In this document: positions 1 through 64,000 of the stretch, piece by piece | How positions within the stretch are numbered: position 1 is the stretch's first letter | Layout of the letters: the number at the start of each line of letters is the position of its first letter | Assembly (NCBI GenBank): GCA_964016885.1 | Contig: OZ024747.1 | Location: 22,940,001 to 23,004,000, forward strand | Length of the DNA: 64,000 nt | DNA from: Eledone cirrhosa | Taxonomy: Eukaryota | Direction: 5' to 3' | Position numbers and translations under genes: made by a program | Notes under the pieces: generated by a model | What the model saw: the letters and a program-made list of their open reading frames with translations, nothing else | Told to the model about the DNA's origin: nothing | The model's database searches: none

Positions 1-273
1 AACTGGCAAAGTCCACCTCTACGACCGATGTCCCAGGAGTTCTGTGTCCATCGTTTGTATTTTTATTTTAAAAAATAGTCTTTTAAGATTTCCCCTTAAA
101 AAATTGTTTTTCGTTTGTTGTCTTGTCCTCTCTTTGTTATTTTTTAAGCTTATATATATATATCTGACTGATCAGCCAGTCTGCTAATATGCAAGTCAGG
201 CCGATCAGTCACTGTATATTTTAGAAAATATCATTTATTTTCAGTAGCTCTGACAGTTGGCAGGTGAACAATA

Positions 274-319
274 AACTGCACTGATGAAGGGTAATCACAC
301 AGAAACAGTGTCTGCAGTT
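274..319 (+). ncRNA. Minimal type I hammerhead-like motif, degenerate stem II
   Basis: AACTGCA-CTGATGA(281-287)...GAAA(302-305)-CAGTG-TC-TGCAGTT; stem I is a perfect 7 bp, stem II pairs poorly. Confidence 0.6.
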
Positions 320-332
320 CTGTTTACATGCC

Positions 333-789
333 TGATTCATATTGATACAGCAGCTGGAGAATCTAATAATTGTTTCTACTTTAGGCACAAGGCCAGCAAT
401 TACCCAGTGCATTACTGGTACTTTATTTTATCGACCCCGTAAGGATGAAAGGCAAAGTCAACCTTGGCCGGATTTGAACTCAGATCGTAAAGGGACGTAA
501 CTATGCTGGAAAGCATGGCGTCCGACCCTCTACCGATACTGCCATTCCAATGTTATTTTACATTAAGGGCGGTGGATTGGCAGTATCGGTAGAGGGTCGG
601 ACGCCATGCTTTCCAGCATAGTTACGTCCCTTTACGATCTGAGTTCAAATCCGGCCAAGGTTGACTTTGCCTTTCATCCTTACGGGGTCGATAAAATAAA
701 GTACCAGTAATGCACTGGGTAATTGCTGGCCTTGTGCCTAAAGTAGAAACAATTATTAGATTCTCCAGCTGCTGTATCAATATGAATCA
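333..789. repeat. Inverted duplication containing two opposed tRNA-SINE copies (364-544 minus, 565-758 plus)
   Basis: Arms 333-544 and 578-789 are reverse complements, including about 30 bp of non-SINE flank. Confidence 0.9.
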
Positions 790-834
790 CAATAAAATTT
801 CGCCGGAGATAGATTAGCAAAATTTAATAATTTA

Positions 835-1162
835 ATTTTCGCCTAATGCAGTCCTTGGGGAAAAAAAATGAGAAAATCCTTTTTGCTCAAAACACTTTAA
901 ACGACGTAAGTAATGCAAATTTTGAAGAAATCGCCTGGATTGTTGTTCCGTTATGCCTAAAAAAAGCCTTTAAAGCCTAAAATATGCGGTTTTTCGCCTA
1001 ATGCGGTCCATAGGGCATTGAAAATTTGAAATATCTTTGGCTCAAAACACTCACACGACCATAAGTATTACATGTGTGAAGTTTGAAAAAAATCGGTTAG
1101 GTGGTTCTCGAGTTTTAGGGGGACAGACAGACAGACTTTCTCTGTTTTATATATATATATAG
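835..1162 (-). mobile_element. Non-autonomous Helitron-like fragment, same family as 12543-13326
   Basis: Shares CGCCTAATGCGGTCC...TCTCGAGTTTTAGGG..ACAGAC..CTCTGTTTTATATATAT with 13160-13326. Confidence 0.7.
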
Positions 1163-1258
1163 GGATATATATATATCAAATTACAAAATAAGAGGAAATA
1201 ATAGACCAAAATATACCTATTCTTTCTTCAAAGTCCCGACTGTGCAGTTTCGCTGATC

Positions 1259-2141
1259 CAATTATACATTATAGAAATACAACAATTATACATTATAGAA
1301 ATACAACAATTATACATTATAGAAATACAACAATTATACATTATAGAAATACAACAATTATACATTATAGAAATACAACAATTATACATTATAGAAATAC
1401 AACAATTATACATTATAGAAATACAACAATTATACATTATAGAAATACAACAATTATACATTATAGAAATACAACAATTATACATTATAGAAATACAACA
1501 ATTATACATTATAGAAATACAACAATTAGACATTATAGAAATACAACAATTAGACATTATAGAAATACAACAATTATACATTATAGAAATACAACAATTA
1601 TACATTATAGAAATACAACAATTATACATTATAGAAATACAACAATTAGACATTATAGAAATACAACAATTAGACATTATAGAAATACAACAATTATACA
1701 TTATAGAAATACAACAATTATACATTATAGAAATACAACAATTATACATTATAGAAATACAACAATTAGACATTATAGAAATACAACAATTATACATTAT
1801 AGAAATACAACAATTATACATTATAGAAATACAACAATTATACATTATAGAAATACAACAATTATACATTATAGAAATACAACAATTAGACATTATAGAA
1901 ATACAACAATTAGACATTATAGAAATACAACAATTAGACATTATAGAAATACAACAATTAGACATTATAGAAATACAACAATTAGACATTATAGAAATAC
2001 AACAATTATACATTATAGAAATACAACAATTAGACATTATAGAAATACAACAATTATACATTATAGAAATACAACAATTATACATTATAGAAATACAACA
2101 ATTATACATTATAGAAATACAACAATTATACATTATAGAAA
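1259..2141. repeat. 24-bp minisatellite, about 37 copies
   Basis: Unit CAATTA(T/G)ACATTATAGAAATACAA. Confidence 0.98.
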
Positions 2142-2352
2142 TGCACCATATATGTTATATATATCGGAGTTGTACATGTCTGATAAGGACTTGATCTGAA
2201 AACCCCAGCTTGAAACTAAAGTTATTGTCTCTTGGCATAACAACGCACAAAGACTGTTAAATTCGCTACAAAATTGATCATGTATTTCTTGGTTTCAAAA
2301 TTTTCGTCGAAGATTTTGCTACCTGAATACTGAGCCAGTCTCATCGCACATG

Positions 2353-2605
2353 CATACATACATATATACATTGCGATTGCTTCATTTTTGCAGATGATTG
2401 CCGTCTCCCGATGCACTCCAATCAACCGTCCCCAACTCCAAACGCCAGTTCATGGCTTCTTAGGTGGCTTTTAAGTCCAGCATTAGATTTGCACGGTCTG
2501 CAGCAAATGTGACAGGCAAAACATGTGCCCTCTATTGGATCGATTGTGTCAGTTTCTGGGATATTATCCTTATGTACCCTCATATGCCTTTTAAGACTAG
2601 TGGTT
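2353..2605 (-). mobile_element. 3' end of an RTE-like LINE with C2H2 zinc finger and (TGTA)n tail
   Basis: Minus frame reads CHICCRPCKSNAGLKSHLRSH, followed by a short UTR and a microsatellite tail. Confidence 0.7.
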
Positions 2606-2647
2606 ATATACATACACGCATGCATACATACATACATACATACATAC

Positions 2648-4420
2648 ATGGTGGTGGCTGCCAACTCGTTTTCGAGTACGGCCACTACTTTATATCCATG
2701 TAGGAGAGCCCCTACCGATGCGCTAAACAAGTGTGACTTTTAGTCCAGCCAGCGACTTGAAAACTCTGGTACAAACACTACACCTGTGACAATTATTGAC
2801 ACATAGTGTTGGGCCTTTGGTACCATGTGACGACAAGTGTAGAGAGATCTCCAGATATAAAGCAATGCCTGTGCCGTGAAGCTTTTATAGTGAGCAAAGG
2901 CACTGCACAAAGCCAGTCCCACTCTCTTAACCAAGATGATATTTACCAAAAAGAAGAACAAGTCAACATCATTGGATACCATCAGGGTTGCAGGTGTTAT
3001 ATCAGAGTTTTCCTTCTCCTAGAATTCTGCCTTGACAAAGGCTAAGGGGTCATCTCTCCCGGTGATTTTGGATGGCCATTGACTCTTAAGAGCTCCTTTG
3101 CCCTTTGACAGGTTTTGTTTTTAGTCCTGCAGGATGTCCAAAGTCACCCTCCTCACCAAGAAACCTTGGTGGGGTTGCCAGTTTAGTCGCCAACGACCCG
3201 ACCATACATACATATATATACATACATACATATATACATACATATATACATACATGGTGGCTGCCAACTCGTTTTCGAGTACGGCCACTACTTTATATCC
3301 ATGTAGGAGAACCCCTACCGATGCGCTGAACGAATGTGACTTTTTAGTCCAGCCAGCGACTTGAAAACTCTGGTACAAAGACTACACTTGTGACCATTAT
3401 TGACACATAGTGCAGGGCCCATGGTACCATGTGATGACAAGTGCAGAGAGATCTCCAGATACAAAGCAATGCCTGTGCTGTGAAGCTTTTATAGTGAGCA
3501 AAGGCACTGCACAAAGCCAGTCCCACTCTCTTAACCAAGATGATATTTACCAAAAAGAAGAACAAGTCAACATCATTGGATACCATCAGGGTTGCAGGTG
3601 TTATATCAGAGTTTTCCTTCTCCTAGAATTCTGCCTTGACAAAGGCTAAGGGGTCATCTCTCCCGGTGATTTTGGATGGCTATTGAGTCTTAAGAGCTCC
3701 CTTGCCCTTTGACAGGTTTTGTTTTTAGTCCTGCAGGATGTCCAAAGTCACCCTCCTCACCAAGAAACCTTGGTGGGGTTGCCAGTTTAGTCGCCAACGA
3801 CCCGACCATGAGACAGGTTGTACTGGGATACATGTTACCAGTAGCACCAACTGGTGACCTGACATATATACATACATACATACATACATACAGACATTAC
3901 ATATATACATGCATACATACATACAGATAGACAGACATTACATACATAACATACATACAGACATTACATACATTACATACAGAGACAGACATTACATACA
4001 TACATGCATACATGGTGGCTGCCAACTCGTTTTCGAGTATGGCCACTACTTTATATCCATGTAGGAGAACCCCTACCGATGTGCTGAACGAGTGTGACTT
4101 TTTAGTCCAGCCAGCGACTTGAAAACTTGTACAAACACTACACTTGTGACAATTATTGACACATAGTGCTGGGCCCATGGTACCATGTGACGACAAGTGC
4201 AGAGAGATCTCCAGATATAAAGCAATGCCTGTGTCGTGAAGTTTTTATAGTAAGCAAAGGCACTGCACAAAGCCAGTCCCACTCTCTTAACCAAGATGAT
4301 ATTTACCAAAAAGAAGAACATGTCAACATCATTGGATACCATCAGAGTTGTAGGTGTTATATCAGAGTTTTCCTTCTCCTAGAATTGAGCCTTGACAAAG
4401 GCTAAGGGGTCATCTCTCCC
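2648..4420 (-). mobile_element. Three head-to-tail copies of a short RTE-derived element (2648-3204, 3255-3862, 4012-4420)
   Basis: Shared 3' end GGCCGTACTCGAAAACGAGTTGGCAGCCACCA(TGTA)n; zinc-finger remnant CSVCTRVFKSLAGLK; RTE 5'UTR-like CTAGGAGAAGGAAAACTCTGA. Confidence 0.75.
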
Positions 4421-4848
4421 ATGCATACATACATACAGACATTACATAGAGAGAGACAGAGAGAGAGAGAGTTAGCTAGTTCCACAACAAACCAGCAAAC
4501 CAATACTCAAGAACACGTGCTTCACCGAAGGGATTTTCAACCTGGTGAAACACATGTCCGCGAACATGGTCCGCCAACTTGCTGTGAAACCAACTCCATA
4601 CTGAACTCGTCCTTTAGACTGAGTGCTCTACCAACTTCGCATATAACCTCCTATTTTTTTACCACTAAATATATATATATGTATAATTGTACTTACTCCA
4701 TGGATTATCGATTGAGGAACCTTCTAAGGATCACCCTAAGAACAACTTCAAGCAGTAACCCATATGTTGAGTCAGAAACCATTGTATGCTGAGAGTCCTT
4801 CATCCATGTTACTCAAACTCAAGTAACAGAAAATGATGACTAGAATAC

Positions 4849-4891
<43 letters not shown>

Positions 4892-5063
4892 GCACATATG
4901 TGTGTATGTATATGAAAGTGTATGTGTGCATGTTTGTGAGAGAAAGGAAGATAAAGAGAATGAATCTTTCTCTACAAAATAGGCATACTGGGGAAGAGGG
5001 GAATTGATAAAATGGAAGACAAAGGAAGTCACTTACTGAAGAACAAATTCTCAGCTGCCAGTC

Positions 5064-5124
<61 letters not shown>

Positions 5125-5150
5125 GTATATACATACACACACATATACAC

Positions 5151-5199
<49 letters not shown>

Positions 5200-5403
5200 T
5201 ATATATTTTATTTATGTTCATACTCAGAACAAGTAAAGCGCCACCTTCGGTTCAGTTATATATATATAACATATATACATATCATATATATATATAGATA
5301 CATATCATATATATACATATATATATAGATACATATCATATATATATATATACATAGATACATATATATATATAGATACAGATATATATATATAGAGAGA
5401 TAC

Positions 5404-5442
<39 letters not shown>

Positions 5443-5651
5443 TACATATATATATAGATACAGAGATATATATATATATAGATACATATATATATAGATA
5501 CAGAGACACATATACAGATATATATATATATAGATATATATATATATAGACATATATATATATAGATATATAGAGATATATATAGATACATATATATATA
5601 TATTATGAAAATAAAACAAAGAAGCCCTCAACACACCAAAAGTCCCCATTA

Positions 5652-5686
5652 GACAACAATGTTTCGTCCTATTAAGGACTCATCAG
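5652..5686 (-). ncRNA. Hammerhead core with 5' stem I strand lost to a short inversion
   Basis: Minus: CTGATGA-GTCCT-TAAT-AGGAC-GAAA-CATTGTTG-TC. Confidence 0.7.
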
Positions 5687-5905
5687 GACGAAACATTGTT
5701 GGCCAACAAAGACCTCCGACGTACTGAAGGCTTCCCTGTTCCATTTTCACAATTCTTCGGCTCTGTTTAATTACATTGAGCTATATCTTTTACTGTCATT
5801 TCTATAATACGAAGAGGGTGTTTAACTCCAACACACTCTAGTATTTTAATCCTTATATATATATATACATACATACATACATACATACATACATACATAC
5901 ATACA

Positions 5906-5941
<36 letters not shown>

Positions 5942-6049
5942 TACATACATACATACATACATACATACATACATACATACATACATACATACATACATAC
6001 ATGTATGCATGCATACCTGCAAACATACATATATATATATACATTATTT

Positions 6050-6177
6050 ATTTACGATCTGAGTTCAAATCCCGCCGAGGTTGACTTTGCCTTTCATCCT
6101 TACGGGGTCGATAAAATAAAGTACCAGTAATGCACTGGATAATTGCTGGCCTTGTGCCTTAAGTACAAACAATTATT
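6050..6177 (+). mobile_element. 5'-truncated tRNA-derived SINE
   Basis: GAGTTCAAATCCC B-box plus the family body GACTTTGCCTTTCATCCTTACGGGGTCGATAAAATAAAGTACCAG. Confidence 0.9.
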
Positions 6178-6319
6178 TATTTACGTAAAGCACAGAGCGT
6201 ATGTGCATAAACACACACGCACCGTACTGTATTATGGCAGTATTGTGTTAGCTCAATGTATAAGAACAGAGCCGTTATATGTAAAAGAAACCAAAGAACG
6301 CTTACATACTGAAACAGTC

Positions 6320-6380
6320 TTTATTCACTTACAATGTTTCATCCTCATCTTTTGGCAGGATTCATCAGAGCCTAATAAAT
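6320..6380 (-). ncRNA. Minimal type I hammerhead
   Basis: Minus: GGCT-CTGATGA-ATCCT...AGGAT-GAAA-CATTG-TA-AGT. Confidence 0.65.
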
Positions 6381-6729
6381 ACAGTGTTGAGTATAAGCTA
6401 CACAGAAACCCAGTCACACGAACAATCAGAATAAAGATAGGGAGATTGGAGATGGCTAACAAAGAAGTGCATGCTGGGGTTGTCAAGCATTATTGCTAAA
6501 TGCCAAGGCACAAGCGGATTCAACAAGATGAAGATATAGTAGATGGCACACAAAAAATACAGAATGTAAAAGCAAAAAGTGCAAAAGCATCAAAAAGTAC
6601 ATAAAAAGACATAAAAATACATAAAAAAATACATAAAAAATACAGGCAAAGGTTAAAACATAATATAAATTATAATAAAGTAATAACAAATATAAAAATA
6701 ATAAAGATAATAAGATAAAATAAAATAAT

Positions 6730-7304
6730 ATATATATACATACATACATACATACATACATACATGTATGCATACCTACAAACATGCATACATATATACA
6801 TATATACATACATACATACATACATACATACATACACACTCACACATATATGTATATATATATGCAGTATTTACAAAAACTGATACATACACATACACAC
6901 ACATATGTACACCCACATACTCATATACATGTTTGTGTGTGTGTATGTCTGTGTGTGTATGTGTGTTTGTGCGTGTGCGTGTATGTGTGTGTATGCGTGC
7001 GTGCGTGTGTATGTGTGCGCATGTTTGTGTGCGTGTAAGTCTGTATGCGTATGTGTGCGTGATTATGCGTGTGTGTGTGTGACTGTGTGTATGTGTGTGT
7101 GTGTATATGTGTGTGTGAGTGTATGTGTTAATGCGCGTGTGCGTGTGTGTGTGTATATGTGTGTGTGAGCGTGTGTGCGTGTATGCCTGTATGTGTACGT
7201 GTGTGTATGCGTGTGTGTATGTGTGTATGCGTGTGTGTATGTGTGTGCGTATGTCTGTAAGTTTATATGTGTGTATGTGTGTGTATGTCTGCATGTGTGT
7301 GTGT

Positions 7305-7399
<95 letters not shown>

Positions 7400-7830
7400 A
7401 AATTTCACTTTAGTGGTGTGAATATAAGTAATGTCGGGTAAATCTGCAGAGAAAGCAATATCTGTTAGAGAGGGAGTAGGAGGGGAAGAGGGGGGGGGGA
7501 GGAGGTTATAGTAATTGTGGTCCAGAACTGACTGCTATCAAATGTAAACAGACTGGGGCTAATTATTGTTACTGTCTGGTCTGGCAGTGGTAGTGATGCT
7601 GGTGGTGGCGGTAGTGTAGTGGTGGTGGTGGCGGTGATGGTGGTGGTGGTGGTGATGCTGGTGGTGTTTGTGGCAATGGTGGTGGCGGTGCTTGTGGCAA
7701 TGGTGGTGGTGGTGGTGGTGGCGGTGATGGTTGTGGTGATTGGGAGGCAATGGTAGTGGTGGTGGCAATGGTGGTGGTGGTGGTGGTGATGGTGTAGTGG
7801 TTGAGGTGGTGCAGCAGTGGTTGCGTTGCA
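6730..7830. repeat. Compound microsatellites (TACA)n, (TG)n, (GGT)n
   Basis: Simple repeats read directly. Confidence 0.9.
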
Positions 7831-8289
7831 GTGGTAATGGTTGTGGTGTTGTGATAATGTGTAGGTAAATGTGTGCGTAAGCATAAACATCAGCAATCTA
7901 TACTATTACTACCCCAGTAATACTAGCCTGGACTGTGTGAGACAACGCTCTCGGGTGTGCAGAACCCCAGGAGCAAGCTGCCTCGTGGCTCTAGCGGACA
8001 GAATGGAGAAAGCATTACCCCCGAAGGATGGCAAAGAAGACGCATTTTAATAACCATTCCTACTCGCGGAGCCAACTCCATCCCAATAGCATTGAGTCGA
8101 GTGGTGGTTCAAGGACCAAGAACTCCCAAAGTCTCCAACGCTACAGATTCAACGACAAGCCTTACATAAAGAGACCTATACTCTAACAGCCTGAGACCTT
8201 CAGCTTGTCGGGCAATGAAATCTGTCTGTCACTGAATGTACCAGGTTGCTGCCGGAGAAAGTGTCATTGCATGTCGCATCCCAGATGAG

Positions 8290-8430
8290 GGGCTCTGTGG
8301 TTAAGGGGTTAGCTTCGCAAACCATGTGGCTCGAAGTTCAGTTCTTCTGCGTGGTACATTGGGCAAATATCTTCTACTATAGCCTCGGGTTGACCAAAAC
8401 ACTGGGAGTCGAAAACTGCCGTAGACACTT
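8290..8430 (+). mobile_element. Degenerate CORE-type SINE
   Basis: GTGGTTAAG A-box; CORE-like TTGGGCAAATATCTTCTACTATAGCCTCGGG. Confidence 0.65.
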
Positions 8431-8471
8431 ATGACACTGCAGAATACATATATATATATATATATATATAT

Positions 8472-8597
8472 ACGAAAAGACTCAAGAGCCCCACGGCTGA
8501 GCTCTGGCCTTTCCTATTACCCACTCTACTACCCTAAGTATCGAGTACTCTGGTGCGTTATGGTCCACCTGGTTCCTTACCACACTTTCTTTGTTAT
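8472..8597 (+). mobile_element. (TA)n-flanked dispersed element, other copies at 40041-40163, 57296-57502 and 58851-59045
   Basis: Shared CCTATTACCCACTCTACTACCCTAAGTAT.GAGTACTCTGGTGCGTTATGG...CCTTACCACA. Confidence 0.85.
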
Positions 8598-8605
8598 ATA
8601 TATAC

Positions 8606-8666
<61 letters not shown>

Positions 8667-8939
8667 TATATACATATGTGTGTGTGTGTGTGTGTATGTG
8701 TATCTACGCCTGTGTTTATGCCCCATAACGTAGGAGTTCAACAAAAAGAGACCGACGTTCTAAAGGCTCTGCCAATCGCCGTCTGGCGGGGGAGGGGGGG
8801 GGGGAGATTAATGATATAGTTGTTTAAATCGATCCCCACTACTTGACGATTATTTTATTTCACCGCCCCCAGAAGGATGAGTGGCAGAGTCGAGCTCGAG
8901 TTTGATTTGAACTCAGAAATTAAGAGATGTAAACTAAAT

Positions 8940-9129
8940 AACTGTTTCTACTTTTGGCACAAGGCCAGCAATTAACCAGTGCATTACTGGTACTTTATTT
9001 TATCGACCCCGTAAGGATGAAAGGCAAAGTAAACCTCGGCGGCATTTGAACTCAGAATGGCAAGGACCGTAACTCTATGCGTCAAAGCATGGCGTCCGAA
9101 CCTCTACCGATACTGCCAATCCACCGCCT
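8940..9129 (-). mobile_element. tRNA-SINE inserted into an older SINE, with 17-bp target-site duplication
   Basis: GATGTAAACTAAATAAC at 8926-8942 and 9131-9147. Confidence 0.9.
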
Positions 9130-9892
9130 GGATGTAAACTAAATAACACAAGATATTTTGTACATCCTTCAACCACCTTCCAGCAACAATTACAGTAAAA
9201 TATAGCGTTTTGTGTTACGAATTATTTTCAATATATTATGAAAAGTAAAAACAGATTAAAATCTTTATAAACTTCCTGGCTTAAAATATCAAAGCTATTT
9301 TTACACATACGATTTGAAAAGACGTAGACAAAGCGCTTCCTAAATCTATTTCTGCTGAAGCAAAACGTCGGCGTGTTTTTTCAAGATACGAACCAGACTT
9401 ATTGCTCATGTATATTGCAATGGCCGCTAAGAGGGGTTTGAAAGATAAAGTTTTAAATCCTTTTTAGTGTTTCTATGTGAGAAAAATCAAAATCAAAAGA
9501 AAATAAACAAGAAAAAAAAGAAGTTGACAATACGAAGATTAGCATGACTGGTTTAAAGAATCCCTGCTGATGTTTATAAAAGAACATTTGCCATACTTAA
9601 TGTTGCGGAAAAGTCACATTTTCTGTGTGCAGCTCCCAAATGAGACAATAGCTTTTAAATGGTGGAGGGGGCCTTAGAAAGCCCCCTCCTCCTAAAAAAA
9701 AAAATATATATATAAAATAAAATAAAAAATAGACATATGGCTTCAAACGTTAGAACTGCTTTCGTACAAAAACTACTGGAAATTGACAATTATTCGAATC
9801 TATAAAGATGTTGGTCTACTGATTGAACGTTTAGCAGTCTGTATTCCGTTAACAGCGCTACATTTTGATCACAAACCCGGACACTGCCACAC

Positions 9893-10330
9893 GTATTGTG
9901 TAGAGGTCTTGACCAATAGCATCCTTTGTATTGTGTAGAGGTCTTGACCAATAGCTTCCTTTGTATTATGTAGACGTCTTGACCAATCGCTTCCTTTGTA
10001 TTGTCTAAAGGTCTTGACTAATAGCTTCCTTTCTATTGCGTAGATGTCTTGACCAATCACTTCCTCTGTATTGTCTAAAGGTCTTGACCAATCGCTTCCC
10101 TCGTATTGTGTAGAGGTCTTGATCAATCACTTCCTTCATGTTGTGAAAAGGTCTTGATCGATCGCTTCCATCGCATTGTCTAAAGGTCTTGACCAATCGC
10201 TTGTTAGACCAATCTCTATACAATATATTGTATAGAGATATTGACCAATTGCTTCTTTCGTATTGTGTAGAGGTCTTGACCAAACGCTTCCTTGTGTTGT
10301 GTAGAGGTCTTGACCAATCGCTTCCTTTTC
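9893..10330. repeat. 35-bp minisatellite, about 12 diverged copies
   Basis: Unit GTATTGTGTAGAGGTCTTGACCAATCGCTTCCTTT. Confidence 0.9.
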
Positions 10331-10334
10331 ATGT

Positions 10335-10540
10335 CAGTCACGATCGAGACATCTGGTGTCCTCGGTTTCCGAACTGCCGTTTTCCTCCGCTAAATTAGGA
10401 GGAGTGTGTCACTCCTGACGAAGGAGCCCTTTGAGGTAATGGGACTGATACAGTAAAGATCGTTGGCTCTTCTCCTCAGCAATGTCTTCACCATTATATC
10501 CGTGGGAGGCAGCTGGTATATACCGCCTTGATTATAATGT
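10335..10540 (+). mobile_element. Decayed CRE-clade retrotransposon fragment (restriction-like endonuclease C-terminus)
   Basis: VTIETSGVLG...FLR*IRR...LLLSNVFTI; homologous to 17830-18030 on the minus strand. Confidence 0.6.
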
Positions 10541-12433
10541 AAAGTTTACCGTCCGCTCCTTCTCATTACTTTCATTATTTATTTTATTAAATGTTCTTAT
10601 TGCAAACATTACATAATTTAATTGAAATATGATTCTATATTATATCCATAGCTAGTTCTTATTCCTCGCTGGTCCAGCCCACCTGTCTGAAAATAATATA
10701 ATTATTTAGAGTGAGAGGGGTCTTGGATGATCAAACTCATACCTATACAAACTTTCTAGATTATTTAAAACCTCCTTTGACTAACTGACAACCACCGACT
10801 TTCAAACACGTTGCAATGATTAGTCCTCGGAGACAGCTTGCACTTCCACCGTATCTTTAGTCCATATACTTATTATATGTTAATGTTCTGAACTTGGAGT
10901 ATTTGTATTCGTGTAATAACTTGAGGTGTTTGTTCTGAGCTCAAATCTCGTTGTGACTTACTTGATTAGTAGGGCGAGATTAGCGTCTGGTACGGGCTAT
11001 GTAGGGCATTGCTATTTAGCGTGTTGAGTGCAGTGTGTTGATAGAGCCGTTAGACAACCAGACGAAATGTTTTGCGTCATTTGGTCTAGTGTTTTACGCT
11101 CTGAGTTCAAATTCTGCCTTTCATCCACCCGAGATTAATAAAATACTATACCGGTCAAGTACAGGAGTCGATATAATCGACCTTCCCTACACCATAGCTT
11201 GTTATGTGATTATGAAATATTAACAATGTTGAATTTAAACTATTGTAAATCTCTCCAAGAAGTGATGCTTTCTTTGGTACAATAAAGAAGAAACTATAAA
11301 ATCGAAGAATTTAGAATTGAAAGGAAATTATTCTACATTCTGAATTTGAAATGAAAAGAAATAATACATTTATAAATATATTTATACATTTTCTGTTGAA
11401 ATTAGATTTTATGGTTTTTGCTGTTTTTGTTAAGCACATGAATCTTATTTGATCAAATAGACTTATGATCAATGCATTCTAAACGTGACTACCCTGTCTT
11501 ATTTTTTCCACACATAGTGTCTCTAGATCTATATTATTTAATGTATATTTCCTTCTTCTTTAAAGAATGTAAAGTGGGATTTGAGTGGGGTTTTAGCTGC
11601 TCTGTCTTGCAGGTCGAACGACCACGTAGATATCTCTACCAGATCATAACTCTGTCATAAATCGCAGAACTTACAGCACGACGACGCTAGAATATTGTAC
11701 GGAAAATATATCATTTATCATTGTTTTTCTTCCTTGGTGGTTTAAGATGGGTGTAATTGAAATTTAACACAGAGAAACGCTGTCGGTTATGCTTTCAGAC
11801 AGCAATTTCCGATGATATTAAGAAAAAGGGACTGCTATAATCCCCAAACATGGAAACAATTAGGAACTGTTCCGACAATCGTAAGTAATCTATCTTCATA
11901 ATGTATCAACGAAGTAAAAATAAAGAATTTTAAGAAAAAACAATAACAACAACAACAAAAACAAAAATCAAATCAAAACTAAAACAAGAATGGAAATTAA
12001 TAAAAAATAAATGTAGCGTAAAATTTGGAAAACTGAATTTTGATCTCAGCAGAGGATTAGTTGAAGGAATAAAATTCAAATTGACGAATGGAAAAAAAAG
12101 TGAAGAAAGGAAAAGAAAGTGAGACGAAGTATACATTTAGAAATAGAATGATTTCATGATGGTGCTGTGAAATTACAGCGGATAATCATCCGGTATTTGT
12201 CTATCTCTTGTTCCTTATTATGTCACTATCAATAACATTATTTATAACAAGCAAACAGCTTGTTCAGCAGAAAGTGAAACCGGGTAGTTGGGAGAGGATG
12301 GTTTTTAGTGTTAAAATGTGGTGACTAATAAATATATACAGAAACTTACTGTTTGTTTTGTATGAAGTAAACGGGTGAACGTGTGTGTGTGTGTAAATAA
12401 ATATATGTATAAATAAATATGTATATATGTATA

Positions 12434-12479
<46 letters not shown>

Positions 12480-12542
12480 GAATATACATATATATGTATA
12501 TGTATATATAAATATATATATGTATATATAAATATATATATA

Positions 12543-13326
12543 CTAGCAGAATGGCCCGGCGTTGCTCGGGATTTGCTATAGGGTTCTTATATATTTGATA
12601 TATATTTATCCTTATCGAACCTCGTGAAATAAATACGTTTGTTTATATTTTGTTATTGTGTATGCAAAAATATCTGTCCATAAATATATAATTATATATA
12701 TAAATTATTTATTAAAATGACAGACTAAAGTTTAAGCAAAGAATCACTGCTTTCACCCTTAACGGGATATTCTACCTAAAAACAGTATGAAGTACATACA
12801 CTAAGACTAATTGATGTAATATTTGGCCTTGTTTGTTTATATTTTGTTTTTGTGTGTGCAAAAATATCTGTACACGAATATCTATATTAAAATAACATAT
12901 TAATGTTTAAGCAAAGAATCGCTGCTTTCAACCTTAACGGGATCTTCTTAAACTAAAAAAATCAATCTGGAAAATAGGAAGACGATACTTTGGTTCGTGA
13001 AGACGTTCCCTGGCATAAGAATATATACACACACACACTGATCGCGTCATAATGACGTAATGCAGACAGTCAGGCATACAGACAGATATTATATGCATAT
13101 TCATATCTATGTATCTATCTAAAAAGAGAAAGACTAAGAGAAAGAGAAAGAGACCGCTAAATCGCCTAATGCGGTCCCTAGGGCATTGAAAATTTGAAAT
13201 ATTTTTGCTCAAAACACTTCCGTGGTCATACGAGTTACATGTATAAAGTTTGAAAAAAACCGGTTGGGTACTTCTCGAGTTTTAGGGAAACAGACACACA
13301 GACATCCTCTGTTTTATATATATAGA
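12543..13326 (-). mobile_element. Non-autonomous Helitron
   Basis: Minus: 5' TCTATATATATAAAA; 3' hairpin CCCGAGCAACGCCGGG then CTAG; inserted between A and T. Confidence 0.85.
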
Positions 13327-13383
13327 TATGTATATGCATATATATAAATAAATATATATATAAGTATATGTATATATATATAA

Positions 13384-13472
<89 letters not shown>

Positions 13473-13538
13473 TATATATTAGAAAGTGAGGTTTTTTTTA
13501 CAAAATGAAAAATAACCGGTGTCCTACAGGAGTGAAAG

Positions 13539-13797
13539 TATAAAGAAAAAAAGATGAAATCGAAAATGTAACTGGAGTCTTATTTAAAAAAATATATATA
13601 TATTTATTTGGTTCCTTTACCGGTTTTGCAGTTCTTCTGCTTTTCAAAAGTAGAGTTGAGATGGAGGGTCTGATCTCAACTCTACTTTTGAAAAGCAGAA
13701 GAACTGCGAAACCGGTAAAGGAACCAAATAAATATATATATTTTTTTTAAAAATAAGACTCCAGTTGCATTTTCGATTTCATCTTTTTTTCTTTATA
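13539..13797. repeat. Fold-back insert in (TA)n carrying a degenerate HHR-like core; homolog at 38101-38260
   Basis: Arms of about 123 bp; TTGAAAA-GCAG-AAGAA-CTGC-GAAA-CCGG-TA. Confidence 0.8.
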
Positions 13798-13835
13798 TAT
13801 ATATATGTATAAATAAATATATATATATATATATG

Positions 13836-14575
13836 TAATCAAGGTTTAGCAAATAAGAAAAAGTTTCAAAATAAATTTCAAAAAATTCACTGTACTTACC
13901 TTAACTTATGGTTACCTTTACCGAAACGGTTTTGAGTCTCAAAAATAAATGGATAGTCCTTGCGGGTCTCCATTGAAAAGATAAACTCTCGTCAGAAGGT
14001 TCTTTTCACTCGGAGAATATAAAATTCCTGAGTTCGAATTACGAACTGGCGCTATTCAAAATTGTTCCCAAGATGAGAATGAATGATGTGGAAGCAATTC
14101 TGTCCAGTGCCGTGTGTAAATATAGAAGGCAGTACAGGGAGGTCAGTCTACTACCACTATGAATAGCAGCAGTCAAAACGACCAAATTTTATCTCGACCA
14201 GGGGGAGATTAATAATAATAAAGTATATATCCCTACACGCAAAAAACGTATAGGGACACATGCATTATCCAACCATATGCCAATGTGGTTCTATGGCAGG
14301 TTAATAAATTAACGAGCCAGAACATATATAATCAAGGTTTAGCAAATAAGAAAAAGTTTCAAAATAAATTTCAGAAAATTCACTGTACTTACTATGGTTA
14401 CCTTTACCGAAACGGTTTCGAGTCTCAAAAATAAATGGATAGTCCTTGCGGGCCTCCATTGAAAAGATAAACTCTTGTCAGAAGGTTCTTTTCACTCGGA
14501 GAATATAAAATCCCCGAGTTCGATTTACGAACTGGCGCTATTCAAAATTGTTCCCGAGATGAGAATGAATGATGT
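13836..14575 (-). mobile_element. 493-bp tandem unit (1.5 copies) with type I HHR; Penelope pLTR- or retrozyme-like
   Basis: Direct repeat starts at 13836 and 14329; minus ACCTT-CTGACGA-GAGT...ACTC-GAAA-CCGTTTCGG-TA-AAGGT (composite of the two copies). Confidence 0.75.
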
Positions 14576-14647
14576 ATGTATATGTATAAATAAATATATA
14601 TATATATATCAAGTAAGTATGTTTTGAAACAGTGAGCAGGTTTGAAA

Positions 14648-14795
14648 TTAGAAAATAGAATAGCTTTCACCGTATTTTTGACTAAAGGAATTTTAGCCTG
14701 TACGTCAATACTCATCTTTTTCCATTTATCTGAGGGTTCTAAACCCCATTATTAGGCTAAAATTCCTTTAGTCAAAAATACGGTGAAAGCTATTC

Positions 14796-14806
<11 letters not shown>
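14648..14806. repeat. Fold-back insert with arms of about 52 bp
   Basis: TTAGAAAATAGAATAGC...AGCCT and its reverse complement. Confidence 0.9.
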
Positions 14807-14860
<54 letters not shown>

Positions 14861-14864
<4 letters not shown>

Positions 14865-15058
14865 TTATAAACTCAAACAGTCTTTTACAATTAAATAGCT
14901 CAAAGAAAGAGGTATTTCTGAGCCGTGAAATACAAATTAATATAAATTAATATATGATAAACACTAATACAATTATATAAGTGTTTGTATTGGTCATTTG
15001 CAATACAAACACTTATATAATTGTATTAGTGTTTATCATATATTAATTTATATTAATT

Positions 15059-15062
<4 letters not shown>
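14861..15062. repeat. Fold-back insert related to the 53614-54667 family
   Basis: Arms about 14931-14992 and 15001-15062; shares AATAGCTCAAAGAAAGA.GTATTTC.GAGCCGTG. Confidence 0.85.
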
Positions 15063-15117
<55 letters not shown>

Positions 15118-15406
15118 CGTAAGATAAGAAAATTATAAAATTATAAAAATATATATATATGTATAAATAAATATATATATATGTATATGTATAAATAAAT
15201 ATATATATATGTATATATATAAATAAATATATATATGTGTGTGTGTGTATAAATGTATGTATGAATATATGTGTGTGTATATGCATATATATGTGTATAT
15301 GTGTACATATATATGTATATTTATATATATATACATACATATATATATATATATATATACATACATACATATATATATATATGTGTGTATGTCTATACAT
15401 ATGTAT

Positions 15407-15493
<87 letters not shown>

Positions 15494-15494
15494 C

Positions 15495-15940
15495 CTATGC
15501 TTTGGCTTTTCCTACACTGACTTTAATAATACCAATTCCAAAACTGCAACGGAAACTCTGCTGTCTGGTAATGTGTTGCGTTGACTCCTCGTTGTAAGTG
15601 CATGGTTAACCGACGAGAAAGTATAGTGCTAGTGTGACCGATATAACAATTTTGGTCTCAAGTTCACAACTTTCATGTGTGCGTTGAAATTTATGTACCA
15701 CATTGGTAATTTACCGTACGTTCTAGTGTTTAACAATCTATGGTAGCACGTTAATGAAGACATTTTATTATTCTGGTATATTTGTAGTATATTCTAGCTA
15801 TAAGTATGTGGTTAGTATCGATGCATTGTGTTTTTTATGAGTTTTCTAATGACGTATTCATGCATTCTAAAACCAGTGTGTATTAGGTTCTTCTGATGAA
15901 AACCCCAAATATTATGAAAATCGATTTATGGAGGAAGTTG
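15495..15940 (-). pseudogene. Penelope-like element GIY-YIG endonuclease fragment, frameshifted
   Basis: Minus: TNVVHKFQRTHESCEL / NCYIGHTSTILSRRLTMHLQRG, matching the PLE pattern VVYxFxC...YIGxT...LxxRLxxH; upstream IYYK linker remnant. Confidence 0.8.
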
Positions 15941-15945
15941 ACATA

Positions 15946-16770
15946 ATAATGGTTTCTGGCCAGTGATTTTGGGGGAGGGGAAAGTCGATTAAATCGACCC
16001 CAGTGCGTGACTGGTACTTTATTTTATCGACCCCGTGAGGATGAAAGGCAAAGTTAACCTCGGCGGGATTTGAACTCAGACCATAAAGGGACGGAACTCT
16101 GTGCTGTAAAGAATGGCGTCCGACTCTCTACCGATATTGCCAACCCAACGCCTTTTTTTGTGGTTGGCATAATAATGATAATATATAATATTGGTTGTTG
16201 TGATGATAATAGTGATGCTGTAGAGGATGATGGTGATGATGGCAGTGGGCATGATAATGATGATGATGATGGTGATGATGACATGGTGGTGGTGGTGGTG
16301 GTGGTGGAGTTGATGGTAGTAATAATGATGAATATGATGATGATGATGTGAGTAATAATTGTTTCTACTTTTGGCACAAGGCCAGTAAATTACCCAGTGC
16401 ATTACTGGTACTTTATTTTATCGATCCCGTAAGGATGAAAGGCAAAGTTGACCTCGGCGGGATTTGAACGCAGACCGTAAAGGGCCGTAACTCTGTGTTG
16501 CAGAGCATGGCGTCCGACCCTCTACCGATACTGTCAATCCACCTGTGAGTAATAATTGTTTCTACTATTGTAGTTGTGATGGCAGAAATAATTGTTTCTA
16601 CTTTAGGCACAAGGCCAGCAATTAACCAGTACATTACAGGTACTTTATTTTATCGACCCCGTAAGGATGAAAGGCAAAGTCAACCTCGGCGGGATTTGAA
16701 CTCAGACCGTAAAGGGACGTAACTATGCTGGAAAGCATGGCGTCCGACCCTCTACCGATACTGCCAATCC
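15946..16770 (-). mobile_element. Three tRNA-SINE copies (15946-16150, 16352-16545, 16587-16770)
   Basis: Family body on the minus strand; TSD CAGAAATAAT around the third copy. Confidence 0.9.
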
Positions 16771-16980
16771 AGAAATAATGATGACGGTGGAGGTGTGAAA
16801 GTGGTAGTAGTGGATCAGGTTATGATGATGATGATGACGACGTTCGCAATGATGATGGATGTGTGACAGTAGTGGTGTTGGATGAGATAATGATGATGAT
16901 GATAACGATGATGATGATAATGATGATGATAAGGACGATGATGGCGGTGGTGACAGTAAACCATATAGTATTTGCCTTAC

Positions 16981-17194
16981 GTTGTGCAGTACTACTGCTC
17001 AAAACACCATTCTCTCCAGCTAAGCAATTGTAAACTTCAGAAGCAGTCAAACCACTGTTTGTGTTCCATTGAAACGTGCCGAAATCCGTTTCAAAACTGA
17101 CATGTTTGTGGCTCATTAAACTACTATCACAACGCATGCTTGCTTAATGTCATCAAAGCTTTTTGGAAACTGGACAGACTAGTTTCTTTGATAT
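16981..17194 (-). other. Candidate host exon, possibly containing a start codon
   Basis: TTTTCTAG acceptor and GTAAGG donor around non-repetitive sequence; MRCDSSLMSHKHVSFETDF... is open to the donor. Confidence 0.35.
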
Positions 17195-17829
17195 CTAGAA
17201 AATAGGCAATCACTCAGTGTGGGCTCTTCACCCTGGCAAGTTAACATTATTTCACTTTACCCTCTTATCTCTTCTCAACACAGCAGACTAACACAGAAAA
17301 TGGATATATATTTAAAAAACAACAACTAAATAATGGCGAAAAAAAAACCCCTCTAAAAAAACATTTATAGAGCGTTACAACAGATTATAGTTACAAAGGT
17401 TGGAGGGTTTGTAATAGCTTTTATAATCAAATTACTACTTGAAAGCCCCAATTTTTCTTGAAAGCAGAAATCCTCTGTTTGCAGGCATCAGCCCGTATTT
17501 GTTTCAATAGATAAATAGACGGCAGCTGACTTTTGACATTTTTACATGTTGACTAGATATATATATATACAGCAACCAGATGAAGCGACCAAGCTAAAAC
17601 TTCAAAGTCACTACCACTTTTCTACTTAGAAAATAACTTTCTACACTCTACCCACCCGTACTGACAGCTCATTCAGTTAATATGTGAATATTTTAAATAC
17701 TAAGGTATTTTAAACATATTGTAAAACTTTTATTCAACAAATTTCAATTAAATTAAAGAATGGTTGCAATAAGAAAAAGAGGAAAAGGTTAAATAGTGAA
17801 AATAAAGGAAAGAAGGGAGGGTGTGGCAG

Positions 17830-18330
17830 ATTATACCCCGGTTTAGGTGGTATATCCCAGCTGCACCCACCCCCCGGAGAAAAATGGCGAAGGCATTGCC
17901 ACAGAGAACAGCCAGCAACACCTGCTGCATAAGTCGCTCTTCCTCGGGTAGGAGAGACTCATCCCAATTTTTGGGAGGAAAACGACAGTTTAGGGACCGA
18001 AGACACCCGAGGTCACGACGGCAACCGGTACGAAAAGGAAGCGGTCGGTCAATCCACGGTATTTGATCACCTTTCTCTCCCCCCGAGTAACATGTGGCAA
18101 TGCCCAGGTTTGAGACCGAAACGACAATGTTGGAGGCGGAGAACAAATCACTGCACGCGGCGGCGTCTCAGATTAGAGAATTATCAATCTCGAAAAGGAA
18201 GAGGGTTATCTCGCTTGGGCGCTTACTATCACCACGGATGAGGTCGGTGAGCTCCAGTTGTGACAGGAAATATAGAGCCTGTATCTTGACGGTTACATAG
18301 ACACTGACTGTAGTTGTCGATTAAATAGTC
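17830..18330 (-). mobile_element. Decayed CRE-clade non-LTR retrotransposon, PD-(D/E)XK endonuclease region
   Basis: GDSKRPSEITLF...LI*DA..SDLF...KVIKYRGL...FVPVAVVTSGVFG...QQVLLAVLCGNAFAI across frameshifts. Confidence 0.8.
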
Positions 18331-18409
18331 ATAACGTTTGGATTGACTCCGAGTAGAGCCATGAGGTTAAAAAGGTACAACTTTTAGCTGCTGGCTGGAT
18401 AAACAAAAA

Positions 18410-18690
18410 TTATGGCTGTCAACTAGATAGAGAGAAATAACTATCGTGTCCATAGACACATATTAAAGATGTCGGCTAGATAGACACATTATAGTCGTCG
18501 GTTGGATTGGGAGATATAGATTATAACTGTTAGCTAGATAGACTAAACTAGCTATCGGCTAGATAGATACATATTATAGCTGATAGCTAGATAGACACAG
18601 GTTATAACTGTCGGCTAGATAGTCACAGATTATAGCTGATAGCTAGAAAGACACAAGTTCGAGCTGTTTGCTTGGATAGACACGAACATC
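18410..18690. repeat. Degenerate tandem repeat of about 30-35 bp
   Basis: Recurring TTATAACTGTCGGCTAGATAGACAC. Confidence 0.7.
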
Positions 18691-19204
18691 ACGTGCTTGC
18701 TTAATAAAGAATTCATCCTTGGTTGAGTCGATATGATAAAATAACTTATCGCATGTCTTCTGGCAAAATAAATCATTTTTAACACGAGTACAAGGTCACA
18801 TACATTATAATGAAGGGTACAGACGACTAAATCGATCCTGTCACTTGACATGTACTATTTTATCGATCTCCAATGATAAAAGATAAATTTGACATAGGCG
18901 GGATTTGCACTTAAAAAGTTGAGCGACTAACAGAATACTACATGTAATCGTCGCTTTACTGATTCTACTCATCCACATACATAATACTGTAACATTTGAC
19001 TGACATAGTGGTGTATTTGAAAGTATATACGATATGTTTATATATAATAAATATAAACAAATATTGTGTGTTAAGCTCGGATTTTTGAACTTACAAAACG
19101 TCTGATCAAGTCACCTTCTCTGCACCAAATTACCTCACACGAGTCAACGGGGAAGTTTCTCGAACAAAAATGGAAGAGACGTTTTTAAAAAAAAAAATTA
19201 TAAT

Positions 19205-19490
19205 CTATTCTTCTTCGGCCACTTGTTCCTGAGAGGGTTGTAGGGGACAGAGTCCTCAAACACCCCTCCAGCGGGTCCTGTCAGAAGTAACTGTCTCCAA
19301 CTGATCCGACTGGATCCCCCAAGAGAGACCAGTCAAGCTCATGGATGTTATCCAACCATCTTGCTCAGGGTCTACCTCTGGGTCTCCTGCTGGTTGGCTT
19401 TGCCCGTAAAATCTCTCCAACGATTCTTTCCTCAGACATTCTAACCACATGCCCATAATATCGGAGCTGTGATCTCTCATTTCTGAGGGT
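19205..19490 (-). mobile_element. RTE LINE 3' fragment
   Basis: RSQLRYYGHVVRMSEERI...RRPRGRP*ARWLD...DRTRWR. Confidence 0.85.
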
Positions 19491-20071
19491 GCACCATTGG
19501 AAATAGAGAGGTAGTGTCATCCAGTTCCTCCCGATGACGGACCGACCGCCACCACTACCACCACCAACAATAATCACAGTTACTCAGCTATTACAATCGT
19601 AAAGCCACCTCATTGGATCGCCCTGTTAAGGCAACTCACTGCATTACCAAATTGGCATACATCAATGTCTTCTCAAGCCGGATAACTGGTCTGAAACCGA
19701 AAGACAAGTAAGTACTCTCAGGTGATACAAATGTGTAATGGGTGAATATCTGGTTAGCTGCGGTGCAGAGATCGAATCACGTCTTAGACAAGATAGCAGG
19801 GAAACCATTTCAGCAAGACTTGCTAAACAACAATAATGATGACGACAACAATAAAACAGTACCACCACCACCACCACCACCACCACCACCATTAAACAGC
19901 AACAATAACAACATTACCACCAACAACAGCACCAACAACACTAACTACAACAATAGGAACAACAATTACAATAATAACACTACCATCAACACAACCACCA
20001 CCACCACCAAAAACAACCACAGCAACAACAGCAACAACAATAACACTAACTATCCACTAAGCCTACTCCTC

Positions 20072-23000
20072 CTTCCAGCCTACCTCCACCCAAGTTTATC
20101 CTCAGTCTACCCACCTCCAGCCTACCTCCACCCCAGTTTATCCTCAGTCTACCCACCTCCAGCAATACCCTCCACCCCAGTTTATCCTCAGTCTACCCAC
20201 CTCCAGCAATACCCTCCACCCCAGTTTATCCTCAGTCTACCCACCTCCAGCCTACCTCCACCCCAGTTTATCCTCAGTCTACCCACCGCCAGCAATACCC
20301 TCCACCCCAGTTTATCCTCAGTCTACCCACATCCAGCAATACCTTCGACCCCAGTTTATCCTCAGTCTACCCACCTCCAGCAATACCCTCCACCCCAGTT
20401 TATCCTCAGTCTTCCCACCTCCAGCAACACCTCCACCCCAGTTTATCCTCAGTCTACCCACCTCCAGCAATACCCTCCACCCCAGTTTATCCTCAGTCTA
20501 CCCACCTCCAGCAATACCCTCCACCCCAGTTTATCCTCAGTCTACCCACCTCCAGCCTACCTCCACCCCAGTTTATCCTCAGTCTTCCCACCTCCAGCAA
20601 TACCCTCCACCCCAGTTTATCCTCAGTCTACCCACCTCCAGCAATACCCTCCACCCCAGTTTATCCTCAGTCTTCCCACCTCCAGCAATACCTTCGACCC
20701 CAGTTTAGCCTCAGTCTACCCACCTCCAGCAATACCCTCCACCCAGTTATTCCTCAGTCTACCCACCTCTAGCAATACCCTCCACTCCAGTTTATCCTCA
20801 GTACCCACCTCCAGCCTACCCCACCCCAGTTTATCCTCAGTCTACCCACCTCCAGCAATACCCTCCACCCCATTTTATCCTCAGTCTACCCACATCCAGC
20901 AATACCTTCCACCCCAGTTTATCCTCAGTCTACCCACCTCCAGAAATACCCTCCACCCCAGTTTATCCTCAGTCTACCGACCTCCAGCAATACCCTCCAC
21001 CACAGTTTACCTTCAGTCTACCCACCTCCAGAAATACCCTCCACCCCAGTTTATCCTCAGTCTACCCACCTCCAGCAATACCTTCCACCCCAGTTTATCC
21101 TCAGTCTACCCACCTCCAGCAATACCCTCCACATCAGTTTATCCTCAGTCTACCCACCTCCAGCAATACCCTCCACCTAGGTTTATCCTCAGTCTTCCTA
21201 CCTCCAGTTATACCCTCCACCCCAGTTTATCCTCAGTCTTCCTACCTCCAGTTATACCCTCCACCCCAGTTTATCCTCAGTCTACCCACCTCCAGCAATA
21301 CCCTCCACCCCAGTTTATCCTCAGTCTACCGACCTCCAGCAATACCCTCCACCCCAGTTTACCATCAGTCTACCCACCTCCAGCAATACCCTCCACCCCA
21401 GTTTATCCTAAGTCTACCCACCTCCAACAATACCTTCCACCCCAGTTTATCCTCAGTCTACCCACCTCCAGCAATACCCTCCACCCCAGTTTATCCTCAG
21501 TCTTCCCACCTCCAGCAATACCCTCCACCCCAGTTTATCCTCAGTCTTCCCACCTCCAGCAATACCCTCCACCCCAGTTTATCCTCAGTCTACCCACCTC
21601 CAGCAATACCCTCCACCCCAGTTTATCCTCAGTCTTCCCACCTCCAGCAACACCTCCACCCCAGTTTATCCTCAGTCTACCCACCTCCAGCAATACCCTC
21701 CACCCCAGTTTATCCTCAGTCTACCCACCTCCAGCAATACCTTCCACCCCAGTTTATCCTCAGTCTTCCCACCTCCAGCAATACCCTCCACCCCAGTTTA
21801 TCCTCAGTCTTCCCACCTCCAGCCCAGTTTATCCTCAGTCTTCCCACCTCCAGTCTACCTCCACCCCAGTTTATCCTCAGCCTACCCACCTCCAGCAATA
21901 CTTTCCACCCCAGTTTATCCTCAGTCTTCCCACCTCCAGCAATACCTTCCACCCCAGTTTATCCTCAGTCTACCCACCTCCAGCAATACCCTCCACCCCA
22001 GTTCATCCTCAGTCTACCCACCTCCAGCCATACCCTCCACCCCAGTTTATCCTCAGTCTACCCACCTCCAGCCATACCCTCCACCCCAGTTTATCCTCAG
22101 TCTACCCACCTCCAGCAATACCCTCCACCCCAGTTTATCCTCAGTCTACCCACCTCCAGCAATACCTTCCACCCCAGTTTATCCTCAGTCTTCCCACCTC
22201 CAGCAATACCCTCCACCCCAGTTTCTCCTCAGTCTACCCACCTCCAGCAATACCTTCCACCCCAGTTTATCCTCAGTCTTCCCACCTCCAGCAATACCCT
22301 CCACACCAGTTTATCCTCAGTCTACCCACCTCCAGCAATACCCTCCACCCCAGTTTATCCTCAGTCTTCCCACCCCCAGCCCAGTTTATCCTCAGTCTTC
22401 CCACCTCCAGCCTACCTCCACCCCATTTTATCCTCAGTCTACCCACCTCCAGCCATACCCTCCACCCCAGTTTATTTTCAGTCTACCCACCTCCAGCAAT
22501 ACCTTCCACCCAGTTTATCCTCAGTCTACCCACCTCCAGTCATACCCTCCACCCCAGTTTATCCTCAGTCTACCCACCTCCAGCAATACCCTCCACCCCA
22601 GTTTATCCTCAGTTTACCCACCTCCAGCCATAACCTCCACCCCAGTTTATCCTCAGTCTACCCACCTCCAGCAATACCTTCCACCCCAGTTTATCCTCAG
22701 TCTTCCCACCTCCAGCAATACCTTCCACCCCAGTTTATCCTCAGTCTACCCACCTCCAGCCATACCCTCCACCCCAGTTTATCCTCAGTCTACCCACCTC
22801 CAGCAATACCTTCCACCCCAGTTTATCCTCAGTCTACCCACCTCCAGCAATACCTTCCACCCCAGTTTATCCTCAGTCTACCCACCTCTAGCAATACCTT
22901 CCACCCCAGTTTATCCTCAGTCTACCCACCTCCAACAATACCCTCCACCCCAGTTTATCCTCAGTCTACCCACCTCTAGCAATACCTTCCACCCCAGTTT

Positions 23001-24008
23001 ATCCTCAGTCTACCCACCTCCAGCAATACCCTCCACCCCAGTTTATCCTCAGTCTACCCACCTCCAGCCATACCCTCCACCCCAGTTTATCCTCAGTCTA
23101 CCCACCTCCAGCCATACCCTCCACCCCAGTTTATCCTCAGTCTACCCACCTCCAGCCATACCCTCCACCCCAGTTTATCCTCAGTCTACCCACCTCCAGC
23201 CATACCCTCCACCCCAGTTTATCCTCAGTCTACCCACCTCCAGCCATACCCTCCACCCCAGTTTATCCTCAGTCTACCCACCTCCAGCCATACCCTCCAC
23301 CCCAGTTCATCCTCAGTCTACCCACCTCCAGCCATACCCTCCACCCCAGTTTATCCTCAGTCTACCCACCTCCAGCCATACCCTCCACCCCAGTTTATCC
23401 TCAGTCTACCCACCTCCAGCCATACCCTCCACCCCAGTTTATCCTCAGTCTACCCACCTCCAGCCATACCCTCCACCCCAGTTTATCCTCAGTCTACCCA
23501 CCTCCAGCCATACCCTCCACCCCAGTTTATCCTCAGTCTACCCACCTCCAGCCATACCCTCCACCCCAGTTTATCCTCAGTCTACCCACCTCCAGCAATA
23601 CCCTCCACCCCAGTTTATCCTCAGTCTACCCACCTCCAGCCATACCCTCCACCCCAGTTTATCCTCAGTCTACTCACCTCCAGCAATACCCTCCACCCCA
23701 GTTCATCCTCAGTCTACCCACCTCCAGCCATACCCTCCACCCCAGTTTATCCTCAGTCTACCCACCTCCAGCCATACCCTCCACCCCAGTTTATCCTCAG
23801 TCTACCCACCTCCAGCCATACCCTCCACCCCAGTTCATCCTCAGTCTACCCACCTCCAGCCATACCCTCCACCCCAGTTTATCCTCAGTCTACCCACCTC
23901 CAGCCATACCCTCCACCCCAGTTCATCCTCAGTCTACCCACCTCCAGCCATACCCTCCACCCCAGTTTATCCTCAGTCTACCCACCTCCAGCCATACCCT
24001 CCACCCCA
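20072..24008. repeat. 44-bp minisatellite with 41-bp variants, about 90 copies
   Basis: Unit CCACCCCAGTTTATCCTCAGTCTACCCACCTCCAGC(A/C)ATACCCT. Confidence 0.98.
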
Positions 24009-24711
24009 CTAGCTCGGCTCTGTTTACTGAACTCAGCAGCAGAACCATGAAATGTTTTGTCAGACTACACAAGAAAACCTGTTATTTGATTTACTCCAAA
24101 CACTCTACCTTCACCGCCGCCGTCACCACCACCACCACGTCCACTACCACCAGTGGGGGTGGAGGTGGTGGTGGTGGTGGAATGTGGTAATGGAGACTGA
24201 CGACGGTGAGGATGGAGAGGGAGGGTTAGAGGTGAATGCGATGGTGGTGGTGGTGGTGGTGGTGGTGGTGCTGATAAAGTGATGATGTTTGGTAACGGTG
24301 TTAATGATATTGAGATGACAGAAGAGGTGATAGTGGTATTGGTCGTAGTGTTAATGTTGGTGGTGGTGGTAGTGTTGGTGGTGGTGTTGTTGTTGTTGGT
24401 GTTATTAGTGGTGGTGGTGGTGTTGTAGTTGGTGTTGCTGGTGTTGGTGGTAGTAGTGCTGTTGGTGTTGTTTGTGGCGTTGACAGCATTGTTGTTGTTG
24501 CTGGTGGTGGTATTGTTGTTGGTGGTGTTATTAGTGGTGGTGGTGGTGGTGTTGTTGCTGGTGTTGTTGTTGCTGTTGTTGTTGTTGGTTTTGTTGCTGG
24601 TGTTGTTGGTGGTGTTGTTAGTGGCGTTGTTGTTGTTGGTGTTGGTGTTGGTATTGCTCTTGTCACATTCACATTACACCACCTAGAATTACTGACACAG
24701 TTACTCAACTA

Positions 24712-24878
24712 CTAGAGTAGCCAATTCTGCCTGAAATCACACCCTACATTAAAGTCAGTTACATTGGGTGCTGTTGTCAATGATACAAACAAAAAAAAAT
24801 GGAATGTTCACGGCTTGAACACCATTCATAGTACTTGGTTAGGTCTGGTCTAGTCGAGTCTGGGGGTTGAACAACTAC
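24712..24878 (+). mobile_element. Old dispersed retroposon with (CAA)n-like tail; copies near 11575 (minus), 31725, 46540 and 60135
   Basis: Shared ..AAATAGCAGCCAAATCTCCCTCAAATCACACCCTAC.. and ..GACCTGGGGCTAAACAAC. Confidence 0.6.
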
Positions 24879-25388
24879 GATAAATAACATCTAAGCCACA
24901 CATGTTCTTTCTTCTTCCTCCATACATACGTATGTACAGACATTAGAGAATTACAAGAACAGTCATTTAATTAAACTGTAAAGGTATGTCAAACATTCCA
25001 GAAATTTAGTCAGTAATAACTGCATATATATACATGCATAGATATAGAAAATATGTAGACTCACGGGTCTCGAATAATTGCTGCCCCCCCCCCCCCCCCC
25101 CCCAACAAAAAATGTTTTTGCTAATCTATCTTCGGCGAAATTTAATTTTAAGTGTTAGCATTCCTGCGACAATTAATTTTCTTTATACATTAAATAAAAC
25201 ATTATACATGACAAAAACATTCATTACAAGAAATCGCAAACGTTATAAACTAAATCTTCGAGCACATACTCTGTTCCATTGTTCTACCCAGTTGGTAAAA
25301 ATCTTTTGTTTTTTTTCATGTGAGTACCCAGGGCTCTGGTTTGCCTTAAAAATGTGAGGGGGACAAACCAGCATTTGTTGATTCTTTA

Positions 25389-25556
25389 GAGGGTCGGACG
25401 CCATGCTTTCCAGCATAGTTACGTCCCTTTACGATCTGAGTTCAAATCCCGCCGAGGTTGACTTTGCCTTTCATCCTTACGGGGTCGATAAAATAAAGTA
25501 CCAGTAATGCACTGGGTAATTGCTGGCCTTGTGCCTAAAGTAGAAACAGTTATTAT
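25389..25556 (+). mobile_element. tRNA-SINE
   Basis: Near-identical to 590-758. Confidence 0.92.
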
Positions 25557-26267
25557 TGCTTATGGTGCCTTTCCCGGACCCTATCACATAAGTAAAATTT
25601 TACGCTAATTAAATTTTATATATTCAAATGAAGTTTATATATTCAAATGAAGATATATAAAAATAAGCTTAAAAAGAATCTATTATATCAAATAAACATG
25701 TTAGTGGGATTTTCTGTTTTTAATTGGGAAAAAGCAAGGGGGGACAAAAGATGGTTTTTTCCCCCCATTCCTGAAAAAGAGAGGGTCCCCTAGTACCCCC
25801 CTGAATTAAGGTCCTTGTGTGTACCAGTCATAATTTTAGGTCGTTTGAAGTGACTACACTACTTACTATTGCTTGCAAAATGTGTGGCCTTGTGCTTAAG
25901 TCAACAATTGGTATTTCTTTTTTTTTTTAAAGATTCCGTTGTGTCACATTCCTAGCAATAATATCTATTAATTCCCTGTAGTTAGGCTTCGTTTGTAAAA
26001 ACAGATTTTTTCCTCTTTCTCTTGCTTGTTAGATTACGAAGAAAACATTATAAGTGAGGGGTGTCAACTATCTTAATTAACAAGCTGATATAATTATGAA
26101 TATGTTCATAACCATAAGAAAACATATTGGTATTTTTCTTCGTTTATGTTAAAGCAGTGAATGGGTAATTAAAATGTCAAAATGAAGACCGCTTTACATG
26201 TGTAGTCATATACTACGACAGATTGAAACAGTCGTATCGTAATGCCAGTGTGTATTCATACGCTCAG

Positions 26268-27142
26268 AAAATAATTGTTTCTACTTTCGGTATAAGGCCA
26301 GAAATTTTTTTTGTGGGGGAGGGAAAATGGATTAAGTCGATCCAGTGCATTACTGGTACTTTATTTTTATCTATCTCGTAAGGATGAAGGGCAAAGCTAA
26401 CCTCGACGGGATTTGAACTCAGAACATATAGGGCCATAACTAAATACTGCAAAGCATTTAGTTATGGCCCTTTACATTCTGAGTTCAAATCCTGCCGAGG
26501 TTAGCTTTGCATAGAAAATAATACCATACAGCACGTGTGAGTGTTGAGAAACATAAAATGGTAAAGTGAATATCTTAACACAGGAAGCAAACTCATTGAA
26601 AAAGCTGCGAATTGGTAGAGTCGTTAGAACGTCGATAGAATGCTTTGCAATGTTCATTCCGGCCCTCAGCTCTCTCTGAGGTTAAATCCCACCGAAGTCC
26701 GCCAAATTTAACATGCTTAAGACACGCCATATGTCATGACGACGTCCTTGCGACTACAACCGGAGTTATGGCTTCATACATAGAAACTCATTGAAAGCCG
26801 AGAGTGTGCAAAGCGGTTTCGATTCACCAGCTGAAGTAATAATTTTACTTCACTTACAACCTTAATGTTCTTGTGAAAGACATGAAGGTAATAATTTCCC
26901 CATACTTCTCTTCCCTCTAAGAAAATGATCTTTCTTGTGTGGCTAAAAGAAATAATTGTCTCTACTTTAGGCACAAGGCCAGCAATTACCCAGTGCATTA
27001 CTGGTACTTTATTTTATCGACCCCGTAAGGATGAAAGGCAAAGTCAACCTCGGCGGGATTTGAACTCAGATCGTAAAGGGACGTAACTATGCTGGAAAGC
27101 ATGGCGTCCGACCCTCTACCGATACTGCCAATCCACCGCCCT
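26268..27142. mobile_element. SINE copies: 26268-26460 (minus, with short inversion), 26600-26700 (plus), 26950-27142 (minus, young)
   Basis: Family body and A/B boxes. Confidence 0.85.
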
Positions 27143-27381
27143 TGAAGAGATAATATACATGTGTGTGTATATATATGAGGGAGAGGGAGAGGCAGATCGT
27201 ATGGGTGTGTAGACAAATAATTAATAACATTAATATGTATATATATGTGTGTGTATGCGTGTGCATACGTGTGTATATGTATATATATATATATATATAT
27301 GTTTATATGTGTGTATATGTATATATATATGTGTGTGTGCGTTTATATGTGTGTATATGTATATATATATATGTGTGTGTT

Positions 27382-27479
<98 letters not shown>

Positions 27480-28099
27480 CGTTTATATGTGTATATGTAT
27501 ATATATATGTGTGTGTATATATATATATATACATATACACATAAATACACACACACATACATTATAAGCTGACAATTCCCACATCCTGTAATATATTAAA
27601 AAAGTGTCTACATCTTGAACTGAACCTCTAACTCTTAACAGACAAAAAAGACCTAAATTAATCACACAATAATCATAAGATTTCATTTTGGCAGTCAAGT
27701 GATTTCTATTAAAGGACGCCATTGCTGGTCGTTTGGCGGTAAAATGTTTAAATGTGTTTACTAGAGGAGGAAGAGTTAGTTAAACAGTATTGTAGAAATT
27801 GATAAGTGCCACATCCGGTTTATCATCTCCTTCATTAGGGTCAGCAGGTCACCACAGGTTTTCCTATATAAACAATAGTTGATTCGTTTATAAACAGACG
27901 ATGTAGTACGAGGTTAATGTAAAATAAAAGAAGACCAACAACAAAAAATACAATGATATTTAAAGAAAAAAGAAGGTAAGTGAGGGTATTATAGAAAGGT
28001 TTTAAGGTAGTTTAGGATGAAAGAGTGTAGTGTAGCTGCGAAATATTTAGTAGGAAATGAGAAAGATTTTCCGTTTTTATTCTTTTTGATTATTATTAT

Positions 28100-29166
28100 T
28101 AGGGCGCTAGATTGGCAGTATCGGTAGAGAGTCGGACGCCATGCTTTCCAGCATAGTTACGTCCCTTTACGATCTGAGTTCAAATCCCGCCGAGGTTGAC
28201 TTTGCCTTTCATCCTTACGGGGTCGATAAAATAAAGTACCAGTAATGCACTGGGTAATTGCTGGCCTTGTGCCTAAAGTAGAAACAATTATTAGGGCGGT
28301 AGATTGACAGTATCGGTAGAGAGTCGGACGCCATGCTTTGTAGCATAGAGTTACGGCCCTTTATGATCTGAGTTCAAATCCTGCCGAGGTAACTTTGCCT
28401 TTCATCCTTATGGGGCCGATAAAATAAAGTACCAGTTCCGCACAGGGGTTGATTTAATCGACTTTCTCCTCCCACCCCAAATTGCTGGCCTTGTGCCTAT
28501 ATAAGAAACCATTATTAGGACGGTGGATTGGCAGTATCGGTAGAGGGTAAGACGCAACATAGAGTTACGGCCCTTTATGATCTGAGTTCAAATCCCACTG
28601 AGGTTAACTTTGCCTTTCATCCTTACGGGGTCGATAAACTAAAGCAGCAGTAATGCGCTGGGGTAATTGCTGGCCTTGTGCCAAAAGTAGAACAATTATT
28701 ATTGAGTAAGGGTAGTAGATTGGCATAATTGGTAGAGCGTCGGATAAATGCTTTAGCAGTATTTGTTCTTGTTCTTTATGATCTGAGTTCAAATCCCGCC
28801 GAAGTAAGCTTTACCTTTCATTCTTACGAGGTCGATAAAATAAAGTACCAGTAATACACTGGAGTTGATTTAATCGACTTTTCCCTCCCTCAAAATTGCT
28901 GGCCTTGTGCCTGAATCAGAAATCATTATTATTATTATTGGGTAAGGATAGTAGATTGACAGAATTGGTAGATCGTCGGACAAATGCCTTAGCAGTATTT
29001 ATTCCGGCTCTTTACGTTCTAAGTTCAAATATCACTGAGGTCAATTTTTGCTTTTCACCCTTCTTGGGTCGATAAAATAAAATACGAACCAAGTACTGGC
29101 GACGATATAATCAACTTTCCCCTCCCAATAAATTACTGGCTTTGTGCCTATATTAGAAATCATTAT
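28100..29166 (+). mobile_element. Five head-to-tail tRNA-SINE copies
   Basis: Starts near 28100, 28293, 28517, 28704 and 28939, separated by (TTA)n. Confidence 0.92.
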
Positions 29167-29171
29167 ACAGA

Positions 29172-29648
29172 CTAGCAGAAAACCCACCCTCGGGTGGTTT
29201 TCTGCTAGCATGTGTAGTGTGTATATTGATATTATACGCAAGTATATATACATGTAGATATGATGCATCAAATAAAATCGTAATTGACAATATACACAGA
29301 AATTGAACGAAGACTGTGTTACACTGTCTTATGTAATCAGTAACGTAATCCATGATACATTAAAAAAAATACGATATTATATATAAATTGCATTAGGAGA
29401 AAATTAGTGACAGAAAATTAATATGTTTATTTAAGCGATCACCACCGGAAGTGTTGACATTTGAAGATTTTAAAGAAGTGAATCTTTAAATAATAAAATA
29501 TATTTAATGAACAGCCACGAAATTTAGTAGATAAATTATGTAATATTCATTCATTATTTATTCAAAGTAATCCAACTTATTTTACTAAGGGGATAACAAA
29601 TTATAAACCGTACGCAGTCACGCGCTTCTTATTTTATTATAGTTTAGA
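29172..29648 (-). mobile_element. Non-autonomous Helitron-like element
   Basis: Minus: 5' TCTAAACTATAATAAAATAAG; 3' hairpin and CTAG; A/T insertion site. Confidence 0.65.
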
Positions 29649-29956
29649 TTTTGTGATAGATGGCTGAATCGTTAAAACAGCAGACGAAATACATTTTTTC
29701 TTCCGCACCTTACGTTTTTTTTCCGGCACCTTACGTTTTTTTTCGGCACCTGACGTTTTTTCCGGTGCCTTACGTTTTTTTGTGGGGAAGTTTTAATTTA
29801 TTGAACAAATTTCGATTGGATTATATAATATTTGAATATAAATAAAGAAAAACGTTAAGTAAAAGACCCTTGACACTAAATACTAGATTGTTTCGTTATA
29901 CACCACAAACTCTTTCCACAGATTGAGTACTCATTTTAGTATTATTAAACTTGTTT

Positions 29957-30175
29957 GAAAGCGATGAATTGGCAGAGTCGTTAGAACGTCGGATAGAATA
30001 TTTTAAAACAGTGCTGGCTGTCTGTGGTCTGAGTTCAAATTCCATCAAGGACAGCTTTACCTTTTCATCTTACCGGGGGTCGATAAAATAAAGTACCAGT
30101 TAAGTACTAGGGTTGATATAATTAACTGTTCCTTTCCCTAAACTTGCAGGTTTGGTGTCAATGTTAGAAAGAATG
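29957..30175 (+). mobile_element. Diverged tRNA-SINE
   Basis: TGGCAGAGTCGTTAG A-box, GAGTTCAAATTCC B-box and family body. Confidence 0.8.
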
Positions 30176-30294
30176 ATTAAACTTGTGCTTGGAACAAAAT
30201 TTAACAAAAGGGTAATAACTTTATGATGGAAGGCTTTAATTTAAATATCGACAGACTATCGACAATATCCCAGATCTCAATCGCTTAACGAGTG

Positions 30295-30487
30295 GAGTAG
30301 AGCTCGTCAAATCGGACCGAGGAAACAATGTTTCCATTGGTTTTTCCAATTGCTCATACTATCTGTCTGTCGTCAGAAGGAGCAGCGTGAAATAAAGTGT
30401 CTTGCTCAACGACATGAAGCACACCCGGTCGGGAAATCGAAATCACAACCTCAAAATTGCGAATCCAATTCTCTAACCACTCAGCCA
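30295..30487 (-). mobile_element. CORE-type tRNA-SINE; plus-strand homolog at 56673-56845
   Basis: GAGTGGTTAGAGAATTGGATTCGCAAT head; shared GAAACATTGTTTCCTCGGTCCGATTTGACGA. Confidence 0.75.
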
Positions 30488-31542
30488 AAATGTAAAATGA
30501 AAGAGTTTATATCCTAAAATCATGGGCGGTCGCAGGCATGCTGGTGTTGAAAAGAATAGACCTCACTTGAAGAGGAAAGCGAGAAGAAGAGAAGGAAAAC
30601 GCTGCATTGCTGTATATTTTACGAACGGTAGTCTACACTTAGCATGCCGCTGTCGGCAAGCGGTAAGGACTGTGTTTTAGGGTAATCCAGGATTTTGTGT
30701 AAGAAGTCTCAAATTGCTGCATGTGGTTGCCCCTCCCCCATAATTTGGGAGTACTTTTTTGTTGTTATTTTCTTGGTTTTTATTATTTCTTGTTAATTAC
30801 GGGTAGTAGATTAGCAGAGTCGGTAGAGCGTTGACCAAAGGCTTAGCAGACCTTGTGACTAATAACAGAAATCATATATCCTTTCATGATTATAATCATC
30901 GCCATCATCATCGTCATCATCATCATCATCATCATTGTCATCATCGTCATCATTATCACTATCATCATTATCATTATCATCATCATCGTCATTATCATCA
31001 TTACATCATCATCATCATCATCATCATCACCACCCTCATCATTATCATCATCATCATCGTCGTCATCATCACCACCACCATCCTCCTCCTCATCATCACC
31101 ATCACCATCATCACCATCACCATCACCTTCACCATCACCATCATCATTTACATCTGTTTGCACAAGATGCATTTTTGGTCTCCTGTAAATTGTTAAAATG
31201 TTTTGAAAGTCTGTCCTAGGCTTTGTTATTGTTGATTCTTGCAGCCAAAAATGCACGAGTCGTGGTTCATTCTCCCCCACTAACACCTGAAGTCCTGTAA
31301 AAAAGGAACTAAAAAAAAAAAAGAAAAAAATGACATATGTGCTGCACTTCTTCGCTGGCTGTAATCGTAGAGAGATATCCAGCTCTTTAGTCTGGGTGGT
31401 ATTGCAAAGGCTATGGACTATGAACCAGATCTGCCAACCCCTAAAAACCTAAACGAGGAGTACCATGAAAAAAAGTGTTGTTAGGGGCTGGAAATGTTTG
31501 AGGAAGCTTCTTGATTTCAGTCGCAGGGCCTGGGGTTGACAT

Positions 31543-31724
31543 CAGACCTGCCAACCTCTAAAAACCCATGAAAAAAGGTGCCCCAAAGCGGGGAGAAATG
31601 AAGCAAAATGGGGGAGATTTTACACAATGAAAGCTATACCCATTTTCACAAGAGAAGACGTATCTCACTCACCCTAAAGTGGGTGAGAGATTTCTCCGAC
31701 GGACGGGGAGAGTTGACGGGTCTG
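31543..31724. mobile_element. MITE with CAGACCTGCCAAC-type terminal inverted repeats (hAT-like); longer copy at 48862-49426
   Basis: CAGACCTGCCAAC ... GTTGACGGGTCTG; internal homology to 49095-49426. Confidence 0.7.
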
Positions 31725-32161
31725 CAGAAATAGCACCAAATCTCCCTCAAATAATAGCCTACCGTCTTAGAAAGAGACAACGTTGAAAATGAGGTTCTGG
31801 GTTTCTTCCAACACACAGGAAAAGGATGGGATGGACATAGATAAGATTTGTAGGATAATAGGTTTGTTCGGTTAGAGTCGACTCTTGGCTAAACAACGAC
31901 CATGTGCAATCTGCCAGACGTTTCTGCAATGACGTCAGAGTTGTAGTTGTCAGTATGACATCTGTTATTTAGAGCTGTTAACGTCCTCTCAAAGATTACA
32001 ACTTCCAATTGCTGTGTGTGTGTGTGTGCATGCATTTCTGCAATATCAATTCGTATATTTCTATGTATGTGTGTGTGAGTGTGTGAGTATATATATGTGT
32101 GTGTATGTATGTGCATATATATATGTGTGTATGTATATATATATATATACGTGTGTGTGTG

Positions 32162-32265
<104 letters not shown>

Positions 32266-32361
32266 TATTTCTGCATGTGTGTATTACAATCACGCAAAAA
32301 CAAGTTGAAACACACGCAAATGTACTTACTAACAAAAACGCAACACAGACACATACTCTCC

Positions 32362-32393
<32 letters not shown>

Positions 32394-32524
32394 TACAGAC
32401 AAACAAACAAAGACATTTACTGACACATACAAACACGTACATACTCATTGACTTACAGAGGCTTAAATATAAACATGCACACGACCCGACAAAATCACGC
32501 AGTGGAGGTTGCTAGAGCGCAATC

Positions 32525-35310
32525 AGACACACACACACATGTACACATATCTACACGCCGACACACACACATGTACCATATCTTCACGTCGACACACACA
32601 CATGTACACATATCTACACGTCGACACACACACATGTACACATATCTACACGCCGACACACACACATGTACACATATCTACACGCCGACACACACACATG
32701 TACACATATCTACACGCCGACACACACATACCAACGAGACACACACACATGTACATACATCTACACACTAACACACACACATACCAACGAAGACACACAC
32801 ATGTACACGTCAATGCACACACACACATACGAACGAAGACACACATGTGTACGCAAATCTATACGCCAACACACACACATGTACACATACGAACGAAGAT
32901 ACACACACATATATACACGCCAACATACACAAGTACCCATACATACACAGCAACACATACATACGAACGAAGTAACACATGTACACACACATACGAACGA
33001 AGTAACACATGTACACACACATACGAACGAAGACACACATACAAACGAAGACACACACACATGTACACATACATACAAACGAAGACACACACATGTAACC
33101 ATACATACGAACGAAGACACACATGTACACATACATACAAAGGAAGACACACACATGTACACATACAAACGAAGACACATACATACGAACGAAGACACAC
33201 ACATGTACACATACATACAAAGGAAGACACACACATGTTCACACACATACGAACGAAGACATACATGTACACATACATACGAACGAAGACACATACATGT
33301 ACACATACATACAAAGGAAGACACACACATGTACACATACATACAAAGGAAGACACACACATGTTCACACACATACGAACGAAGACATACATGTACACAT
33401 ACATACGAACGAAGACACACTCATGTACACATACATACGAACGAAGACACACACATGTACACATACATACGAACGAAGACACACTCATGTACACATACAT
33501 ACGAACGAAGACACACACATGTACACATACATACGAACGAAGACACACACATGTACACATACATACGAACGAAGACACACACATGTACACATACATACGA
33601 ACGAAGACACACACATGTACACATACATACGAACGAAGACACATACATATGTACACATACATACGAACGAAGACACACACATGTACACATACATACGAAC
33701 GAAGACACACACAAGTACACATACATACGAACGAAGACACACACATGTACACATACATACAAACGAAGACACACACATGTACACATACATACGAACGAAG
33801 ACACACACATGTACACATACATACGAACGAAGACACACACAAGTACACATACATACGAACGAAGACACACACATGTACACATACATACGAAAGAAGACAC
33901 ACATGTACACATACATACGAAAGAAGACACATAGATGTACACATACATACGAACGAAGACACACACATGTACACATACATACGAACGAAGACACACACAT
34001 GTACACATACATACGAACGAAGACACACACATGTACACATACATACGAACGAAGACACACACATGTACACATACATACGAACGAAGACACACACATGTAC
34101 ACATACATACGAACGAAGACACACACAAGTACACATACATACGAACGAAGACACACACATGTACTCATACATGCGAACGAAGACACATACATGTACACAT
34201 ACATACGAACGAAGACACACACATGTACACATACATACGAACGAAGACACACACAAGTACACATACATACGAACGAAGACACACACATGTACACATACAT
34301 ACGAACGAAGACACACACAAGTACACATACATACGAACGAAGACACACACATGTACACATACATACGAACGAAGACACACACAAGTACACATACATACGA
34401 ACGAAGACACACACATGTACTCATACATACGAACGAAGACACACACATGTACACATACATGCGAACGAAGACACACACAAGTACACATACATACGAACGA
34501 AGACACACATGTACACATACATACGAACGAAGACACACATGTACACATACATACGAACGAAGACACCTACATGTACACATACATACGAACGAAGACACAC
34601 ACAAGTACACATACATACGAACGAAGACACACACATGTACTCATACATACGAACGAAGACACACACATGTACACATACATGCGAACGAAGACACACACAA
34701 GTACACATACATACGAACGAAGACACACATGTACACATACATACGAACGAAGACACACATGTACACATACATACGAACGAAGACACACACATGTACACAT
34801 ACATACGAACGAAGACACACATGTACACATACATACGAACGAAGACACACACATGTACTCATACATACGAACGAAGACACACACATGTACACATACATGC
34901 GAACGAAGACACACACAAGTACACATACATACGAACGAAGACACACATGTACACATACATACGAACGAAGACACACACATGTACACATACATACGAACGA
35001 AGACACACACATGTACTCATACATACGAACGAAGACACACACATGTACACATACATACGAACGAAGACACACACATGTACTCATACATACGAACGAAGAC
35101 ACACACATGTACACATACATACGAACGAAGACACACACATGTACTCATACATACGAACGAAGACACACACATGTACACATACATACGAACGAAGACACAC
35201 ACATGTACACATACATACGAACGAAGACACACACATGTACACATACATACGAACGAAGACACACACATGTACACATACATACGAACGGAGACACATACAA
35301 ACGAAGACAG
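32525..35310. repeat. Minisatellite of about 32 bp derived from (CA)n-rich sequence
   Basis: Unit ACACATGTACACATACATACGAACGAAGACAC. Confidence 0.97.
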
Positions 35311-35655
35311 ACGATACATTTAAATCTAAGTACATTTGTTAAGAGTAGTGACTGTCTCGGTATCAACTGACAAAATTGAAACTGTTTTCATGAATTAGAT
35401 TATCGGATGTCAAATTGTTCTAGCATTCCCCGTACTCCATTCCACCTCCATATATCTTTCTACAAAATCTAGTGCTTTATTTTTCCATTTTTTTTATTGC
35501 TTCTACACGTCTTACTTACTTTTTATCTACTATCTTTTTCTGTTTTCTTTTTTTTTTTTCGTTCCTTGTTTTTTTTGTATTTTCATTTTTTATTTTTTCA
35601 AAATGATGGTTATAATTTTTTTTAGCGACAGAATACACCACATTATAGTTGAGTT

Positions 35656-35692
<37 letters not shown>

Positions 35693-35754
35693 AAGCATCT
35701 ATGAGCGCATATATATGCAATGCATGTAACTGTCTATATTTTTAAACACGCACG

Positions 35755-35845
<91 letters not shown>

Positions 35846-36312
35846 GCGCACGCATATATGCATATATATATATATATATATATAAAAAACACCTTATAAA
35901 ATAGGGTACTCGATTATTCTACTATATATATATATATATATATATACTTTACTCTATTTTATAAGGTGTTTTATTGCTCGCCATATATACATACATACAT
36001 ACATGCACACACATATACATATAAATTCTAATAAGATCCAAAAATCAATTAAAGATGATTATCATTTTTTTCAATTTATAGGGAAATTCGTATTTTCTGG
36101 CATGTTTACATGCCGACATACTGGATGATATATGTATATATTTATACACGTTGGTGCAGTCTCGGTTATACACTTTGTACTTATACAGATTACGACTTTA
36201 ATATACAGTATATATATATGCATATATATATGCATATATATGTGTATATTACATATATATGTGTATATTACATATATATATGTATATTACATATATATAT
36301 GTATATTACACA

Positions 36313-36375
<63 letters not shown>

Positions 36376-36478
36376 ATATATATTTTGAGTTTATGTTGGT
36401 TGTATACCAACACCTCAGTATGCAGGCTGGAGCACTCGACGAAGTGCGCAGGTTGGTTTGGTTACTCCGGAGTAGTGT

Positions 36479-37071
<593 letters not shown>

Positions 37072-37084
37072 ATACATTAACAGA

Positions 37085-37143
<59 letters not shown>

Positions 37144-37144
<1 letters not shown>

Positions 37145-38058
37145 GGTCTTTATTCTCTCGTTCACGATTCCACCGAATTTATATTCATAGAAATCTGGGC
37201 TCTTGTTTCTTTCTTCTTCATCACTTTCTGTTGCTTAAACCATTTTGTTTGTTTACCCTAGCGTCCCCTTTATTTACGTGTCCCAACGACTTTTTTTAGC
37301 CGTTGCTCGCACCAACCTGAGGTATATGGCCTTTAATGCGACGAAATGCCTACGACGGTTGGAAGGCCACTGATGAGGACAAACTTTTTCATATGTAACC
37401 CATTTGCAGCGCCGCAGCTCCATTATTATCATATTTACACATATATTTTTTTCTCCGCTGCCACCAGTCTGTTTCGTTCTTTGTGTCTTTACCCTTTCTA
37501 GCAGTCTCTCTCTCTCTGTTAGCCTCTTCCTCACCTTTCACTCACTCATTCTCTGTCACTACCTCTCCTCCTCCCCTTTCTTCCCGTTTGACCTGTCCGT
37601 AATCCTTTTCTCGCGGGCACTTGGCCAAGCCGGTATGAATTTTTTTTTCTCTCTCTCTCGTCTGCGACTTCACAGAACTTATGTTTACCGAATTCGCAGA
37701 CCAGACCCCTTCTTCCTCCCGTTAGACCTGTGCGAAATTCCTTCCTTGCTCACATTTCAACCAGGTTTGATGGTCTTTATTCTCTCGTTCACGATTCCAC
37801 CGAATTTATATTCATAGAAATCTGGGACTTGTTTCTTTCTTCTTCATCACTTTCTGTTGCTTAAACCATTTTGTTTGTTTACCCTAGCGTCCCCTTTATT
37901 TACGTGTCCCAACGACTTTTTTTAGCCGTTGCTCGCACCAACCTGAGGTATATGGCCTTTAATGCGACGAAATGCCTACGACGGTTGGATGGCCACTGAT
38001 GAGGACAAACTTTTTCATATGTAACCCATTTGCAGCGCCGCAGCTCCATTATTATCAT
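37144..38058 (+). mobile_element. 626-bp tandem unit (about 1.46 copies) in (TA)n, carrying the permuted HHR motif
   Basis: Direct repeat with 626-bp offset; motifs at 37312-37377 and 37938-38003. Confidence 0.85.
37312..37377 (+). ncRNA. Permuted hammerhead-like motif with kink-turn, variant A
   Basis: CCAACC-TGA-GGTA-TA-TGGCCTT-TAATGCGA-C-GAAA-TGCC-TAC-GAC-GGTTGG-AAGGCCA-CTGATGA-G. Confidence 0.7.
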
Positions 38059-38299
38059 ATATATATATATATATATATATGATGCGAGAAAAACTACAGT
38101 CCCTCCATCTCAATTCTACTTTTGAAAAGCATAAGAACTGTGAAATCGGCAAAGGAAACAAATAAATATTCTTAAAAAAGACTCCAATTAAATTTTCAAT
38201 TCCAACTCTTTTCCTTATACTTTCACTCGTTTTTTTTTCATTAAAAAAAAACCTAATTTTCTTATATATATATATATGTATATATGTATATATATATAT

Positions 38300-38561
38300 A
38301 TAATATAAGATCAAAAGATGGTTAAAAGAGTTCCAAGTATTTTATTATGCGCATTTCAAAAACATATATCATCATGGGATGATATCTGCGTTCTCATCAG
38401 ATAAAATAGGAAGACATGATATGAAGCTTAAAAATTTCATATCATGTCTCCCTATTTTATCTGATGAGAACGCAGATATCATCCCATGATGATATATGTT
38501 TTTGAAATGCGCATAATAAAATATTTGGAACGCTTTTAACCATCTTTTGATCTTATATTAT
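38300..38561. repeat. Fold-back with a canonical minimal type I HHR on each arm
   Basis: 38453-38523: ATTTTAT-CTGATGA-stem II-GAAA-TGCGCA-TA-ATAAAAT; mirror copy at 38338-38408. Confidence 0.9.
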
Positions 38562-38640
38562 TTTTACTCCAGTCCTACAAACTGTAGAGTGCTACTTATC
38601 CGATATTTGCATTGCTTTATTGTACTACAATAAAACTCAC

Positions 38641-38723
<83 letters not shown>

Positions 38724-38820
38724 ATAATAATAAATTTGAAGACTAAAATCCAAAGAGGGCTTGATATACTTATTGTAGATGTGCGTATATATATATATAT
38801 ATAAAACTGTTATATATTGT

Positions 38821-38883
38821 ATTTTGTCTGATGAAGGCATACCATAATTTAATTTGGTATCCCTGAAATATGTATAATGAAAT
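38821..38883 (+). ncRNA. Minimal type I hammerhead; partial homolog at 57817-57900
   Basis: TTTTGT-CTGATGA-AGG..ATACCA/TGGTAT..CCT-GAAA-TATGTA-TA-ATGAAA. Confidence 0.75.
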
Positions 38884-39012
38884 AAATATGGTTTTATAAA
38901 TATAGTTTCCATTTATTAATAATCGTAAATCTACTCCAAATACTTGTCGAGTGCTTTATATCAGTTATAAAAATATTTACTTGTTTTATCCCAACAATTT
39001 AAATAGAACTTT

Positions 39013-39072
<60 letters not shown>

Positions 39073-39980
39073 GGTGTTAAAGTTTGCTTGAAGCATTGTG
39101 AAATGTGTAAAATACGTAGTTAAGAAAGCCACAACAATGCAGAGGGAAATCTCGAGGTAGGAAGTGAATGATAGATAGGAGAAACAGGAGAAAGTGAAAA
39201 TTGAGAGAGACAAAGATGAAAACAAAACAAAGGTAGAAGGGTTACCGTAGTGGAGATTTAATCCCAATATTTCGGGCTCACGCCCATCAACGGGGGAAAG
39301 TTCCAAAAGGAGGGGGGGGGAACAAGCTAAGCGGAGAAAGTTGTGATGTCGTTAAGACAGGAATGCCGTTATGGGGAGAAAATTATTTAAAATTTAAACG
39401 AGGGAAAGAATGCGCGTGCGCGTGATAGGCTGTGGCAAAAGCTACTGACCAAATGGGTTAAATCAAGAGGGTGCGCTAGCGTGTGAAAGCCGTAAAATAT
39501 GTGTGTGTAAATATATATGTCTGTGTAACTGTGTGTGTATAAGTGTAAGTGTGTATATGTGTGAGTGTGTGTGTGTGTGAAAGATAGTGGGCTGTAGAAG
39601 CTGGAAATCAAAGGGTGTGAAAGGTGGTAGGTTGTCTACAATAGCCATATGGTGTTAAAGTTGTCACCGGATTACCACTGGAACCAATTCCACCTATCAT
39701 TGTATAAGTGGAAGGCAAGCAGTTGGTTGGGGTGAGTACCTTTAGGGGCAGGATCAGATATTTTGACAGCTGCTCAGATTATTGCAAGCCACTTTCTTGC
39801 ATTACACTCGCTTCTCTCAACATTTGGTTTTCATAAACTTTCAAGGAACGATGCTGTTTAGTAAACGAAGTACGTACTCACGCATACATGCAAAGCATAC
39901 ATCCCATGCACCCACATACATACGTGTACATACGCACAAACGCTCACGTATATAGATTATTGCACATGAATATATATGTA

Positions 39981-40042
<62 letters not shown>

Positions 40043-40159
40043 TAACGAAGGAAGTGTGGTAAGGAACCAGGTGGATCATAGCGCACCAGAGTACTCAATA
40101 CTTTGGGTAGTAGAGTGGGTAATAGGAAAATGTTCAAGACCCGGTGTCTTGAACATTTT

Positions 40160-40206
<47 letters not shown>

Positions 40207-40351
40207 CGGCGATGAATTAGTTTTATATATATTTTTTTCCATTTATCATTTTCGGTACGCCCGGCCGACTAACTCACTCGATATGCAAATTAGGCTGCCC
40301 ACCCGTTAATATGCATGAGGAAAGTATATATACTTTCAAACGTTCAATCGA

Positions 40352-40420
40352 CTGACAGGAAGGTATACGGTGCTGATGACAGCTAATAAGCTAGAAACTA
40401 GTTCATCGTTCCTTTGTCAG
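40352..40420 (+). ncRNA. Minimal type I hammerhead with extended stem I
   Basis: ACGGTG-CTGATGA-CAGCT-AATA-AGCTA-GAAA-CTAG-TT-CATCGT; outer helix CTGACA/TGTCAG. Confidence 0.8.
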
Positions 40421-40527
40421 TGTTGAACAAACGGGCAACGATGGTTGCCGAACACTGTACGGCATAATTCGGGCTGTTTGTTTACAAACAAACCGAACAT
40501 TATAATAAATGTTCGGTAAACCCATAC

Positions 40528-40574
<47 letters not shown>

Positions 40575-40883
40575 CATGTATTTATGTATATACATACTAC
40601 TGTACGTCTGTATACATATATGTATGTACGTATATATACTTACATTTATATATATATATATACAAATGGAAGTACAGCATAATCGAAACTCTGGCTGCAG
40701 CTAAGCTAACGAATACAATCGGAATGTGCAGCTAAGCACTCAATAAAGTATTTTACCTTAGAGTGATGACATTACGTTTAGACAGCTTTGCAAATTGAAG
40801 ATAGCCACCAGCAAGCCAGCCGCAGGGACCAAAGCAACGAGAAAACTGACTCAGGAAAATATGACAAATATATATATATATAT

Positions 40884-40933
40884 CCTTGTCTGATGACCCT
40901 GTGAAAAGCAGGTGAAACTGCAGAGTAACAAGG
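40884..40933 (+). ncRNA. Type I hammerhead
   Basis: CCTTGT-CTGATGA-CCCTG..CAGGT-GAAA-CT-GCAG-AG-TA-ACAAGG. Confidence 0.8.
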
Positions 40934-41420
40934 CTCACTATTTAGCCTATATGCATAATAAATATGCGTTTGTGAAATGCTTTGAGCAGAGAGAGAATGT
41001 TGTACGGATAAATCATGGATGTTTCTCCAAATAGCTTTTCTCCAGCGAATTAAAAATTGGAAATCGATCTTAAAAGTCAGCCTAAGGAAATATATAAAGT
41101 ACCGTTTAAAACACAACCTAAAAAAAATCTATGGATAAATGTAAGTGAAGAGCTCGTGGTACATTGAACTGATTGGACAATAGGACATAATCAGCATGTA
41201 TAACTACATCTGTATAACAATTTACAAAAACACCGGGTAATATTCATATATATATATATATATATATATATTAATATATATATATTAATATATTATATAT
41301 CTATATATATATACATATATATGTATATACACACAAAAGTATACGCAAATCAACACAGCACAATGGTGCAGTATAGGGAAGATGTTAATTAGTTTAACAT
41401 TAGATATAGTAGGAAAAGTG

Positions 41421-41458
41421 TCTTAACGTTTCGGGCGTTAGTTCTTCATCAAGAAATA
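41421..41458 (-). ncRNA. Degenerate minimal HHR
   Basis: Minus: TTGATGA-AGAACTAACGCCC-GAAA-CG-TT. Confidence 0.45.
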
Positions 41459-41825
41459 GAGAATGAAAAGAAGAAATATAGATAGGTGAGAATGAGAAGA
41501 GGAAGAGGAAGTAACGGAATAAATGTGTATGTGTCTGCGGGGGACACGTGCGTGTGTGTTCAGTTCCCTTATATAACTACAACAGACGGTGCATCAGAAA
41601 CCACCATGGTTCGGCTAAATGTGTCTTTAACCTTGGTATTTGTTGTTATCTACTATAACGGGCATACACAGTGTCTATACGGATTGTTTGCAGTCATTCC
41701 TTTCTAAATCTAAAGACTCCACTCTGAAACAAAGAATCCATTCCTTGGATCAATGAGTGAGAAGTGGATTACCTAAGATATTTCGACTTGAGTTACCCTT
41801 ATGCAAATGCAACTTTGATAAATTC

Positions 41826-41871
<46 letters not shown>

Positions 41872-41928
41872 TTTCTGAATTTGTTTAGCAAGATTCTTTA
41901 TCTGAAAACGTGTGTTGAAACCGATATT

Positions 41929-42418
41929 GTTATACTTTGGGAGGGTCATGTTGCCAATAAGAAACACACGCACCAGTTGCTTTCACTTCAATTTATTATA
42001 ATAAATTTATAAATTTAGGAATTTATAAATTTCCGGTTGGTTGGTTGGTTCCACAACCAGATGGTTGTTTATATATTGTCAAAGTTCTTTCGTCACACAT
42101 TCTGTGACCTCTTCAGAGACTGGGGATTCTTTCTTTGTTTTTTTGTGCCTCTCCTTTGTTCTGTCCTACACAGAAACAAAATGGCGTAGGACAGAACAAA
42201 GGAGAGGCACAGAAACAAAGAAAGGAATCCCCAGTCACTGAAGAGGTCACAGAGTGTGTGACGAAAGAACTATGACTATATATAAACAACTATCTGGTTG
42301 TGGAACCAACCAACCAACCAGAAATTTATAAATTTGTAAATTTACAAATATATAATAAATTGAAGTGAAAGCAACTGGTGCGTGTGTTTCTTATTGGCAA
42401 CATGACCCTCCCAAAGTA

Positions 42419-42422
<4 letters not shown>
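41929..42422. repeat. Fold-back (arms of about 240 bp) with type I HHR
   Basis: 42233-42277: AGTCA-CTGAAGA-GGTCACA-GAGTG-TGTGAC-GAAA-GAAC-TA-TGACT; mirror copy at 42077-42121. Confidence 0.9.
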
Positions 42423-42483
<61 letters not shown>

Positions 42484-42844
42484 GTGTGTGTGTGTGTGTG
42501 TTATTTATCAAGGGGAAGAGATAATTGGATGGGCGAAGAAGCCTGTAGACGCACGGGAGGGACCCGTCTGTACATCTACATAGACACGTATATATCCGAG
42601 AGTATTCAGCGTCTCATTAGAACTGAATAGGATTTTTTTAGGATCTCGCCATCGACCTTAATATAATGTATGGCTCATCTAAACTTGAGACGTGGGTAGC
42701 ACTCTACCTACCATATACCACGTGACGTCCGAAGGTGTGTGTGTGGTGGTGGGGGGGGGGGGGGGGACGTACCTTATGAAATTTATTTTTTTGTAAGAAA
42801 GTGTAGGTTCAGTTTGCGGCAATGTTAACTCACTTTGAACAACA

Positions 42845-42883
<39 letters not shown>

Positions 42884-42974
42884 AAGTTCGACCTCGTTAA
42901 CGTTATTACTCATTCATGTGTTGATTTCTAGAATGTTCTACATATATTGCATACATATATACACACCTACATAG

Positions 42975-43019
<45 letters not shown>

Positions 43020-43170
43020 TTGTATGTATGTATATGCAATTATTCGCAAGTATATGTGTGTTTCTTGGAATTAAGTAGAAGTAAATCAGCATCCGATGAG
43101 ATATAGCACAGATAGGTAGATAGATATATAGTTAGATAGATAGATATGATATATATATATATATATATAT

Positions 43171-43572
43171 CTTTCGCACCCTTGGTCTGGCAGGTCGCTT
43201 TTTTTCTCTCTCTCGTCTACGATTTCACAGAACTTACGTTCACCGAATTCACAGACTAGATCCCTTCTTCCTCCCGTTAGACCTGTACGGAATTCCTTCC
43301 TTGCTCACATTCCAACCAGGTTTGATGGTCTTTATTCTCTCTCGTTCACGATTTCACCGAATTTAAATTCATAGAAATTTGGGACTTGACTCCTTCTTCC
43401 TCACTTTTCGTTGCTTCACCATTTTGTTTGTTTACACTCGTGTTCCCTTTTATTTACGTGTCCCAACGACTTTTTTTAGCCGTTGCTCGCACCAACCGGA
43501 GGTATATGGTCTTTAAAGCGATGAAATACCAATGATGGTTGGAAGATCACTGATGAAGGACTAACTTTATTC
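43171..43572 (+). mobile_element. Diverged partial copy of the 626-bp family, with permuted HHR variant B at 43492-43557
   Basis: Aligns to about 37605-38020; flanked by (TA)n. Confidence 0.85.
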
Positions 43573-43576
43573 ATAT

Positions 43577-44240
43577 ATATATGTTTCTTTATTAGCCACA
43601 GGGGCACAAAAGAAGGGGACAAATACAAAGGGGGAAGTTTACATACAATAAAAACGTATAAAATACTATCACAAATGCAATTTAAAAATTAATCGATTTT
43701 CCCCAATAGGGGGAGACATTTCATATGGGTAACACATACCCCCGAAAAAATGTGCAACCCTCATCTCCAGGAGTACAAAGAGTTTGTACCCCTTTCCTCT
43801 CTTCCTCTTTTTCCTCAACCTACAGGCTGATATAGAGAGAAGGCGCATTCTCTCGGGCCATTCTCGCCACTTTGACCCACCTTTCATAAAACTTGCTGGG
43901 GTACAGCACCTCTCTCTCCATCCTAATTCTTCTTCCAAAGTGGTATTTGAAAAAAATAATCAGTTGTTGGCCGGAGAGAAAGATGTCTGACCTCAGCCCT
44001 TTCAACCTTGTCCACCATACAACCTCTTTCGCCATAGCTATCACACAAAGGAAAACCGCCTCTCCTTCGTTTTTGAAGGAGGGTGGCGGTTTGATTATGA
44101 CAGTGGACTCGGTGGTCAACCGGATTGGTCCCACCCGCGACAATAGTCGTTCTACATAACCCCACAGGTCGGTAACGCCCGGGCAGTGTATGAATGCGCG
44201 CGCAACGGTTTCTTCGTCTCGCACGCATCTAGGACAGATC
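43577..44240 (-). mobile_element. Tx1/L1-clade LINE 3' fragment
   Basis: RCVRDEETVARAFIHC zinc-knuckle remnant, AKEVVWWTR, open to the stop at 43820; 3'UTR ends AATAAA then (AT)n. Confidence 0.8.
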
Positions 44241-44244
44241 TTTA

Positions 44245-44324
<80 letters not shown>

Positions 44325-44473
44325 AGTATGTGTGTATACGTACATACATATATGTATACAGACGTACAGCATAAAATTCAGGCTGTTCAGTTTGTTTACA
44401 AACGAACAAAGCGGCGTTATAATAAGCGTCCGCTAAACTGATGCGTACATATATGTATGTGTACCTGTATGTA

Positions 44474-44506
<33 letters not shown>

Positions 44507-44744
44507 GCATGCTACTGTACGTCTGTATACATATATGTATGTACGTATACACACATACTTACATTTAAGTAAGTGCCGTACTAAGAGTGAGAAATGAAAT
44601 TTCGTTTTCATTTTATTTCAACTTATATATGTATGTATATATATATATGTATATATCAAATGAAGCAACGGAGTTAAAAACTCGTGTTTATCTCTCTAAT
44701 TTAATGAGCTCACAGGAGAAAATTATATACGTAAATAGATAGAT

Positions 44745-44830
<86 letters not shown>

Positions 44831-45239
44831 GATAGTTAGATAGATAGATAGATAGATAGAGAAGTAATGGGAAAAGTAGGAGGCAGAAGAGGAATCTATC
44901 ACTGTAGAACGTGCGACCTTTTGGAAAGTTAGTGAAATGTTGAGATTCTGTGACATTCTCTGTCTGTATGACTTAGCGGGCGTGTATAGAACGCAGCGCG
45001 TCTTTAATATCTCCTCAACATATCTCCTGTTAACCTTTTATTTTCAACTTAGTTTTTACGCTGGATAAACTTCTTTTTCTTTTTTCCCCCGCTGAGATAA
45101 AATATATTCAAACGTCCGTTAACTGTATTTTTTGATTGATTGTTTGTAGAAAAAAGAGGTATCCACTAGTGGGTGCTTATTTATCAAGAAAAAGGAGAGA
45201 AAATGGGAGCTGTTAGGTCTTTTCGTTTTTTTTTTTTCG

Positions 45240-45475
45240 CCCACTTAGTCCTAAGATGGTCGTGAGAGCAGAGTCTTCAAACACTCCTTCCAGAGGGTTC
45301 TATCAGAAGCAATCATCTCCAGTTGATCTGGCTGGATCCCCAAGTGAGACCAGCCGACCTCATGTGTTATCAAACTATCGTTCCCGGGGTCTACCGCTGG
45401 CTCTCCTGCCGGTTAGTTTTGTCCCTAAAATCTGTCCACCGATTATTTCCTGAGATATTCCAACCACATACCGAC
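45240..45475 (-). mobile_element. Decayed RTE LINE 3' fragment
   Basis: GRRASGRPRER; homologous to 19210-19450. Confidence 0.7.
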
Positions 45476-47101
45476 TAAGCCTTTTCCCAAAAATGGTGAC
45501 CATGTTAGAGAGTATTAAAAGAATGACTAAGACGTCGAATTGGCAGAATCGTTAAGGCGTCGGACAAAATGATTTGCAGCATTTATTTACAGCTCTCTGG
45601 TTTCTTCAAACACTTAACAGTCATAGAGACTCTGCAGAATGGTTATGGCCGCTACTGTTTTAAATCTAATTAAGCAATAAAAAAATTCAAACGTGTTAGT
45701 AGCTGTTAATAAGTTTAGTTGTCATAAGGGGTGAGAAAATCTGACACAGTTGGATTTAATTACCATTTTTACTGGTGCAGGCCCTTGCCAGTTTTTCTCG
45801 GTTCCAGAATGTGTCCATAAAAAAGGTATTTATATTGTGGCATTAGAAAATTACTTTAGTTAATTTGAATAAATCTAAATAATCAACAATGGACAAGCAG
45901 TCATGACCTCATCCCCTGAAATAAAGAAAGTTCGAGACAATCGTGACTCAGTAGTGGGTTTATGGCAGCTGTGGCTCTCACAATTGGATGTTGGGAATAC
46001 TTAAGTGAGGAGATAGAAAAGGAGGACGTTATTAGGGAAGTAATTCCCTAGGGCACGCTTGTGTATATTATTACCCTTTTGAAAGCCCCTATATTGTTAT
46101 TTCCTATACTGTTGTGTGACCTTTTCAGCCAACACAAAAACAAAAACAAAGAACAGCAACACGCAATAACAACTAAAGAAACCACTGAGATTAATTACTC
46201 AAAGACGCCACTCACATGAAAATCAACAGTTAAGTAGGGTGAATATATTTAATGCAGAGCATAAAAATCTAATTAGACATATCGGTGGGGTGAGGAGAGG
46301 GGAATATGTTCTCAATGATTGTTTTCAAATTTTGGCACAATGCAAGCAATTTTAGGGGAGTGGAAAGTCGATTAAAAAGACCCTAGTACTTAACTGGTAC
46401 TTTATTTTATCGACTTCATAAGGATAAAAGATAAAGTTGACTTCGGTGGGATTATGATCTCAATGGTTAATATTATTTCAGCTATTTCGTGATGTATAAG
46501 GACTACAAGAACTAGCAAGAGAGCCTCAATATGATTGCGCGACCTGCTCATAATAGAAGCCAGATGTCTCTCAAATCACACCCGCACTGTCTTCAAAATG
46601 CTGTGCAGTGTTTGTTCCGGTCCCCTGAGTCCAAATCCTGTATAAGGCGACTTTACCTTTCAAGGTCGGGTGGTAGATAGGTGGAATTGTTAGTGTCGGG
46701 CGTGATATCTAGCAGTATTTGTTCAGGTTCTTTACATTCTAAGTTCAAATCCTATTGTGACCTACTTGGGTGATAGACTTAATCTGTCACCCAGTTTAAC
46801 ACCACCACTTGGTTCTTGAGTACCTTTAGTGAAGCCTTTGTTGCAAGCATTCGGGCCAAGTCTCCGGTTTTAGGATACCTTCCTCCCATTAAGTCTTAAA
46901 GACATTGATCAGAGCCATAGTTCTGTCCTCCAGTTCTCGAGTAAACAATAAAAATAGAACAATTTCAGACGTAAGTAGCTGGTACGAGATATAGGTAAAG
47001 TGTAATGGTTTCACTGGGAATCGAACCTACTGGCAGAGATTCAGTGAAATAAATAAATAAAAAAATTAAAACAGCAAAACTAAATAAATAAAATGACTTA
47101 C

Positions 47102-47187
47102 GTATGGATTCGTAACTCCCGATGGAGTCGTACCGTACGGCATGTCTTGGGCATTTTAAACCTGGTGGGGCCCATCCTTCTCCCGAC
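47102..47187 (-). other. Candidate 86-nt host exon, product not recognised
   Basis: Pyrimidine tract and TTCAG acceptor; GTAAGT donor; GC-rich island; two open frames, e.g. SGEGWAPPGLKCPRHAVRYDSIGSYESI. Confidence 0.45.
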
Positions 47188-47304
47188 CTGAACACAGCCG
47201 ATTTGAGAAAGAGAGAGGGGGCGGATAGATAGATAGATAGATAGAGAGAGAGGGATAGAGAGAGAGAGAGAGAGAGAGGGGGATAGATAGATAGATAGAT
47301 AGAT

Positions 47305-47342
<38 letters not shown>

Positions 47343-47425
47343 AAAAATTGAACGGGAACAAAACAGAGAGGCAGTACGAACAAAGGTTTATTAGTTTCAC
47401 GCTCTTGAGAGTGGGGTGGTGGTGG

Positions 47426-47462
47426 GGAACGACGTTTCGGGCATAAGCCCTTCTTCAGGTGA
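47426..47462 (-). ncRNA. Penelope-type minimal HHR
   Basis: Minus: AC-CTGAAGA-AGGGC-TTAT-GCCC-GAAA-CG-TC-GT. Confidence 0.75.
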
Positions 47463-47508
47463 AAAGTGTGTGGGAAGAGAGTTCCAAGGGTGTGTAGGGG
47501 AGTGGTGG

Positions 47509-47545
<37 letters not shown>

Positions 47546-48637
47546 ATCGATCCCATCACTGAAATTACATTTATTTTATCGACTTCGAAAAGATGAAAGG
47601 CAAAGGTGTGCCGGACGGGATTTGAACCCAGACTCTCAATGGATACTGCAAAGCATTCTATCCGACGTTCTAACGATTCTGCCAATTCGCCACCCTCAAA
47701 ATAATACCCAAACACATCTCTCTCTATCTCGGTCTCCCCACACAAACACACACACACAGACACACACACACGCACACATGCGCGCGCACATACACACACA
47801 CGCGCACGCACGCACATACGCGCGCACGCACATACGCGCGCACGCACACACACACACACAGATATTATACATACACGAAGAATACATGTGCGTGCATATT
47901 TCTTATAGTTACCGTATGTTTAATATAGCTCCATCAGCCTGGTTGGTTGTGTGGTTAGATAGTTGGCTTAGTAGCCTGCAAGGAAGTTTTATTTTGTGCT
48001 AATGGCACACCAGTTCCTCCTTACTTTGTTTAGAAAAGTTTTTAAAAAAACAAAAAAAAAAAAAACATGAAAAATAAAGAGAAAGACGTAGAAGGAATAA
48101 AAAATAATGTATACAATAGAAATTTCTTAGTAAGAAAAGAAAAGAAGAAATATAGAATGATAATGGAAGTGGTTCAATGCGAAATACCTTTCCAGAATAT
48201 TTAACTTTTGCATAACAATGTCATTTGAAGAACCTTTTCAATGAAAACGGTAGGATCAATCCCAATAAAATATGTGACTAGCATAAGGAACTATTCTATT
48301 CTATCAAATTAGAATTCTGTCAATAGCATTCTCATGGTTTACCAGTTGGATTTTATATTCTATACAGGATTACAGTTTATGGTCCTGAATTTGAAATTTA
48401 AAACACCGTTATTCACTTTAGAGTTAGTAAAATATATATTATTCTTATCACGACTACATATGTTAAAATAAATAGATAGGTGGGCACAATTAGTTGGTGT
48501 TTAGCTAAATATGAGAGGGTGAGGGTAAATTTAAAGTGTTGTTGAATCTGCGACATAAGTTCGACACACAGGCCAGGCATTTCACATCATATATTCGTCA
48601 TACGTTGTTATTGTTGTCATTATTACAGACCTACCAA

Positions 48638-50128
48638 GAGCAGTGGATTGGCAGTATCGGTAGAGGACCGGACGCCATGCTTTGACGCATAGAGTTACGG
48701 CCCTTTATGATCTGAGTTCAAATTCCGCCGAGGTTAACTTTGCCTTTCATCCTTACGGGTCGATAAAATAAAGTACCAGTCACGCACTGGGGTCGTTTTA
48801 ATCGACTTTCCCCTCCCTCCCAAAATTACTGGCCTTGTGCCTATACTAGAAAACATTATTACAGATCTGCCGAACTCTAAAAACACAAACGGGGTGTACC
48901 ATGAACACTGTTGATTCCTGTAGCCACAAATGCAGGGGCCATGGTTTATCCCCCCCCCCCCCCCGCCTCCTCCCACTAACATCAGAAGTCCTGCAAAAAA
49001 GGAACTAAAAGAAAAGAAAAAAATGATATATGTACTGCACTTCTTCTCTGGCTGTAATCGTAAAGAGATATCCAGCTCTTTTATGGAGTAGCATAAAAAG
49101 TGTCCCAAAACGGGGAGAAATGAGGGAAAATGGGGACATTTTTACATAATTGTTTCTACTTTAGGCACAAGGCCAGCAATTACCCAGTACATTACTGGTA
49201 CTTTATTTTATCGACCCCGTAAGGATGAAAGGCAAAGTTAACCTCGGCGGGATTTGAACTCAGACTGTAAAGGGACGTAACTATGCTAGAAAGCATGGCG
49301 TCCAACCCTCTACCGATACTGCCTACATAATAAAAGCTATACCCATTTTCACAAGAGAAGACATCTTTCACTCACCCCAAAGTGGGTGGGGATCTCCCCG
49401 TCCGACGGGGAGATTTGACAGGTCTGTTATTATCATGTGCGTAGAGGGCAGTAAATTGGTAGTATCGGTAGGGCGTTGGACACCATGCCTCGCGGCATAG
49501 AGTTACGGCCTTTTACGTTCTGATTTTAAATCCCACCGAGGTTAGCTTTGCCTTTCTTTCTTACTAGTTCGATAAAATAAAGTACCAGTATTGCACTGAG
49601 ATCGATTTAATCGACTTTCTCTTCCTTAAAAATTGTTGGTCTTGTGCCTAAATCAGAAACCAGTATTGTGATGTGCATAGAGTGGTAGATTGGTAGAATC
49701 ATTAGAGAGTCGAACAAACTACTTTGCGGTATTTAGTTACGGATCTTTATATTCTGATATATCCCACCGAGGTCAACTGTGCTTTTCACCTTCCGGAAGT
49801 CGATAAAATAAAGTACCAGCCTCGTACTTGGGTCGTTATAATTGACTTTCCTCTTCCCCCAAATTGCTGACCTTGTGCCTAAATTAGAAATCATTATCAT
49901 ATCATGTAATATAGGGTTCTGATTTAGGCACAAGGCCAACAAGTTTGGGAGAAGGTGAAAGTCGATTAAATCGATCCCAGTACATTACTGGTACTTTATT
50001 TTATCGACACCGTAAGGCTGAAAGGCAAAGCTACGCTCGGCTCGATTTGAACTCAGGTCGTAAAGGGCCGTAACTCTGTGCCATAAAGCATATTGTCCGC
50101 CGCTCCACCGATACTGCCACCCCCCGCC
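48638..50128. mobile_element. Cluster of five SINEs plus a MITE; SINE 49147-49325 is nested in MITE 48862-49426
   Basis: TSD TACATAAT at 49143 and 49324; the empty site is seen in the homolog near 31621. Confidence 0.85.
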
Positions 50129-50245
50129 CTCACATCGTGTAATATTACAACGCCTTTTGATACTCTTGTGGCAATTGAAGAAATTATTTTTTCAATTTCT
50201 TCCTCTTGCTGTTATTTCATTATTGATGTTATAATAACAATAAAC

Positions 50246-51445
<1,200 letters not shown>

Positions 51446-52242
51446 CAATAAGACGATCGAGTAGAACAAGATAAAGGAAAACAAGAAAAAAGAAGAACAA
51501 ACAAACAAACAAACAAACAAACAAACAAATAAATAAATAAATGAATAAATAAATATAAAATAATAAATAATAATCAAAACATAAATCAATATATTAAAAA
51601 AATGGTAAAAAAAAAAAAATCTGTTCTATATATCAAAACAAACATGTTATAAGAGATAGAATACAATAGTGATTGTTGTTTAGTGAGTCAAAAGGAATAT
51701 GCACTCGTTGACCTGGCGCGGCAGTATCAAGAGACCGCCCCATACACCCCACCTCTCTCACTTTCACTTTCCTACCCCCTCCTCATTCTTCCCTTCTCGT
51801 TTCTCTACAAACTCCAGTCTTTTTTTTCTTTTTTCCTTTCTCTTTCGCTGCTGCCATTCTATAGTGATGCAATCTCTTCTTCGTGAATGGTGAACTAGTA
51901 ATAATAGAACTTACCAATCTGATTACAACAAAGAAGAAAAGAAGAGAAAAATGTAATTATGGAATAAAATAGAAATAAAAGAAACTAAAAGACTAGAAAA
52001 GAGAAAAGAAAAGAAAAAGAAAAAGAAAAAGAAAAAGAAAAAGAAAAAGAAAAAGAAAACGAAGTTTGTAAGAGAAAACAACAACGGTTGTCTTTTCCTT
52101 TTAATTCATTCTGATAATCTATTGGTACTTTTAATACTTTTAATATTTATTTTATATGCATTACTACAATATATATATGTGTATATATATGTATATATAT
52201 AGGAATGAAAAATGGCGTGCTGTGTTGTTGCGAATGTGATAC

Positions 52243-53183
<941 letters not shown>

Positions 53184-53453
53184 TAACAACTAGAAATTGA
53201 TTAACATATAAATAAACATATGAAACAATCACAGGGGATAATTTTTACAAGTGTGTAACCACACATAGCTAGGTAGGTAACTAAATAAAGTTAACTAGAA
53301 CTTCAAAAATAGATACCTTATAATTATTTTTGAAGTTCTAGTTAACTTTATTTAGTTACCTACCTAGCTATGTGTGCTTACACACTTGTAAAAAATTATC
53401 CCCTGTGATTGTTTCATATGTTTATTTATATGTTAATCAATTTCTAGTTGTTA
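53184..53453. repeat. Fold-back with arms of about 127 bp
   Basis: TAACAACTAGAAATTG...CAAAAATA and its reverse complement. Confidence 0.92.
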
Positions 53454-53613
53454 TAAAATGCTCGGACCTATTCATTAGAATCTTGGAGCTTATTTTACGG
53501 GTGATATGGCGCATGCCTTTCTGGCATGACACCCATAATTTTGATTTAGATTAAATTCACTTTGATTTATCTTAATTTTGGATATAGATAGATATGTATA
53601 TGTATATATATAT

Positions 53614-54667
53614 TATTAATAATGAGTTCAAACCTCAGGCAGTCCTTTACAATGTAATAGCTCAAAGATAGAAGTATTTCCGAGCCGTGTAATACTAGTT
53701 AATATAAATTAATATATTTGATAAACACAAATACCAACATATCCGTGTTTGTATTGTAAACGACTAAAGTTAGCTAGATTGAAAAATACTAATTATAATA
53801 ATACAGTTTGCCTGTCTCGATTTAAAATAATAAATCAATAAAAACAAAGCATATTGGCAAATGGCCGTGGTGCTTGGAAAAATTTAAATTTCAAAATCAA
53901 ACCTGTTCCGTAGACAGGCTTAAACCTTAAAATCCAAATATGTTTCGAAAAATGAAAAAAGTGGAAGAATACCGCATTTCTATCTCCTCAGCAAGCACCA
54001 GAAAAATTGGTATGTTCCACTTCAAAATATTTAAAAAGACTGTTTAACGCACATGGTTTATCACATACGGTTATCCAGTGTCTAGCTGCCCCATACTCGT
54101 GCTGCTAGAAATAACAGCCGTTTATATAGGGCTAAATTTAGCTCTACGTAAGGAGAAGTATACTATTAATAATGAGTTCAAACCTCAGGCAGTCCTTTAC
54201 AATGTAATAGCTCAAAGAAAGAAGTATTTCCGAGCCGTGTAATACTAGTTAATATAAATTAATATATTTGATAAACACAAATACCAACATATCCGTGTTT
54301 GTATTGTAAACGACTAAAGTTAGCTAGATTGAAAAATACTAATTATAATAATACAGTTTGCCTGTCTCGATTTAAAATAATAAATCAATAAAACCAAAGC
54401 ATATTGGCAAATGGCCGTGGTGCTTGAACAAATTTAAATTTCAAAATCAAACCTGTTCCGTAGACAGGCTTAAACCATTTAGACAGGCTTAGAGCCATTT
54501 GTCAATATGCTTTGTTTTTATTGATTTATTATTTTAAATCGAGACAGGCAAACTGTATTATTATAATTAGTATTTTTCAATCTAGCTAACTTTAGTCGTT
54601 TACAATACAAACACGGATATGTTGGTATTTGTGTTTATCAAATATATTAATTTATATTAACTAGTAT
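53614..54667. mobile_element. 550-bp direct repeat (about 1.6 copies) plus a terminal inverted segment, flanked by (TA)n
   Basis: Repeats start at 53614 and 54164; 54494-54667 is the reverse complement of 54242-54416. Confidence 0.85.
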
Positions 54668-54681
54668 GTATATATATATAC

Positions 54682-54712
<31 letters not shown>

Positions 54713-54738
54713 CACACACATATATATATATATATATA

Positions 54739-56505
54739 TGGTACTATTCTCTAAGCGCTCATATATTCACCTAGCTTATGCTAAACAGAATAATTTTTGA
54801 AGCTTGTTTCTCCCCTACGGTATGCTATATTTTCTGTTGTTCTCCTGTCTCACTCGCTTTACGCGTTTTAATTGTCCTAATAACTTATTTTGGTTATTAT
54901 TGCACCGAAGTGAGATATATGATTTTTAATGCAATGAAATATCTATGATCTTCGGCAAATCACTGATGAGGGACTTATTTTATTACATGTTACCATGTGC
55001 TACCTGCAGTATTTTTCTCTATATTTTAATACATATATTTACCACTGCGATTCTGTGTTTTTTCTCTCTCTCTTACTGTTCCCCCATTCTCTCTGTTTCT
55101 CCCCCTCTGTCTTGTCCGTTAACTCTTCCTCACACTTTCACTCACTCACTGTTTTTCTCCCTCTTCTCTTCATTTCATCCTGCACTCACGAACGCTATTT
55201 TTTCTCTCTCTCTGCTCAATAGCCTTCGTTCGTGTTGGTACTATTCTCTAAGCGCTCATATATTCACCTAGCTTATGCTAAACAGAATAATTTTTGAAGC
55301 TTGTTTCTCCCCTACGGTATGCTATATTTTCTGTTGTTCTCCCGTCTCACTCGCTTTACGCGTTTTAATTGTCCTAATAACTTATTTTGGTTATTATTGC
55401 ACCGAAGTGAGATATATGATTTTTAATGCAATGAAATATCTATGATCTTCGGCAAATCACTGATGAGGGACTTATTTTATTACATGTTACCATGTGCTAC
55501 CTGCAGTATTTTTCTCTATATTTTAATACATATATTTACCACTGCGATTCTGTGTTTTTTTCTCTCTCTCTTACTGTTCCCCCATTCTCTCTGTTTCTCC
55601 CCCTCTGTCTTGTCCGTTAACTCTTCCTCACACTTTCACTCACTCACTGTTTTTCTCCCTCTTCTCTTCATTTCATCCTGCACTCACGAACGCTATTTTT
55701 TCTCTCTCTCTGCTCAATAGCCTTCGTTCGTGTTGGTACTATTCTCTAAGCGCTCATATATTCACCTAGCTTATGCTAAACAGAATAATTTTTGAAGCTT
55801 GTTTCTCCCCTACGGTATGCTATATTTTCTGTTGTTCTCCTGTCTCACTCGCTTTACGCGTTTTAATTGTCCTAATAACTTATTTTGGTTATTATTGCAC
55901 CGAAGTGAGATATATGATTTTTAATGCAATGAAATATCTATGATCTTCGGCAAATCACTGATGAGGGACTTATTTTATTACATGTTACCATGTGCTACCT
56001 GCAGTATTTTTCTCTATATTTTAATACATATATTTACCACTGCGATTCTGTGTTTTTTTCTCTCTCTCTTACTGTTCCCCCATTCTCTCTGTTTCTCCCC
56101 CTCTGTCTTGTCCGTTAACTCTTCCTCACACTTTCACTCACTCACTGTTTTTCTCCCTCTTCTCTTCATTTCATCCTGCACTCACGAACGCTATTTTTTC
56201 TCTCTCTGCTCAATAGCCTTCGTTCGTGTTGGTACTATTCTCTAAGCGCTCATATATTCACCTAGCTTATGCTAAACAGAATAATTTTTGAAGTTTGTTT
56301 CTCCCCTACGGTATGCTATATTTTCTGTTGTTCTCCTGTCTCACTCGCTTTACGCGTTTTAATTGTCCTAATAACTTATTTTGGTTATTATTGCACCGAA
56401 GTGAGATATATGATTTTTAATGCAATGAAATATCTATGATCTTCGGCAAATCACTGATGAGGGACTTATTTTATTACATGTTACCATGTGCTACCTGCAG
56501 TATTT

Positions 56506-56508
<3 letters not shown>
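54739..56508 (+). mobile_element. Tandem array of about 497 bp (about 3.55 near-identical copies) with permuted HHR variant C; retrozyme-like
   Basis: Motifs at 54905, 55402, 55900 and 56396; (TA)n on both sides; non-coding. Confidence 0.88.
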
Positions 56509-56586
<78 letters not shown>

Positions 56587-56612
56587 TATATATATATATA
56601 TATATATACAGA

Positions 56613-56653
<41 letters not shown>

Positions 56654-57220
56654 GTATACATATATATATATATGGTGATGGCGGAGTGGTTAGAGAATTG
56701 GATTCGCAATCGTGAGGTTGTGAGTTCGATTGCTGGACCGGGCGGTGCGATATGTCCTTCTACCTGGAGATGCGACTGATAGATTGTATTAGCAATTGGA
56801 AAGACCAACAGAAACATTGTTTCCTCGGTCCGATTTGACGAAAGTCAATCGACTATTGATATATATATATAATTTAAAAAAAACAAGGAATAACCAGTTA
56901 AAATTTACAACATAGTTTTACTCTACGAACGTTTCAATACAGGAGGGCGTTCAGGGCTACAAAGATATATTGATAAACTCCAGTATAACTTTTGATTATA
57001 CGATTCCAGAGCCGGGCCAGGTCGATACAGATCGAACCTTGAGCTGATCAATAGCGAAACGTGCTTCACCAATCAATAAACGTAATGAAGGCTTAACAAA
57101 TCGTCCTTGTATTATTATTATATTACACTCTGTCTAGCTCTACACCTCGCCATTAACGTGAACCTAAACACCGAGTGCTCACCTGGGTGAACCTACAGTA
57201 ACTCCAAGTTACACTCCCTG

Positions 57221-57299
<79 letters not shown>

Positions 57300-57498
57300 C
57301 GAAGGAAATGTGGTAAGGAACCAGGTGAACCATAACGCACCAAAGTACTCAATACTTAGAGTAGTAGAGTAGGTAATATGAACAAGTAAGACCCCGACGG
57401 CTGAGCTCAAACCGTTTCGACGGCTAATTCTGTACTCAATTCTGTACAGAATTAGCCGTCGAAACGGCTTGAGCTCAGCCGTCGGGGTCTTACTTGTT

Positions 57499-57565
<67 letters not shown>

Positions 57566-57602
57566 ATATATATATAGAAAGAGAGAGATTTAATATAGAA
57601 AA

Positions 57603-57652
57603 GGCTTCTACAGGACTAGAACTGTTTCATTCGGGAGAAATCATCAGAAGCC
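57603..57652 (-). ncRNA. Type I hammerhead-like motif
   Basis: Minus: GGCTT-CTGATGA-TTTCTCCCGAAT-GAAA-CAG-TTCTAGTC-CTG-TA-GAAGCC; stem I register is off by one. Confidence 0.6.
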
Positions 57653-57709
57653 GTATTGAGTACCTTACTGTGGTTACTCTACCCCCCGATTGAACCCACC
57701 CGGGATAAA

Positions 57710-57757
<48 letters not shown>

Positions 57758-57902
57758 AAAGTTCTATTTAAATTGTTGGGATACAACAAGCAAATATTTT
57801 TATAACTGATATAAAGCACACCATAATTTAACTTGGTGTCCTTGAAATATGTATAATGAAATAAATATGGTTTTATAAATATAGTTTCCATTTGTTAATA
57901 TC

Positions 57903-57945
<43 letters not shown>

Positions 57946-58815
57946 TTTCATTTATATGTATAAAAACAAGAAAATATTAAGTGAATAAAGAGCTCAATAC
58001 GTGAAGTAGAGTAAAATATTTGACAAATAATTTAAAGATTTGCTTGGTCTTACGAATTGAGAAAGAACGTCACTATAGCGATGTTGTCTTTGTTATTCAT
58101 GTTGTTGTTAACATTTGTTACGTTTCTGTTTAAGCAAGAAGTGAAATATAGAACCGAACCACGGGCCTTTTCACCCACACTGGCGCCAACTACCAATAAG
58201 AGTGTCTTTGGGGTAAACAGTGATGCGACAGTATTAATATTTATCTGTGTATTTGATGAAAGAAATATCAGATGTTGAGAAAGAAAAGAATAGATATTTG
58301 TTTAAGAAAGTACCATTTCAAGTCATATCTCCAGAATATTGCATGCTTCACTAACAAGATGCCTTTTTGTATGCCATAATGTTTAAGTAGGATATTAAAA
58401 TGAAATGTGAAGAATGTAACTTATGTGAAAGTATTTTACCAAAATCCAAAATAATTACAATTTGTACATTTCTAGATTAGAAAACTAATCTATAAATAAT
58501 TTCTTTTTAATTCAAATGAAAAATAGTTTCATTAAATTATACATTTTTAATCGCACGCCAAAACAACCTTTATGAAAACCAGAACATGATATACACATAA
58601 CATACTATATACAATATTAAAGGCGGCGTATTGGTTGAGTCGTGAGAACGTCGGATAGAATGCTTTATAGTATTCGTACCAACTCACTGAGCCCCGAGTT
58701 TAAAATCCACTGAGGTCAGCTTCGCTTTTCATCCCTCAGTTTATCTAAGTCCTGTAAAAAGAACTCGGAAGGTTGGCTTCCAACCAGGCCTCTGTAGCAG
58801 CGATTAGCAATCCTC

Positions 58816-58853
<38 letters not shown>

Positions 58854-59041
58854 GAAAAAGTATGACCCCGACAGCAGAGATCAAGCCGTTTCGACGGCTA
58901 TTTCTGAACAGAAATAGCCGTCGAAACGGCTTGAGCTCTGCCGTCGGGGTCATACTTTTTCCTATTACCCACTCTACTACCCTAAGTATTGAGTACTCTG
59001 GTGCGTTATGGTCCATCTGGTTCCTTACCACATATCGTTCG

Positions 59042-59079
<38 letters not shown>

Positions 59080-59480
59080 TAAAATAACAGATATAAATAT
59101 TTGCTCTACGGTTCTTATATATTTGATATATATTTATCCTTATCGAGCCCTCTTTGGATTTTAGTCTTCAAATTTATTATTATTACTATATATATATATA
59201 TATAAAGCAATTTTTCTCTGAGCGGAACAGAGCTAGTCCTGTAAAAGTCCCCTTTCAAGAAGTAACTTTTAACTCTTTATTATTTACATTACTCTACTTA
59301 CACTATTGTATTTTGTGGTAAAGGCTTTATCTTACATAATTATCTCACAAAATAGTGAATCTACGAGATTTTTATGTTATTTATTTTGATAACAATACCT
59401 TAATGTCAGTATAGGCGGCCAGTTACGGCCGGTTTAAATGCTAAAGGGTTAAAGGACATAGTTCTTCTTTGTTGACTCTT

Positions 59481-59513
<33 letters not shown>

Positions 59514-59661
59514 GTATATATATATATACTCCTATTTCCTCTCATATATATCCCCCCCCCCCCACTCTCAAGCCTGAAACTAATATTAACATTTGTACTG
59601 CCTCTTCGCTTCCACGTTGTTTTTTTGTTTTTTTGTTTACTGTCTCAACTATAAAATATTC

Positions 59662-59779
<118 letters not shown>

Positions 59780-60444
59780 ATGGGCAAAGAGCAATAACAA
59801 AACAAACAAGACAGTACAATGAAGAAATATATTAGTTTAACGCTTGATATACAATTCTCTTTTCACATATCACTAATATCCTTAGCAAAGATACCGCAAC
59901 TTTCCACTTTTCTTCCCTTAAAGATCCGCCGGTTTCCAAGCCCAACATAAAGAGTCTATTGCCATTTCTCCCTTCCTCAGTAAGTGTGTTATGACAGATT
60001 CGTTCCTCTCCTGCTCATTAAATAGGCAGCATGAAATAACGGTCACCAGCTGTAATAACACCAATAAGACGAAGATACAGAGAAAGAAAGAGAAAGAAAA
60101 TGAGTAAAAGAAAGAGAACGTCTACATGGTCGTTTAGCCTACTAGATATAGCATTCAATCTTTTTCAAATGATAAGCTATCGTCTTAAAAAAGGATATTT
60201 AAGGCTGGATAATGTAGTATTATGTCTATTATGGTGCCTGGAGAGAAAACTAATAATAATAAACAGGATGATATTTAGTGGAATTCGTTTTTCATTGGTC
60301 TTGCTCAAGCTGAGCTGACCTGGGGCTAAATAACAGGAACAATGAAAGAAACTAAGAAAAAGACGGACAAGGTCGGTGAAAGAGAAGGTGTAGGGTTGAG
60401 TAAGACACGGTAGAAGAGTGAAAACAGATTTGTATACATTTGTG

Positions 60445-60477
<33 letters not shown>

Positions 60478-60540
60478 GTGAAGAAAAATGAGTATGTATG
60501 TATGTATGTCTGTATGTATGTATGTATGTATGTATGTATG

Positions 60541-60571
<31 letters not shown>

Positions 60572-61268
60572 GTATGTAAGTATGTATGTGTGTATGTAAG
60601 TATGTACATATGTATATATGTAAGTATATACGTATGTATGTATCTATGTATATATGTATGTATATATGTACGTACGTATGTATATATGAATGTATGTATG
60701 ATGTATCTATGTACGTATGTATATGTGTATGTTATATATTATATATATTATAAACTAATGCCATCTTATCGTGACAGTAGTGATAAAACATTTATATTCA
60801 GCAGAAATGTTCTGCAGAAGACCACTAATTCAACAGACATGCACTTGTTACAAAGAAAACCAGTTGACAAAAATTATGAAGAAAAAAAAAAAAGAAGTAC
60901 AATAACACCCAGGCAGTATATATTTCTTTGCTTCGTTTTTATTTTCAACAGAATATCCCGTTGTGGTTTGAAATCGTCATCAGCTATTTACTAAAGTAAA
61001 CATCTCGATATGCTAAAATAAAGGCAGCGAAATGGCAGAGTCGTTAGAACGTCGGAGAGAATGCTTTGCAGAATTCGTCCCGACTTTCTGCGCTCTGAGC
61101 TCAGATCCTGCCGGGGTAGACTTTGTTGTTCATCCTTTAGGATATTAGTATCAGTGTATATATATATATATATATATTATCAAGAATGACAATAAATGCA
61201 GGTGAGTGTTGTGACATGGTTTTACTTCACAGAAGTCAAATAAATTAATATAAATAATTGTTACCACA

Positions 61269-61990
61269 TGTAGATGTTTAGATGGGTACAACTTCCAGAC
61301 TGGAGTGTGTAGAGAAGAACAGAAATCTTCTCTTGGAGGTGTTCAAATATTTCTTTAGGCTGCTGGTGTTCTTCTTCTTGCAGGCGAAAGAAGTGAGACA
61401 GGAGTCATCTCTTGACAAGGTCTCAGGTGTTCTTGTCCCTTCGAAGTTCAGGGTGCGAGAGAGGGTTATGCTTTGATTGTCTTCAAATATATAGTCCCCA
61501 GGAGGACGCAACTCCATTTAGTACATGAATCTGCTAATGTACTGAATTACGACCGTCGTAAAGCGACGCAACTCCTATACGTGCTGAGTCACAGCCGTAG
61601 GGGGCCGCTACAGTACCCTCCTCCAGACACTAGGCGAAAAGCCCGAAGGTAACTGTAGTGAACCCACAAGCATGAAATGGTAACGAGAAGGTACAGGCAT
61701 GAAATGGTAACGAAAGGTACATGGTAATACAATAAAGAGAAAAACAAAAAAATAAGGCTCCAGTGGCCAGTTCACATGAAAACAGTTTGGCAGAGTTTTT
61801 TGGACCAGTGAACTCTTCGACTGGAACGGGTCGTGGTCTTGTATGTAGGTGAAGGTGGGGCAGAAGGAGCAGGTGTATGCACAAGAGAGAAAGATTGGGG
61901 TATTTGTGGCTCGGGTGTACGAGCGTCATTGTATGCCCTTTTTAGTCTATCCACCGAAACCCTTCTGGATTATCTCCCTTTCCTTTCTCC
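61269..61990 (-). mobile_element. Gypsy LTR-retrotransposon 3' remnant: integrase tail, polypurine tract and LTR (61269-61612)
   Basis: VSVDRLKRAY...TTTRSSRRVHW; GGAGGAGGG tract, then an LTR bounded by TGTAG...CTACA. Confidence 0.8.
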
Positions 61991-62228
61991 TCCTCACTTT
62001 TGGTAGCCCGTGTCTCTCTCTCACTTTCTCCTGTCTATGCGAGAGGCAGCACGATTATACCAGCTCTGAGTCGTAGCTGACCACCAGGCTAAAGTCTCCC
62101 AGGTTGGCCTCAACTTACTTTCCCTATTTTTCCTGTTTTTTATAGTATAATATTATAAAATTAAATCAATTTGATTTAATTTTATAATATTATAATACTA
62201 TAAAATTAAATGACACTGAAAAAAAAAA

Positions 62229-62260
<32 letters not shown>

Positions 62261-62349
62261 TTTTTTTTCTGTGTGATTTAATTTTATAGTATTATAAATT
62301 GAAGTCATAAGTGAAGTCATTCTTTTCCTTTTTTTCAAATATACCTAAT

Positions 62350-63496
<1,147 letters not shown>

Positions 63497-64000
63497 CATG
63501 CATGGACACAAATATACGCCGAGAGAAATCAACCAGAAAAAACAAACAAACTAAATGATTTAGAAAGAGAAATCTCTACGTCGAAGGTTTCTCATTTGTC
63601 AAAGATAGTATGTTGTAAATGACACTCCTAACTTGTACTTCCTCCTCCAATATCTGATCTCCAGACAATTTCACAAACTGTTTAGTGACCCCCTCCGAGT
63701 TATTTTTTTGTTCTTCGTTGGTGTCGTTGCTTTTTATTGGTTTTTCGTTTCTTTTCGTTTTAACTTTAATTTTTTTTTTGATTTTTTGTGTTATTATTTT
63801 CTAGTGTGTTCCAGTGAAGTTATCAAATATATATATATATAAATATAAATATGTGTGTATGTGTTTGGTGTTCTTTCTATGTGTATGTGTGTTAATGTGT
63901 GTATGACTATGTGTGTGTGTTTGTAATTTATCTATATATATATATATGGTTATTTATTTCATTTTTTTTATTACTGGTTTTAGTCAGTGGGTGGGCAGCC

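Follow-up and report, generated by a model that had tools for sequence, protein, structure and literature searches.

The repeated motif in this stretch of Eledone cirrhosa DNA is best explained as the terminal hammerhead ribozyme of a non-coding, non-autonomous family of Penelope-type retrozymes, which derives from the 3' end of Naiads and is predicted to cleave itself. We give this reading a probability of about three in four, judging from the DNA. All core bases of a hammerhead are present on a single chain, with the cleavage site first, GAAA next and CUGAUGA last. The new features are the chromosomal copies in non-coding tandem elements and the larger fold; the block order is not new. An earlier note on this DNA had proposed a permuted hammerhead with a kink-turn consensus. 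That part of its fold stands, but three covarying helices (IIa, hairpin H and IIb) had been missed, and the carrier had been overlooked: the motif is the terminal ribozyme of a large Penelope-type non-autonomous family related to Naiads.

Results

Copies of the ribozyme in the window

The window, i.e. the whole 64,000-nt stretch that was analysed, contains the gap-free 66-nt motif of the earlier note at all seven places given for it (37312, 37938, 43492, 54905, 55402, 55900 and 56396). The further copy cited around 52332 is, as described, a 3' part only, and forms part of a palindrome, arranged head to head, with its centre at 52332-52333. The original description holds for the helices, for CUGAUGA and GAAA, for the NUH site, and for the bulge of 3 nt followed by tandem G.A pairs. 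The 66 nt include the core, but the fold of the first copy begins about 33 nt further 5', at 37279, and ends at about 37381 (Table 1).

A structural descriptor of the upstream strand, stem III, UH, stem I, GAAA and CUGANGA found exactly seven copies, compared with one match in 30 shuffled windows. It places H17 at 37326, 37952, 43506, 54919, 55416, 55914 and 56410, which supports the two cleavage positions proposed at the outset, 37326 and 54919. A covariance model built from 30 copies gave nine matches in the window (the seven copies and both arms of the palindrome), a partly circular result as three window copies are among its training copies. At the gathering score, Rfam models, including those of twister and snoRNAs, gave no match in the 64 kb, and ARAGORN found no tRNA.

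The copies lie in four elements. Element A is flanked by (TA)n tracts, non-coding and rich in pyrimidines; its first ribozyme would be cleaved between 37326 and 37327. In element B the ribozyme spans about 43459-43562, with predicted cleavage 3' of 43506, and the (TA)n end lies 17 nt past CUGAUGA. The minus-strand arm of element D starts at 52332, which is the predicted cleavage site (52331-52333 given microhomology). Element C has four ribozymes, with predicted cleavage 3' of 54919, 55416, 55914 and 56410.

Table 1. Elements, ribozymes and parts of the predicted fold, in window coordinates. Helices and blocks are those of ribozyme copy A1.
Feature	Position	Strand	Description
Element A	37145..38072	+	One 626-nt unit and a 302-nt partial second unit, 98% identical
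Ribozyme copy A1	37279..37381	+	Complete; predicted split-stem-II, SGC-order hammerhead with kink-turn
Helix IIa, 5' strand	37279..37283	+	Pairs with 37377-37381 just past CUGAUGA; closes the whole fold
Hairpin H	37284..37305	+	37284-37290 with 37299-37305; third arm of the four-way junction
Helix IIb, 5' strand	37307..37311	+	Pairs with 37337-37341 directly before N11.1-GAAA; pseudoknot replacing stem II
Outer helix IIIb, 5' strand	37312..37317	+	Pairs with 37357-37362
Kink-turn	37318..37356	+	U-G-A 37318-37320 opposite bulge 37351-37353; G-A 37354-37355; 3b base 37356
Block S	37321..37326	+	Stem III 5' strand 37321-37325 pairs with 37346-37350; H17 is 37326
Stem I, 5' strand	37327..37333	+	Pairs with 37363-37369; double changes in 7 of 7 pairs
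Block G	37342..37346	+	N11.1 and invariant GAAA
Block C	37370..37377	+	Invariant CUGANGA core and N10.1
Ribozyme copy A2	37905..38007	+	Predicted cleavage 3' of 37952
Element B	43171..43580	+	5'-truncated; 86-91% identity to A
Element D	52267..52400	.	Head-to-head palindrome with two 3' ribozyme halves
Element C	54739..56532	+	498-nt unit in 3.6 tandem copies, with (TA)n tracts on both sides

Covariation supports a larger, doubly pseudoknotted fold

We used an alignment of 30 copies (alignment A1), hand-picked for diversity from about 200 sampled, with a mean column identity of 65%. Across its 35 pairs, 84.6% of the cells are paired, against 69.4 ± 0.8% after shuffling (none of 500 shuffles reached the observed value), and double changes occur in 28 pairs. 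When the partners were slid by one to three columns, pairing fell to 30-45%. Relatedness inflates column covariation tests, hence we also counted changes on the tree. This gave 29 same-branch changes from one pair to another, compared with a mean of 2.3 and a maximum of 9 in 2000 re-pairings: two in IIa, five in H, three in IIb, 11 in IIIb, three in III, five in I and none in the 10.1-11.1 pair. Overall, the covariation is strong.

The added helices are well paired and variable: IIa is paired in 77.5% of the cells with double changes in three of four pairs, hairpin H in 85.2% with six of seven, and IIb in 79.1% with two of five. The outer helix IIIb reaches 91.1%. Of the compensatory changes originally listed, those in stems I and III and in the outer helix hold, and stem I turns out to be longer, up to 7 bp; the single stem II pair shows no same-branch double change and is standard in only 22 of the 30 aligned copies. 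In the predicted structure, stem II is instead split: the strand after CUGAUGA pairs upstream (IIa), the strand before GAAA also pairs upstream (IIb), and hairpin H lies between them. Since IIa, H and IIb covary, stem II is replaced by a four-way junction between these three arms and the core. In this model there is a pseudoknot between stems I and III, and stem III runs via the kink-turn consensus into IIIb, which meets the far ends of I and IIb.

Nested energy folding gave z-scores of only -1.4 to -1.8, scored the opposite strand better and preferred an alternative fold for copy A. It is uninformative here because the fold is doubly pseudoknotted. We also set aside the best-register lengths of helix IIa, as a search over many registers inflates them.

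Core bases and the kink-turn consensus

CUGANGA and GAAA are invariant in alignments A1 and A2, whose copies had been chosen with patterns containing these bases. The invariant columns of A1 are those of the hammerhead core together with the GA of the kink-turn. Two further positions were absent from the search patterns: among 147 full copies, H17 is A in 103 and C in 44, and U16.1 is U in 144, in keeping with NUH at the cleavage site.

The earlier note had placed a kink-turn consensus in stem III, and the sequences bear this out. All window copies have a 3-nt bulge followed by G1b.A1n and A2b.G2n between two helices, the same arrangement as in standard kink-turns of the Kt-7 type (PMC4382518, PMC5061560). 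The GA of the bulged strand was part of the search patterns, whereas the GA of the opposite strand was not; the latter (2n-1n) is GA in 114 of the 147 copies and UA in 21. G-C forms the -1 pair of 135 copies, and five have a Watson-Crick 3b.3n. McPhee, Huang and Lilley (2014; PMC4382518) gave a rule that relates 3b.3n to ion-induced folding of kink-turns. Variants A (3b = C) and B (3n = G) satisfy this rule, by which Mg2+ alone should suffice to kink them. In variant C, 3b.3n is U.U, as it is in 52 of the 147 copies, and the U found at 2n in 21 copies is unlike the standard kink-turn. A U.U at 3b.3n is a feature of box C/D kink-turns.

Relation to permuted hammerheads

The earlier note did not recall a description of this topology. 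The claim fails for the block order: Eckert, Friedrich, Weinberg and Weinberg (2023; PMC10085705) split hammerheads into blocks S, G and C, and the order site-GAAA-CUGAUGA is their type SGC. A match to a described variant had been named in advance as a result that would remove the novelty, and only that. Type SGC RNAs come from metatranscriptomes and cleave in vitro at 0.007-0.19 per minute, co-transcriptionally and as single units; the order has hitherto been found almost only in virus-like RNAs and metatranscriptomes (PMC10085705). The window ribozyme is not a canonical type I, II or III hammerhead, as defined by the orders CGS, GSC and SCG and the Rfam gathering score: its order is S-G-C.

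The likeness to type SGC (HRIMA-1 and the SGC variants) extends to the core bases, the pseudoknotted stems I and III, the short linker from stem I to stem II and one extra helix that ties the far ends together. There are also clear differences. In the window ribozyme, IIa and IIb take over the two halves of stem II, with hairpin H between them, and the extra helix prolongs stem III by way of a kink-turn; neither 'kink' nor 'k-turn' occurs as a word in the PMC10085705 supplement. The spacer pairs upstream (IIIb), unlike in the published SGC alignment, so the joining-helix feature of type SGC is lacking. The published SGC descriptor demands C11.1-G10.1 and at least two further stem II pairs, and none of the 147 full copies passes it. 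In 137 of the 147, the strand that follows CUGAUGA forms 0-1 bp directly with the one that precedes GAAA. Hence, the RefSeq search reported in PMC10085705 would presumably have overlooked the family. Finally, the RNA is encoded here by some 20,000 chromosomal copies. We infer that the window ribozyme works like a type SGC hammerhead, yet it fails the stem II and joining-helix features of that type.

Types SGC, GCS and CSG would be circular permutations of one another; CSG is represented by two metagenomic sequences in PMC10085705. In the window form, the chain is opened within block C, immediately 3' of CUGAUGA-N; the published three-block scheme does not allow a break there. As SGC and CSG are mutual circular permutations, the window form would most simply be a member of the CSG/SGC class opened inside block C.

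Carrier elements and their copies in the genome

We searched the genome assembly (3.0 Gb, 1796 contigs) with two patterns. A 34-nt pattern for the 3' half of the ribozyme gave 16,829 matches, against one for the reversed control. A complementary and mutually exclusive 34-nt pattern gave 3,844, against 32. Given that samples alone were inspected, and that a few matches of the second pattern proved unrelated in them, about 20,000 copies is a fair figure. The family pattern had no match in viral contigs.

Tandem spacings range from 445 to 706 nt (25 spacings), and no coding frame was found that belongs to the units. Among last units, 133 of 168 end in (TA)5 within 100 nt past CUGAUGA, compared with 14% of random positions. 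Subfamily A is young, as 40 scored copies are 100% identical over 111 nt. The (TA)n targets, partial tandems and inverted 5'-truncated copies that mark Penelope-like elements (PMC8557442) are all present; these traits are common to other Penelope-like clades as well.

Like the non-LTR retrozymes of animals (Cervera and de la Pena 2020, PMC7229834; bioRxiv 10.64898/2026.07.22.740005), the window elements are dispersed, non-coding tandem arrays whose units are a few hundred nucleotides long and hold one hammerhead each; they have thousands of copies and probably originate from Penelope-like elements. In contrast to the described retrozymes, which carry type I (CGS) hammerheads, the units have the non-circularly permuted order S-G-C and in this respect depart from the definition of a retrozyme. 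Circular RNA has been shown for the described retrozymes and may be formed by the window elements.

In more distant families of the same genome, the block order and the upstream IIb strand persist at a mean column identity of 39% (alignment A2), and some of them have a plain bulge and no kink-turn. Very divergent S-G-C families were seen at L105:1487-1634, L108:1380-1529, L111:1268-1415, L115:1385-1534, L117:1172-1319, L081:1471-1614 and in L130. In some of these, C11.1 pairs with the upstream strand, like in published Naiads.

Integration ends and inversion junctions

The ends of truncated copies bear on whether the RNA is cleaved in vivo. We sampled 212 3' halves, 200 of them from the family; in 59, homology stops no more than 110 nt upstream of GAAA. 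Seven of the 59 breaks fall at the predicted site, in five loci (element D of the window, L019, L033, L050 and L193), one of the seven being a palindrome artefact and L050 being counted twice. Another 11 lie 1-4 nt before GAAA, and stalling at the structure could therefore yield a similar picture.

Across the genome, we counted 31 head-to-head inversions for an anchor at the site, four for one placed about 25 nt upstream and 44 for one placed downstream; the anchors at and upstream of the site match 84 and 78 of the 147 copies, and about eight of the 44 come from other elements by visual inspection. Inversions thus fall about seven-fold just upstream of the predicted site. An arm start exactly at the site is compatible with 12 of the 31 junctions (P = 0.01 for this position, 0.09 for any position). 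Between 1 nt upstream and 5 nt downstream of the site the arm weights sum to 44.7 of 62, six junction arms having poor references. The step hints at RNA 5' ends set by cleavage in vivo; stalling at the pseudoknot could also be its source.

Only nine A/B copies end at the site in (TA)n. We thus rejected priming at (TA)n by a cleaved 3' end as the usual route. Copying would normally start downstream of an intact ribozyme, in a ligated circle or an uncleaved RNA. In an Anolis element, copying starts internally on uncleaved RNA; the hammerhead there can be dispensed with in vitro and requires protein for cleavage, and its cleavage site coincided with the end of no RNA-seq read (PMC11167929).

A probable link to Naiads

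Naiads target (TA)n and were described as being without canonical hammerheads by Craig, Yushenova, Rodriguez and Arkhipova (2021; PMC8557442), who stated the puzzle of how they thrive without a ribozyme that is present in all other Penelope-like clades. Some of their Naiads are marked 'HHR_core' or 'HHR_half_core', marks that fit no descriptor and are left unexplained. We compared by eye the supplementary records of that paper, covering places 11-62 of the 62 with CTGATGA and, for the other three CUGANGA spellings, places 1-20 of 23, 43 and 25; line breaks hide some matches. Among these places, nine Naiad records fit the architecture of the window ribozyme (CTGATGA places 28, 29, 30, 31, 37, 40 and 41; CTGAGGA places 5 and 6), and place 26 fits it weakly. 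Places 40 and 41 are Naiad_Obim and Naiad_Ovul, in which the fold lies in sense orientation, 80-90 nt from the 3' end. They appear to share with the window copies the fold, the kink-turn, a 34-nt span from GAAA to CUGAUGA and a near-identical H loop.

In the records of the cnidarian region, IIa directly follows CUGAUGA and IIb directly precedes GAAA, by eye, so that the predicted fold is a perfect four-way junction. A 10.1-11.1 pair cannot form in these and further Naiad records, where each of IIa, H and IIb is 4-10 bp long. Six records of the nematode region fit type CSG cleanly (CTGATGA places 34 and 35; CTGACGA 6, 7 and 8; CTGAGGA 7), when only two CSG sequences were known in PMC10085705. 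Several records of the arthropod region (PMC8557442 supplement, parts 16-19) have a CCCC-CUGACGA core.

Hence, the SGC-order fold probably accounts for the fact that Naiads seem to lack the usual ribozyme, and the window elements are, we infer, of Naiad ancestry. Published Naiads carry an ORF, whereas the window elements are units of 500-630 nt without one. The Naiad reverse transcriptase remnants in the genome (nine pattern matches, and 57 matches in another search) are old and broken, in contrast to the young subfamily A. We found no ribozyme downstream of 25 Naiad remnant stretches (best E 0.37), no Naiad ORF adjoining a ribozyme in the loci screened for long ORFs, and no genome match, at two mismatches, to a short motif from the 3' end of published octopus Naiads. 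Two candidates for an autonomous partner were rejected: widely spaced inverted matches are canonical-order hammerheads of another Penelope-like family, and a GIY-YIG piece in L118 is the C-terminal endonuclease of a different element. The mobilising enzyme could come from another Penelope-like clade that targets (TA)n. In one Naiad remnant (L246, minus strand), a stretch of 49-65 nt in the decayed reverse transcriptase has grown into a tandem array of about 11 copies.

Our literature search, which covered mainly papers available without subscription, returned no natural hammerhead with a kink-turn, no permuted hammerhead in animal genomes or Naiads, and no paper joining Naiads to SGC or CSG hammerheads.

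Discussion

Proposed mechanism and alternative explanations

If the self-cleaving reading is correct, helix IIb would stack on the core G.A pairs in the stead of stem II, and the kink-turn, acting as a hinge, would, with the help of the short linker, keep stems I and II next to each other, which is the job of the contact between loops I and II. The monomer would cleave 3' of H17 in Mg2+, perhaps slowly or with the help of a protein. Transcripts reading through the tandem units would be cut to unit length and maybe circularised. A Penelope-type reverse transcriptase would then start at (TA)n, 10-90 nt past a ribozyme that is intact (either uncleaved or ligated again), and copy one or more units. 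On reaching a cleaved 5' end it would often fold back, giving head-to-head inversions.

The closest competing explanation accepts the fold as real but sees it mainly as a platform for the binding and initiation of the reverse transcriptase, with self-cleavage very slow, protein-dependent or irrelevant to mobility. Almost all integrated copies retain an intact ribozyme beside their 3' end, uncleaved RNA is the main substrate of the Anolis element (PMC11167929), the hammerheads of Penelope elements have low activity in vitro (PMC4209133), and eight of nine Xenopus retrozymes did not cleave in the study of Li, Clavereau and Pollet (2026; bioRxiv 10.64898/2026.07.22.740005). Yet such a platform would have no need for the catalytic bases and the NUH rule, which are kept across families at 39% identity, and it does not account for the drop in inversion junctions just upstream of the site; we thus hold it to be unlikely. 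Still less probable is that the active form is a dimer or strand-swapped complex of neighbouring tandem copies, the monomer being unable to close both junctions, a variant of the adjacent-copy alternative that the earlier note had raised and for which we found no positive support. Copies are often in tandem, and the Penelope hammerheads of metazoans are believed to work as dimers (PMC4209133); the outer helix must moreover bridge a long distance, a geometric puzzle similar to that posed by some SGC RNAs (PMC10085705). However, all partners lie within about 100 nt at fixed spacings, stems I and III have their full length and no palindromic sequence, the published SGC RNAs work as single units, and a kink-turn that keeps its position would be pointless unless the chain bends back onto itself.

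The smaller fold with which the analysis began, i.e. a 66-nt ribozyme with a stem II of one base pair and incidental upstream pairings, is very improbable. Positions 10.1 and 11.1 are able to pair in 122 of the 147 copies, and IIb has the fewest double changes among the long helices, but the 10.1-11.1 pair never changed on both sides along one branch while IIa, H and IIb did so (0 against 2, 5 and 3), and the Naiad records in which this pair is impossible speak against it too. Readings without any hammerhead, such as a twister ribozyme or a box C/D-type kink-turn RNA (CUGA and UGAU boxes), retain hardly any credibility. The UAAUGC linker resembles the start of the twister consensus, and the frequent U.U at 3b.3n recalls box C/D RNAs. 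Against this, no Rfam twister or snoRNA model scored high enough in the window to reach the gathering level, other families do not conserve the linker, no break falls at the twister-type position 8 nt before GAAA, and the invariant bases are those of the hammerhead core. On these grounds we rejected both.

Consequences of the self-cleaving reading

If the family is indeed made of self-cleaving Penelope-type retrozymes, these would be the first chromosomal and the first animal non-circularly permuted hammerheads, with a very high copy number, and the three-block rule for hammerhead permutations could be broken. The Naiad puzzle would have a direct answer, testable with short transcripts. A natural hammerhead with a kink-turn would also be a candidate protein-gated ribozyme and a new scaffold for RNA engineering. 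As the fold is missed by standard descriptors and Rfam, the counts of ribozymes and retrozymes in invertebrate genomes are probably too low. A bolder proposal, doubtful as a whole, is that permuted hammerheads are the missing clade-wide ribozymes of Naiads across animal phyla, that the cephalopod-type form lies outside the six-permutation scheme, and that a host protein of the L7Ae family (e.g. Snu13) switches cleavage on via the kink-turn, giving circular RNAs of 450-700 nt from thousands of loci.

Other repeats in the window

Several further repeats were seen in the window. Minimal hammerhead cores in canonical order (CUGAUGA, stem II, GAAA) occur on the minus strand at 5650-5686 and 6330-6368 and belong to another Penelope-like family; the core at 5686 is inside a palindrome and matches a family with ORF pieces in L099-L104. 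Three long head-to-head palindromes (36540-36900, 38330-38560 and 42080-42280) have a CUGANGA core in every arm and are probably the inverted ends of further Penelope-type elements. Directly behind element B, a GC-richer fragment at 43585-44235 resembles, by eye, the 3' end of a LINE. A 408-nt unit is present in two copies with 82% identity at 28155-28931 and resembles a SINE-containing tandem. Large minisatellites span 20083-24008 and 32819-35299, with units of 44 nt and 32 nt, respectively, and the 44-nt unit produces many chance CUGAGGA matches on the minus strand.

Follow-up and report, generated by a model that had tools for sequence, protein, structure and literature searches.

Introduction

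Metazoan non-LTR retrozymes carry, by definition, a type I hammerhead ribozyme (relevant passages of PMC7229834 and bioRxiv 10.64898/2026.07.22.740005). The tandem units described there are short, non-coding and low in GC and contain one hammerhead apiece; they are dispersed as monomers to multimers, and they are proposed to be mobilised by Penelope-like elements (PLEs). The hammerhead of type SGC has been published only from metatranscriptomes and, according to the passages of Eckert et al. 2023 (PMC10085705) that deal with it, was not found in the genomes of known organisms. The scheme given there assumes that the stem II strand follows directly after CUGAnGA. Type CSG has been published from just two metagenome sequences. 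Among the PLEs, Naiads are described in parts of PMC8557442 as preferring (TA)n and as forming tandem and inverted insertions; the same parts report them to be without canonical hammerheads, some being marked 'HHR_half_core', and report the cephalopod Naiads as decayed. A purified PLE protein was found to prime internally and to use mainly unprocessed RNA, and ribozyme cleavage was not needed in vitro (PMC11167929).

Here, we describe a tandem array in a 64-kb stretch of Eledone DNA (the whole stretch is called the window) and the repeat family to which it belongs. Apart from the type I hammerhead, the family shares with the metazoan retrozymes, as the cited passages present them, the features listed above for them. 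It differs from them in that its core is S-G-C with a stem II predicted to be split and not of type I, its monomer appears weakly folded as a linear molecule, and its link is to Naiads and not to PLEs with canonical hammerheads. With type SGC, as far as the published passages go, it has in common the order cleavage site, GAAA, CUGAnGA, the full core, a short linker between stems I and II and a helix bridging their distal ends. Unlike type SGC, the stem II block is split, one strand lies 5' of the cleavage block, a four-way junction is predicted to form with helices a, b and c, and the copies within one animal genome run into the thousands. Naiads, in turn, are matched in (TA)n targeting, in tandem, inverted and 5'-truncated insertions, and in the wiring of the 3' ribozyme; the differences are that the family has no ORF (the N-terminal GIY-YIG endonuclease and the C-terminal RT are missing) and is young, whereas the Naiads found in this genome are decayed. 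Because the hammerhead is not of type I and its stem II is not contiguous, the element is filed here as neither a retrozyme nor an SGC ribozyme, and since the first of these departures concerns the hammerhead itself, the ribozyme and not the array is the novel part. Type I descriptors and Rfam miss it because its block order is non-circularly permuted. Neither this wiring nor a permuted hammerhead of a Naiad or retrozyme was found described in the literature searched, a set that takes in few subscription journals and leaves out two key supplements; relevant passages of PMC13159263, PMC13725137 and PMC10162972 hold none, and those of the Naiad paper (PMC8557442) do not describe the permuted fold.

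Results

Tandem array at the locus

The array (Table 1) consists of 3.56 non-coding units that are about 99.5% alike, with (TA)n runs on both sides. TRF reported a 498-period array from 54739 with 3.6 copies and 99% matches. The units start at 54740, 55237, 55735 and 56231, which gives lengths of 497, 498 and 496 nt and a partial unit of ~279 nt. The three full units are one substitution and some microsatellite-length indels apart, and the partial unit shows one difference more. When the unit was doubled, the longest stop-free stretch in any frame was 113 codons. Each unit contains a single CUGAUGA (54963, 55460, 55958 and 56454). The sequence-only reading had described about 3.55 near-identical non-coding units with one motif each, bounded by (TA)n, and both TRF and the comparison of units agree with it. 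The GC content across 54001-56000 is 0.34, below the ~45-50% low-GC limit of metazoan non-LTR retrozymes. Metazoan non-LTR retrozymes are without LTR, PBS and PPT, and their target site duplication, where there is one, exceeds 4 bp; any such duplication of the array would be masked by the (TA)n flanks. Rfam at gathering thresholds gave no match in the window, and no read across the array was found among four runs (contigs of unrecorded kind); two short contigs of a second organism were too weak as evidence. The 3' tail of the array is a putative internal priming site for reverse transcription. The window holds three further copies or pairs of this ribozyme class.

Table 1. Positions of the array, its predicted ribozymes and related insertions in the window.
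Feature	Position	Strand	Remarks
5' (TA)n-type microsatellite, left half of likely target site	54665..54739	.	TRF and sequence
Array of 3.56 units	54740..56509	+	5'-truncated start, 181 nt before first predicted cleavage site
Predicted rewired hammerhead, copy 1	54874..54974	+	covariation
Copy 1, helix a / a'	54874-77 / 54971-74	+	
Copy 1, hairpin b	54878-99	+	
Copy 1, helix c / c'	54900-04 / 54930-34	+	stem II
Copy 1, helix d / d'	54905-10 / 54950-55	+	stem I-II bridge
Copy 1, stem III	54913-18 / 54939-44	+	
Copy 1, stem I	54920-25 / 54957-62	+	
Copy 1, H17	A54919	+	
Copy 1, GAAA	54936-39	+	
Copy 1, CUGAUGA	54963-69	+	possible G54970.U54935 pair after it
Predicted cleavage site	54919..54920	+	between UA and UGAUUU; inferred by analogy with hammerhead core
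Equivalent predicted cleavage sites	after 55416, 55914, 56410	+	monomers 497, 498, 496 nt
Ribozyme copy 2	55366..55475	+	
Ribozyme copy 3	55864..55973	+	
Ribozyme copy 4 (last)	56360..56469	+	
Array 3' tail	56470..56509	+	recurrent TA-microhomology junction of family, 55 nt past C3
3' (TA)n microsatellite, right half of likely target site	56509..56673	.	TRF
Second insertion, subfamily C, 626-nt period	37142..38080	+	(TA)n-flanked; outer limits approximate
Ribozymes of second insertion (two copies)	37275-37384, 37901-38010	+	subfamily C
Ribozyme of third insertion	43455..43565	+	5'-truncated, subfamily C-like
Fold-back pair of 5'-truncated ribozyme halves	52274..52388	.	another subfamily; junction by eye

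Dispersed repeat family

A search of the 3.0-Gb assembly with the array unit gave 951 candidate places and 163 matches. The best 40 of the 951 candidates were scored; all proved to be arrays of 1.6-7.8 units, 95-100% identical and spread over many contigs, and the set is biased to long arrays. Because near-identical arrays of these lengths lie on many contigs, an assembly artefact or a single-locus satellite, which had been named beforehand as outcomes that would refute the retrozyme reading, is very unlikely. A 24-nt pattern over the cleavage and GAAA blocks had 4982 exact matches in the genome and none in the reversed control. Sister families gave 3366, 1177 and 643 candidates. Along one contig (C1), 70 elements taken in order contained one motif match in 57 cases, two in 11, three in one and four in one; a nine-motif array that runs off its locus was left out of this series. 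The periods of related subfamilies are ~490-630 nt, and that of a more distant subfamily is ~770 nt. The upstream flanks of subfamilies D and E showed no long common body outside the unit, and the family pattern was found in no metagenome contigs. Among 94 monomers of family A, divergence was 0.54% within arrays and 1.59% between arrays, so we consider this family young. The genome-wide search thus recovered dispersed copies with variable start phases and (TA)n flanks, as the sequence-only reading had anticipated, and its proposal of a new retrozyme family holds at the sequence level for a young, dispersed, non-coding, retrozyme-like element with a permuted hammerhead.

Ends of the insertions

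In 39 of the 40 family-A arrays, the 3' end could be placed relative to C3 of the last ribozyme: 21-24 nt past it in 4 arrays, 53-59 nt in 12 and 66-71 nt in 23. The same 39 arrays run into (TA)n, and the fortieth is cut by the edge of its locus. At these end positions the unit itself contains TA-like letters. The 5' starts are spread over the whole unit (70 + 43 elements), and 2 of the 40 family-A arrays have an inverted 5' piece. The array had been said to start and end at unrelated phases of the unit. Its own two phases do differ and starts are free across the family; the 3' ends of the family are almost fixed, and to that extent the description had to be corrected. Such a pattern would result if copying were target-primed, began at an internal priming site and stopped at random.

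No accumulation of 5' starts was seen at the predicted cleavage site, with 3 of 113 within 4 nt of it, so that there is no statistical genomic trace of cleavage in vivo. Genome-wide, 78 5' ends were counted at the predicted cleavage site and 35 at a control site that has less microhomology. It follows from the missing pile-up that the template was usually continuous across this bond, being either a ligated circle or an uncleaved multimer. In the fold-back pair of Table 1, the minus-strand arm starts, by eye, at the first base past the predicted cleavage site; this is one isolated case, which is suggestive.

Predicted fold of the ribozyme

Each unit contains the blocks of a hammerhead core in the order cleavage site, GAAA, CUGAnGA (S-G-C), with all core bases present. 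Stems I and III of the array ribozyme are perfect 6-bp helices. The stem II strand does not lie 3' of CUGAnGA, where just one G.U pair is possible after the core, and it is supplied by an upstream strand through a four-way junction. In this arrangement, helix c/c' pairs the upstream strand with the strand preceding GAAA, helix a/a' pairs a strand further upstream with the one following the core, hairpin b, lying between a and c, completes the junction, and helix d connects stems I and II at their distal ends. Readings as type I, II, III or plain SGC were rejected, as by eye they leave just one base pair past CUGAUGA.

For covariation, 16 subfamily representatives were chosen by hand from 306 motif copies, subfamily E being left out, and aligned with MAFFT. 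Of the 560 cells of this alignment, 95% are paired; compensatory change occurs in 17 of the 35 pairs and at least once in each of the seven helices. None of 500 shuffles reached these values, a count that is not a probability because the structure was drawn from the same, related sequences; slid controls pair at 30-47%. Stem I is 99% paired with 4 of its 6 pairs compensatory, and stem III is 92% paired with one of 6. Helix d has 5 of 6 pairs compensatory, and the linker from stem I to stem II is 4 nt long. RNAalifold, unaided, recovered a, b, d and III. Single ribozyme copies folded modestly better than their shuffles (z -0.4 to -1.9). The core bases are the same in every subfamily; N7 and H17 differ among them, though H17 is in no case G. 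Positions 10.1 and 11.1 are complementary in 15 of the 16 copies of subfamilies A-D (G.U, A-U, U-A, G-C); in subfamily E and in many Naiads they are unable to pair, and the junction abuts the core. The linkers between helices d and III are 2 and 5 nt long, and the ends that they join should be far apart in the known fold; a similar difficulty with tight linkers is mentioned for SGC in passages of PMC10085705.

We consider it probable, from this predicted fold, that the motif is an active ribozyme. The 5' end of the RNA had been placed at TGATTTTT by the sequence-only reading, and the cleavage site derived here, after A54919, would give the same end. A monomer RNA of ~497 nt would have its ends at UGAUUUUU. 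One variant (L226:7080-7179, minus strand) has helix d almost missing and keeps a, b, c, I and III; it may be either a deletion copy or a minimal form.

The same wiring at the 3' ends of Naiads

For 50 published Naiad consensi (PMC8557442), the final 330-400 nt were read by eye; this reading is not an exhaustive parse of the set. Two Naiads from octopus, three from Acropora and one from a crustacean (EuTe) showed the full wiring, and S-G-C variants were seen in one squid, one ctenophore and one spider Naiad. The octopus Naiads share with several Eledone subfamilies not only the wiring but also, by eye, an 8-nt hairpin loop. A motif made from the published octopus Naiad ribozyme had no match in this genome at 2 mismatches.

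The arrangement was then examined at loci found with Naiad proteins in metagenome and genome collections, of which 34 were fetched and scanned in all six block orders. Seven had flanks that were too short and were dropped, leaving 27 usable loci with at least 150 nt of 3' flank. An S-G-C motif was present 3' of the Naiad ORF in 13 of the 27; twelve were called SGC, and one, L274, which was auto-labelled GSC, reads as SGC with a nearer GAAA. The reverse-complement, reversed and ORF controls each gave 0 of 27. Three near-duplicate pairs occur among the matches (L280/L300, L294/L295 and L279/L287). In the 12 matches called SGC, a directly following stem II would have 0-1 bp, and the upstream c strand offers 5-6 bp in 12 of the 13. 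In 12 of the 13 copies, position 11.1 carries a C that pairs with the upstream strand. The a, b, c junction is free of gaps in 5 of the 13, and helix b of L274 has only 2 bp. In L298, the motif is 1.9 kb away from the ORF and has no good c helix. Fourteen of the 27 flanks were below the match threshold, among them L270, which is just under it and fits by eye. The greedy parser mis-picks a and b in some copies (those of this genome, L294/L295 and L298), for which reason the 16-copy alignment is the reference for this genome. Rfam gave no match in six Naiad loci.

In these unrelated Naiads, too, the core bases do not change, and the variation at N7 and H17 is like that of active hammerheads. Because the stems of the Naiads and of the family share little sequence, it is the fold rather than the letters that is conserved; beyond topology and the one loop, the comparison of the array unit with Naiad ends showed no sequence homology. 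Taken together, the ribozyme is likely to be of Naiad ancestry.

Other 3' ends were also seen among the published consensi. Five nematode Naiads read, by eye, as type-CSG hammerheads with stems of at least 5 bp and an extra bridging helix. In bivalve, hemichordate and Clytia Naiads, another conserved RNA motif replaces the hammerhead. Naiad ORFs at L301-L303 lie in three prokaryotic MAG records, and these are most likely animal DNA contamination.

Candidate mobilising enzymes

Three protein searches, in which the top candidates were scored, gave no intact Naiad in this genome; all had broken frames, and the longest stop-free frames of the relics are 223, 298 and 434 aa. Of 30 relics examined, none had a convincing ribozyme 3' of it, with one weak descriptor match of 4+3 bp. 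A homologue search with a relic protein fragment gave nothing, and Naiad proteins gave no confirmed loci in viral contigs. Among the entries listed for 70 pattern-chosen loci, none had a long PLE ORF linked to the unit in the same orientation. At L123 and L167 there are PLE-like ORFs that stay open for 500-525 aa and have a GIY-YIG-like motif at the C terminus. A close relative in L119 ends in (TA)n, which is preceded by a hammerhead-like word whose core is altered. The candidate mobilisers are L167:4408-5982, L123:470-1969 and L119:1188-3327. The protein of L167 is unlike that of Naiads, the assignment of these ORFs as Hydra-like was made by eye, and Pfam had no name for any of 5 PLE-like proteins. 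Mobilisation of Penelope type, as proposed earlier, agrees with the (TA)n target, with the fixed 3' end, the 5' truncation, the inverted 5' pieces and the Naiad-type ribozyme. We regard the family as very probably a dispersed, PLE-mobilised element.

Discussion

We interpret the array as a recent insertion, likely of a non-autonomous descendant of Naiads that borrows a (TA)n-targeting RT/endonuclease, with a rearranged hammerhead that is predicted to self-cleave; we put the probability of this reading at roughly 0.78. Its observed base consists of the dispersal, the tandem units, the (TA)n flanks, the fixed 3' ends and the random 5' starts, together with the intact core, the seven covarying helices and the matching wiring 3' of Naiad ORFs. 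In the proposed cycle, read-through transcription of an array would produce a multimer. The upstream strand c would then complete stem II, a/a' and hairpin b would close the four-way junction, and d would tie stems I and II, so that cleavage after A54919 could free monomers of ~497 nt; ligation of these into circles may follow. A Penelope-type protein would nick a (TA)n tract, with internal priming in the AU-rich tail, 20-70 nt beyond the core. The enzyme would copy across the cleavage position, on a circle or on an uncleaved multimer with about even odds, and fall off at random, leaving non-integer, 5'-truncated and sometimes inverted arrays.

The reading least compatible with the data is that of a local minisatellite or assembly artefact in which hammerhead-like words follow one another by chance. 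Tandem repeats are abundant in the genome and the runs contain no read that spans the array, but thousands of dispersed copies with fixed 3' ends, the covariation, and 437 descriptor matches (overlapping loci included) against 1 in reversed sequence all speak against it; dispersal and covariation refute it, and we hold it to be extremely improbable. It is also unlikely, though far less so, that the motif is a conserved protein-binding RNA domain which does not cut, or cuts only as a dimer or with the help of protein. Such a domain would agree with the loss of the canonical 10.1-11.1 pair in many Naiad copies (C/C, U/C), with the tight linkers and the missing pile-up at the cleavage site, and with the report, in the relevant passages of bioRxiv 10.64898/2026.07.22.740005, that 8 of 9 predicted Xenopus retrozymes were without cleavage in vitro. 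It does not account as well for the constancy of the core bases in subfamilies and in unrelated Naiads alike, where N7 and H17 are free to vary, for the C at 11.1 paired upstream in 12 of 13 Naiad copies, or for the one fold-back junction exactly at the predicted site. The self-cleaving, Naiad-derived form is preferred.

Within the preferred reading, the nature of the template and the enzyme can each be weighed. Rolling-circle reverse transcription had been suggested on the strength of the non-integer copy number, and this argument does not hold by itself: internal priming at TA microhomology would fix the end and random truncation would set the start, and an uncleaved multimeric transcript would give an identical product. 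A circular template stays plausible on account of the homogeneity within arrays and the missing pile-up at the cleavage site, and we would rate it, on this model, a little below an even chance. That the arrays were made by rolling-circle copying of a ligated ~497-nt circle is, with the same slight reserve, suggested by 3-6 array-wide variants, a few of them private to their array, in 10 of the 13 arrays with three or more units, by unit-specific variants that are mostly absent from other arrays, by copying that passes through the cleavage position, and by the circles demonstrated for type I retrozymes (passages of PMC7229834). Uncleaved multimers of homogeneous source arrays, or local expansion, would however give the identical pattern, the PLE protein worked mainly on unprocessed RNA in vitro, with no need for cleavage, and the monomer, a highly self-paired one being a mark of metazoan non-LTR retrozymes, seems weakly structured when folded as a linear molecule (-74.9 kcal/mol, z -2.1, with a long unpaired pyrimidine tract). 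As for the enzyme, the scored Naiad relics are all broken, and so the young family may use a non-Naiad one. The chances are evenly balanced that the fold is real and Naiad-derived and that the present copies were moved by a Hydra- or Neptune-type PLE after the Naiads died, which refines the main explanation and does not oppose it. Family A is ~1% diverged while the Naiads found are decayed, the ORFs of L123 and L167 and the (TA)n-ended L119 are at hand, and Hydra elements prefer (TA)n; against this, the Hydra assignment was made by eye with no match in Pfam, and an intact Naiad of another lineage may have been missed where top candidates alone were scored.

A wider reading joins these parts: many Naiads of different animal phyla would hide permuted hammerheads, the family would pass through rolling circles of ~497 nt, and it would have outlived its Naiad parent by means of another (TA)n-targeting PLE enzyme. 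The hidden forms would be the four-block, four-way-junction one in cephalopods, corals, crustaceans and marine metagenomes, and type CSG in nematodes. As a whole, this remains tentative and rather doubtful. If the ribozyme is as predicted, its wiring lies beyond the six-permutation scheme of hammerheads, whose premise is that CUGAnGA is inseparable from its stem II strand. Non-circular permutations would go from a few metatranscriptome contigs to thousands of copies in an animal genome, and the reported want of canonical hammerheads in Naiads would have a direct answer. Retrozyme censuses are likely to be incomplete, because type I descriptors and Rfam miss this form. The role of the ribozyme in Penelope-like retrotransposition becomes testable with a 110-nt transcript.

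Neighbouring repeats

Other repeats lie in the same window. The array adjoins another (TA)n-bounded repeat at 53615-54667, with a ~540-nt tandem and an inverted arm; near 53991 its minus strand has a motif resembling a type I hammerhead, and it is probably another Penelope-derived element. On the other side, a very high-copy inverted repeat at 57380-57490 (minus strand) contains, by eye, a truncated type I hammerhead-like motif, and near it, at 57647 on the minus strand, a further CUGAUGA...GAAAC motif was seen by eye. Long minisatellites with 44-nt and 32-nt periods occupy 20083-24008 and 32819-35299, respectively.
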